Assembly (NCBI RefSeq): GCF_001457595.1
Contig: NZ_LN831039.1
Coordinates: forward strand, 6,750,001-6,782,000
Direction of reading: 5' to 3'
Length of the DNA stretch: 32,000 nt
Source: Mycolicibacterium smegmatis
Lineage (GTDB): Bacteria > Actinomycetota > Actinomycetes > Mycobacteriales > Mycobacteriaceae
Shown here: positions 1-32,000 of the stretch, piece after piece
Layout: the number at the start of each line of letters is the position of its first letter
Numbering within the stretch: position 1 is the first letter of the stretch
Notes under the pieces: model-generated
Told to the model about the DNA's origin: nothing
Database searches by the model: none
The model's input: the letters and a program-made list of their open reading frames with translations, nothing else
Made by a program: the position numbers and the translations under genes

Positions 1-219
1 TCGACGCCCGCAGACGTCGCACGCGCCAGGAAGTGGTTCACCGAACAGGGCCGCGGCGATCTCGGCGTCACGGTCTCGGGTGTGCCCGGTGACGCGTCGG
101 TGGCCTCGGCGTATCTCGACGCGGGCGCAGGCCGTGTCCTGTTCCACCTCGAACCCGGACCCGAGGACGACGTCCTGCGGGCGTTGGACACCGTCGCGGA
201 CACGGTCCGATCCATCTGA
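1..219 (+). CDS. 3' fragment of a gene that starts upstream of the window; possibly the tail of a luciferase-like/F420-type oxidoreductase
   Basis: Frame 1 is open from the window edge to TGA at 217-219, with GC-rich third codon positions. The tail reads ...SAYLDAGAGRVLFHLEPGPEDDVLRALDTVADTVRSI. The family guess rests only on the look of this C-terminus. Confidence 0.4.
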   Translation, partial: STPADVARARKWFTEQGRGDLGVTVSGVPGDASVASAYLDAGAGRVLFHLEPGPEDDVLRALDTVADTVRSI

Positions 220-307
220 AGGTTCGCCACAGGTATTCCGCACCGGCGGCAGACGCGCGATCCTATGGGGTGACCGTCGACGTACGACAGAGTTGAAGGA
301 GGCCTGC

Positions 308-1054
308 ATGGCAGGCAACACCAGCGTCCCCGGGGCGACCGTGGGAAGCCGACTGCTGGCGGTCCTCGACTGCTTCGACGTCGATCACCGTGAACTCACC
401 CTCACCGAGATCGCGCAACGCGCCGATCTTCCGCTGTCCACCGCACGCAGGCTCATCACCGAGCTCACCGAGTGGGGTGGCCTGGAACGGCTCTCGAGCG
501 GGGGTTACCGGATCGGGGTCCGCCTGTGGCAGGTGGGATCGCTTGCACCCCAGGCCCGTAACCTTCGTGAGGCGGCTCTGCCCCACATGCACGACCTGTT
601 CGAGGCAACCCGCGAGAACGTGCAACTCGCCGTCCTCGACGGGCTCGAGGCGCTGTGCCTCGAGAAGATCACCGGAACCAAGTCCGTGCCCACGGTCACC
701 CATGTCGGCGGACGACTGCCCCTGCACACCACGGGCGTCGGCAAGGTCCTCCTCGCCTTCTCACCCCGCACACTGCTGGAAACCGTTGTGGCACAGGGGC
801 TCGAACGCAGCACCATCCACTCCATCACGGAACCGGGGCGTCTCGCATCGGCGTTGGAACGCGTCCGGCAGACCGGGCTCGCCTACTCATACGAGGAGAT
901 GACGCTCGGCGCGATCTCGGTCGCCAGCCCTATCATCCACGCCGGCAGGTTGTCCGGGGCTGTGAGCATCGTGACACACTCGGGCACGCATCTGGACAGA
1001 CTGGCCCCCGCGGTGCGCACGGCGGCGCTGGGCATCTCGCGCAGCCTGCTCTAA
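308..1054 (+). CDS. IclR-family transcriptional regulator
   Basis: ATG at 308 is preceded by GAAGGAGG (294-301). The N-terminal wHTH reads LLAVLDCF...LTLTEIAQRADLPLSTARRLITEL. The C-terminal effector domain contains GVGKVLLAF...YEEMTLGAISVASPI, typical of IclR. The part of the ORF upstream of 308 looks non-coding. Confidence 0.85.
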   Translation: MAGNTSVPGATVGSRLLAVLDCFDVDHRELTLTEIAQRADLPLSTARRLITELTEWGGLERLSSGGYRIGVRLWQVGSLAPQARNLREAALPHMHDLFEATRENVQLAVLDGLEALCLEKITGTKSVPTVTHVGGRLPLHTTGVGKVLLAFSPRTLLETVVAQGLERSTIHSITEPGRLASALERVRQTGLAYSYEEMTLGAISVASPIIHAGRLSGAVSIVTHSGTHLDRLAPAVRTAALGISRSLL

Positions 1055-1863
1055 CGCAACGGGTCCGCGAAAGCAGCTGTGTAACCGAAGAAGTCGGCCA
1101 TCCCGCCCACCTGCGCGTCGGTCATCTGTGACCCGACCTGCACCGCGCATCCGCGCTGCGTCGCTTCTTTGATCAAAGGTGTCACGGCCGGCTCGGTGAT
1201 CACGTCGGCCACCGCGGCATCGCCACCGACACCGTCCAGATCGACGGGGAGCGGATCGGTGCTGCGCATACCCGCAGGACTGGCGTTGACGATGAGGTCG
1301 TAGCCCCTCCCGAGCGCAGCCACCGGTCGTGACAACACCCCCGTTGCGGACACCCGATCCGCCAGCTCATTCGCACGTGCGCCGTCGACGTCGGAGACAT
1401 CCACCGCACTCGCACCTGTGTCGGCAAGGGCGAGCGCGATGGCAGAACCCGCTCCCCCGCAACCGACCACGAGGGCACGCCTCCCGCCGACCGGGCCGAT
1501 GCCGCCCTCGAACGCGGTCACGAAGCCGACGCCGTCCAACATGTCGGCCACCCAACCACCGCTCTCACCGACCTTCAGGCAGTTGACCGCCCCCACCTGC
1601 CGTGCGCGGTCGGACAGTTCCGTGGCGAACCGCATCGCGGCCGCCTTGTGCGGCACGGTGATGAGCAACCCGTCCAGGTTCCGCCATCGCCGTGCCCCGT
1701 CGAGGAAGGCTTCCAGGTCGGTGGGCCGGACGTGGAAGGGCACACACACCGCGTCGACACCGAGTTCACGGAACACCGTGCCCCACAGCTCGGGTGCGCG
1801 CACCTGTGCGACGGGGTCGCCCACGACGCCCAACAGTCGGGTTCTGCCGGTCGGATCGGTCAC
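1051..1863 (-). CDS. Shikimate/quinate 5-dehydrogenase family protein (AroE/YdiB-like)
   Basis: Motifs seen: LLGVVGDPVAQVRAPELW, ITVPHKAAA (catalytic Lys), GAVNCL, ADMLDGVGF, and the Rossmann segment VVGCGGAGSAIALAL. Its stop overlaps the IclR stop (CTAA at 1051-1054). Confidence 0.8.
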   Translation of the reverse strand: MTDPTGRTRLLGVVGDPVAQVRAPELWGTVFRELGVDAVCVPFHVRPTDLEAFLDGARRWRNLDGLLITVPHKAAAMRFATELSDRARQVGAVNCLKVGESGGWVADMLDGVGFVTAFEGGIGPVGGRRALVVGCGGAGSAIALALADTGASAVDVSDVDGARANELADRVSATGVLSRPVAALGRGYDLIVNASPAGMRSTDPLPVDLDGVGGDAAVADVITEPAVTPLIKEATQRGCAVQVGSQMTDAQVGGMADFFGYTAAFADPLR

Positions 1864-1983
1864 CGCACCATGCTGTCCCTGCGCGGCTCATCCCGCACAG
1901 CGGTCGCTGCCGCTCAGTGGCACCGAGTCGTTCTTGGTCGCCGTGGATCCGCCGTAGCGTCGACCTGACCTGAAAGGGAGAAC

Positions 1984-2889
1984 ATGCTGCACGAGGAGAT
2001 CCGCACCGCGACCGTCAACGACGTCGACCTCGCGTACCGAATCATCGGGGACGGACCCGAACCGATCGTCCTGCTTCACGGTTGGCCGCAGACCGGGCAG
2101 TGCTGGCGGAAAGTCGCGCGCCCGCTTGCCGAGCGGTACACCGTGATCGTGCCGGATCTGCGCGGCTACGGCGCGTCGGGACTTGCCTCGTCCGGATACG
2201 ACAAGCAGACCACCGCGGCCGATCTCAGTGCGCTACTGCGGCACCTGGGTCTCGACAGTGCCGTCGTCGTCGGACACGACCGAGGGGCGCGGGTCGCGCA
2301 CCGGTGGGCACTGGACCGTCCGTCGGAGATCAGCGCGCTCGCTCTGCTCGATGTGCTGCCGACACGGGTCGTGATGCGCTCGTTCGACCGGCAGTCCGCA
2401 ACCACGATGTGGCACTGGTTCTTCCACCTGCAACCGGACCTCCCCGAACTGCTCGTGGCCGGCAACACCGAGGCCTACCTGCGGTACTTCCTGCGCGGGG
2501 TGCTCGAATCGGGTGCCGTCGACGAGCCGACCTTCCGGCACTACGTCGACGCCTACTCCGATCCGGCACACCTGACGGCCACGTTCGAGGACTACCGCGC
2601 CGGTTTCACCACCGATCTCGCGCTGGACGACGCCGACCATGCACGCGGTGTGCGGTTGCAGTGTCCGCTGCTGCTGTTGTGGGGCGCCGAGGGCGCGCTC
2701 GCCAGCGCCGACGTGCTGGGCATCTGGCGTGAGCACCACGCGGATCCGGCAGCGGTCACCGGAACACCCGTTCCCGGTGGGCACTACGTACCCGAAGAGG
2801 CGCCGCAGGCGGTGCTCGACGCCCTGCACCACTTCCTCGAGATGTCCCCCGATATGTCACCCGGAAAGGAGCCGAACCCATGCGGCTAG
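1984..2889 (+). CDS. Alpha/beta hydrolase with an Asp nucleophile (haloacetate dehalogenase/epoxide hydrolase family)
   Basis: RBS GGGAG lies upstream of ATG 1984. Motifs seen: [31 protein letters not shown] (G-H-D-x-G nucleophile elbow), [19 protein letters not shown]. Confidence 0.8.
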
Positions 2890-3632
2890 CAGGCAAGATC
2901 GCCCTCATCACCGGCGCGGCGAACGGAATGGGTTGTGCCACGGCGGAAACCTTCAGCCGGCAGGGCGCCACCGTGGTGATCGCCGATGTGGACGACGAAG
3001 ACGGCCTCCAGGTGGCCAAACAGATCGGCACCTCCGGCGGCACGGCTCATTTCGTCCACCTCGACGTCACCGACGAAACGGCGTGGGCCTGCGCGGTCGA
3101 GGACGTGCTCGGCCGATACGAGCGCCTCGACATCCTGGTGAACAACGCGGGTATCAGTGGCACCTTCGACCCCGACCTCACCAGCACCGCGTTCTTCGAC
3201 CGGCTGATCGCGGTGAACGCCCGCGGTGTGTTCCTCGGTATCAAACACGGCGCGGCCGCGATGAAGCACACCGGAGGCGGGTCGATCGTCAACCTGTCCT
3301 CGATATCGGCGCACATCGGCCAACTCGGTGTCCACCTCGGATACGGCGCGTCCAAGGCCGCGGTGAAAGCCATGACCACCACTGCGGCAGTGCATTACGC
3401 CGCCGACGGCATCCGCGTGAACGCCGTCGCACCCGGGATGTTGCCGCCGATGCAGACCTCGCGCGGTTCCGCCGATCCGGCGTGGCGCGCCAAGCAGATC
3501 GACGGGGTGCCGTTGAAGCGTGAAGGCCACGTGCAGGAGGTCGCCGACGCGGTGCTGTTCCTGGCAAGCGACGAATCCTCGTACATCACCGGTACCGAAC
3601 TGATGGTCGACGGCGGACTGACCGCTGTCTGA
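2880..3632 (+). CDS. SDR-family oxidoreductase (classical short-chain dehydrogenase)
   Basis: Motifs seen: [13 protein letters not shown] (TGxxxGxG), NNAG, and S...YGASKAAV (catalytic YxxxK). The start overlaps the upstream gene by 10 nt. Confidence 0.85.
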
Positions 3633-3651
3633 ACAACGAAAGGACCTACAA

Positions 3652-4500
3652 GTGAATGATTCCCGGAATTCCGGCACGCTGGCGGTGTTGGTTCACGGCG
3701 CCTGGCACTCGTCGCTCCACTGGGCCGCCGCGCAGCGCGGCCTGGCTCGGCGAGGCGTCGCGAGCATTGCCGTCGATCTTCCCGGTCACGGACTCGACGC
3801 ACCGGTACCGTCGGGCTACCTGACCGCGGGCCAGCCAGGGCTGGAAACCGAGAAGTCCGCGCTCGCGGACATCACGATGGATGACCTCGCCGACGCGGTC
3901 GTCGATGCCCTGGCGGAAGTCCGAAGCCGCTTCGCGCGTGTGCTGCTCGTGGCCCACAGCGCCGGCGGCGGCCCGGCCTCGCTGGCGGCCGAGAAGGCCC
4001 CCGAACTCGTCGACCACCTGGTGTATCTCGCGGCGTTCGTGCCTGCCGCACGCCCACGCTTCACCGACTACATCAACGCACCTGAGAACGCCGATGTCGT
4101 GGCGCTGCCCATCTTCTCCGATCCGGCAAACCTCGGCGCTCATCGTCTGAACCCGCTGTCCTCCGATGCGATCGAGGTGGACGCGATCCGGCGTGCATTC
4201 CTCACCGATATGCCACCGGACGCGCCCGAGGGATGGCGCCATCTGCTGCATCCCGACGAACCGTATGCGAGCCTCAGCGCCCCGGTGCCGGTCACCCCGC
4301 GACGGTGGGGACGGATCCCCCGCACCTACATCCGACTCGACGGTGACCGGGCGCTGGCGCCCACCACCCAGAACCTGATGATCGCCGAGGCAGACCGACT
4401 CACGCCCGACAATCCGTTCGGCGTTCGGTCGCTGCCGGGCGACCACTCCCCGATGGTGCACCGCCCCGGCGAACTCGCCGACCTGCTGGCCGGCATCTGA
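3652..4500 (+). CDS. Alpha/beta hydrolase, Ser-nucleophile esterase (methylesterase/SABP2-like)
   Basis: GTG at 3652 with AAAGGA 9 nt upstream. Motifs seen: LVHGAWHSSLHW, DLPGHG, LVAHSAGG (nucleophile elbow), and C-terminal GDHSPM (His). Confidence 0.7.
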   Translation: MNDSRNSGTLAVLVHGAWHSSLHWAAAQRGLARRGVASIAVDLPGHGLDAPVPSGYLTAGQPGLETEKSALADITMDDLADAVVDALAEVRSRFARVLLVAHSAGGGPASLAAEKAPELVDHLVYLAAFVPAARPRFTDYINAPENADVVALPIFSDPANLGAHRLNPLSSDAIEVDAIRRAFLTDMPPDAPEGWRHLLHPDEPYASLSAPVPVTPRRWGRIPRTYIRLDGDRALAPTTQNLMIAEADRLTPDNPFGVRSLPGDHSPMVHRPGELADLLAGI

Positions 4501-4513
4501 CCGCTCACGAGAA

Positions 4514-4543
4514 AGCCGCCCCGGTTGTCCAACCGGGGCGGCT
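4514..4543. terminator. Bidirectional intrinsic terminator-like hairpin between convergent genes
   Basis: AGCCGCCCCGGTTG (4514-4527) is perfectly complementary to CAACCGGGGCGGCT (4530-4543). CTCGTTT follows on the + strand and TTCTCGTG follows on the - strand. The hairpin sits in the 54-nt gap between the stops at 4500 and 4555. Confidence 0.7.
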
Positions 4544-4554
4544 CTCGTTTGCCC

Positions 4555-5922
4555 TCATGCGGGCAGTTGCGCCTCCGTCGACCGCGGGGATGCCGTTTGG
4601 GCGCGACCGGCGGTACGCGCCTTCCTGCCCTTGGTGACGACGGCCGCGATGCAGACCGCCACGGGGATCAACAGAGTGAGGAACACCTGCTGGTAATGCA
4701 TGCCGAAGGCGACGAGCACCGTCCCCGCCGCGGCCCCTGCGATGGCGCCGAACCGAGCGACGCCGGTGGCCCAACTGGTGCCGGTGGCGCGAATCGCGGT
4801 CGGATAGAACGCCGCCGACAGGATCGGGAACCCGGTCGCGACGGAGTTGGTGAACATACCGAGCACGAATATCAGGACACCGATGACCACGACCTCCTGA
4901 GGAGCGACCGCGATGAGCGCCAACAGCACACCCGCGCAGCCCATCCCGATCGCGACGATGCGGTGCAGGCCGAACCGGTCCATCAGCCAGCCGATCCCGA
5001 TGTTGCCGATCGTGCCGCCGACCTGCAGCAGCAGGCCGATCGTGGCAGCCGTGCTCAGGGCGAATCCGACGTCGGTCATGAGGATGGGCAGCCAGCTGTT
5101 CATCAGGTAGACGATGAAGAACGCGGCGATGAAGCCGACCCAGATGGTCAGGGTGCCCAACCGGAAGCGCGGCACCAGCAGAGCCACGAACGGTGCGCGG
5201 TTGCCTGCCGGTGGCTCGTCGAGCGTGAACTGTGCGTCGGGCGGAATATGGTCCGGGACAATCCTGCTCATGAGTGTGCTGAGTTCCGCGCGGCGCTGCG
5301 GAACACGGGCCAGGTATTTCGGTGACTCCGGCAACGCGACGGCCACCACCACGGCATACACCACCGGCAGCACACCGCCGACGATCAGCACCCAGTGCCA
5401 GCTCGCGATCTCCACGATGACGCTCGTGAGATAACCCGCGATCGCCGAGCCCAGCGTCATACCGCAGTAGGTGATCGCCATCATCGCGCTGCGGCGCCGC
5501 GCCGGTGCGTACTCGGAGACCAGGGTCGTCGCGTTCGGCATGGCTGCGCCCAGACCGAATCCGGTGAGCACCCGCAGGATCGAGAACGCGACCACTCCGC
5601 TCGTCAGTGCCGTCGCGGTGCACATGACACCGAAGAACACCAGCGACCCGATGATGATCTTGCGACGGCCGAACCGGTCCGCCAGCGGACCTGCGACCAG
5701 CGAACCGACCGCCAGCCCCAGCAGCCCGCTGGTCACCACGGGCCCGAGCTGGGCCTTGGAGATACCCCAGTCCGCGATCAGTGACGGGGCGATGAAACTC
5801 ACGACGGCGACGTCGATTCCGTCGAGGACCAGTACGCCGAAACACAACATCAGCACTCGTCGTTGGAGGCGTCCGACGGGGTGACGGTCGATGACGCTCT
5901 GCAGCTCCAAGGTGGGTGGCAT
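4555..5922 (-). CDS. MFS transporter, aromatic acid:H+ symporter (AAHS/PcaK-like) family
   Basis: 455 aa, about 12 TM. Motifs seen: LDGIDVAVVSFIAPSL, GPLADRFGRRK (MFS loop 2-3 motif), and WLPILM...GWLMDRFG in the second half. AAGGA RBS lies 7 nt upstream, 9 nt after the maleylacetate reductase stop. Confidence 0.85.
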   Translation of the reverse strand: MPPTLELQSVIDRHPVGRLQRRVLMLCFGVLVLDGIDVAVVSFIAPSLIADWGISKAQLGPVVTSGLLGLAVGSLVAGPLADRFGRRKIIIGSLVFFGVMCTATALTSGVVAFSILRVLTGFGLGAAMPNATTLVSEYAPARRRSAMMAITYCGMTLGSAIAGYLTSVIVEIASWHWVLIVGGVLPVVYAVVVAVALPESPKYLARVPQRRAELSTLMSRIVPDHIPPDAQFTLDEPPAGNRAPFVALLVPRFRLGTLTIWVGFIAAFFIVYLMNSWLPILMTDVGFALSTAATIGLLLQVGGTIGNIGIGWLMDRFGLHRIVAIGMGCAGVLLALIAVAPQEVVVIGVLIFVLGMFTNSVATGFPILSAAFYPTAIRATGTSWATGVARFGAIAGAAAGTVLVAFGMHYQQVFLTLLIPVAVCIAAVVTKGRKARTAGRAQTASPRSTEAQLPA

Positions 5923-5931
5923 CGTAGATCC

Positions 5932-7017
5932 TTATCGTAGGGTCGGGTTGGTGGCGGGGCGGGGAATCACGCCGGCGAAGGCGTTGCTGAGAAGTCCGCG
6001 CAGGTCGGCTTCCGTGACGCGGACCGGGTTGTGGTACGGCGCGCTGAGTACCTGCCGCACAACGGTTTCCATACCGTCCTCAGGCATGCCGAGATTCTTC
6101 AGCGCCATCTCGGGCCCCAGGTCCCGGGCCAGTTCGAACAGTCGCGAAGCCGGGTCGTCGGCGCCGACCGCGCGCTGCAAGGCGGCGCGGGCGTGCGGTG
6201 CGGCCGTGAGGTTGAGCGCCAGCGCGTGGGGCAGGACCGCGGTATGGGTTTCTGCGTGTGGGAGATCGAAGGTGCCGCCGAGGATGTGGCACAGCTGGTG
6301 GTGCAGCGACATCGTGGTCGCACCGAGCGTCATGCCCGCCAGCCACGCCCCGTACAGCGCCTCCGACCTCGCGTCGAGATCGTCGGGCTCCGCGACCAGG
6401 CGGGGCAACGCCTCGATGAGTGCCCGCACCGATTCGGTCGCCACCAGCGCGGTCACCGGCGAGCAGTCCGGTGCGTACAGGGCCTCCGCTGAGTGCGCGA
6501 TCGCGTTGAACCCGCTCACGACCGCGGTCGCAGGCGGCAGCGGCAGGGTCAGTTCCGGGTCGTACACCACCGTGGCGGGCAGCACACGCTCGTCACGGCC
6601 GGTGCTCTTGCGTTCGGCATCGGTCACACCCCACACCGTCGTCATCTCCGAACCGGCGTAAGTCGTGGGCACTGCGACCATCGGGATACCGGTTTCGCGG
6701 GCAACGGCTTTCGCGAGGCCGATCGCCGATCCACCTCCGATGGCCAGGCACCCGTCGGCGTTCACACACCGGGCCTTGGCGACGGCCGCGTCGGCGACCG
6801 CGCGCGGGACGTGCATCACCGCATGCGGGTGGATCGCGGCGACCGTCTCGCCGAGCGGTGCGGTGACCGCTTGCGCCAGCCCGGCCTGCCGGGGCGTGCA
6901 CACCACGAGCAGCCTGCGTATCGCCAGTCGCGTCACTTCGCGCTGCAGTAGGTTCACCGCACCCGGCGCGAAAACCACGCGCGCCGCATGTGTTTCGTGC
7001 GTGAAGTCGCGGATCAT
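5932..7017 (-). CDS. Maleylacetate reductase (iron-containing alcohol dehydrogenase family)
   Basis: The true start MIRDFTHE... is at 7017 (ATGA overlap with the upstream stop). Motifs seen: IGGGSAIGLAKAVA, VAVPTTYAGSEMT, GFNAIAHSAEALY, HHQLCHILGG..LPHAETHT. The 676-aa ORF in the track is a frame run-on through the neighbouring gene. Confidence 0.85.
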   Translation of the reverse strand: MIRDFTHETHAARVVFAPGAVNLLQREVTRLAIRRLLVVCTPRQAGLAQAVTAPLGETVAAIHPHAVMHVPRAVADAAVAKARCVNADGCLAIGGGSAIGLAKAVARETGIPMVAVPTTYAGSEMTTVWGVTDAERKSTGRDERVLPATVVYDPELTLPLPPATAVVSGFNAIAHSAEALYAPDCSPVTALVATESVRALIEALPRLVAEPDDLDARSEALYGAWLAGMTLGATTMSLHHQLCHILGGTFDLPHAETHTAVLPHALALNLTAAPHARAALQRAVGADDPASRLFELARDLGPEMALKNLGMPEDGMETVVRQVLSAPYHNPVRVTEADLRGLLSNAFAGVIPRPATNPTLR

Positions 7018-7889
7018 GCCGTCACCGGGTCCAGGACGACGTCGAATTCGATGAGTCGGAACGGATTCGGCACCCGATAACGCTCGGCGCGCGTCGGGTC
7101 GTCCACCACGACCACCGGTCGGATCAACGACTGCTTCACGCCGAACACGGTGTCGGAGTCCAGGTACGGGCTGTCCTCGACGAACACGTGGGTGGTCACC
7201 GGCGCGTGACCTTCGGCGTCGGCGATCACGTGGATGTGGGCCGGCCGGTAGGGATGGCGCTTTGTGGCTGCCAGCAGTCGGCCCACGGGACCATCGTCGG
7301 GGATCGGGTAGTACCGCGGGACCACCGTCTGCAGCCAGAACCGGCCTTCGTGGTCCGCGACGAACAGGCCGCGGAGGTTGCGTTCGGGCTGCACATCGGG
7401 TTGCTGCACGTCGTAGAAGCCCGCACCGTTGGCCTGCCACACGTCGACGCGGGCGCCCGCCAACGGGTCCCCGCCCACCGACCGGACCTGACCGGCGAAC
7501 ACACACGGCTCTCCCACGGCGTCGAGGGAGATGTTGGCGCCGAGATCGCGTGCCGGAGAGGGGACCATGTGGAACGGCCCGAGAACCGTGGTGTCGGTGG
7601 CGGACTCGGATCTGCGGTTGTTGATCACGTCGACGAGCATCGACACTCCCAGCACGTCGGAGAGCAGCACGAATTCCTGGCGGGTCGCGTCGCACATGTG
7701 CCCCACGGCGGTCAGGAACTCGACGCCCCGTTCCCACTCGGCGTGGGTGGGCTCGACGTCCCTGATGAACGCGTGCAGATGCTCGACGAGGCTGCTCAGG
7801 ACGGTTTTGAGCCGCTCGTCGGGGGTGTCGCGGAAACTGTCGACGACCACCTCGGCCGAGTTCTCCTCGTGCAGTCCGGCGACGCTCAT
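7014..7889 (-). CDS. Intradiol ring-cleavage dioxygenase, hydroxyquinol (1,2,4-benzenetriol) 1,2-dioxygenase type
   Basis: Motifs seen: TVLGPFH, VDVWQANGAGFYD, NLRGLF.AD..GRFW..TV.P..YPIP.DGP, and RPAHIHV (Fe ligands). It is followed directly by a maleylacetate reductase. I prefer the start at 7889 (ATGA overlap with the upstream stop, GGGAG RBS). An alternative ATG at 7925 also has a GAGGG RBS. Confidence 0.8.
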   Translation of the reverse strand: MSVAGLHEENSAEVVVDSFRDTPDERLKTVLSSLVEHLHAFIRDVEPTHAEWERGVEFLTAVGHMCDATRQEFVLLSDVLGVSMLVDVINNRRSESATDTTVLGPFHMVPSPARDLGANISLDAVGEPCVFAGQVRSVGGDPLAGARVDVWQANGAGFYDVQQPDVQPERNLRGLFVADHEGRFWLQTVVPRYYPIPDDGPVGRLLAATKRHPYRPAHIHVIADAEGHAPVTTHVFVEDSPYLDSDTVFGVKQSLIRPVVVVDDPTRAERYRVPNPFRLIEFDVVLDPVTA

Positions 7890-8503
7890 CGCGGATCTCC
7901 CGCGGTTTGCGATCCGGCCAGCCATTTCTCGCCCTCTTGGTAGAGGCGCTCGACGGCCTCACCCTTCAGACCGGGTAGGCCCGGTTTCACCGTGAAGCCT
8001 GCCTTGGTCTGCAGGTAGCCCAGATGGCGGTAACCGGCCGGGAACCGCCTCAGCAGATCGGCGTCGAGCTCCAGCGTGGTCGACGGGTCGACCACGTCCA
8101 GCCGGTCCTTCTCGTAGATGGGCTGACGACGCACGATGGTCCAGCTGTCCCCGTGCCAGCCGAGAAAGTCGTAGAAGCGGCCCGTGCAGGTGACGTCGAC
8201 CTCCACACCATCCACCGATGCCCGTTGGCTGATCGTCATCTTGGTCTGGGCCACCGCGCGATCGCCGACGACGTCGGCGGTGTGCCCGCCGAGGAAATGC
8301 AGGATCGATACGCCGGCGTCGAAACCACGGCGGCTCTGCTCGATGAATTCCGCTGCCGGTCCCTGGAACCATGTGGCGCTCATCCAGCCGTCCACGGGGT
8401 GCCACACCGTCGCGAACCGCTCCCAGTCGCCGGCATCGCGCCAGAGGGCCCAGTTCTCGATCAGCGCGCGGATCGCGATCCGGTCCGATTCTGGATTCGG
8501 CAT
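7886..8503 (-). CDS. NTF2-fold / SnoaL-like protein of unknown function
   Basis: ATG at 8503 with GGAGG 6 nt upstream. MPNPESDRIAIRALIENWALWRDAGDWERFATVWH...W matches the SnoaL_4/NTF2-like pattern. 205 aa. It is translationally coupled to the dioxygenase. Confidence 0.65.
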   Translation of the reverse strand: MPNPESDRIAIRALIENWALWRDAGDWERFATVWHPVDGWMSATWFQGPAAEFIEQSRRGFDAGVSILHFLGGHTADVVGDRAVAQTKMTISQRASVDGVEVDVTCTGRFYDFLGWHGDSWTIVRRQPIYEKDRLDVVDPSTTLELDADLLRRFPAGYRHLGYLQTKAGFTVKPGLPGLKGEAVERLYQEGEKWLAGSQTAGDPR

Positions 8504-8705
8504 TTGACCTCCAAATGTGTGGGTGGGTGTGAAGACTCGATGTGCTGCACTGCATGGTGCGACCCGCGCCGAAACACAGGACACAGTCGGCTGCCACTGA
8601 GCGGCAGCGGAGGGAGGGCAGATTCTGCCGCCGCGCCTACAGTCACAGAAACGGGATACGACCGATCGGATCCTGTTGGCCCAGCAGAGAGGGATTTCCA
8701 AGCCC

Positions 8706-9545
8706 ATGCCGGAACCGACTGCAACACAACATCTTTCGTTGCATCACCTCACACGGCTCGATGCCACACCGTTCGAACTCGCGGACGCCGCGGCCGCGGG
8801 CGGATTCGACATGTGCGGTGTGCGCATGGTGCCCGTCGAACCCGGGGAGCCGGTCTTCGATCTCGTCGGCGACCCGCAGATGCGTCGGCGCTTCGCGCGC
8901 CACCTCCGGGAACGCGATGTGCGCCTGCTCGACGTCGAAGCGGTGTGGATCCGGCCGGAAACCGACGTCGACAGTCTGATCCCGGCGCTCGAGGCCACGG
9001 CCGAACTGGGTGTGCAATACCTGCTGACCGTCGGTTACGACCACGAACGTGCAAGGCTCATCGACCGACTGGGGCGGTTCGCCGACCTCGCCGGCGAGTA
9101 CGGGTTGACCCTGCCGATCGAGTTCATCACGTACTCGGCGATCACCAACCTCGCCGATGCCGTCGACGTGATCGGCGCCGTCGGTCGCAAGAATCTCGCC
9201 GTCCTCGTCGACTTCCTGCAGTTCTTCCGGGCCGGGGCAGAGTGGGATGTGCTGGCGGCCATCCCGGCGTCGCTGCTGCCGTATGCGCAGATCAGTGACG
9301 GCCCTGCAGCGGCACCGACCACCGTCGAGGCACTGCGCCGTGAGGCGCGAAGAGCCCGGATGATCCCCGGTACGGGTGAACTCGACCTCAAGCGCCTCAT
9401 CGCGGCGTTGCCCGCGGGCATCCCGCTGTCGGTCGAGGCCCCCACCGAGGAGCTCGCCGGGCAGCCACTCGATGCCGCGGCCCGCATCCTGGGCGAGGCC
9501 ACTCGCGGGCTCCTCGCCGCGCAAACCGCACGGTCTCGGTCGTGA
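8706..9545 (+). CDS. Xylose-isomerase-like TIM-barrel protein (sugar phosphate isomerase/epimerase; dehydratase family)
   Basis: Motifs seen: LPIEFITYS...L.DA, NLAVLVDFLQFFRAG, and GTGELDL...L...P.G.PLSVE, typical of AP_endonuc_2-fold enzymes. I prefer the ATG at 8706 over the TTG at 8676. Confidence 0.75.
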   Translation: MPEPTATQHLSLHHLTRLDATPFELADAAAAGGFDMCGVRMVPVEPGEPVFDLVGDPQMRRRFARHLRERDVRLLDVEAVWIRPETDVDSLIPALEATAELGVQYLLTVGYDHERARLIDRLGRFADLAGEYGLTLPIEFITYSAITNLADAVDVIGAVGRKNLAVLVDFLQFFRAGAEWDVLAAIPASLLPYAQISDGPAAAPTTVEALRREARRARMIPGTGELDLKRLIAALPAGIPLSVEAPTEELAGQPLDAAARILGEATRGLLAAQTARSRS

Positions 9546-10411
9546 GCAGCACCGGGCCGACGCACCTGGCGCGCCCGGCGCACCTATCGATGGGCGCCAT
9601 CTGCTTCCGGGACCGGCCCTTCCCCACGATCATCGAAGCCGCGTCGGCCAGCGGGTTCACCGGCATCGGTCTCACCGTCGGGCAGTGTGTGTCCGCGTTG
9701 GAGAGAGGCATCGGCCTCGACGAGATCAGCGCCCGCGTGACCGACGCGGGGTTGCGCGTCGCCGAACTCGAACTGATCCGGCTCGGTGACGACGGCCCGG
9801 TTCGGCACGCGAACTCCCTGGTGGAGGATCTCGCCCACGCACTCACACCCGACCGGGTGCACGTCGCGGCCTTCACGGGCGAACCGGCACGTATCGCCGA
9901 GCAGTTCGCGGAGATCTGCGAGCGGCTGAAACCTCTACCGGTGGCCTTCGAGTTCATGCCCTACAGCCAGGTCAAGAACCTCGGGCAGGCGATCGGACTG
10001 GCACAGCGCACCGGCGCGGCCAACGCCAAGGTGGTGCTCGACGTCGTGCACTTCTTCCGTTCGGGTGACGTCGCGGCCGACCTGACGGCAGGGGATCTCG
10101 GCTGGGTTGCCGGACTGCAGCTTTCGGATGTCGCGGCCCGCCACGGTGTGTCACTGCCGCGCGAGGCCCGGCACCTGCGCACCTACCCTGGCCGCGGGGA
10201 ACTGGACATCGTCGGACTTCTCCGCGCGATCTCCGACGTGTCGGCGGTGTTGCCGCCGCTGTCTGTCGAGCCGATTTCCGATGCGCTGGAACTACTTCCG
10301 CTTCCCGTGGTAGCCGAGGAGATCATGTTCAGCACGCTCGGCACAGTCGCTGCCGCGGGATGGGTCGCCGGTGACGGTGTCTTCACACGCACTGCGCCCA
10401 CCGGAAACTAG
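9542..10411 (+). CDS. Xylose-isomerase-like TIM-barrel protein, paralog of the preceding gene
   Basis: The GTG at 9542 overlaps the upstream stop (GTGA). Motifs seen: PVAFEFMPYS, KVVLDVVHFFRSG, and GRGELDIVGLL...LPPLSVE, parallel to the upstream paralog. Confidence 0.75.
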   Translation: MSSTGPTHLARPAHLSMGAICFRDRPFPTIIEAASASGFTGIGLTVGQCVSALERGIGLDEISARVTDAGLRVAELELIRLGDDGPVRHANSLVEDLAHALTPDRVHVAAFTGEPARIAEQFAEICERLKPLPVAFEFMPYSQVKNLGQAIGLAQRTGAANAKVVLDVVHFFRSGDVAADLTAGDLGWVAGLQLSDVAARHGVSLPREARHLRTYPGRGELDIVGLLRAISDVSAVLPPLSVEPISDALELLPLPVVAEEIMFSTLGTVAAAGWVAGDGVFTRTAPTGN

Positions 10412-10419
10412 AGAATCGA

Positions 10420-11499
10420 GTGTCAACCGTGGTCGGACATGCTCTCCGTATCGGAATCATCGGTGCCGGTGTCATGGGCACCAAGCACGCAGAATACGTT
10501 GCACGCGAACAGGATGCGACCGTCGTCGCAGTTGCCGACCCGTTCAGCAGAACCCTGGCCGGAAAGCTCGGCGTGCCGCACTTCGACAGTCATCACGATC
10601 TTCTTGCGGCATCGGGTGTCGAGGCCGTGATCATCGCCAACCCGAACAGCGCGCATGTCGAAACCACGTTGGCGGCCATCGAGGCCGGCATACCCGCATT
10701 GCTCGAGAAACCCGTCGCGGTGACCGCGGCGGAGGCCGCAGACCTGGTGGCGGCCGTGCGCGACTCAGACGCAGTGGTTCTGGTCGGTCATCACCGCAGA
10801 CACCATCCGGCTGTGTCAAAGGCCAGGGACCTCATCGCGAGCGGTGCGATCGGCAGACTCGTCGCCGTCAACGGCATGTGGCTGACCAAGAAGTCCGACG
10901 ACTACTTCGAGCAGCGGTGGCGCCGCGAAACCGGCGCAGGCGTCATGCTGATCAACCTCGTCCACGACCTCGACCTGGCGCGATATCTGTGCGGCGAGAT
11001 CACCACCGTTCAAGCGGTCAGCAGCAACGCATTACGCGGATTCGAGGTCGAGGACACCGCAGCCGTCATCGTCGGGTTCGACAACGGCGCGATCGGTACG
11101 TTCATCCTGTCCGACTCTGCCGTCGCACCCTGGGGTTGGGATCAGGCGACACAGGATGATCCCCAGTTCCCCTGCAACCCGGACATTCCCGCATGGTCGA
11201 TTGCCGGTACCACCGGTTCCCTCACCTTCCCGCAACTCGCGCGCTTTTACCATCAGGGCGAATCCGACTGGTACCAGCCGTTGTCGCGACGGTACGAGAG
11301 CATCGGGGCCGGCGACTCCTACACTCGGCAGCTGCAACACTTCATCGCCGTCGCACGCGGTGACGCCGCGCCGTTGGTGACCGTCCAGGATGCCGCCGCC
11401 AGCCTGGCCGTGATCGAAGTCGCGCAGCGTGCTGCGAAATCCGGTCACAGGCTTGATGTCCCAGTTAATCCCGAAGTCAGCGACGGAACCACTGAGTGA
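10420..11499 (+). CDS. Gfo/Idh/MocA-family NAD(P)-dependent oxidoreductase (inositol-dehydrogenase-like)
   Basis: N-terminal Rossmann segment LRIGIIGAGVMGTKHAEY..., then the EKP motif (LLEKPVA) and GHHRRHHP. A C-terminal alpha/beta domain follows. Confidence 0.85.
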   Translation: MSTVVGHALRIGIIGAGVMGTKHAEYVAREQDATVVAVADPFSRTLAGKLGVPHFDSHHDLLAASGVEAVIIANPNSAHVETTLAAIEAGIPALLEKPVAVTAAEAADLVAAVRDSDAVVLVGHHRRHHPAVSKARDLIASGAIGRLVAVNGMWLTKKSDDYFEQRWRRETGAGVMLINLVHDLDLARYLCGEITTVQAVSSNALRGFEVEDTAAVIVGFDNGAIGTFILSDSAVAPWGWDQATQDDPQFPCNPDIPAWSIAGTTGSLTFPQLARFYHQGESDWYQPLSRRYESIGAGDSYTRQLQHFIAVARGDAAPLVTVQDAAASLAVIEVAQRAAKSGHRLDVPVNPEVSDGTTE

Positions 11500-11589
11500 C
11501 AGCCTCTGCTGCCGAAATGGTTGCGCGAGGCGCACTGTGAGCTATCTGTGAGCATCCTGGCTCGCGGCCTCACTCAGAAAGGAACCGTC

Positions 11590-12957
11590 GTGGCCACTGC
11601 AGTCCACATCGCCATCCGCGACCTGATCGATCGTAATCCCATTGGTGGGCATCAGCGCCGAACCCTCGTGCTGTGCTTCTTCTGCATCGTGGTCGACGGT
11701 TTGGAGGTCACGGTCGTCGGGTTCTTGTCCGCCGCGTTGAAGGATGACTGGGCAATCGGCACGGCACAACTGGCGCCCGCGGTGACGGCGGGGCTGATCG
11801 GGCTCGGCGTAGGCGCACTGCTCGGCGGGCCGCTCGGCGACAGGTTCGGCCGTAGATATGTAATAGTCTGGGCCATAGGATCATTCGCCGCCACCACGTT
11901 GCTCACGGCAGCGGCGGACGGAGTTCTCACCTTCAGCTTGCTGCGGCTTCTCACCGGATTCGGGTTGGGCGCATCCATGCCCAACGTCGCCGCGCTCGTC
12001 TCCGAGACGGTCCCCACTCCACGGCGCCGTTCGATCGTCGCTGTGGTCTGGTCAGGATTCCCCAGCGGCGCCGCGATCGGCGCGGTCGTGGTGCCGTTCG
12101 TCGTCGAGACGTTCGGGTGGCGGGTCGCGATCCTGGGGTGCGGGGCCGCAGCGGCAGTGATCTTCGTCTGCGTCGGGACGTTGCTGTCCGAATCGCCGGT
12201 CTACCTCGCGAACTCGGGACACGACCCTGCCCGTCTCAGGCGGTACTGCAACGCCATCGAACCCGGCTCCGCAGACGCAGGCAGTGTCTTCGTGCGCGAT
12301 GAGAAGGTGCGCCCGCGGGCCTACCCGATCGGCGCGTTGCTCACCCCGGAGTTGCGCATCGGAACCCTGACACTGTGGGTGGGATTCATGGCCGTCATGT
12401 TCTCGATCTACCTCACCAACACGTGGTTGCCGTATCTGTTCAAGGTCGCCGGGTTCGCCACGGGTTCCATTTCGATACTCAGCACCGCGCTTCAGATCGG
12501 CGGCGCGGTCGGTTGCGCCGCAATCGGATTCATCCAGGATCGCTTCGGGCCCCACATCACCCTGGTCTGGACCAGCGTGCTCGGTGGCGGAACAGCCGCC
12601 GCGATCGCAGTCTCCCCGAACACAACTGTCGTGCTGGGCACGCTGATCTTCGTGCTCGGCATGTGTACCAACGCGATCTCGACGGGTTACACCGCCGTCT
12701 CGACGACGTTCTACCCGACCGATATCAGGTCGACCGGCACCAGTTGGGCTGCCGGGATGTCCCGTGTCGGCGCCGTGCTCGGCGCGGGTATCGGGACCTC
12801 CCTGGCAAGCCTTGGAGTGAGTTTGCAGCAAGTCTTTCTTCTACTGCTCATCCCGATCACGATCGGCGCGCTCTGTATGGCGATCAAAGCAGTGACCTCT
12901 CAGCGCGCCGGGATCACCCCGGCGCCCGACAACACCATGAATGGAGCCCGAAAATGA
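11590..12957 (+). CDS. MFS transporter, AAHS family; paralog of 4555-5922
   Basis: GTG at 11590 with AAAGGA 6 nt upstream. This gives 455 aa, the same length as the other MFS. Motifs seen: VDGLEVTVVGFLSAAL, GPLGDRFGRRY, FIQDRFGPH. Confidence 0.8.
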   Translation: MATAVHIAIRDLIDRNPIGGHQRRTLVLCFFCIVVDGLEVTVVGFLSAALKDDWAIGTAQLAPAVTAGLIGLGVGALLGGPLGDRFGRRYVIVWAIGSFAATTLLTAAADGVLTFSLLRLLTGFGLGASMPNVAALVSETVPTPRRRSIVAVVWSGFPSGAAIGAVVVPFVVETFGWRVAILGCGAAAAVIFVCVGTLLSESPVYLANSGHDPARLRRYCNAIEPGSADAGSVFVRDEKVRPRAYPIGALLTPELRIGTLTLWVGFMAVMFSIYLTNTWLPYLFKVAGFATGSISILSTALQIGGAVGCAAIGFIQDRFGPHITLVWTSVLGGGTAAAIAVSPNTTVVLGTLIFVLGMCTNAISTGYTAVSTTFYPTDIRSTGTSWAAGMSRVGAVLGAGIGTSLASLGVSLQQVFLLLLIPITIGALCMAIKAVTSQRAGITPAPDNTMNGARK

Positions 12958-13811
12958 CCACATCCGGTTCGGTGGCGTTACGCCACGTTCGACAGCAGGT
13001 GCGACCCGACGTGTCGCTACACGCGGTGATCGCGGGTTCGGGCCCAGCTGTGTTCCTGCTCCACGGCTGGCCGCAAACCTGGCAGGAATGGCTGCCGATC
13101 CTCGAGGACCTGGCACGGCATCACACCGTGGTCGCGGTGGATCTGAAGGGTGCGGGCGGTTCGTCCAAACCCCTGCTCGGATACGACAAGGTCACCATGG
13201 CCGAGGAGCTCGACATCCTTCGCGAGAAGTTGGGTTTCGACACGGTGCAGGTGGTGGGCCACGACATCGGTGGCATGCTCGCCTACGCCTGGGCGGCGAC
13301 GCATCGCGACACCGTCACCCGGCTCGCGGTGTTCGACGTGCCGATCCCGGGCGCGTCACTGTGGGACGGGATCCTGACCGATCCGCTGGCCTGGCACTTC
13401 GCATTCCACCAGTGCCGCGACGTGCCGGAGTTCCTCATCGCCGGACGTGAACGCGGCTACGTCGAGTACTTCCTGCGGGGCCGCACCGCCAATCAGGATG
13501 CGTTCACCGACGCGGCGGTCGACCACTACGCGCACGCATTGGCACAGCCCGGCGCGGTGCGCAGCACGCTCGAGTGGTACCGGGCTTTCGCCCAGGATGC
13601 CGACGACAACCGCAAACTGGCCCGCGAGCCGCTGACCGTCCCGGTCCTCGCGTTGGGCGGGGAACACCGTTGGGGCCCGAAGATGGTCGACGTGCTGCGT
13701 GAATTCGCCACCGATGTGCGGGGCGGTTCGATTCCCGACTGCGGACACTGGGTGGTCGAGGAACGCCCCGACGTGGTGCTGGCCGAACTCGAGGCGTTCC
13801 TGCAACGCTGA
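12954..13811 (+). CDS. Alpha/beta hydrolase with an Asp nucleophile (epoxide-hydrolase-like)
   Basis: ATG at 12954 overlaps the MFS stop (ATGA). Motifs seen: [44 protein letters not shown]. The longer ORF from 12375 is a frame run-on. Confidence 0.8.
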   Translation: MTTSGSVALRHVRQQVRPDVSLHAVIAGSGPAVFLLHGWPQTWQEWLPILEDLARHHTVVAVDLKGAGGSSKPLLGYDKVTMAEELDILREKLGFDTVQVVGHDIGGMLAYAWAATHRDTVTRLAVFDVPIPGASLWDGILTDPLAWHFAFHQCRDVPEFLIAGRERGYVEYFLRGRTANQDAFTDAAVDHYAHALAQPGAVRSTLEWYRAFAQDADDNRKLAREPLTVPVLALGGEHRWGPKMVDVLREFATDVRGGSIPDCGHWVVEERPDVVLAELEAFLQR

Positions 13812-14675
13812 TCACCCGCCGAGGAGGAACCCCCGCAGCGCCGCAGCCAGCTCTGCGGGGTTCTCTTCGGCCGGGTAGTGCCCCGCCCGCGCGATCACCG
13901 CACTTGTCACGTGATCAGCAACCTTCTTCATGGTCTCGGTGCTGTGGCCGGCCTGCCCGTGTTCGCCTTCGACCGCGAGCACGGGCATCGCCAGTTTTGT
14001 GCGCCCCAGTTCGCGGTTGTCCGCCCTGTCCTGAGGAATCGCCCGATAGAGCGCGAACGAGCCGCGCAGCCCACCCGGCTGCGCCATGGCTCGCGCGTAC
14101 TCGTCGAGTGCGTCGGGTTCGACGGACGTCGGGTCGACGACACCCACCGTGGTGCGGCGCATCCAGTACTCGATCAGGAGACGTTCGCGTCCACGCACCA
14201 GGTCCTCGGAGATGTCGCCGGCCATGTTGAAGCCGAAATGCCAACTGCCGCCGTTGGCGACGTCCATCAGCTCTTCCTGTCCGAACCCCGACAGGCTGCT
14301 CTCGATGAAGGTCATGGTCTGCACCTCGGAAGGCCACTGTGCGGCGTACGCATACGCCACGGCCGCACCGATGTCATGACCGACCACGTGCACCGCCGAG
14401 TGTCCCAGGGTCTCGACCAGCCTGCGGACATCGTGGGCCACGGTCTTCTTGTCGTAGCCTCCACTGGGCTTGGACGTGTCACCGCACCCCCGCAGGTCTG
14501 GGACGATGACCTCGAACTCCCCTGCCAGCAGCGGGATCACCTTGCGCCAGGCGTACCAGGTCTGCGGCCACCCGTGCAGCAGCACCACCGGTTCGCCCGC
14601 CCCGGCCCGCACGTAGTGCATCTTCAGATCGTCGAAGTACGCACTGTCGTGCACGAGTGTCACGTCGGATGTCAC
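13812..14675 (-). CDS. Alpha/beta hydrolase with an Asp nucleophile (epoxide-hydrolase-like), convergent paralog
   Basis: GTG at 14675 with GAGGAGG 8 nt upstream. Motifs seen: [44 protein letters not shown]. Confidence 0.8.
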   Translation of the reverse strand: MTSDVTLVHDSAYFDDLKMHYVRAGAGEPVVLLHGWPQTWYAWRKVIPLLAGEFEVIVPDLRGCGDTSKPSGGYDKKTVAHDVRRLVETLGHSAVHVVGHDIGAAVAYAYAAQWPSEVQTMTFIESSLSGFGQEELMDVANGGSWHFGFNMAGDISEDLVRGRERLLIEYWMRRTTVGVVDPTSVEPDALDEYARAMAQPGGLRGSFALYRAIPQDRADNRELGRTKLAMPVLAVEGEHGQAGHSTETMKKVADHVTSAVIARAGHYPAEENPAELAAALRGFLLGG

Positions 14676-14963
14676 GGTCGTTGCCTCCTCAGGCCTGTGG
14701 CGGGTGACGCATCGCAAGAGTTGCCGATCTTTTTGAATGCTTCACTGCCGACGACGGAAACGCCATCGACCACGGCCGCTGAGTGGTGGTGCGTGACCGA
14801 CCGCGCATCTCGACCGTGCCACCAGGGCGGAAAGTCGGGGGTGAATCCGCCACCAGCGCACAGTCGGCAATTTCCGGAAAAGTGAGAACAAGTGTGTGCA
14901 GTTTTGGCGGATTTGTGTCACGATCAAGGCATAGGCACGACTCGACGCCAAAGGGGGCAGGTC

Positions 14964-15863
14964 ATGGTCGGCAGGCGAACGCCGGAGGAACTCGCGGATC
15001 TGCTGACCGTGGTGGGGCTGACCAACCAGGTGGCAAACATCATCATGCAGCTGGCGCTGCCCGGTGTCGGCCACGGCGTCAACGAGAGTCGCGTCGTCTC
15101 GGGCAGCCCGCGCCGCCGCCCGGTAAAACGCGCCCGCACCACCGGGCAGTACCTGGCCCTGGCCGTGATGGGCAGCGAGGACGACCGCGACGCCTACCGC
15201 CGCGAACTCGCACTCGTCCACGCAGCCGTGCACTCCACACCCGAGAGCCCGGTCCGCTACAGCGGCAACGCGCAACGTCTCCAGAAGTGGGTCGCCGCAT
15301 GCCTTTTCCGGTACTACCTGGACCAGTACACACTGCTGTACGGGCCGCTCGACACCGCGACACTGGACCGTCTCACGGTCGCGGCGGCTCCTCTGGCCAC
15401 GGGTGTCAACGTCAGACACAGCGACTGGCCCCAGACGTGGGCGCAGTTCACACAGTACTGGGAGCAGCAACTCGATGAACTCTCCATCGCACCCGAGGTG
15501 CGCGAGGATCTGATCTCGCTGGCGAATCTCCGCTTCCTGGAGGAGGCCTGGGGCGTGCCGGCCCGGATCGTCACCAGACCGCTCGGCGGGCTGTTCTCCT
15601 TCGGCACCCGCGGCAGCCTGCCGCCCCGGTTCCGGGAACTCATGGGCTGGTCGTGGAGCGGCGCCGATCAGCGACGATACGAGCTGCTGCTCAAGGCTTT
15701 ACGTGTGATCGATGTGGTCAACCCGTTCGCGCTGAAGTGCTTCTACCGCGCCTATCTGATGGATCTGCGGTTGCGGCGCAGGCTCAACACGGTTCCGGAC
15801 ACCCCGATCCTCGGCAGGCTCAAGGTACTCGACCAGCCGCTCGAGCAGACTTCAGCTGTCTGA
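14964..15863 (+). CDS. MpaB/DUF2236-family oxygenase-like protein
   Basis: ATG at 14964 with AAGGGGG upstream. The pattern NQVANIIMQLALPGVGHGV.ESRV...RP.KRARTT..YL...G...D...YR......H..V matches the ER-bound oxygenase mpaB / latex-clearing-protein catalytic domain family. Confidence 0.65.
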   Translation: MVGRRTPEELADLLTVVGLTNQVANIIMQLALPGVGHGVNESRVVSGSPRRRPVKRARTTGQYLALAVMGSEDDRDAYRRELALVHAAVHSTPESPVRYSGNAQRLQKWVAACLFRYYLDQYTLLYGPLDTATLDRLTVAAAPLATGVNVRHSDWPQTWAQFTQYWEQQLDELSIAPEVREDLISLANLRFLEEAWGVPARIVTRPLGGLFSFGTRGSLPPRFRELMGWSWSGADQRRYELLLKALRVIDVVNPFALKCFYRAYLMDLRLRRRLNTVPDTPILGRLKVLDQPLEQTSAV

Positions 15864-15893
15864 CGCCGATCGCCAGGCGGGGTAACGCCGTTC

Positions 15894-15939
15894 GTAACGT
15901 CACGGCGGAAAATTCGGCAGATTTCCGCCGTGGCGTTAC
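15894..15939. terminator. Long hairpin between convergent genes (factor-independent terminator candidate, no U-tract)
   Basis: GTAACGTCACGGCGGAAA (15894-15911) pairs with TTTCCGCCGTGGCGTTAC (15922-15939). That is 17 Watson-Crick pairs plus one G-U, with a 10-nt loop. Confidence 0.5.
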
Positions 15940-15956
15940 GCACGAGAATCCGGGAC

Positions 15957-16475
15957 TCAGGTTGCCAGAACCAAGTCGGCCGACGAGCGCGGGTCATACC
16001 GCGCGATGAACTCCTCTTCCTGCCTCGCCCACCGCTCCCAGTGCGGTGCGTACGTGTCACCGTCGCGCAGCAGTGCCCGGCGCTTGCGGTGGGGTTCGGG
16101 GGCCTCCAGCCAGATTCCGAGATCGGCCAGCGCGCGGTTCGCCGCGGTCAGGGCGCCCACCCCCTCGACGATGATCCGCTGGTGAGCGTCGACGGTGTGC
16201 CACCCGGCCGGGCATCCACTCACCCAGTCCCAGCGCCGCCACCGGCCGGCGCGTCCGAGCGCTCGCGGTTGCAGCAGGGCCTCGCGGATGTGCTCGACGG
16301 CCCAGGCCAGCCCGTCCCAGCCCGGGTAGATGTCGTCGAGGCTGACAACGACGCTGGACTCCCAGGCCTGGCTCAACTGCCGGGCCAGCGTCGTCTTGCC
16401 GGACCCGGATCGCCCGTCGATCAGGACCGTGCGCGCGTCACCGCCCAGGGCGCCCAGGATGTCAGCGGTGGCCAA
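15957..16475 (-). CDS. P-loop nucleoside/nucleotide-kinase-like protein (uridine-kinase-like fold), function unknown
   Basis: Walker A motif is IDGRSGSGKTTLA, followed by SLDDIYPGW and a IIVEGVGAL strand. 172 aa. The only available start is TTG at 16475, which overlaps the upstream ecfT-like gene by 14 nt. Confidence 0.65.
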   Translation of the reverse strand: MATADILGALGGDARTVLIDGRSGSGKTTLARQLSQAWESSVVVSLDDIYPGWDGLAWAVEHIREALLQPRALGRAGRWRRWDWVSGCPAGWHTVDAHQRIIVEGVGALTAANRALADLGIWLEAPEPHRKRRALLRDGDTYAPHWERWARQEEEFIARYDPRSSADLVLAT

Positions 16476-17244
16476 TGAAATTCCAGTGCCCGGTGGCGAC
16501 CGACACCGAGATCGCCGCGGCCGCGATCACGAAAGCCGCCAGGATCAGCGCGGATTCACGCATACCGAACCGCGACGGCCGGGCCCAAGTTCTTCTTGGG
16601 TGGGCACCGAACCCGCGGGCCTCCATCGCGGTCGCCAGCATCGATCCCCGGCGCACCGCCGAGACCAGCAGCGCGAAACCCTGTGCGGCGAAACGGCGCA
16701 GCCGGTCCTGGTCGGCGACCCCTCGTGCCCGGCGCGCATAGCCGAGGTACCGCCAGTCCTGACCGAGCAACCCCACCATGCGCAACCCGGCCAGCGCGCC
16801 GAGTACGAACCGGGCGGGCAGTCGCAACACCTGCCCGAGCCCATCGGCGAGTTCGGTCGGGTCGGTGTCGATGAACAGGATCACCGACGGCAGCGCGATG
16901 GCCAGCACACGCAGAAATGTGGCCAACGCCAGCGAGATCGAGCCGTCGCTGACGGTGATGAGCAGGAAATGCCAGTGCACGGTGCCGCTCTGCTCGCCGT
17001 ACAGCAGGATCGTCACGCCGGTGAGCGCGGCGGCCAGCAGCACGAGCGCACCGCGCGTGAGCAGCGTGCGGACCGGCACCTTCAGCACCAGCATGAGGAC
17101 GATCTCCAGCACCAGCGCGGTCGCGGCCGACACCCAGTCCACGCTGAGCACCAGGCCCAGCGCGATCACCAGCGCGGCCGCGAGTTTCGCGACCGGATTG
17201 ATGCCCACGCGCCGGATGGGCGCACCGTCGACGGTGATGCTCAC
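16462..17244 (-). CDS. ykoC: ECF transporter transmembrane (T) component, YkoC/CbiQ family
   Basis: GTG at 17244 overlaps the ATPase stop (GTGA). It is a multi-TM protein with the T-component signature ARRARG...A.AMEARGFG near the C-terminus. Confidence 0.8.
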   Translation of the reverse strand: MSITVDGAPIRRVGINPVAKLAAALVIALGLVLSVDWVSAATALVLEIVLMLVLKVPVRTLLTRGALVLLAAALTGVTILLYGEQSGTVHWHFLLITVSDGSISLALATFLRVLAIALPSVILFIDTDPTELADGLGQVLRLPARFVLGALAGLRMVGLLGQDWRYLGYARRARGVADQDRLRRFAAQGFALLVSAVRRGSMLATAMEARGFGAHPRRTWARPSRFGMRESALILAAFVIAAAAISVSVATGHWNFIGHR

Positions 17245-18716
17245 CGGCCGGCCTTCGCAAGGGCCTCGGGCGCCGATATCTCGATGTGCCGATCGGCCAG
17301 CAGGTCGGCGAAGTCGAGGTCGTGGGTCACGGCGACCACCGCGGTGCCCTCGTCGGCGATCTCGGCGAGCAGGCGCACCAGTTCCTCCCACGTGGTGCGG
17401 TCCTGCCCGAAGGTGGGCTCGTCGAGGACGATCAGCTCGGGCTGGGTCGCCAGGACCGTGGCCACCGACAGGCGCCGCTTCTGCCCACCGGACAGTGTGT
17501 AGGGGTTCACGTCGGCGAACTCGGTGAGGTGCAGCCGCTCCAGCAGCGCGTCACACACCGCGGTGATCGACGCCGGGTCGCGCTTGAGCGCACGCGGTCC
17601 GAGCGCCAACTCGTCGCGCACCCTGCCGGTGAGGAACTGGTGTTCGGGGTTCTGGAACACGCTGCCGATGCGGGTGAGCAGTTCGCGGGACCGCCAGCGC
17701 ACGGGCTCACGCCGGTGCGGTGCGGGCGCGAAAGCGGCCTCGGCGGAGAACCGACCGTCGCGTGGCGGCAGCAGACCGCCGAGTGTGAGTGCCAGCGCGG
17801 ACTTCCCGGCGCCGTTCGGTCCGGTGACCACGGTGGTCGCGGCCCGGTCGATGTCGAACGTGAGGCGTTCGGTGACCGGTCCCCCGCGGTACCCGACGGC
17901 CAGGTCGGCGGCCGAGAGCAACGCCTGCCCGGGGGCACCCGCGCGGGTGATGTGCGGCAGTTCGGCCCCGGGCACCCACACCCCGGCGCGGGTCAGCCGA
18001 TCACGTTGCTGTGCCAGAGTTTCCGCGGCCGGGCCGTCGGCGACGATCTCGCCTGCCGCACCCAGCACGATCACCCGGTCGACCACGGGAAGCCACACCG
18101 CGGTGCGGTGCTCGACGACGATCAGGGTGGCACCGGTCTGTTCGGCGGCCGCGGCGACAGCGTCGCGGACCTCGAGCACGCCTGCCGGGTCGAGGTTGGC
18201 GGTCGGCTCGTCGAGCAGGATCAGGCCCGGGTCCATCGCGAGCACGCCTGCGAGCGCCAGACGTTGCTGCTGCCCGCCGGAGAGATGGCCGGTGTCGTGC
18301 ATGAGCGGCAGCGCCAACCCCACCGCGGCGAGCGCGCGGCGCACGCGCGGCCAGATGGCCTGCGGCGCGACGTTGAAGTTCTCCATGCCGAACGCGACGT
18401 CGTCGCCCACGCGCGACAGGATGACCTGCGAGTCCGGGTTCTGCAGGACCATGCCGATGCGGTCGCGCCGCTGCGCGGGCGGCACCCCGTCGACCAGCAG
18501 GCGTCCCGCCTCATCGCCGTCCTCGCTGTCGCCGAGCACCCCGGCCAGGCCGTGCAGAAGTGTCGACTTTCCCGATCCGCTGGCACCGAGGAGCAGCACC
18601 CGCTCACCGGGTTCGATGGTCACGTCGAGATTCCGCAGCGCCCAGCGAGGGCGTCCGGCGTGACGCCAGGACCAACCCGATGCGGTGACGGCGACGCCGC
18701 CCTGCGGTGTGCTCAT
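17241..18716 (-). CDS. ykoD: ECF transporter fused double ATPase (A-A' components), YkoD type
   Basis: ATG at 18716 overlaps the upstream stop (ATGA). There are two complete ABC cassettes. The first has GASGSGKST, LSGGQQQRLALA and LLDEPT. The second has GPNGAGKSA, LSGGQKRRLSVA and VLDEPT. Confidence 0.9.
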   Translation of the reverse strand: MSTPQGGVAVTASGWSWRHAGRPRWALRNLDVTIEPGERVLLLGASGSGKSTLLHGLAGVLGDSEDGDEAGRLLVDGVPPAQRRDRIGMVLQNPDSQVILSRVGDDVAFGMENFNVAPQAIWPRVRRALAAVGLALPLMHDTGHLSGGQQQRLALAGVLAMDPGLILLDEPTANLDPAGVLEVRDAVAAAAEQTGATLIVVEHRTAVWLPVVDRVIVLGAAGEIVADGPAAETLAQQRDRLTRAGVWVPGAELPHITRAGAPGQALLSAADLAVGYRGGPVTERLTFDIDRAATTVVTGPNGAGKSALALTLGGLLPPRDGRFSAEAAFAPAPHRREPVRWRSRELLTRIGSVFQNPEHQFLTGRVRDELALGPRALKRDPASITAVCDALLERLHLTEFADVNPYTLSGGQKRRLSVATVLATQPELIVLDEPTFGQDRTTWEELVRLLAEIADEGTAVVAVTHDLDFADLLADRHIEISAPEALAKAGR

Positions 18717-19342
18717 CTTGCCGCGGTGCGGCCGGACGCGAACCGGGACAGGGCGCCGGTCCTGGCCAGGCCCCGTACCGCGTACCATGACAGCGCCCCG
18801 GCCACGAGCGCGCCGGACACGACGGCCGAGACCGTGTAGATCAGCGTGAACGCCGCTGCCGACCCGGGGTACCAGAGGATGAGATCGTTGATCGCCAGCG
18901 CGAGCCCGGCGACCGCACCGGACAGGATCGCGACCGGCAGGTTCCACACCCGGTACAGGAACACCGCGAACACGAGTTCGGCGCCGATTCCCTGGACCAG
19001 TCCCGATTCGAGCGTGAGCACACCCCACTGGTTGCCGACCAGCGCTGACACGGTCGCGGCGACCAGTTCGCCGTAGAGCGCGGCGCCCGGCTTGCGGATG
19101 ACCAGTGCGGTGAGCACACCGGCGAACAGCCACCCGCCCCCGAGCAGGGCCTGCAGTCCGGGCAGCGCCGCCGACAGCGGCGCACCGATCGGGTTGGACG
19201 CGATGTTCCACATCACGAAAACCAGGCCAGCGGCGACCGCGAGCACGCTGGCCACCACGATGTCGACGACGCGCCACCGGTAGGTGCGGGGACGGTCCTG
19301 TGGGACGAAGGGCCCGGAATCGGATCGGGAAACATCGGTCAT
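18713..19342 (-). CDS. ykoE: ECF transporter substrate-specific (S) component, YkoE-like (thiamine-precursor/HMP importer)
   Basis: 209 aa, about 6 TM. It is the first gene of the operon, immediately downstream of a TPP riboswitch. The order S, double ATPase, T matches ykoEDC. Confidence 0.75.
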   Translation of the reverse strand: MTDVSRSDSGPFVPQDRPRTYRWRVVDIVVASVLAVAAGLVFVMWNIASNPIGAPLSAALPGLQALLGGGWLFAGVLTALVIRKPGAALYGELVAATVSALVGNQWGVLTLESGLVQGIGAELVFAVFLYRVWNLPVAILSGAVAGLALAINDLILWYPGSAAAFTLIYTVSAVVSGALVAGALSWYAVRGLARTGALSRFASGRTAAR

Positions 19343-19347
19343 CAGTT

Positions 19348-19440
19348 CACACTCCCTACGCCGGCATTACCCGGACAGGTTCATACGGTCGACGGCCCTC
19401 AGCCGTCCTCTCAGCGCACTCGGTGTGCACTCCCGCGTGG
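19348..19440 (-). promoter_or_regulatory. TPP (THI-box) riboswitch
   Basis: The minus-strand RNA reads CACGCGGGAGUGCACACCGAGUGCGCUGAGAGG-(GACGGCUGAGGGCCGUC)-GACCGUAUGAACCUGUCCGGGUAAUGCCGGCGUAGGGAGUGUG. It carries the conserved CUGAGA, ACCUG...GGGUAAUGCCGGCGUAGGGA core and is collinear with the E. coli thiM aptamer. Confidence 0.9.
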
Positions 19441-19561
19441 GTTGTTCAGGCATCAACGTACCCGAAATCGGCCGCTGTGCGCTTACCGATGGTTTTGTCG
19501 GGGTACCCCTCACCGTCCCCTGCGCGGTACGAGGGGATCGCGAGGGAACACGGAGGACGAG

Positions 19562-20908
19562 ATGACGGCAGAGGCGACAGCACACGAGCACACCGGGGAC
19601 ACGGCAGACAGCAAGCTCGCCCGCAAGATCACCGGGCCGCTGCTGTTCCTGTTCATTCTCGGCGACGTGCTGGGGGCAGGCGTGTATGCGCTGATGGGCG
19701 TGCTGGCGGGCAAAGTCGGCGGCGCACTGTGGGCACCACTGCTCGCCGCGCTGATGTTGGCCCTGCTCACCGCGGGGTCCTACGCCGAGCTCGTCACCAA
19801 GTACCCGAAGGCCGGGGGTGCCGCGGTCTTCGCCGAGCGGGCCTTCAAGCAGCCCCTGGTGTCGTTCCTGGTCGGCTTCAGCATGCTGGCGGCGGGCGTG
19901 ACCAGCGCGGCCGGTCTGTCGCTGGCGTTCGCCGGTGACTATCTCGCGACGTTCATCGACGTGCCCGCGGTGCCCGCCGCGATCGTGTTCCTCGCGCTCG
20001 TCGGGGCGCTCAACGCCCGCGGCATCAGCGAGTCGGTCAAGAGCAACGTCGTGATGACGGTCATCGAACTCAGCGGCCTGCTGATCGTGATCATCGCGGG
20101 TGCGGTGATGGTCGGTGGCGGACGCGGCGATCTCGGCAGGCTCGGCGAGTTCCCGGAGAGCACGGCTCCTGCGGTGGCGATCCTGGCAGGCGCGATCATC
20201 GCGTACTACTCGTTCGTCGGGTTCGAGACGTCGGCCAACGTGGCCGAGGAGATCCGCAACCCCAGCAAGGTGTATCCGGCGGCGTTGTTCGGGTCGCTCA
20301 TCACCGCCGGCGTCGTGTACGTGCTCGTCGGCATGGCGAGTGCCGCGGTGCTCGCACCCGACGAGCTGGCCGCCTCCTCGGGGCCCCTGCTCGAGGTGGT
20401 GTCCGAGTCGGGCCTGGGAGTGCCCGACTGGGTGTTCAGCGCGATCGCGCTCATCGCCGTCGCCAACGGCGCCCTGCTGACGATGATCATGGCGAGCCGG
20501 CTGGCCTTCGGGATGGCCGAACATCGTCTGCTGCCAAGCGTTCTCAGCCGCGTGCTGACCAAGCGGCGCACGCCGTGGGTCGCGATCGTCGCGACCACCG
20601 CGGTGGCCATGGTGCTCACCGCGATCGGCGAGTTGTCGACGCTGGCCGAGACCGTGGTGCTGCTTCTGCTGTTCGTGTTCACGGCTACCAACATCGCGGT
20701 CCTCGTGCTGCGCCGAGACACCGTGGAGCACGATCATTTCCGGGTGTGGACGGCGGTCCCGGTGCTCGGCGTCGCGTCATGTGTGCTGCTGATGACGCAG
20801 CAGACGGCCAAGGTGTGGATGTTCGCGGGAATCCTCATGGCCGTCGGTGTGGTGCTCTACTTCGTCGCGCGCGCCGCGACCAACCGTACAGCGGACGAAA
20901 CCGTCTGA
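19562..20908 (+). CDS. APC-superfamily amino acid/polyamine permease
   Basis: ATG at 19562 with GGAGGA 5 nt upstream. Motifs seen: LFLFILGDVLGAGVYAL and AELVTKYPKAGGAAVF (APC signature). About 12 TM. Confidence 0.85.
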   Translation: MTAEATAHEHTGDTADSKLARKITGPLLFLFILGDVLGAGVYALMGVLAGKVGGALWAPLLAALMLALLTAGSYAELVTKYPKAGGAAVFAERAFKQPLVSFLVGFSMLAAGVTSAAGLSLAFAGDYLATFIDVPAVPAAIVFLALVGALNARGISESVKSNVVMTVIELSGLLIVIIAGAVMVGGGRGDLGRLGEFPESTAPAVAILAGAIIAYYSFVGFETSANVAEEIRNPSKVYPAALFGSLITAGVVYVLVGMASAAVLAPDELAASSGPLLEVVSESGLGVPDWVFSAIALIAVANGALLTMIMASRLAFGMAEHRLLPSVLSRVLTKRRTPWVAIVATTAVAMVLTAIGELSTLAETVVLLLLFVFTATNIAVLVLRRDTVEHDHFRVWTAVPVLGVASCVLLMTQQTAKVWMFAGILMAVGVVLYFVARAATNRTADETV

Positions 20909-20911
20909 TCT

Positions 20912-21400
20912 GTGCAGACTTTCCTTCCCTGTCCGGATTTCGCCGATACCGCGCGCGTGCTCGATCCACGACGGCTGGGCAAGCAGCGCGCCGAGACCAT
21001 CCAGGTGTTGCGTGCGCTCACCGTGCCCGGGTACGGGTGGCGGCATCACCCGGCCGCGGCGATGTGGGCGGGTTACGAGGAGGCCCTGGTGCGCTACGGC
21101 CTTGTGGTCTGCGAGGAATGGATCGCCCGCGGTCATCAGGACGCCAGCACCGCGACGCTTCTCGCCCACCTGCAGACCGGAACGGGTCTGGCCACCGTGC
21201 GTGACCAGGAAGCGCTGGCGCGCACTCACGATCTGCCACCGTGGCTCGGGGACAAGGCGTTTCACCTCAGCCACCAATCCTCGCTGCTGCGCAAGGATCC
21301 GGTGCACTACGGCCCCTACTTTCCCGGTGTCCCCGATGACCTGCCGTACGTGTGGCCCAGATCGGACCGCGAACGGCGCGTGCCGATCACCAGCGTTTGA
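20912..21400 (+). CDS. Conserved hypothetical protein (MQTFLP...RRLGKQR family; possibly pyrimidine-dimer DNA-glycosylase-like)
   Basis: GTG at 20912 lies 3 nt after the permease stop. GC3 is high. The N-terminus MQTFLPCPDFADTARVLDPRRLGKQRAETIQVL resembles a family I recall from actinobacteria and phages. The function call is from memory only. Confidence 0.5.
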   Translation: MQTFLPCPDFADTARVLDPRRLGKQRAETIQVLRALTVPGYGWRHHPAAAMWAGYEEALVRYGLVVCEEWIARGHQDASTATLLAHLQTGTGLATVRDQEALARTHDLPPWLGDKAFHLSHQSSLLRKDPVHYGPYFPGVPDDLPYVWPRSDRERRVPITSV

Positions 21401-21402
21401 GA

Positions 21403-21429
21403 GTGGGGGGACGAGACGCACCCCCTCAC
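21403..21429 (+). terminator. Hairpin immediately after a stop codon (terminator candidate, no U-tract)
   Basis: GTGGGGGG (21403-21410) pairs with CCCCTCAC (21422-21429), including one G-U pair, around an 11-nt loop. It starts 3 nt after the TGA at 21398-21400. Confidence 0.4.
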
Positions 21430-21495
21430 ACGTCGCGGCGCGGACCTAGCTTGGGACCGAACCACCCGAACGACCTGAGTAGGAAAAGGGCGCCC

Positions 21496-22401
21496 ATGAC
21501 CGCCACTGTGCATCGCGACACCTTCGAGATCGCCGGAAAGACCGTGTCACGCCTCGGTTTCGGCACAATGCGTTTCACCGGACGCGGAATCTGGGGTGAA
21601 CCCGCCGACCGGGCCGAGTGCATCGCGGTCATGCGGCGCGCCGTGGAACTCGGCGTGCAGTTCATCGACACCGCGAACTCCTACGGGCCGTACGTCGCCG
21701 AGGAGATCATCAGGGAGGCGCTGTACCCGTATGCCGACGACATCGTCATCGCGACCAAGGCGGGTCTGACCCGCAACGGTCCCGACGTGATCGACACCGC
21801 AGAGGGCCCAAAGCGCCTCGGCCCCGCGGCATGGCCGCCCGTGGGGCGTCCCGAGTACCTGCGGCAAGAGGCTCTGATGAGCCTGCGCCGGCTCGGGCTC
21901 GATCAGATCGACCTGTTCCAACTGCACCGCATCGACCCCAAGGTGCCGCTGGCCGACCAGGTCGGTGAACTCAAGGCACTTCAGGACGAGGGCAAGATCG
22001 TCGCGATCGGGTTGTCACAGGTCACCCCGGAACAGCTCGCCGAGGCGCATCAGATCGCCGAGATCGTCACGGTGCAAAACCGATTCAACGTCATCGACCG
22101 CAGTTCCCAGGCGGTGCTGGACATCTGCGAACGCGACGGCCTCGGGTTCATCCCCTGGGCCCCGGTCGCACAGGGTGGTCTGGGACAGGCCGGTGACGTC
22201 CTCGCCGAGATCGCCCGCGCACACGGATGTTCCGTGGAGCAGGTGGCGATCGCGTGGTTGCTGCGGGTGTCGCCGGTGATGCTGCCGATCCCCGGCACGT
22301 CCCAACGCAAGCATCTGGAGGAGAACCTGGCCGCTGCCCGTGTTCAGCTGAGTGCGGACGAGGTGGCCCGGCTGTCGCGATCGGGCACCGCGGGTATCTG
22401 A
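21496..22401 (+). CDS. Aldo/keto reductase
   Basis: ATG at 21496 with AGGAAAAGGG upstream. Motifs seen: LGFGTMRFTG, FIDTANSYG, DLFQLHRID, IGLSQV, VQNRFN, IPGTSQRKHLEENL. Confidence 0.85.
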   Translation: MTATVHRDTFEIAGKTVSRLGFGTMRFTGRGIWGEPADRAECIAVMRRAVELGVQFIDTANSYGPYVAEEIIREALYPYADDIVIATKAGLTRNGPDVIDTAEGPKRLGPAAWPPVGRPEYLRQEALMSLRRLGLDQIDLFQLHRIDPKVPLADQVGELKALQDEGKIVAIGLSQVTPEQLAEAHQIAEIVTVQNRFNVIDRSSQAVLDICERDGLGFIPWAPVAQGGLGQAGDVLAEIARAHGCSVEQVAIAWLLRVSPVMLPIPGTSQRKHLEENLAAARVQLSADEVARLSRSGTAGI

Positions 22402-23225
22402 GTGCTGTCCTGGTACGGGCAGTAGACGAACAATCGCTGGTCCGGCGCGTCGGCGACTTCCATCGACTCGTAGTGCAGGTGCAGCACACCGAGTTCGGGA
22501 TGCCGGAAGGTCTTGTCCTCGCTGGTGCGTGGCCGCACGGTGTAGGTGTCCCACAGCGACGCGAACACCGCGCTGCAACCCGAGATCTCGTCGACCACGT
22601 CGGTGATACGCCGGTCGTCGGGAAACGTGGTCAGGCCCGCGCGGAGGTTCCCGACCACCTGGGTCGCCACCTCGTCCCAGTCGACGTAGAAGTCCCGGCC
22701 CGCCGGGTCGAGGAAGACCATGTGCGCGAGGTTGTCGGTCTGCCCGAACCCGTCGTACAGCACGGTCGCATAGGGATTCATGGCCAGGATGTTCAGGCCG
22801 GGATCGACGATCAGCGCAGGCACGTGCAGGCCCTGCTCCAGGATCAGGTGCATCCCCGCCGAGACCGTCCGGTTGGGCTCCCTGATCTTCGCGTGCGGCG
22901 CGGGGTGCACCAACCCGATGAGATAAGCCGTGGCCGGGGCGTCCATGCGCAGTGCCCGCGCGAGCGCGTTGAGCACCTGAACCGACGGATGTTCCTCGCG
23001 TCCCTGCTCGAGTCTGCGGTAGTAGTCGGTGCTCACCCCGGCGAGCAGCGCGACCTCCTCGCGCCGCAGTCCACGCACCCGGCGATCCGCGCCGGCCGCC
23101 AGGCCGGCGTCCTCGGGCGTCACCGCGTCACGACGCGCCCGCAGGAAAGCGCCCAACTCGCTGGGGCGCCCATCGGGTCGCCCGTTGAGCCGCCCGTTGG
23201 GTCGACCGTTGCGTCGATGAGCCAT
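22344..23225 (-). CDS. MmyB-like XRE-family (HTH_31) transcriptional regulator
   Basis: Motifs seen: LGAFLRARRDAVTPEDAGL...RRVRGLRREEVALLAGVSTDYYRRLEQGR...PS.QVLNALARAL, followed by an MmyB-like C-terminal domain. Its 3' end overlaps the AKR 3' end by 58 nt. Confidence 0.8.
   Translation of the reverse strand: MAHRRNGRPNGRLNGRPDGRPSELGAFLRARRDAVTPEDAGLAAGADRRVRGLRREEVALLAGVSTDYYRRLEQGREEHPSVQVLNALARALRMDAPATAYLIGLVHPAPHAKIREPNRTVSAGMHLILEQGLHVPALIVDPGLNILAMNPYATVLYDGFGQTDNLAHMVFLDPAGRDFYVDWDEVATQVVGNLRAGLTTFPDDRRITDVVDEISGCSAVFASLWDTYTVRPRTSEDKTFRHPELGVLHLHYESMEVADAPDQRLFVYCPYQDSTQIPAVPDRDSRATSSALS
23167..23214. repeat. Four imperfect tandem copies of a 12-nt unit inside the regulator's 5' coding region
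   Basis: The units are CGCCCATCGGGT, CGCCCGTTGAGC, CGCCCGTTGGGT and CGACCGTTGCGT. On the minus strand they encode RRNGRPNGRLNGRPDGRP. Confidence 0.7.
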
Positions 23226-23276
23226 GCCGTCACGCTAACCCCATCGCGCCCCGCTCGAGTTCCAAGGCTTGTGCGT

Positions 23277-23294
23277 CTACCTACCAATAGGTAG
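23277..23294. promoter_or_regulatory. Palindromic operator candidate upstream of the TetR gene
   Basis: CTACCTA-CCAA-TAGGTAG has perfect 7-nt arms and ends 10 nt upstream of the tetR ATG. It lies in the 78-bp divergent region shared with the MmyB-like gene. Confidence 0.5.
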
Positions 23295-23303
23295 TCTATC
23301 GAC

Positions 23304-23882
23304 ATGCCCGCGACGACCGACACCGCCGACGAGATCCTTCGCTGCGCACGCACACTGATCATCATCGGCGGGTACAACGGCTTCAGCTATGCCGACATCG
23401 CCGCCGTCATCGGCATCCGCAAGGCGAGCATCCACCACCACTTCCCCACCAAGGTCGATCTGGTCCGCACGCTTCTGCAGAACTACCGCGCCGAGGTCGA
23501 GGCCGGTATCGCCGAGTTCGAACGCCGATATCCGAACCCCGTCGACCAGCTGCGCGCCTACGTCGGCTACTGGGAGTCCTGCGTAGGCGATCCCACCACG
23601 AGCTTCTGTGTATGCGCGCTGCTCGCGACGCAGATACCGGTCCTGCCGCAGGAACTCGTGCTGGAGTTGCGCGCACACTTCCGTGCGCTGTCGGCGTGGT
23701 TGACCTCGGCGCTCGAACGCGGCGCCAGGATGGGTGCCGTGGCCCTGACCACCACCGCTCACGCCGAGGCCGAGACATTCATGGCAACCATGCACGGTGC
23801 GATGCTCTCGGCACGCGCCTACGGCGACCCCGCGATCTTCCGCGAGATCACCACGCCCCTCGTCGGTCGCCTCGCCGCCTGA
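23304..23882 (+). CDS. TetR/AcrR-family transcriptional regulator
   Basis: The N-terminal HTH reads GYNGFSYADIAAVIGIRKASIHHHFPTKVDLV. Confidence 0.85.
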   Translation: MPATTDTADEILRCARTLIIIGGYNGFSYADIAAVIGIRKASIHHHFPTKVDLVRTLLQNYRAEVEAGIAEFERRYPNPVDQLRAYVGYWESCVGDPTTSFCVCALLATQIPVLPQELVLELRAHFRALSAWLTSALERGARMGAVALTTTAHAEAETFMATMHGAMLSARAYGDPAIFREITTPLVGRLAA

Positions 23883-23953
23883 GCCGACCGCAACACCGAC
23901 CCCCGACCCACCCCCTGCCCGCCCGGCCTGCGCCTCCGTGCGCCACCAACTCC

Positions 23954-23971
23954 CTACCTACTGGTAGATAG
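23954..23971. promoter_or_regulatory. Second operator-like site sharing the CTACCTAC...GGTAG motif
   Basis: CTACCTACTGGTAGATAG contains CTACC-TACT-GGTAG. It ends 30 nt upstream of the ATG at 24001. Confidence 0.4.
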
Positions 23972-24000
23972 AAAACCGCTCGACTACGAACAGGAAACCC

Positions 24001-24591
24001 ATGGCCAGTCACACCACTCAGCACCCCCGCCCGAGTACAGCCGTCACCGACGACCAGTGGCTGCAGACCTACTACCTGTTGCGCGCCGCCGTCGCCGGGG
24101 TCTGGGTGGCCGCCGCGTTCATCGTCGGCACCCAGGTGTCCACGGTCGCCGCGGTGCTGCTGCTCATCTACCCGGCGTGGGACGCGGTCGCGAACTACAT
24201 CGACGCGCAACGCACCGGCGGCCTGACCCAGAACCCCACGCAGTCGCTCAACGTGGCGGTCAGCCTGCTCACCACCGTGGCCGTCGCGATCGGCCTCGCG
24301 ATGAGCATGAACGCCGTGCTCGGCGTTTTCGGCGTGTGGGCATCCCTGTCCGGGATCTTCCAGCTCGCGACCGGTGTGCGCCGCTGGAAGGGCCATGGCG
24401 CACAGTGGGCGATGATCCTCAGCGGTGCGCAGTCCGCACTTGTCGGCGTGACATTCCTCAAGCAGGCGAACGCACCCGAGGTCCCCGGCATCGCCGACAT
24501 CGCGCCCTACGCCGCGTTCGGTGCGCTCTACTTCCTCATCTCGGCCGTGTGGCTGCTGGTCGCCGAGGCGCGCCGCCGGCTGCCGGCCTGA
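24001..24591 (+). CDS. Integral membrane protein, about 6 TM (DUF308/HdeD-like is only a guess)
   Basis: 196 aa with six hydrophobic segments and high GC3. It lies downstream of the TetR gene. Confidence 0.6.
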   Translation: MASHTTQHPRPSTAVTDDQWLQTYYLLRAAVAGVWVAAAFIVGTQVSTVAAVLLLIYPAWDAVANYIDAQRTGGLTQNPTQSLNVAVSLLTTVAVAIGLAMSMNAVLGVFGVWASLSGIFQLATGVRRWKGHGAQWAMILSGAQSALVGVTFLKQANAPEVPGIADIAPYAAFGALYFLISAVWLLVAEARRRLPA

Positions 24592-25386
24592 TCACTTCAG
24601 GCGATACAACTCCGGACGCCGGTGGCGCAGGTAGTCGACGTCGTCTTCGGTGGAAGTGGCGGTGGCCGGTGTCACCCGGCACCGCGCCACCGACACCTCG
24701 CCGCCGCATTCGACGAGCAGCTCCCCGCCTGCGTCGACCACCCTCGAACCGCCGACGAACGTCAGCCCGGCCTCGGCCCCGATGAGGTTGGAGTAGACCA
24801 GCGGAGTGCGGTTCTCCAACGCCCGCGACAGGCACGCGACACGGTGGTCGTGGTGATACGGGAACATGTTGGCCGACGAGACGACGAACAGGTCGACCCC
24901 CGAGAGCGCCAATGTGCGTGCGATCTCCGGGAATTCGACGTCGAAGCAGATCATCGGCCCGACCCGCAGCCCGTCCACCTCGATGACCTCGAGGCGGTCC
25001 CCGGTCGCGAAGGCCTCACATTCCGCACCGAACAGGTGCGTCTTGCGATACACCCCTGCCACCGCACCGGTGCGGTCGATGCACAGCAGCGAGTTGTACA
25101 CCAGATCGCCTGAGCGCTCGGCAAATCCGGTGACCACCGCGGTGTCGTGCGCGGCGGCGGCCGCGCACAGGTCGGCCACCGGCCCCGGCTCGGGGATCAT
25201 TTCGATCGCGGCGTCGGCCACGACGTCGAGTCGGTATCCGCACAGGAACAACTCGGGGAACACGACGAGGTCCGCGCCCGGGTGCTTGGCGAGCGCCGCC
25301 ACCGCACGGCGTACGTTGGCGGCGACGTCGCCGGCCACCGCGGGTTCCTGGACCACCGCCACATCGACGGTGCGCAAGTCAGTCAC
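24592..25386 (-). CDS. Carbon-nitrogen hydrolase (nitrilase-superfamily amidase)
   Basis: The Glu-Lys-Cys triad context is present: VVFPELFLCGY, YRKTHLF, MICFDVEFPE. The start is GTG at 25386. Confidence 0.85.
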   Translation of the reverse strand: MTDLRTVDVAVVQEPAVAGDVAANVRRAVAALAKHPGADLVVFPELFLCGYRLDVVADAAIEMIPEPGPVADLCAAAAAHDTAVVTGFAERSGDLVYNSLLCIDRTGAVAGVYRKTHLFGAECEAFATGDRLEVIEVDGLRVGPMICFDVEFPEIARTLALSGVDLFVVSSANMFPYHHDHRVACLSRALENRTPLVYSNLIGAEAGLTFVGGSRVVDAGGELLVECGGEVSVARCRVTPATATSTEDDVDYLRHRRPELYRLK

Positions 25387-25402
25387 TCCGTGAGGCTAGC
25401 GC

Positions 25403-26716
25403 TCAGAACTCCCGCAGCGTCTCGCGCAGGGTGTTCTGGGTGTACTCGGTGCGCACCACGCCGCGCCGCTGCAGTTCCGGGATCAGGCCGTCGGTGACCT
25501 CGATGACGTGCCTGCGGCTCACGCCCTGGTTGTGCAGCGTGATCAGGAAGCCGTCGCCACCCACCTCGTCCATCAGCCACTCCATCTCGTCGGCGACCGA
25601 CGACGGGGTGCCGCACAGCGGGTACGACGAGCAGAAATCCGCCGAATCGTAGATCAACTCGCGCAGGGTCTTGCCGGATCCGGACTGCTGGAACTTGTCG
25701 AGTGAGCCCTGCTCACCGTTGGTGGTCAGGTGCGGCAGCGTCGAGTCGAGGTCGAACTGCGAGAAGTCGATGTCGGTGATCGAGGAGAGCAGCGACAGGG
25801 TCTGCTCGGCGAACGCCTGCGACGTGGTCAAGCGGTCGCGCCGTGCCACGGCCTCCTCGGTGGTCTCACCGAGCGTCGGGATCACCAGGTACATGACCTT
25901 GATCTCGTCGGGGTTGCGGCCCTGCGCCGCGGCCCTGCCGCGGATGTCCTCGCGGTAGGCCTTCATGCCGTCGACGCCGTCGGCCAGGGTGATGATCGCG
26001 TCGGAGTGCTTGGCCGCGAAGTCACGGCCTCGCGGTGACCCGCCCGCCTGCAGGAACGTCGGGCGTCCCTGTGGGGACGGCGCGGTGTTGAGCGGGCCCC
26101 GGCACTTGTAGTACTTGCCGTGGAAGTTGATCTCGTGCACCTTCGTGAAATCGGTGTGCACGCCGCGTTCGCGGTCGATGACGACGGCGTCGGGCTCCCA
26201 CGAATCCCACAGCTGGTACACGAGATCCATGTACTCGTCGGCCATCGCGTAGCGGTCTTCGCGCGGCGGCAACTCGTCGAGGCCGAAGTTCTGCGCGGCC
26301 GCGTTCTCGGCGCTGGTGACGATGTTCCAGCCGAACCGGCCGTGTGAGATGTGGTCGATGGTCGAGCACAGACGCGCCAGCAGGAACGGCGGATACCCCA
26401 GCGTCGACAACGTGGCGACGACACCGAGATGCTGCGTCGAGGCACTGATCAACGTCGCCAGCGGTGCCGGGTCGTGTTTGGGCACCATGCCGAATGCGTG
26501 TTTGAGCACAGTCTCTTTGGTGCCGCCGTAGGCCTCGGACACCGCGAGCTTGTCCTCCATCATGATGAAGTCGAAGCAGGCGCGTTCGAGGTTCTTGGCC
26601 ATCTCGACGTAGAACTGCCCGTCCCACGGCGCACCGCCGGCCTGTTCGAACGGCCCGGTCCACAGGTCCGAGGTGAAGTTCATGAACCAGCCGAGGTGAA
26701 ACTTCTTGTCTTTCAC
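25403..26716 (-). CDS. LLM-class flavin-dependent monooxygenase, NtaA/SnaA/DszA subfamily
   Basis: The N-terminus FHLGWFMNF...W......W.......YV..A..LE.A.FDFIMMED and the 437-aa size are typical of nitrilotriacetate monooxygenase component A-like enzymes. The start is GTG at 26716. Confidence 0.85.
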   Translation of the reverse strand: MKDKKFHLGWFMNFTSDLWTGPFEQAGGAPWDGQFYVEMAKNLERACFDFIMMEDKLAVSEAYGGTKETVLKHAFGMVPKHDPAPLATLISASTQHLGVVATLSTLGYPPFLLARLCSTIDHISHGRFGWNIVTSAENAAAQNFGLDELPPREDRYAMADEYMDLVYQLWDSWEPDAVVIDRERGVHTDFTKVHEINFHGKYYKCRGPLNTAPSPQGRPTFLQAGGSPRGRDFAAKHSDAIITLADGVDGMKAYREDIRGRAAAQGRNPDEIKVMYLVIPTLGETTEEAVARRDRLTTSQAFAEQTLSLLSSITDIDFSQFDLDSTLPHLTTNGEQGSLDKFQQSGSGKTLRELIYDSADFCSSYPLCGTPSSVADEMEWLMDEVGGDGFLITLHNQGVSRRHVIEVTDGLIPELQRRGVVRTEYTQNTLRETLREF

Positions 26717-26748
26717 TGCAGTATCACTACTTTCTTGTTATCCACTTG

Positions 26749-28185
26749 TCAGGCGTTCGCGGGCTCTGGGGTTTGCTGTGAGGTTTCCTTGAGCCCGAGG
26801 CGGGCCCGGATGACGAGGCCGATGACGAACAGTGCCGCAGTGACGATGAACGGCGCCCAGTCGACCCACGGGTCGCCCGTGCGGGGCCACAGGACGTTGA
26901 CGGTCTCCACGATCACCCACACCAGCGCGAGCCACCCCGCGACGTGTCCGGCACGGCCCAGGAAGGTCGGTTCGGTGGGGTCCCAGGTGCCCCGGAGCTT
27001 GCTGATCGCCAACCCCACGATGGGGAACCCGAACGACATGAAGAAGCCTGCGGTGACGAATGTGACCAGCAGCGTATAGATCTGCTCGCTCTGGAACGGC
27101 AGGTACAGCGCGATGCCGATGGCGCCGGTGACCACGGTGGCGGTGGTCGGGGTGTTGATGCGCGGGTGCAGCCGGCTCAGGTGCCGGCTGCCCGGCAGTT
27201 CACCGTTGCGTCCGTAGGACCACACGATGCGCGACACCGCCGAACTGATCGCGACCACCGTGGCGAAGTACGCGATGACGAACAGGATCATGACGGCCTT
27301 GAAAACCGGCGCCGGGAGGTACGCGGTGAGCGTCGCCGCGACGGGATCGGCGTCGTTGACGGCACTTTCGGGCATGGCCATCAGGAAAGCGAAGCACGTG
27401 AACAGCACGACGAGTCCGACACCGATGAGGGATCCGACGATCGCCTTGGGGATGTCGCGCTTGGGCTGACCGACCTCTTCGGCCAGCGTGCTGGCGCTCT
27501 CGAAGCCGAGGAACGACCATCCGGCGAACATCACCGCGAGCACGAAAGGCGTTGCCATGAAGGCGGTGTCGGGCGGCCAGCTCACGGCGCTGCCGAGCGA
27601 GGAGACGCTGTTGACCTTGTGGAAGCACAGCAGCCAGATGGCGATGCCCACCGATCCGGTGACCTCGGCGACCAGGCACAGAAAGCCCACGATGCGCACG
27701 GCCACCCGGCCCAGCACGTTGATCAGCACCGCACCGGCGAGGATGACCATCCCCACGAACGTCATGAGTTTCTGGTTTTCCGCGTCGAGATCGAACGCGG
27801 CGGCCGCGAACAGCGCGCCACCGTAGGAGACCGCCGTCAGGGTGACCAGCAGTGTCCACATGTAGGCCCATCCGGCGAACCACCCGTAGGCCGACCCGAG
27901 CAGACGCCGCGACCACTGGTAGACCCCGCCGGCCATGGGCCACCTCGAGGCCAGCACACCGAACGTCACACCGATGAGCACCTGCCCGATCAGCACGACC
28001 ACCAGGGCCCACCAGAATCCGGGTCCGGCCGCCGCCAGTCCGAGCCCGAAGACCATGTACATGGCCACGATCGGCGAGACGAAGACGAACCCCAGCATGG
28101 CTGCCGACCACATGCTGAACTCACGTCGCATCGGTCCGGCGGCGGTGGGCGTATCCGCAGTGGTGCGGGTCGCGATGTCGTCCAC
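26749..28185 (-). CDS. APC-family permease (amino acid/organocation)
   Basis: 478 aa, about 12 TM. Motifs seen: FSMWSAAMLGFVFVSP and SRWPMAGGVYQW. GTG at 28185 with GAAGGAG 5 nt upstream. Confidence 0.85.
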   Translation of the reverse strand: MDDIATRTTADTPTAAGPMRREFSMWSAAMLGFVFVSPIVAMYMVFGLGLAAAGPGFWWALVVVLIGQVLIGVTFGVLASRWPMAGGVYQWSRRLLGSAYGWFAGWAYMWTLLVTLTAVSYGGALFAAAAFDLDAENQKLMTFVGMVILAGAVLINVLGRVAVRIVGFLCLVAEVTGSVGIAIWLLCFHKVNSVSSLGSAVSWPPDTAFMATPFVLAVMFAGWSFLGFESASTLAEEVGQPKRDIPKAIVGSLIGVGLVVLFTCFAFLMAMPESAVNDADPVAATLTAYLPAPVFKAVMILFVIAYFATVVAISSAVSRIVWSYGRNGELPGSRHLSRLHPRINTPTTATVVTGAIGIALYLPFQSEQIYTLLVTFVTAGFFMSFGFPIVGLAISKLRGTWDPTEPTFLGRAGHVAGWLALVWVIVETVNVLWPRTGDPWVDWAPFIVTAALFVIGLVIRARLGLKETSQQTPEPANA

Positions 28186-28216
28186 AGGCGCTCCTTCGGC
28201 GAGGCTCCTGCACGCG

Positions 28217-28231
28217 CAGGAACGTTTCTGT
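28217..28231. promoter_or_regulatory. LacI-type palindromic operator (proximal)
   Basis: CAGGAACGTTTCTGT is a near-palindrome around a central AACGTT. It lies 32 nt upstream of the permease start. Confidence 0.6.
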
Positions 28232-28272
28232 CGCTGAAAGGTAGGGATGGCGTGTGTCGTGAAATGGCCGCC

Positions 28273-28288
28273 ACAGTAACGTTCCTGT
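28273..28288. promoter_or_regulatory. LacI-type palindromic operator (distal)
   Basis: ACAGTAACGTTCCTGT is 14/16 self-complementary and has the same CAGnAACGTTnCTGT core as the proximal site. The centres are 57 bp apart. Confidence 0.6.
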
Positions 28289-28313
28289 TACCGCTCGCTA
28301 CAAGTGGATGACG

Positions 28314-29315
28314 CTAGCCGCGCGAGCTGGCGCGCACGACCAGATGAGCGGGCACCACCTCGTGGCGCGGCTCGGCGTTCTGTTCGATCTGGTCCACCAG
28401 CATCCGGACCGCTGCGCGTCCCATCTCCTCGGCGTGCAGTTCGACCACCGAGATGGGCACGGGCGCCAGGGCCACCGCGGCACCGTCACCGAGATTGACC
28501 AGCATGAGGTCCTCGGGAACGCGCAGCCCCAGGTCCGTCGCGGCCAGCTCCGCGGCGAGCGCGAGCTGGTCCAGCCCGACGAACAGCGCGTCGGGGCGGT
28601 CGGGGCCGTCGAGGATGTCGCGCACCGCGGCGCGGGCCGCCGCCGGGTTGAACGCACCGGCGATGCGCGCGCTGCGCGGCGCGTACCCGTGCCGCCGGCA
28701 CCTTGACACGAACTCACGCTCCACGGAGCCGATGTAGGACGCCGCGGAATCCGGCGCGATGAGCATGGGCCTGCGGGCTCCGCCGCGTTCGAGGTGGTCG
28801 AGTACGTCGCCGACCACCCCCGCCCAGTCGTTGTCGACCCAGCTCGCGGCATCCGACGCGGTGCGGCCCACGGTGCTCGCCGGCGTGCCGCGCTGCCGGG
28901 CCGACTCGACCAGCGGGTCGCCTTCGGCCGGATCGACGGCGATGAGCCCGTCGTGCGCGACGTCGAGCTGCATGGCGGCAGGCGCGACCGCGAGGAAGAA
29001 ACCCCGCTGGTTGGCCTCGATCGCCGCGCCCGCCATCACGCGCATGAAATAGTCGACGTGCCACAGGGACTCGGCGTCCACATCGCTCGGCAGCATCGCG
29101 ATCACGAGGATGCCGGTACGGCCGTTGCGCAGGGAGCGCGCCGCGACGCTCGGGCGGTACCCCAGTTCGAGGGCGATCTTGCGGACGCGCTGGCGGGTCT
29201 TCTCGGGCAGCGACCCACTGCCGTTCAACGAATCCGACACGGTCGTCGTCGACACGTTCGCGGCCAGGGCCACATCACGCAACGTGACCCTGCCTCTGCC
29301 GCGTTCACCTGCCAT
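28314..29315 (-). CDS. LacI-family transcriptional regulator
   Basis: The N-terminal HTH reads VTLRDVALAANVSTTTVSDSLNG...KTRQRV..IA.ELGYRPS.AARSL. A periplasmic-binding-protein-like domain follows. Confidence 0.9.
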   Translation of the reverse strand: MAGERGRGRVTLRDVALAANVSTTTVSDSLNGSGSLPEKTRQRVRKIALELGYRPSVAARSLRNGRTGILVIAMLPSDVDAESLWHVDYFMRVMAGAAIEANQRGFFLAVAPAAMQLDVAHDGLIAVDPAEGDPLVESARQRGTPASTVGRTASDAASWVDNDWAGVVGDVLDHLERGGARRPMLIAPDSAASYIGSVEREFVSRCRRHGYAPRSARIAGAFNPAAARAAVRDILDGPDRPDALFVGLDQLALAAELAATDLGLRVPEDLMLVNLGDGAAVALAPVPISVVELHAEEMGRAAVRMLVDQIEQNAEPRHEVVPAHLVVRASSRG

Positions 29316-29621
29316 GGGCGCTCAATCTAGGCCGTCGGTGACCGATCGTGCGCGACATCCGCGACTTCCCCGGCCGGCCCGGTCGACAGTTGCCTGATCA
29401 CGGGCGTGGTCCAGCGGATCAGATCCTCGCGCTACCGTAACGACCGCGGGGCGAACGCGCTGGTGGGTACCCGGCTACATCGGCTGGGCGGGCGATTCGA
29501 CCGATACGGTGTCGATGATTTCGGCGCTGCGCCAAGGCGGAACGCGTGTGCTTGCTCGCCAAGCGTGGCCACCGACGGCGGTTCTGGCCGACAATCGACA
29601 TATGCGAACCACGCCGGTGGG

Positions 29622-30503
29622 ATGCCGATGAGCTGTCCGTACTGTGGCTTCGAGGTCGCGGCCGACGGCACGTGCAGCCGGTGCGGACGCGCAGAGTCGT
29701 CGGTCTCGCTGTCCGGATGGCGCCCGGACCCCACCGCACGCTACGAGGGTCGCTATTACACGGCCGGGCGTCCGACCAACCGGGTGCGCAACGGCAAGCA
29801 CGAAGCCTCCGATCCGACCGGTGGTCAGATGCTGCCCGACTACATCGAACTGCCCGCCTCGCGGTCGAGCATCCGCACGACGTGGATCACCACCGGGGCC
29901 GTCACCGCGATCATCGTGATGGCGGCCGCCATGGCGTGGGGTCTGCTGGTGGCACACCGGCGTCCGCCGCCACCACCCGAGACGGGTTACCTCGCGGCGT
30001 TGCGTGACACCGGGCTGATGAACCAGTTCAACTCCGACGCCAACGCCATCGCGCACGGGCATCAGGTGTGCCGGCGTCTGGAGGACGGCGAACCGCAGCA
30101 GGGTCTGCCCGCCGACAAGATCGCCGTCGACACGTTCTGTCCGCATTTCGCCCAGGGCTTCCACGTGCTCGACACCGTCAAGGTGTCCGGGATCTTCGTG
30201 CTCACCGACAGTCTGGGTGCCGAAGGAATTGCCGTCGACGGATCCTCGTGCACGGGAAACAGCGGCTACTCCGACATCGGGCCCGACACCGACGTGACCG
30301 TGAAGAACGGCAAAGGCGAGATCCTGACCACCACGACGCTCGGCCGCGGGACCGGCGGCTCCGCGGAGTGCCGGTTCACCTTCGCGTTCCCCGTCACCGA
30401 AGGTGAGGACCTCTACATCGTCTCGGTCGGCAGACGAGGCGAATTCCGCTACAGCTTCGACCAACTCCGCAGCCGCGGCGTGCAGGTCCACCTGGGGACC
30501 TGA
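29622..30503 (+). CDS. Multidomain membrane-anchored protein: zinc ribbon, DUF2510-like, TM, DUF732-like, then a C-terminal beta-rich domain
   Basis: Segments in order: CPYCG-x10-CSRCG, GWRPDPTARYEGRYY, a TM segment WITTGAVTAIIVMAAAMAWGLLVA, PPPPP, a YLAALRDTGL...HQVCRRL...FCPHF Cys pair, then a Gly/Thr-rich C-terminus. The start is ATG at 29622 or 29628, after GGTGGG. Confidence 0.65.
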   Translation: MPMSCPYCGFEVAADGTCSRCGRAESSVSLSGWRPDPTARYEGRYYTAGRPTNRVRNGKHEASDPTGGQMLPDYIELPASRSSIRTTWITTGAVTAIIVMAAAMAWGLLVAHRRPPPPPETGYLAALRDTGLMNQFNSDANAIAHGHQVCRRLEDGEPQQGLPADKIAVDTFCPHFAQGFHVLDTVKVSGIFVLTDSLGAEGIAVDGSSCTGNSGYSDIGPDTDVTVKNGKGEILTTTTLGRGTGGSAECRFTFAFPVTEGEDLYIVSVGRRGEFRYSFDQLRSRGVQVHLGT

Positions 30504-30509
30504 GGCCGG

Positions 30510-31193
30510 TCACCGGTTGGTGTCCGTCTCCTCGGCCGCCAACTTCTCGACGACCTGAGACAGCGTCTGCCAGTTCTGTTCGGTGGCGGCGGCCGCGCCC
30601 TCGGCGTCGCGTTTGCGGCACAGGCTCACGATCCTGCGGTGCTGTTCGATGGATTCGCGACCGGAAAGCGCTGAGAAACGCAGATATTCGAGCCGCCGCA
30701 GCACCGGGGTGACCTGTTCGAGCACCTGCTCGATCACCTCGTTGCCACTGGCCTGCACCGCCACGCCGTGAAAATGGTCGTCGCTGCGCATCGCGGCCTC
30801 GGGATCGCCACGCGAAATGGCCTGAGCGAAAGCGTGGTTGGCCGCGGTCATCGCGTCGAAGTCACTCTTGTCCATGAGCGGCACCGCGGTGCGGACGGCC
30901 AGCGCGTGCATCGCGGCCGCGACGCTCTGCGCGTTGAGCACGGCCTGCGGTTCGATCGCGGCGACCACGGTCGAACGCCCCGGCGTGGTGTGCACCAGGC
31001 CTGCCGTCTCCAACCGCGCGAGCGCCTCGCGGATCGGGGTCCGGCTGATGCCCAGCCACTCCTCGAGTTCGGGATCGCGCAGTTTCTCGCCGGGCGCCAG
31101 GGTGCCGTTGACGATCGCGTCCCGGATGGAGACGTAGGCCTGATCGCGCAGCAGCGACCTACGGTGCTTACCGCGCTCTATGGGCACCGGCAT
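30510..31193 (-). CDS. GntR-family transcriptional regulator (FadR/FCD subfamily)
   Basis: The wHTH reads LRDQAYVSIRDAIVNGTLAPGEKLRDPELEEWLGISRTPIREALARLETAGLV. An all-helical FCD-like C-terminal domain follows. Confidence 0.85.
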   Translation of the reverse strand: MPVPIERGKHRRSLLRDQAYVSIRDAIVNGTLAPGEKLRDPELEEWLGISRTPIREALARLETAGLVHTTPGRSTVVAAIEPQAVLNAQSVAAAMHALAVRTAVPLMDKSDFDAMTAANHAFAQAISRGDPEAAMRSDDHFHGVAVQASGNEVIEQVLEQVTPVLRRLEYLRFSALSGRESIEQHRRIVSLCRKRDAEGAAAATEQNWQTLSQVVEKLAAEETDTNR

Positions 31194-31352
31194 GCGACGT
31201 ATCGTATATCGCCATTTGCTGGGCGCCGCCTGTCGGTGGTCTGTGGCCTACTTGTTACGAGAGTTTGTCCCAACTGTCACAGGGGTAACTTTGATAACAG
31301 ACGCGAACAACGCGCCCACAGTCACGAAGAAAGAGTCGAATGGAACACGCTC

Positions 31353-31799
31353 ATGAACACCGTCCTGTACCTCAGCGCCTCCGGCGCGACCTATGAAACC
31401 GATGCATACACCCCGGCCGACATCACCCGCCTGGTCCGCGGCCACGGCCTGCAGAGCCTGACCAGCACCGACCGGCAGTTCGACTTCTGGTTCAGCCCGG
31501 CCCTGCTCCACTGCCAGCGCCGCACCAACCGCGTCGCCACCGAGTTGCTCCTGGCCACCACCGGTTTCACACCCAAAGACGTCCCGCTGCTGCGCGGCGC
31601 GGTGGTGATCGCCACCCACGACACCGACGGCGAACTCGACGGCCTGAGCTGGCAACAACTCGACACTCTCGTCGCCCGGCACCACGCACTGACAAAGCGT
31701 GACCGCAAGAGGCTTCGCCGCCGCATCGGACGTGACTGCCTCCCGGCAGCCGAGTCCCTGATCGGCCCGGCAGCGGGCCGTCCACACGCGCCGGCGTAG
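31353..31799 (+). CDS. Hypothetical protein, DUF3846-like pattern
   Basis: 148 aa. GC3 is very high in this frame, unlike the antisense ORFs. The FDFWF.......NRVATELL.......D...LRGAVVIATHDTDGEL pattern resembles DUF3846, from memory. Confidence 0.5.
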   Translation: MNTVLYLSASGATYETDAYTPADITRLVRGHGLQSLTSTDRQFDFWFSPALLHCQRRTNRVATELLLATTGFTPKDVPLLRGAVVIATHDTDGELDGLSWQQLDTLVARHHALTKRDRKRLRRRIGRDCLPAAESLIGPAAGRPHAPA

Positions 31800-31924
31800 G
31801 TATCGCTCCATCGACCGTGCCGCCACGGCGAGATCCGAGCCGATCTTCCGCCGTAGCTGCACGGTCGCCGCATCGATGCCCTCTCGCAGCGTTCACACAG
31901 ACACGCTTGCCGTTGACAATGCCA

Positions 31925-31958
31925 CTGAGGAATGTGCAATATATTGCACATTCCTCAG
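31925..31958. promoter_or_regulatory. Perfect 34-bp palindrome (operator or hairpin) next to a consensus TTGACA
   Basis: CTGAGGAATGTGCAATA|TATTGCACATTCCTCAG is exactly self-complementary. TTGACA lies at 31913-31918, and the AT-rich centre CAATATATTG falls at -10 distance. Confidence 0.55.
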
Positions 31959-32000
31959 CCTGACGGCGTCGGCCCGTCAGGGTGAATCCGCATCCAGTCA

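Follow-up and report, generated by a model that had tools for sequence, protein, structure and literature searches.

The closest described relatives of the operon studied here are the YkoFEDC/YkoEDC systems of Bacillus. In Bacillus, ykoF is the fourth gene of the operon, and the S component YkoE of B. subtilis was crystallised with tightly bound thiamine (PMC5037267). Comparative genomics now distinguishes HMP-type from B1-type YkoEDC systems (PMC6593275). The known thiamine salvage kinases are only ThiK, ThiM, and ThiN (PMC6593275, PMC3020362), and reports exist for ThiK in E. coli and for ThiN in B. subtilis (PMC3020362). Predictions of vitamin requirements from genomes accept either ThiL or ThiN as the final step to TPP (PMC6593275). 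The operon type itself is already known, and the new element in the locus described below is a candidate kinase.

In this work, a window of 32,000 nucleotides from Mycolicibacterium smegmatis was analysed, which means the whole stretch of DNA at its full length. On its minus strand, a TPP (THI-box) riboswitch aptamer (19336..19446) is followed by ykoE for the S component of a group I ECF transporter (18713..19342, 209 aa; Pfam PF09819, E 1.7e-39), ykoD for a fused double ABC ATPase (17241..18716, 491 aa), ykoC for the T component (16462..17244, 260 aa; Pfam CbiQ PF02361, E 1.1e-21), and a gene for a 172-aa P-loop protein of predicted uridine kinase fold (15957..16475; NCBIfam NF005115 / PRK06547). 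The two ABC_tran domains of YkoD were matched with E 2e-48 (Pfam), and the protein scores 298–311 bits with the ECF ATPase models of NCBIfam, slightly below their curated cut-offs. The features by which group I YkoEDC systems are recognised are all present: a single operon, headed by a TPP riboswitch, encodes a PF09819 S component homologous to YkoE, a T component of the CbiQ type, and an ABC ATPase in duplicated form. The sequence-only reading had given this same order of elements, and each of them was found; its range of 15957–19440 holds the elements, although it cuts into the riboswitch, whose 5' end lies at 19446, and leaves out a long palindromic hairpin at 15888..15945 (no strand assigned). 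The riboswitch, the sole TPP riboswitch of the window, scores 66 bits with Rfam RF00059 (E 4.9e-11), where the gathering score is 54.3, and reaches 93.7 bits with R1, a model made in-house from ykoE leaders. It overlaps the start of ykoE, and its 3' flank enters a GGGAG Shine-Dalgarno-like element and the ykoE ATG at 19342.

The reading frames of the operon are tightly packed, as had been claimed from the letters, and all three junctions could be read directly: the ATG of ykoD overlaps the stop codon of ykoE (ATGA), the GTG start of ykoC overlaps the stop codon of ykoD (GTGA), and the kinase gene overlaps ykoC by 14 nt, with a TTG start at 16475 and the TGA stop of ykoC at 16464–16462. This TTG is the sole possible start 5' of the Walker A motif and agrees with the N-termini of aligned homologues. 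Third-position GC content (GC3) of the gene is 0.88, like that of ykoE, ykoD, and ykoC. All 14 mycobacterial loci having this gene order allow the same overlap of −14, so the kinase reading frame is not a chance one. There is no intergenic space among the ykoE, ykoD, ykoC, and kinase reading frames that would give room for a separate promoter of the kinase gene. The only hairpin lies after the kinase stop codon and before a convergent mpaB-like gene; its folding energy is −36.6 kcal/mol (z = −4.9), and none of 200 shuffled sequences folded as well. It is not followed by a U-tract and probably serves as a terminator for both directions.

The window YkoE matches B. subtilis YkoE (PDB 5EDL, thiamine bound) with E 1e-23. 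Three of the five thiamine contacts of 5EDL are kept (W49, Q95, and D131), while E77 is replaced by Ser and Y46 by Gly. Actinobacterial YkoE proteins retain the Trp that stacks on the pyrimidine, the Gln, and the thiazole-contacting Asp, the Trp and the Asp each in 37 of 37 sequences. The earlier statement that YkoEDC systems import thiamine-related pyrimidines is incomplete in view of the thiamine bound by the Bacillus protein (PMC5037267) and of the existence of both HMP-type and B1-type systems (PMC6593275).

A profile search with the 172-aa protein, which the sequence-only reading had proposed, places it in NF005115 (PRK06547, "hypothetical protein") with 243.5 bits (cut-off 173 bits; E 7.8e-73), the match spanning residues 10–170 and model positions 11–170 of 172. 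With E ≤ 0.001 and clustering at 50% identity, the family amounts to about 2,300 representative clusters, and our literature search found no paper on NF005115/PRK06547. The labels in use for homologues are "hypothetical", "uridine kinase", "adenylate kinase", and, wrongly, "aminobenzoate synthetase". For the AlphaFold2 model of the protein (pLDDT 91.3), the best Foldseek matches were UCK2, Thermus uridine kinase, 1rz3, phosphoribulokinase, and pantothenate kinase, which upholds the uridine-kinase-like P-loop assignment made from the letters. Among the top 50 matches, E values went down to 1e-9 and TM scores were in the range of 0.57–0.73, with 0.65–0.73 for the match to the uridine kinase / phosphoribulokinase / pantothenate kinase fold and an identity to uridine kinases of just 15–24%. 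The family profile matches 1rz3 with E 1e-18 and Nrk1 weakly, with E 2.5e-4. The PF00485 superfamily and the orphan 1rz3 (a Geobacillus 'possible uridine kinase', PRK07667-type) have the same P-loop kinase fold. Enzymes with this fold act on primary alcohols, as do uridine kinase, phosphoribulokinase, pantothenate kinase, and nicotinamide riboside kinase.

The motifs of the window protein are GRSGSGKT (21–28), LDDIYPGWDGL (46–56), WDW (82–84), IVEG (102–105), and RKRRALLRDG (130–139). Residues G21–T28, D47/D48, E104–G105, and R130/R133/R137–D138 are invariant or at least 90% conserved in the family and align with the uridine kinase motifs, that is, Walker A of the form GxxGxGK[ST], the acceptor-activating Asp after strand 2 (LDDxY against MDHYY of Thermus uridine kinase), hhhEG, and the Arg-rich lid RxxRxxxRD. 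From the model and these alignments, the protein is predicted to have the uridine kinase / phosphoribulokinase / pantothenate kinase fold with intact catalytic motifs. Compared with uridine kinases, it is shorter and has its own Trp-rich signature (YPGWDGL, WDW, and PHWxxWAxQE), and the motifs YPGWDGL, WDW, and HWxxW are not present in uridine kinases. The curated Udk models TIGR00235 and NF004018 gave 23.6 and 25 bits against cut-offs of 180–220, in the P-loop region only. As had been proposed, the protein is unlike the known salvage kinases: no match to ThiK, ThiM, ThiD, or TPK/ThiN was obtained at E ≤ 0.01 in Pfam and NCBIfam, and none of them appeared in the Foldseek top 50.

Conserved linkage to thiamine regulons had been set beforehand as a test, and it was observed in a sample of 80 stand-alone family loci whose neighbourhood was examined within 8 kb. 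The kinase gene adjoins ykoEDC in 38 of these loci from two actinobacterial orders, namely all 16 of Mycobacteriaceae and 22 of Microbacteriaceae, the latter from at least ten named genera. It lies 3' of ykoC in 36 of the 38, with a candidate start between 22 nt inside ykoC and 7 nt past the ykoC stop, so that the linked reading frames nearly always overlap or nearly touch. In the remaining two loci (L015 and L016), the gene order is rearranged, and kinase and ykoEDC are still adjacent. A riboswitch-bearing or homologous ykoE-D-C unit was also found about 2.5 kb from the kinase gene in three genera of Micrococcaceae, and thus the NF005115-type gene accompanies ykoEDC in three actinobacterial families. 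The claim of TPP control agrees with the window operon, which has the riboswitch ahead, and 26 of 37 assessable linked loci likewise have a TPP riboswitch immediately 5' of ykoE. It does not hold throughout: no riboswitch was detectable in 11 linked loci with ykoEDC and kinase (ten mycobacterial and one of Agromyces), and in L015 and L016 the kinase gene is upstream of the riboswitch.

We hypothesize, with a confidence that we put at about even, that the product of the 172-aa gene, the fourth cistron of a thiamine-type ykoEDC operon, is an active kinase for a small molecule and traps an imported thiamine-related alcohol. A putative thiamine-salvage "trapping" kinase is the best reading. When TPP is low, the riboswitch would leave the ykoE ribosome-binding site accessible, presumably by translational control, and the ATGA, GTGA, and 14-nt overlaps would couple the translation of ykoE, ykoD, ykoC, and the kinase gene. 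A thiamine-related alcohol would then enter by the importer, and the kinase would phosphorylate its primary hydroxyl, so that the compound would be trapped and directed into TPP synthesis. At high TPP, the bound ligand would hide the GGGAG/AUG region, and the entire unit would be switched off. As the substrate, thiamine is favoured over HMP because YkoE of B. subtilis binds thiamine; the preferred route would lead from thiamine to thiamine monophosphate and then by ThiL to TPP, with HMP to HMP-P as the fallback. Moreover, ThiD covers HMP in bacteria that make thiamine de novo, so an HMP kinase would be redundant there and a thiamine kinase would fill a gap. To our knowledge, only four types of kinase act in thiamine salvage (ThiK, ThiM, ThiD, and ThiN/TPK), and only ThiK and ThiN/TPK use thiamine itself. 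The substrate of ThiL is thiamine monophosphate, so a genome with ThiL and without ThiK or ThiN would have no known route from imported thiamine. A wider proposal, that NF005115/PRK06547 is a thiamine kinase on a uridine kinase fold which supplies the missing step from import to ThiL in actinobacteria without ThiK and TPK, and that its fusion to PabB reflects a coupling of thiamine with PABA/folate, is tentative and in our estimate rather doubtful.

The salvage model leaves part of the family unexplained. About 40 loci, nearly all of Microbacterium, have the kinase gene without ykoEDC or a riboswitch within 8 kb, in Jiangella genes for a PLP-dependent enzyme and a MOSC protein are coupled to it, and in the Micrococcaceae it is fused to PabB. 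The core pocket residues are identical between the ykoEDC-linked, Microbacterium, Jiangella, and PabB-fused clades, so one family-wide function would need to suit every context. The members in Microbacterium and Jiangella, together with the Angustibacter-type ones, which also have no thiamine context, would fit a general nucleoside, riboside, nucleotide, or housekeeping kinase whose place after ykoC has nothing to do with thiamine, being a chance arrangement that was inherited and spread along with the cassette. The fold and the best profile matches are those of uridine kinases, and the profile alignment sets the Asp of WDW against the Asp of the uridine kinase YDF that binds the ribose hydroxyls, which could point to a riboside substrate instead. 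The 11 linked loci without a riboswitch also agree with such a kinase. In a neighbour-joining tree, the mycobacterial genes stand beside the Agromyces gene within a clade of ykoEDC-linked Microbacteriaceae genes, which suggests that the four-gene cassette moved as a block and would leave fewer independent linkage events. We nevertheless regard a general kinase as unlikely, considering that the linkage outlasts both the rearrangement in L015 and L016 and the long divergence of Mycobacteriaceae and Microbacteriaceae with the overlaps kept, that the Micrococcaceae gene is still near ykoEDC, that scores with uridine kinase models and identities to uridine kinases are low, and that the Trp-rich motifs are foreign to that family.

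The Micrococcaceae fusion could alternatively indicate a role in PABA/folate or chorismate metabolism, in which the protein phosphorylates an intermediate or a hydroxymethyl heterocycle, or regulates PabB, and the link to ykoEDC is secondary. Throughout this family, the kinase domain is fused N-terminally to aminodeoxychorismate synthase PabB (45–77% identity across at least seven named genera), with the Walker A and lid motifs unbroken. The fused gene clusters with pabC (aminodeoxychorismate lyase, 284 bits) and overlaps or abuts a preceding low-molecular-weight phosphatase-like gene. However, the fusion is limited to one family with the whole region syntenic and thus counts as one evolutionary event, and none of the 80 stand-alone loci has a pabB within 8 kb. 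Of four Micrococcaceae loci examined, three have a ykoE-D-C unit at a distance of 2.5 kb, with its TPP riboswitch confirmed for L081, so the fusion could stem from simple adjacency. We also know of no kinase step in PABA synthesis, either established or missing, and consider this role quite improbable. Very improbable, in our view, is that the protein is not a kinase and acts as an ATP-binding accessory or regulatory ECF subunit. It does hold the soluble fourth-gene slot of ykoF in Bacillus, and some pipelines name its homologues "EcfA2", but both ATPase domains are already present in YkoD, the acceptor-side Asp and the lid arginines of a phosphotransferase are conserved, and the gene is kept without the transporter in Microbacterium.

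If the trapping role is confirmed, the window protein would be a non-orthologous replacement of the known salvage kinases. It would add a fifth family to these kinases, built on another fold and linked by riboswitch and operon to a thiamine importer, and would close the thiamine gap in part of the Actinobacteria. Auxotrophy predictions would improve, and the approximately 2,300 clusters of NF005115 would gain a function. By comparing the operon with that of Bacillus, the TPP riboswitch, the S component with its W49, Q95, and D131, the duplicated ATPase, and the T component are shared, whereas the Bacillus pocket residues E77 and Y46 are Ser and Gly/Ala on the actinobacterial side, and the accessory soluble gene encodes the thiamine/HMP-binding YkoF in Bacillus and a kinase-type P-loop protein in the window. 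ThiK (aminoglycoside-phosphotransferase-like fold), ThiM and ThiD (ribokinase fold), and ThiN/TPK phosphorylate thiamine or its alcohol precursors under thiamine regulation, as is proposed here, and are unrelated to the window protein in sequence or fold. The kinases of the PF00485 superfamily share its fold and differ in gene context, which for NF005115 includes a thiamine importer and a PabB fusion. Pairing of an importer with a trapping kinase has a precedent in PnuC and the ribosylnicotinamide kinase of NadR. PnuC/NadR and Nrk1 follow the same logic of a vitamin importer and a P-loop trapping kinase, for another vitamin and with another transporter class, while in the window the coupling takes the form of an operon with overlapping genes.

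All elements of the operon described in the sequence-only reading were confirmed on the minus strand by Rfam, Pfam and NCBIfam matches and by reading the junctions from the sequence. The TPP riboswitch (19446..19336; Rfam bit score 66, above the gathering score of 54.3; E 4.9e-11) is followed by ykoE for the S component (19342..18713; PF09819), ykoD for the fused ATPase with two ABC_tran domains (18716..17241), ykoC for the T component (17244..16462; CbiQ) and the ORF of the 172-aa Walker-A protein (16475..15957), here called the kinase. The junctions are also those given before, namely ATGA, GTGA and, at the third, 14 nt shared by the end of ykoC and the kinase gene, which starts with TTG. 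This TTG is the sole start codon 5' of the P-loop and aligns with the N-termini of homologues, and GC3 is 0.87-0.88 in all four operon genes. The motif GGGAG sits nine nucleotides 5' of the ykoE AUG, in the 3' flank of the aptamer, which makes sequestration of the ykoE ribosome-binding site the probable regulatory mechanism. A long hairpin at 15945..15888 (-36.6 kcal/mol, z = -4.9) lies twelve nucleotides past the kinase stop codon and separates this gene from a convergent mpaB-like gene. A sigma-70 promoter scan gave no matches, the sigma-70 model being uninformative for mycobacteria, and no other thiamine-related genes were found in the rest of the window. The amino-acid permease gene that diverges from the ykoE leader is adjoined by a Pyr_excise-family gene (20912-21400, plus strand), a pyrimidine-dimer DNA glycosylase (PF03013) according to the annotation of one related locus (L083).

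In Pfam, the kinase gave marginal generic P-loop matches only (AAA_18, 30 bits), and in NCBIfam it matched NF005115, "PRK06547 hypothetical protein", with 243.5 bits against a cut-off of 173. The public names of near homologues disagree and include "uridine kinase", "nucleoside/nucleotide kinase family", "AAA family ATPase", "adenylate kinase" and "aminobenzoate synthetase". The family comprises 2,349 representative clusters in an exhaustive search (E <= 0.001), and its diverse members share the signature DGxSGxGK[ST], [LM]DxxYPGWDGL, WDW, [IV]EGxG and RxxRAxxRDGxxYxxHWxxWAxQE. The AlphaFold2 model of the kinase has a pLDDT of 91.3 and a pTM of 0.88. A sequence search against the PDB returned P-loop matches only; profile and fold searches went further. 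Foldseek against the PDB matched human UCK2, Thermus uridine kinase, the orphan 1rz3, phosphoribulokinases and M. tuberculosis pantothenate kinase (E to 1e-9, TM-scores 0.57-0.73, identity 14-26%), and the family profile matched 1rz3 (E 1e-18) as well as uridine kinases (E about 1e-12). In the profile alignment, LDDxY corresponds to MDHYY with its acceptor-activating Asp, WDW to YDF, hhhEG to ILEG, and the Arg-rich lid to RxxRxxxRD. The Foldseek and profile matches and the aligned motifs thus bear out the uridine-kinase-like P-loop fold proposed earlier, and the phosphotransfer machinery is predicted from them to be intact. With about 25 bits in uridine kinase models whose cut-offs are 180-220, the protein is no genuine uridine kinase, and it matches none of the ThiD, ThiM, ThiK and TPK families in Pfam or NCBIfam. 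A zeta-toxin or defence reading, suggested by one UniRef name, gets no support from the Pfam matches of the window protein.

The linkage of the kinase to ykoEDC was followed in the 80 best genomic loci that carry a gene of this family, each species being represented by one genome; ykoE, ykoD and ykoC were located in these loci by tblastn. The scan used an alignment restricted to sequences that share YPGWDGL, and the sample is skewed to this motif and to the best tblastn scores, so that it covers Mycobacteriaceae and Microbacteriaceae only. The counts rest on tblastn and called genes; a GC3-based caller, which missed or mis-stranded some genes, was excluded. In this sample, ykoEDC adjoins the kinase in 38 of the 80 loci, comprising 16 of 16 Mycobacteriaceae and 22 Microbacteriaceae (Agromyces, Leifsonia, Salinibacterium, Glaciihabitans, Planctomonas, Herbiconiux, Rhodoglobus, Lacisediminihabitans, Parafrigoribacterium, Terrimesophilobacter and several MAGs). 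The tie between the kinase and ykoEDC is thus strong and extends over two orders. The kinase lies 3' of ykoC in 36 linked loci, with a candidate start in the range from 22 nt within ykoC to 7 nt past its stop, and the 14-nt overlap is available in all 14 mycobacterial loci of this order as well as in several Microbacteriaceae. In the loci L015 (6062-6860) and L016 (8001-8815), the order is kinase, TPP riboswitch and ykoEDC, all on the same strand, so there the kinase stands outside riboswitch control, though still adjacent.

Two true TPP riboswitches 5' of ykoE scored just under the Rfam gathering score of 54.3, in L015 (6651-6763, 53.6 bits) and L067 (4874-4975, 53.2 bits), which means that annotation at the default threshold misses riboswitches in these actinobacteria. 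The L067 record is titled Streptomyces sp. L7; its locus is nearly collinear with those of Leifsonia L071 and L073, its kinase clusters with the kinases of these two in the tree, and the Streptomyces label looks doubtful. Because of the narrow misses, we built a covariance model of our own from 26 ykoE leaders (R1) and scored all loci with it. R1 placed a TPP riboswitch directly 5' of ykoE in 26 linked loci and in the window, with 89-120 bits. The window holds one TPP riboswitch by Rfam and by a full unfiltered R1 scan; a loose regex match at 31410-31495 was rejected as a second one, as neither model matches there. R1 detected no riboswitch in ten mycobacterial linked loci from the Mycolicibacterium fortuitum group and relatives, among them M. 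setense, M. septicum and M. peregrinum (L001, L002, L004-L008, L011, L012, L014), nor in the Agromyces linked locus L024. L001 has a ykoE leader of no more than about 88 nt, which lacks the aptamer, and the genes upstream of ykoE encode a glyoxalase and a GNAT acetyltransferase with no relation to thiamine. The riboswitch is thus a frequent but not obligatory companion of the linked kinase, and TPP control of the kinase, which the sequence-only reading took to be almost certain for the window, fails as a universal rule on these 11 linked loci and on L015 and L016, where the kinase lies 5' of the riboswitch.

In about 42 loci, belonging to Microbacterium and a small number of relatives, neither ykoEDC nor a riboswitch was found within 8 kb of the kinase. 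The Microbacterium kinase has the chromosomal position seen in ykoEDC-bearing relatives, beside DUF2017, ClpS and Zincin_1, and gatCAB, dinB and a 105-aa ORF stand where ykoEDC would be in the annotated loci. Thus, the kinase outlives the loss of the adjoining transporter. In the two loci examined in detail (L066 7625-7942, L088 8697-9017), the ORF of 105-106 aa overlaps the kinase start codon at the place of ykoC; it matched no family, and it was ruled out as a ykoC remnant because it has no similarity to ykoC. In Jiangella (L085 6688-9461, L086 6706-9459), the gene of a distant family member either touches an upstream gene for a PLP-dependent enzyme of the Ala_racemase_N type or shares one base with it, a MOSC-domain protein lies downstream, rib and his operons are a few kb off, and thiamine genes are absent. 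Family contexts without thiamine genes favor a generic riboside or nucleoside kinase that was carried along with the cassette, as does the Asp of WDW, which aligns with the YDF Asp of uridine kinases; we consider this reading rather unlikely.

The kinase domain also stands at the N-terminal end of 670-720-aa proteins, fused to aminodeoxychorismate synthase component I (PabB), in the Micrococcaceae Arthrobacter, Glutamicibacter, Paeniglutamicibacter, Pseudarthrobacter, Paenarthrobacter and Neomicrococcus (L081 8001-10013, L082 8001-10034, L089 9001-11061, L090 9001-11049). The fusion gene overlaps or abuts a preceding low-molecular-weight phosphatase-like gene and is followed by cls and pabC. 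After pabC, a convergent ykoE-D-C unit is present in Glutamicibacter, Neomicrococcus and Paeniglutamicibacter, and a TPP riboswitch precedes ykoE in L081, the one of these three loci that was scanned. The wrong "aminobenzoate synthetase" names given to stand-alone mycobacterial homologues probably stem from this fusion. Proteins of 438-565 aa (P0182, P0230, P0244, P0229) were dismissed as new architectures, since they look like frameshifted PabB fusions with Arg/Pro-rich tails. A PABA- or folate-related role of the family draws on the family-wide occurrence of the fusion in Micrococcaceae, which the salvage-kinase model does not account for; this role is weakened because the fusion counts as a single event, in a syntenic region where ykoEDC occurs as well, and we regard it as improbable. 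That the protein is a non-catalytic accessory ATPase seems highly improbable. In a neighbour-joining distance tree without support values, the ykoEDC-linked, the Microbacterium and the PabB-fused sequences form separate clades, beside outliers; the core motif residues are identical across all clades, and W92/H93 are the sole residues peculiar to the ykoEDC-linked group. The mycobacterial kinases adjoin an Agromyces sequence within the linked Microbacteriaceae clade of this tree, a hint that the whole ykoEDC-kinase cassette may have moved by horizontal transfer.

The operon type is already well known, and its fourth gene belongs to an uncharacterised family whose association is both conserved and specific; a literature search found no publication on the family or on a ykoEDC-linked kinase. 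The proposal of a salvage kinase that traps the imported substrate is partly supported: it stands as to fold and conserved linkage, and not, so far, as to the substrate or to universal TPP control. The gene is a promising candidate for a kinase of thiamine salvage that is not orthologous to the known ones. HMP was the original substrate prediction for YkoEDC. The YkoE of B. subtilis was crystallised with thiamine, very tightly bound (5EDL; PMC5037267), and current genomic reconstructions contain an HMP-type YkoEDC and a B1-type YkoEDC2 (PMC6593275). The window YkoE matches 5EDL at E 1e-23. Across 37 actinobacterial YkoE proteins, the pyrimidine-stacking W49 and the thiazole-contacting D131 never vary, 33 of the proteins keep Q95, and Ser stands in place of E77 and Gly or Ala in place of Y46. 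This pocket pattern appears to fit thiamine, and HMP would be compatible too. Kinases of the uridine kinase fold phosphorylate primary alcohols, and thiamine, HMP and thiazole alcohol all qualify. Where thiamine is made de novo, HMP is already converted by ThiD. Among known salvage kinases, thiamine itself is a substrate only of ThiK and ThiN/TPK (PMC3020362, PMC6593275). As ThiD covers HMP and the window kinase matches neither of the two thiamine-acting families, we rank the conversion of thiamine to thiamine monophosphate first among the candidate reactions. We hypothesize that a thiamine importer would need a kinase ahead of ThiL, and that the importer would be paired with this trapping kinase. 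TPP would switch the system off at the ykoE ribosome-binding site, and the shut-off would be propagated to the downstream genes through translational coupling. The proposed pairing of the ykoEDC importer with a trapping kinase resembles that of PnuC with the ribosylnicotinamide kinase NadR.

Follow-up and report, generated by a model that had tools for sequence, protein, structure and literature searches.

A nitrogen-limitation operon of Mycolicibacterium smegmatis with a candidate LacI-type switch overlapping a GlnR box and an NtaA-family monooxygenase

Introduction

What kind of compound is served by an operon that places a LacI-family regulator beside an amino acid-type permease, a flavin-dependent monooxygenase and a C-N hydrolase? 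The ligands of LacI-family regulators are mostly sugars or nucleosides. Such a set of genes, MSMEG_6736-6733 of Mycolicibacterium smegmatis, lies in the 32,000-nucleotide stretch of DNA analyzed here (the window). A preliminary description, made from the letters of this stretch, had read the locus as a LacI-regulated module for the catabolism of a nitrogen compound rather than as a sugar operon, and had named an N-substituted amino acid or amide-type organocation as the substrate class, which is plausible. The first part of that reading agrees with published transcriptomics, ChIP-seq and EMSA, by which MSMEG_6735-6733 belong to the GlnR nitrogen-limitation regulon. That the operon is a GlnR target is therefore already in the literature; new here is that the distal of two putative LacI operators at its promoter is the published GlnR box. 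We propose, with a probability of about 0.6, that the operon scavenges nitrogen from a small nitrogen-containing organic compound and that a LacI switch is layered on GlnR activation.

Results

Gene organization and nitrogen control

In the list of open reading frames, the four genes are co-oriented on the minus strand (Table 1), with gaps of 128 nt between regulator and permease, 32 nt between permease and monooxygenase, and 16 nt between monooxygenase and hydrolase. The compact arrangement first described was confirmed, and the twin operators noted there correspond to two AACGTT-centred palindromes, 57 bp apart, between the LacI and permease genes. The permease starts with a GTG codon that has GAAGGAG upstream. 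We matched the locus to MSMEG_6735 through approximately 38 nt, comprising the published GlnR site and its flanks, that are identical to the window sequence.

Table 1. Genes and promoter elements of the MSMEG_6736-6733 locus (positions in the window)
Feature	Position	Strand	Details
LacI-family regulator MSMEG_6736	28314-29315	-	333 aa; PF00356 + PF13377 (Peripla_BP_3)
APC-superfamily permease MSMEG_6735	26749-28185	-	478 aa; AA_permease_2 PF13520
NtaA/DmoA-family FMNH2-dependent monooxygenase MSMEG_6734, annotated 'DszA'	25403-26716	-	437 aa; TIGR03860
Nitrilase-superfamily C-N hydrolase MSMEG_6733, accessory gene	24592-25386	-	264 aa; CN_hydrolase PF00795
Distal palindrome ACAGGAACGTTACTGT	28273-28288	-	overlaps published GlnR box GGTAAC-n6-GTTACT (element to 28291)
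Proximal palindrome ACAGAAACGTTCCTG	28217-28231	-	candidate LacI operator, ~+1 to +15
Candidate -10 hexamer TACCTT	28238-28243	-	TAnnTT in 8/8 aligned loci; inferred

In the mycobacterial response to nitrogen starvation, few genes are induced more strongly than MSMEG_6735-6733, according to published expression data. Under nitrogen limitation, MSMEG_6735, MSMEG_6734 and MSMEG_6733 were upregulated 128-, 31- and 5-fold in one study (Jenkins 2013, PMC3662644) and 19-, 63- and 6-fold in another (PMC4222082), and MSMEG_6735 rose 6-fold in nitrogen-limited continuous culture. The regulator gene, MSMEG_6736, does not figure in the published lists of GlnR differential expression. In published EMSA, the promoter is bound by GlnR and by MtrA, which recognizes a GTnAC repeat similar to the GlnR site. 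The box GGTAAC-AGGAAC-GTTACT found in the window agrees, in sequence and flanks alike, with the site of peak 50 in Table S3 of Jenkins 2013. It is an AC-n9-AC box of the Gn2AC-n6-GnAAC type and, together with GlnR-dependent induction, for which the expression and binding evidence comes from the literature, it places the operon in the GlnR regulon. Induction reached 128-fold by nitrogen limitation without added substrate, and LacI repression therefore cannot be absolute: it must be weak, or overridden by GlnR, or relieved by an internal metabolite.

An accessory C-N hydrolase

MSMEG_6733 is a nitrilase-superfamily protein, matching PF00795 with 151 bits, in which Glu45, Lys115, Glu122 and Cys147 align to the catalytic residues of the Pyrococcus nitrilase (PE45LF, YRK115, E122, MIC147FD). 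It is not a conserved member of the module. Among nine orthologous operons with a readable downstream side, only three carry the gene (the window, genome G678 and M. vaccae), and a search of 150 other Mycobacteriaceae genomes at E <= 1e-40 returned one further 38% homologue and nothing else. We therefore rejected the hydrolase as a core component, given its absence from most orthologous operons and the occurrence of homologues at 42-50% identity in genomes without the monooxygenase. The conserved unit is LacI-permease-monooxygenase only; it is rare, and its surroundings differ species by species.

This patchy distribution, together with an induction of 5- to 6-fold against 19- to 128-fold for the permease, would fit a reading in which the four genes do not form one pathway, the unit being permease and monooxygenase and the hydrolase an unrelated passenger on the same promoter. 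We consider that reading unlikely, in view of the short gap and shared strand that tie the hydrolase gene to the monooxygenase, its GlnR dependence, which persists despite the weaker induction, and the retention of the arrangement in M. vaccae and G678. Additionally, M. litorale has, in place of the hydrolase, a gene with an amidase signature that diverges from LacI, a hint that cleavage of an amide is needed, and in another actinobacterial family hydrolase homologues are clustered with permease homologues.

Regulator, permease and the question of a sugar

MSMEG_6736 has the make-up of a LacI/GalR repressor, with the PF00356 helix-turn-helix at residues 11-56 and the PF13377 effector domain at residues 173-331; no NCBIfam equivalog scores above its cut-off. 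It is 80-88% conserved beside the permease in seven other Mycolicibacterium loci. The best NCBIfam match of the permease is TIGR03428, the urea-carboxylase-system permease, but at 164 bits against a cut-off of 740, and with no adjacent carboxylase, this is merely its best-scoring named relative and not a family assignment. The two closest paralogues in the same genome, which holds five arginase-family genes in total, are 44% and 38% identical and lie in arginase-family/SDR/PucR clusters, and homologues at four loci of another actinobacterial family stand beside arginase-family hydrolases and SDRs. The presence of permease paralogues in arginase-family (urea-releasing) operons hints at a guanidino- or ureido-type substrate, a lead rather than a result. 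ESM Atlas look-ups for the hydrolase and the permease gave generic family names only.

Given the usual ligands of LacI-family proteins, the substrate could instead be an amine with a sugar or polyol attached, for instance a glycosylamine, a ribityl-type conjugate or an Amadori compound, with LacI sensing the sugar part and the monooxygenase freeing aldose and amine, as does the riboflavin lyase RcaE, which is of the same family and has a solved structure (5w48, 211 bits). The fructoselysine transporter FrlA is likewise an APC permease, although the match is weak (30 bits), and one 68% monooxygenase orthologue, at locus L006, follows genes for a LacI-family protein and a PfkB sugar kinase. However, the LacI protein of L006 shares only 28% identity with its mycobacterial counterpart, and no homologue of either this LacI-family gene or this PfkB gene recurs in the six sister loci, whose neighbours are annotated in part. 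L006 being the only case, we rejected a LacI/monooxygenase partnership outside mycobacteria as evidence. Beside the mycobacterial module there is no conserved sugar enzyme, whether kinase, isomerase or other, and the nearest permease relatives are linked to ureohydrolases, not to sugars; a sugar-amine substrate thus appears improbable.

Two conserved palindromes at one promoter

The pattern CAGRAACGTTMCTG gave four strand-hits in the window against 0.24 expected, a number reached in none of 100 shuffles, and no perfect CAGNAACGTTNCTG site other than these two palindromes exists in the 6.98-Mb genome. One-mismatch operator sites number four in the genome against two for a control pattern, which is near chance. 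With no other perfect site and a near-chance count of imperfect ones, additional LacI operators that might have pointed to a reductase or to downstream enzymes were rejected. In the alignment of eight loci, the 18 nt TAACAGGAACGTTACTGT of the distal site are invariant in all eight while the flanks diverge, and so is CAGRAACGTTCCTG at the proximal site, which in L001 and L003 forms a perfect 14-bp palindrome. LacI-family operators typically are 14-16-bp palindromes with a central CG, and both sites match the operator form of this family (14-20 bp, central CG, near a promoter). We infer LacI binding solely from the adjacent position of the gene, the palindromic shape of the sites and their conservation. 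No full promoter emerged from a generic sigma-70 scan, as expected since this promoter would be activator-dependent.

Since the distal palindrome coincides with the GlnR box, the promoter is likely under dual control. The initial reading of a LacI-regulated operon stands in that the LacI gene and the palindromes are present, but the distal element taken for a LacI operator is also the GlnR box, and the promoter is not simply LacI-regulated.

One could go further and suppose that GlnR and MtrA alone bind both palindromes, the LacI gene being a mere neighbour that does not regulate this promoter. The distal palindrome is indeed a published GlnR site, the similar repeat recognized by MtrA and its binding in EMSA fit this account, and nitrogen limitation alone suffices for strong induction. 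The proximal palindrome, however, on direct reading of its sequence lacks the AC-n9-AC signature of GlnR and yet is equally invariant, and the 6-nt spacer of the distal box does not vary across the eight loci, unlike the spacers among 53 published GlnR sites. Moreover, the LacI gene is kept beside the permease in all eight loci while the outer flanks differ, and both sites have the form of a LacI-family operator. We regard control by GlnR and MtrA alone as distinctly unlikely. Rather, the conservation of both palindromes and their uniqueness in the genome suggest that a global activator and a local repressor may compete at a single promoter, in the manner of the rut operon of E. coli.

A separate monooxygenase subfamily and its reductase supply

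MSMEG_6734 belongs to the family defined by TIGR03860, with a score of 421.4 bits over 18-432, above the cut-off of 279.7. Its best solved relatives are DmoA (267 bits) and DszA (5tlc, 260 bits), with LadA in the same range of 250-267 bits. The genome encodes twelve paralogues, none of them above 39% identity, and the identities of 36-39% at 250-265 bits found among them correspond to the level of the solved DszA, DmoA and LadA relatives. The enzyme falls in a separate and tightly conserved subfamily, with 60-75% identity across phyla (Actinomycetota, Alphaproteobacteria and Binatia-like lineages). This subfamily has no solved member and, to our knowledge, no characterized one; since it is widespread, its reaction would annotate thousands of environmental genes.

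The annotation as 'DszA' does not hold, given a DszA score no better than those of DmoA and LadA, a permease and a C-N hydrolase as neighbours, and control by nitrogen through GlnR. Gene neighbourhoods in the subfamily vary, from an FMN reductase alone to ABC transporters of three kinds and, in one case, a setting clearly of sulfur type. In alphaproteobacteria, homologues lie behind an ABC transporter whose binding protein is, by its RefSeq product name, a 'putative urea ABC transporter substrate-binding protein'. That the operon scavenges sulfur through an organosulfur enzyme (DszA/DmoA/SsuD-like), as the annotation implies, would accord with the top solved relatives, with a 59.8% homologue set amid ssuA, ssuD, a CysL-like regulator and yxeP, and with SsuA-fold binding proteins flanking other homologues, but is highly improbable for genes with a ChIP peak and EMSA binding under GlnR/nitrogen-limitation control, partnered with an amino acid-type permease and a C-N hydrolase in the absence of dszB and dszC, the more so as RefSeq names the SsuA-fold proteins urea-type and not sulfonate-type.

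On the monooxygenase side, arginase-family genes occur in 11 neighbourhoods and DUF1989 in 5, in clades that are not nearest to the mycobacterial enzyme. Their distance, along with the one 60% homologue in a sulfur setting, means that we give these neighbourhoods little weight as signs of guanidino metabolism. Literature searches found no link of this monooxygenase family to guanidino compounds.

No flavin reductase of the PF01613 or PF03358 type was detected in the whole window, in agreement with what had been noted for the locus. Elsewhere in the genome, these profiles mark 5 and 9 genes, respectively, giving 14 unlinked candidate reductases that could act in trans, as had been suggested. 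The two-component nature of the family fits the FMN reductases that adjoin orthologues and homologues elsewhere. A PF03358 reductase lies directly upstream in four of seven loci with 68-74% orthologues; these seven are the loci recovered, and most of the closest (70-75%) metagenomic orthologues fall outside the set. Among 60-65% homologues, 12 loci have an adjacent PF01613 gene and 5 an adjacent PF03358 gene. Beyond the mycobacteria, the nearest orthologues of MSMEG_6734 mostly adjoin an FMN reductase.

Discussion

Our analysis supports a model in which, under nitrogen limitation, GlnR binds the LacI-permease promoter region and activates MSMEG_6735-6734-6733, a step that is published and that we matched to the sequence. 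The adjacent LacI-family protein would bind both AACGTT palindromes, of which the distal one shares its position with the GlnR (and probably MtrA) box near -50 and the proximal one covers the predicted start site, and expression of the operon would be set by nitrogen status and tuned by a specific ligand. The permease would import the compound, and the monooxygenase, taking FMNH2 from one of the 14 unlinked flavin reductases, would hydroxylate the carbon next to nitrogen, after which the C-N bond would break. Where the C-N hydrolase is present, in three genomes, it may then release ammonia from the resulting amide or carbamoyl product.

As to the compound itself, an N-substituted guanidine, urea or amine cation is the most likely class, a tentative choice that we hold at well below even odds. 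It is tempting, if doubtful, to envisage an undescribed oxidative route in which an NtaA-type monooxygenase removes the carbon substituent of an N-alkylated guanidine or urea, such as methylguanidine, guanidinoacetate or a related natural cation, and the freed guanidine or urea passes to the GlnR-controlled carboxylase and urease systems. In such a route, a LacI-family repressor would sense a non-sugar nitrogen compound and compete with GlnR (and MtrA) for one composite site. In this regard, the locus offers a candidate regulator of its own, two defined putative operators for it and an activator/repressor overlap. Guanidino, ureido and secondary-amine cations make up a shortlist of possible substrates.

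The nitrogen-scavenging operon proposed here is not a new type of system but an orphan pathway of a familiar type, and its design mirrors that of the E. coli rut operon (RutA-G, RutR), which serves pyrimidine nitrogen scavenging. Both would combine a luciferase-like FMN monooxygenase that needs a flavin reductase with subsequent amide hydrolysis and a dedicated permease, and in both a global nitrogen regulator activates, with a local repressor that gates rut and would gate the present operon. However, MSMEG_6734 is neither a RutA orthologue nor within the RutA equivalog (76 bits against a cut-off of 498), the local regulator is of LacI type rather than TetR type, the permease belongs to APC and not to NCS2, the hydrolase is of nitrilase type and the reductase gene is absent from the operon.

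NtaA/NtaB and EmoA/EmoB are two-component FMNH2 enzymes whose known chemistry is the oxidative cleavage of N-CH2 bonds. They share the NCBIfam family TIGR03860 with MSMEG_6734, which nonetheless scores no more than 198 bits to the solved NTA enzyme and 149 to its EDTA counterpart, has no adjacent component B or chelate transporter, and is under nitrogen-limitation control. DszA, DmoA and LadA, the best solved relatives, have the same fold and cofactor system, whereas the operon described here lacks dszB and dszC, responds to nitrogen starvation and encodes a monooxygenase of a separate subfamily.

Within M. smegmatis itself, the urea/guanidine carboxylase cluster MSMEG_2184-2189 and the arginase/SDR/PucR 'guanidino' operons work by carboxylase/deiminase or ureohydrolase chemistry under PucR regulators, in contrast to the oxygenase and LacI-type regulator of MSMEG_6736-6733. 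Even so, the carboxylase cluster is also part of the GlnR regulon, the arginase/SDR/PucR operons hold the related APC permeases, and both release nitrogen from small nitrogen-rich compounds, as we propose for the operon studied here.

The operon and its published nitrogen control

Jenkins et al. (2013, Table S3, PMC3662644) listed GGTAAC AGGAAC GTTACT as the GlnR site at ChIP-seq peak 50 and assigned it to MSMEG_6735, and this site and its flanks match our sequence letter for letter, which identifies the four genes as MSMEG_6736 (LacI), 6735, 6734 and 6733. Earlier studies have already placed the operon in the GlnR regulon and shown its GlnR-dependent activation under nitrogen limitation: wild type and glnR mutant differed 128-fold for 6735, 31-fold for 6734 and 5-fold for 6733 (Jenkins 2013, PMC3662644), microarrays gave 19-, 63- and 6-fold (PMC4222082), and continuous culture gave 6-fold for 6735, with figures for 6734 and 6733 not reported (PMC4617892). 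Both GlnR and MtrA bound the 6735 promoter in EMSA (2026 paper, PMC13718301). MSMEG_6736 is missing from the GlnR differential-expression lists and has no mention in the literature searched, and the papers found on the operon assign it no substrate.

All four proteins belong to the families given in the table, and the genes are co-oriented, as the preliminary description had it. The gaps are 128, 32 and 16 nt in the order LacI-permease-monooxygenase-hydrolase; the three structural genes would form one transcript. The monooxygenase passes TIGR03860 (NtaA/DmoA family; 421 bits, curated cut-off 280), the other three proteins reach no NCBIfam equivalog model, and the C-N hydrolase retains the nitrilase-superfamily catalytic residues Glu45, Lys115, Glu122 and Cys147. 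In a single-contig genome of 6.98 Mb, the window spans 6.75-6.78 Mb. A convergent DUF308 membrane-protein gene ends directly against the hydrolase, the two stop codons abutting at 24591/24592, which leaves no room for a terminator.

Coordinates of the features discussed (window positions unless another sequence is named)
Feature	Position	Strand	Assignment
LacI-family regulator (MSMEG_6736)	28314-29315	minus	Pfam/NCBIfam
APC permease (MSMEG_6735)	26749-28185	minus	Pfam/NCBIfam
Luciferase-like monooxygenase (MSMEG_6734)	25403-26716	minus	Pfam/NCBIfam
C-N hydrolase (MSMEG_6733)	24592-25386	minus	Pfam/NCBIfam
DUF308 membrane-protein gene	24001-24591
Match to peak-50 site and flanks	around 28262-28300
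Distal palindrome	28273-28288
Proximal palindrome	28217-28231
Conserved block TTyCrCGACAC	28253-28264	minus
Inverted repeat	28205-28222	minus
L241, permease-paralogue cluster	G000:C1:1111000-1118000
L242, permease-paralogue cluster	G000:C1:4457000-4466000
L243, Salipiger sp. CCB-MM3 plasmid NZ_CP014599	5506-12644
L244, Rhodococcus fascians pFiD188, monooxygenase homologue	9001-10305
L049, Mycobacterium sp. MAG	6675-11610

A putative composite promoter

The locus had been described as a LacI-regulated operon with twin operators between regulator and permease. The 128-nt gap indeed contains a pair of palindromes, each with AACGTT at its centre and 57 bp from the other; their common pattern occurs in the window far more often than chance would give, and these two are its only perfect matches in the whole genome. 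Simple LacI control does not hold, however, as the distal palindrome falls inside the published GlnR box. When the LacI-permease spacers of eight Mycolicibacterium loci are aligned, TAACAGGAACGTTACTGT (18 nt) and, at the proximal site, CAGRAACGTTCCTG show no variation against a background of diverging sequence. The 6-nt spacer within the GlnR box is also invariant across these loci, whereas it varies freely among 53 published GlnR sites, and the proximal site, a perfect 14-bp palindrome in two species, lacks the AC-n9-AC signature on either strand yet is conserved equally. Both features argue that a second protein reads the two palindromes. The adjacent LacI-family protein, whose gene is kept in 8/8 loci with differing outer flanks, would be the obvious candidate, and we infer that it binds both.

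A generic promoter scan found nothing. A TAnnTT hexamer is conserved between the two sites in the eight-locus alignment; as a candidate -10, it would predict that the distal site sits where activators bind, near -50, and the proximal site where repressors bind, at about +1 to +15. In our reading, this is a composite promoter site for which a globally acting activator and a local repressor are predicted to compete; the MtrA motif (GTnAC-type repeat) would fit the same distal box. Since the promoter fires up to 128-fold without added compound, LacI repression would be leaky, or else GlnR would displace the repressor or an internal metabolite would relieve it.

Two further elements were observed. 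A conserved block lies between the palindromes, upstream of the candidate -10. The predicted 5' leader holds an inverted repeat, TTCCTGCGCGTGCAGGAG, whose 5' arm coincides with the 3' half of the proximal candidate operator; its CCTGC/GCAGG stem is largely kept in the eight loci, with one-base changes in four, some weakening a pair, and its 4-nt loop varies. The repeat may form a stem-loop in the mRNA or serve as a third half-site.

Distribution and the monooxygenase subfamily

True monooxygenase orthologues (at least 90% identity) are always accompanied by the LacI gene and the permease, and the genes flanking this unit differ in every species. These orthologues are rare, occurring in five species representatives of the genome collection, two metagenome contigs, 2/200 other genomes sampled from the genus and 0/400 other Actinomycetota genomes sampled (E <= 1e-150). 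Only three operons have the hydrolase after the monooxygenase: those of the window, of the genome G678 (85% identity) and of M. vaccae (76%). Five orthologous operons lack it, and one further contig stops short of this position. In M. litorale, a gene with an amidase signature stands divergent from LacI instead, and hydrolase homologues at 42-50% occur in another actinobacterial family, in genomes without the monooxygenase. Regulator, transporter and oxygenase thus make up the core module, to which the amide-hydrolysing step appears to be an optional extra.

Homologues of the monooxygenase at 60-75% identity are numerous across phyla; its 12 same-genome paralogues reach at most 39%, and its solved relatives (DmoA, DszA, LadA, HcbA, YtnJ, riboflavin lyase, and the NTA and EDTA monooxygenases) score at most 267 bits. 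The annotation of MSMEG_6734 as 'dibenzothiophene desulfurization enzyme A' is not supported. In a 166-sequence tree, the sister group of the mycobacterial clade consists of orthologues at 68-74% identity from a Binatia-like class, and an SsuE-type FMN reductase lies directly upstream of the monooxygenase in 4/7 Binatia-like loci, which is consistent with the two-component enzyme proposed earlier. The window has no PF01613 or PF03358 flavin reductase, as had been noted; the genome has five PF01613 and nine PF03358 members elsewhere, and the adjacent reductases of the Binatia-like loci make supply in trans the sensible reading for M. smegmatis.

Farther clades are found with an SsuA-fold ABC transporter, a TetR regulator and a PF01613 reductase, with peptide/opine-type and polar-amino-acid-type ABC transporters, with a second luciferase-like monooxygenase, or with arginase-family (11 loci) and DUF1989 (5 loci) genes, and a homologue on a Marinibacterium plasmid has a sulfur-type setting. 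The subfamily is therefore not uniform, and context at 60% identity is a weak guide to function. The compact orphan cluster L243, which runs from a TetR regulator and three 'putative urea ABC transporter' genes to a 62.6% homologue, a creatininase and two SDRs, may share its substrate class with the mycobacterial operon. In L244, a 52.5% homologue lies immediately downstream of the cytokinin fas genes, here fas4 and genes for an FAD-binding protein and for a protein of the TIGR00730/LOG type. In L049, a TetR regulator lies upstream of two adjacent NtaA-type monooxygenases, and these are followed by a ribBA fusion gene for riboflavin synthesis together with an MFS transporter.

Substrate class and proposed pathway

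Among named families, the permease comes closest to the urea-carboxylase-system permease model, at a score far below cut-off. Each of its two closest same-genome paralogues (44% and 38% identity; 367 and 332 bits) is part of a cluster under PucR control that also contains SDRs and an arginase-family hydrolase; the genome has only five arginase-family genes. These clusters (L241, and L242, which adds a gene resembling CE4 deacetylases and a Rieske oxygenase plus reductase) look like orphan guanidino-compound operons. The arginase-permease-SDR combination recurs in four loci of another actinobacterial family, of which at least two have another SDR and 2/4 carry a C-N hydrolase homologue, and the next paralogue (32%) lies in a piperidine/pyrrolidine locus just upstream of the window. 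From these relatives we tentatively suggest, at a probability of about 0.3, that the cargo is a guanidinium-, ureido- or amine-type cation. The permease would import it, FMNH2-dependent hydroxylation next to nitrogen would lead to C-N cleavage, and the hydrolase would free ammonia from an amide or carbamoyl product.

Comparison with known systems

New here are a putative LacI layer that overlaps the GlnR box, a hydrolase with the status of an accessory, a distribution that is patchy and cassette-like, and a link of the permease to ureohydrolase operons. If the substrate were an oxidatively cleaved N-substituted guanidine or urea, the operon would be more interesting. MSMEG_6734 is a member of the NtaA/DmoA family, yet an orthologue of no characterised enzyme, and with 76 bits against the RutA model (cut-off 498) the operon does not belong to the Rut pathway. 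The arrangement predicted from the genes resembles the E. coli rut operon for pyrimidine nitrogen scavenging in combining a luciferase-like monooxygenase, amide hydrolysis and a permease with a global nitrogen regulator and a local repressor.
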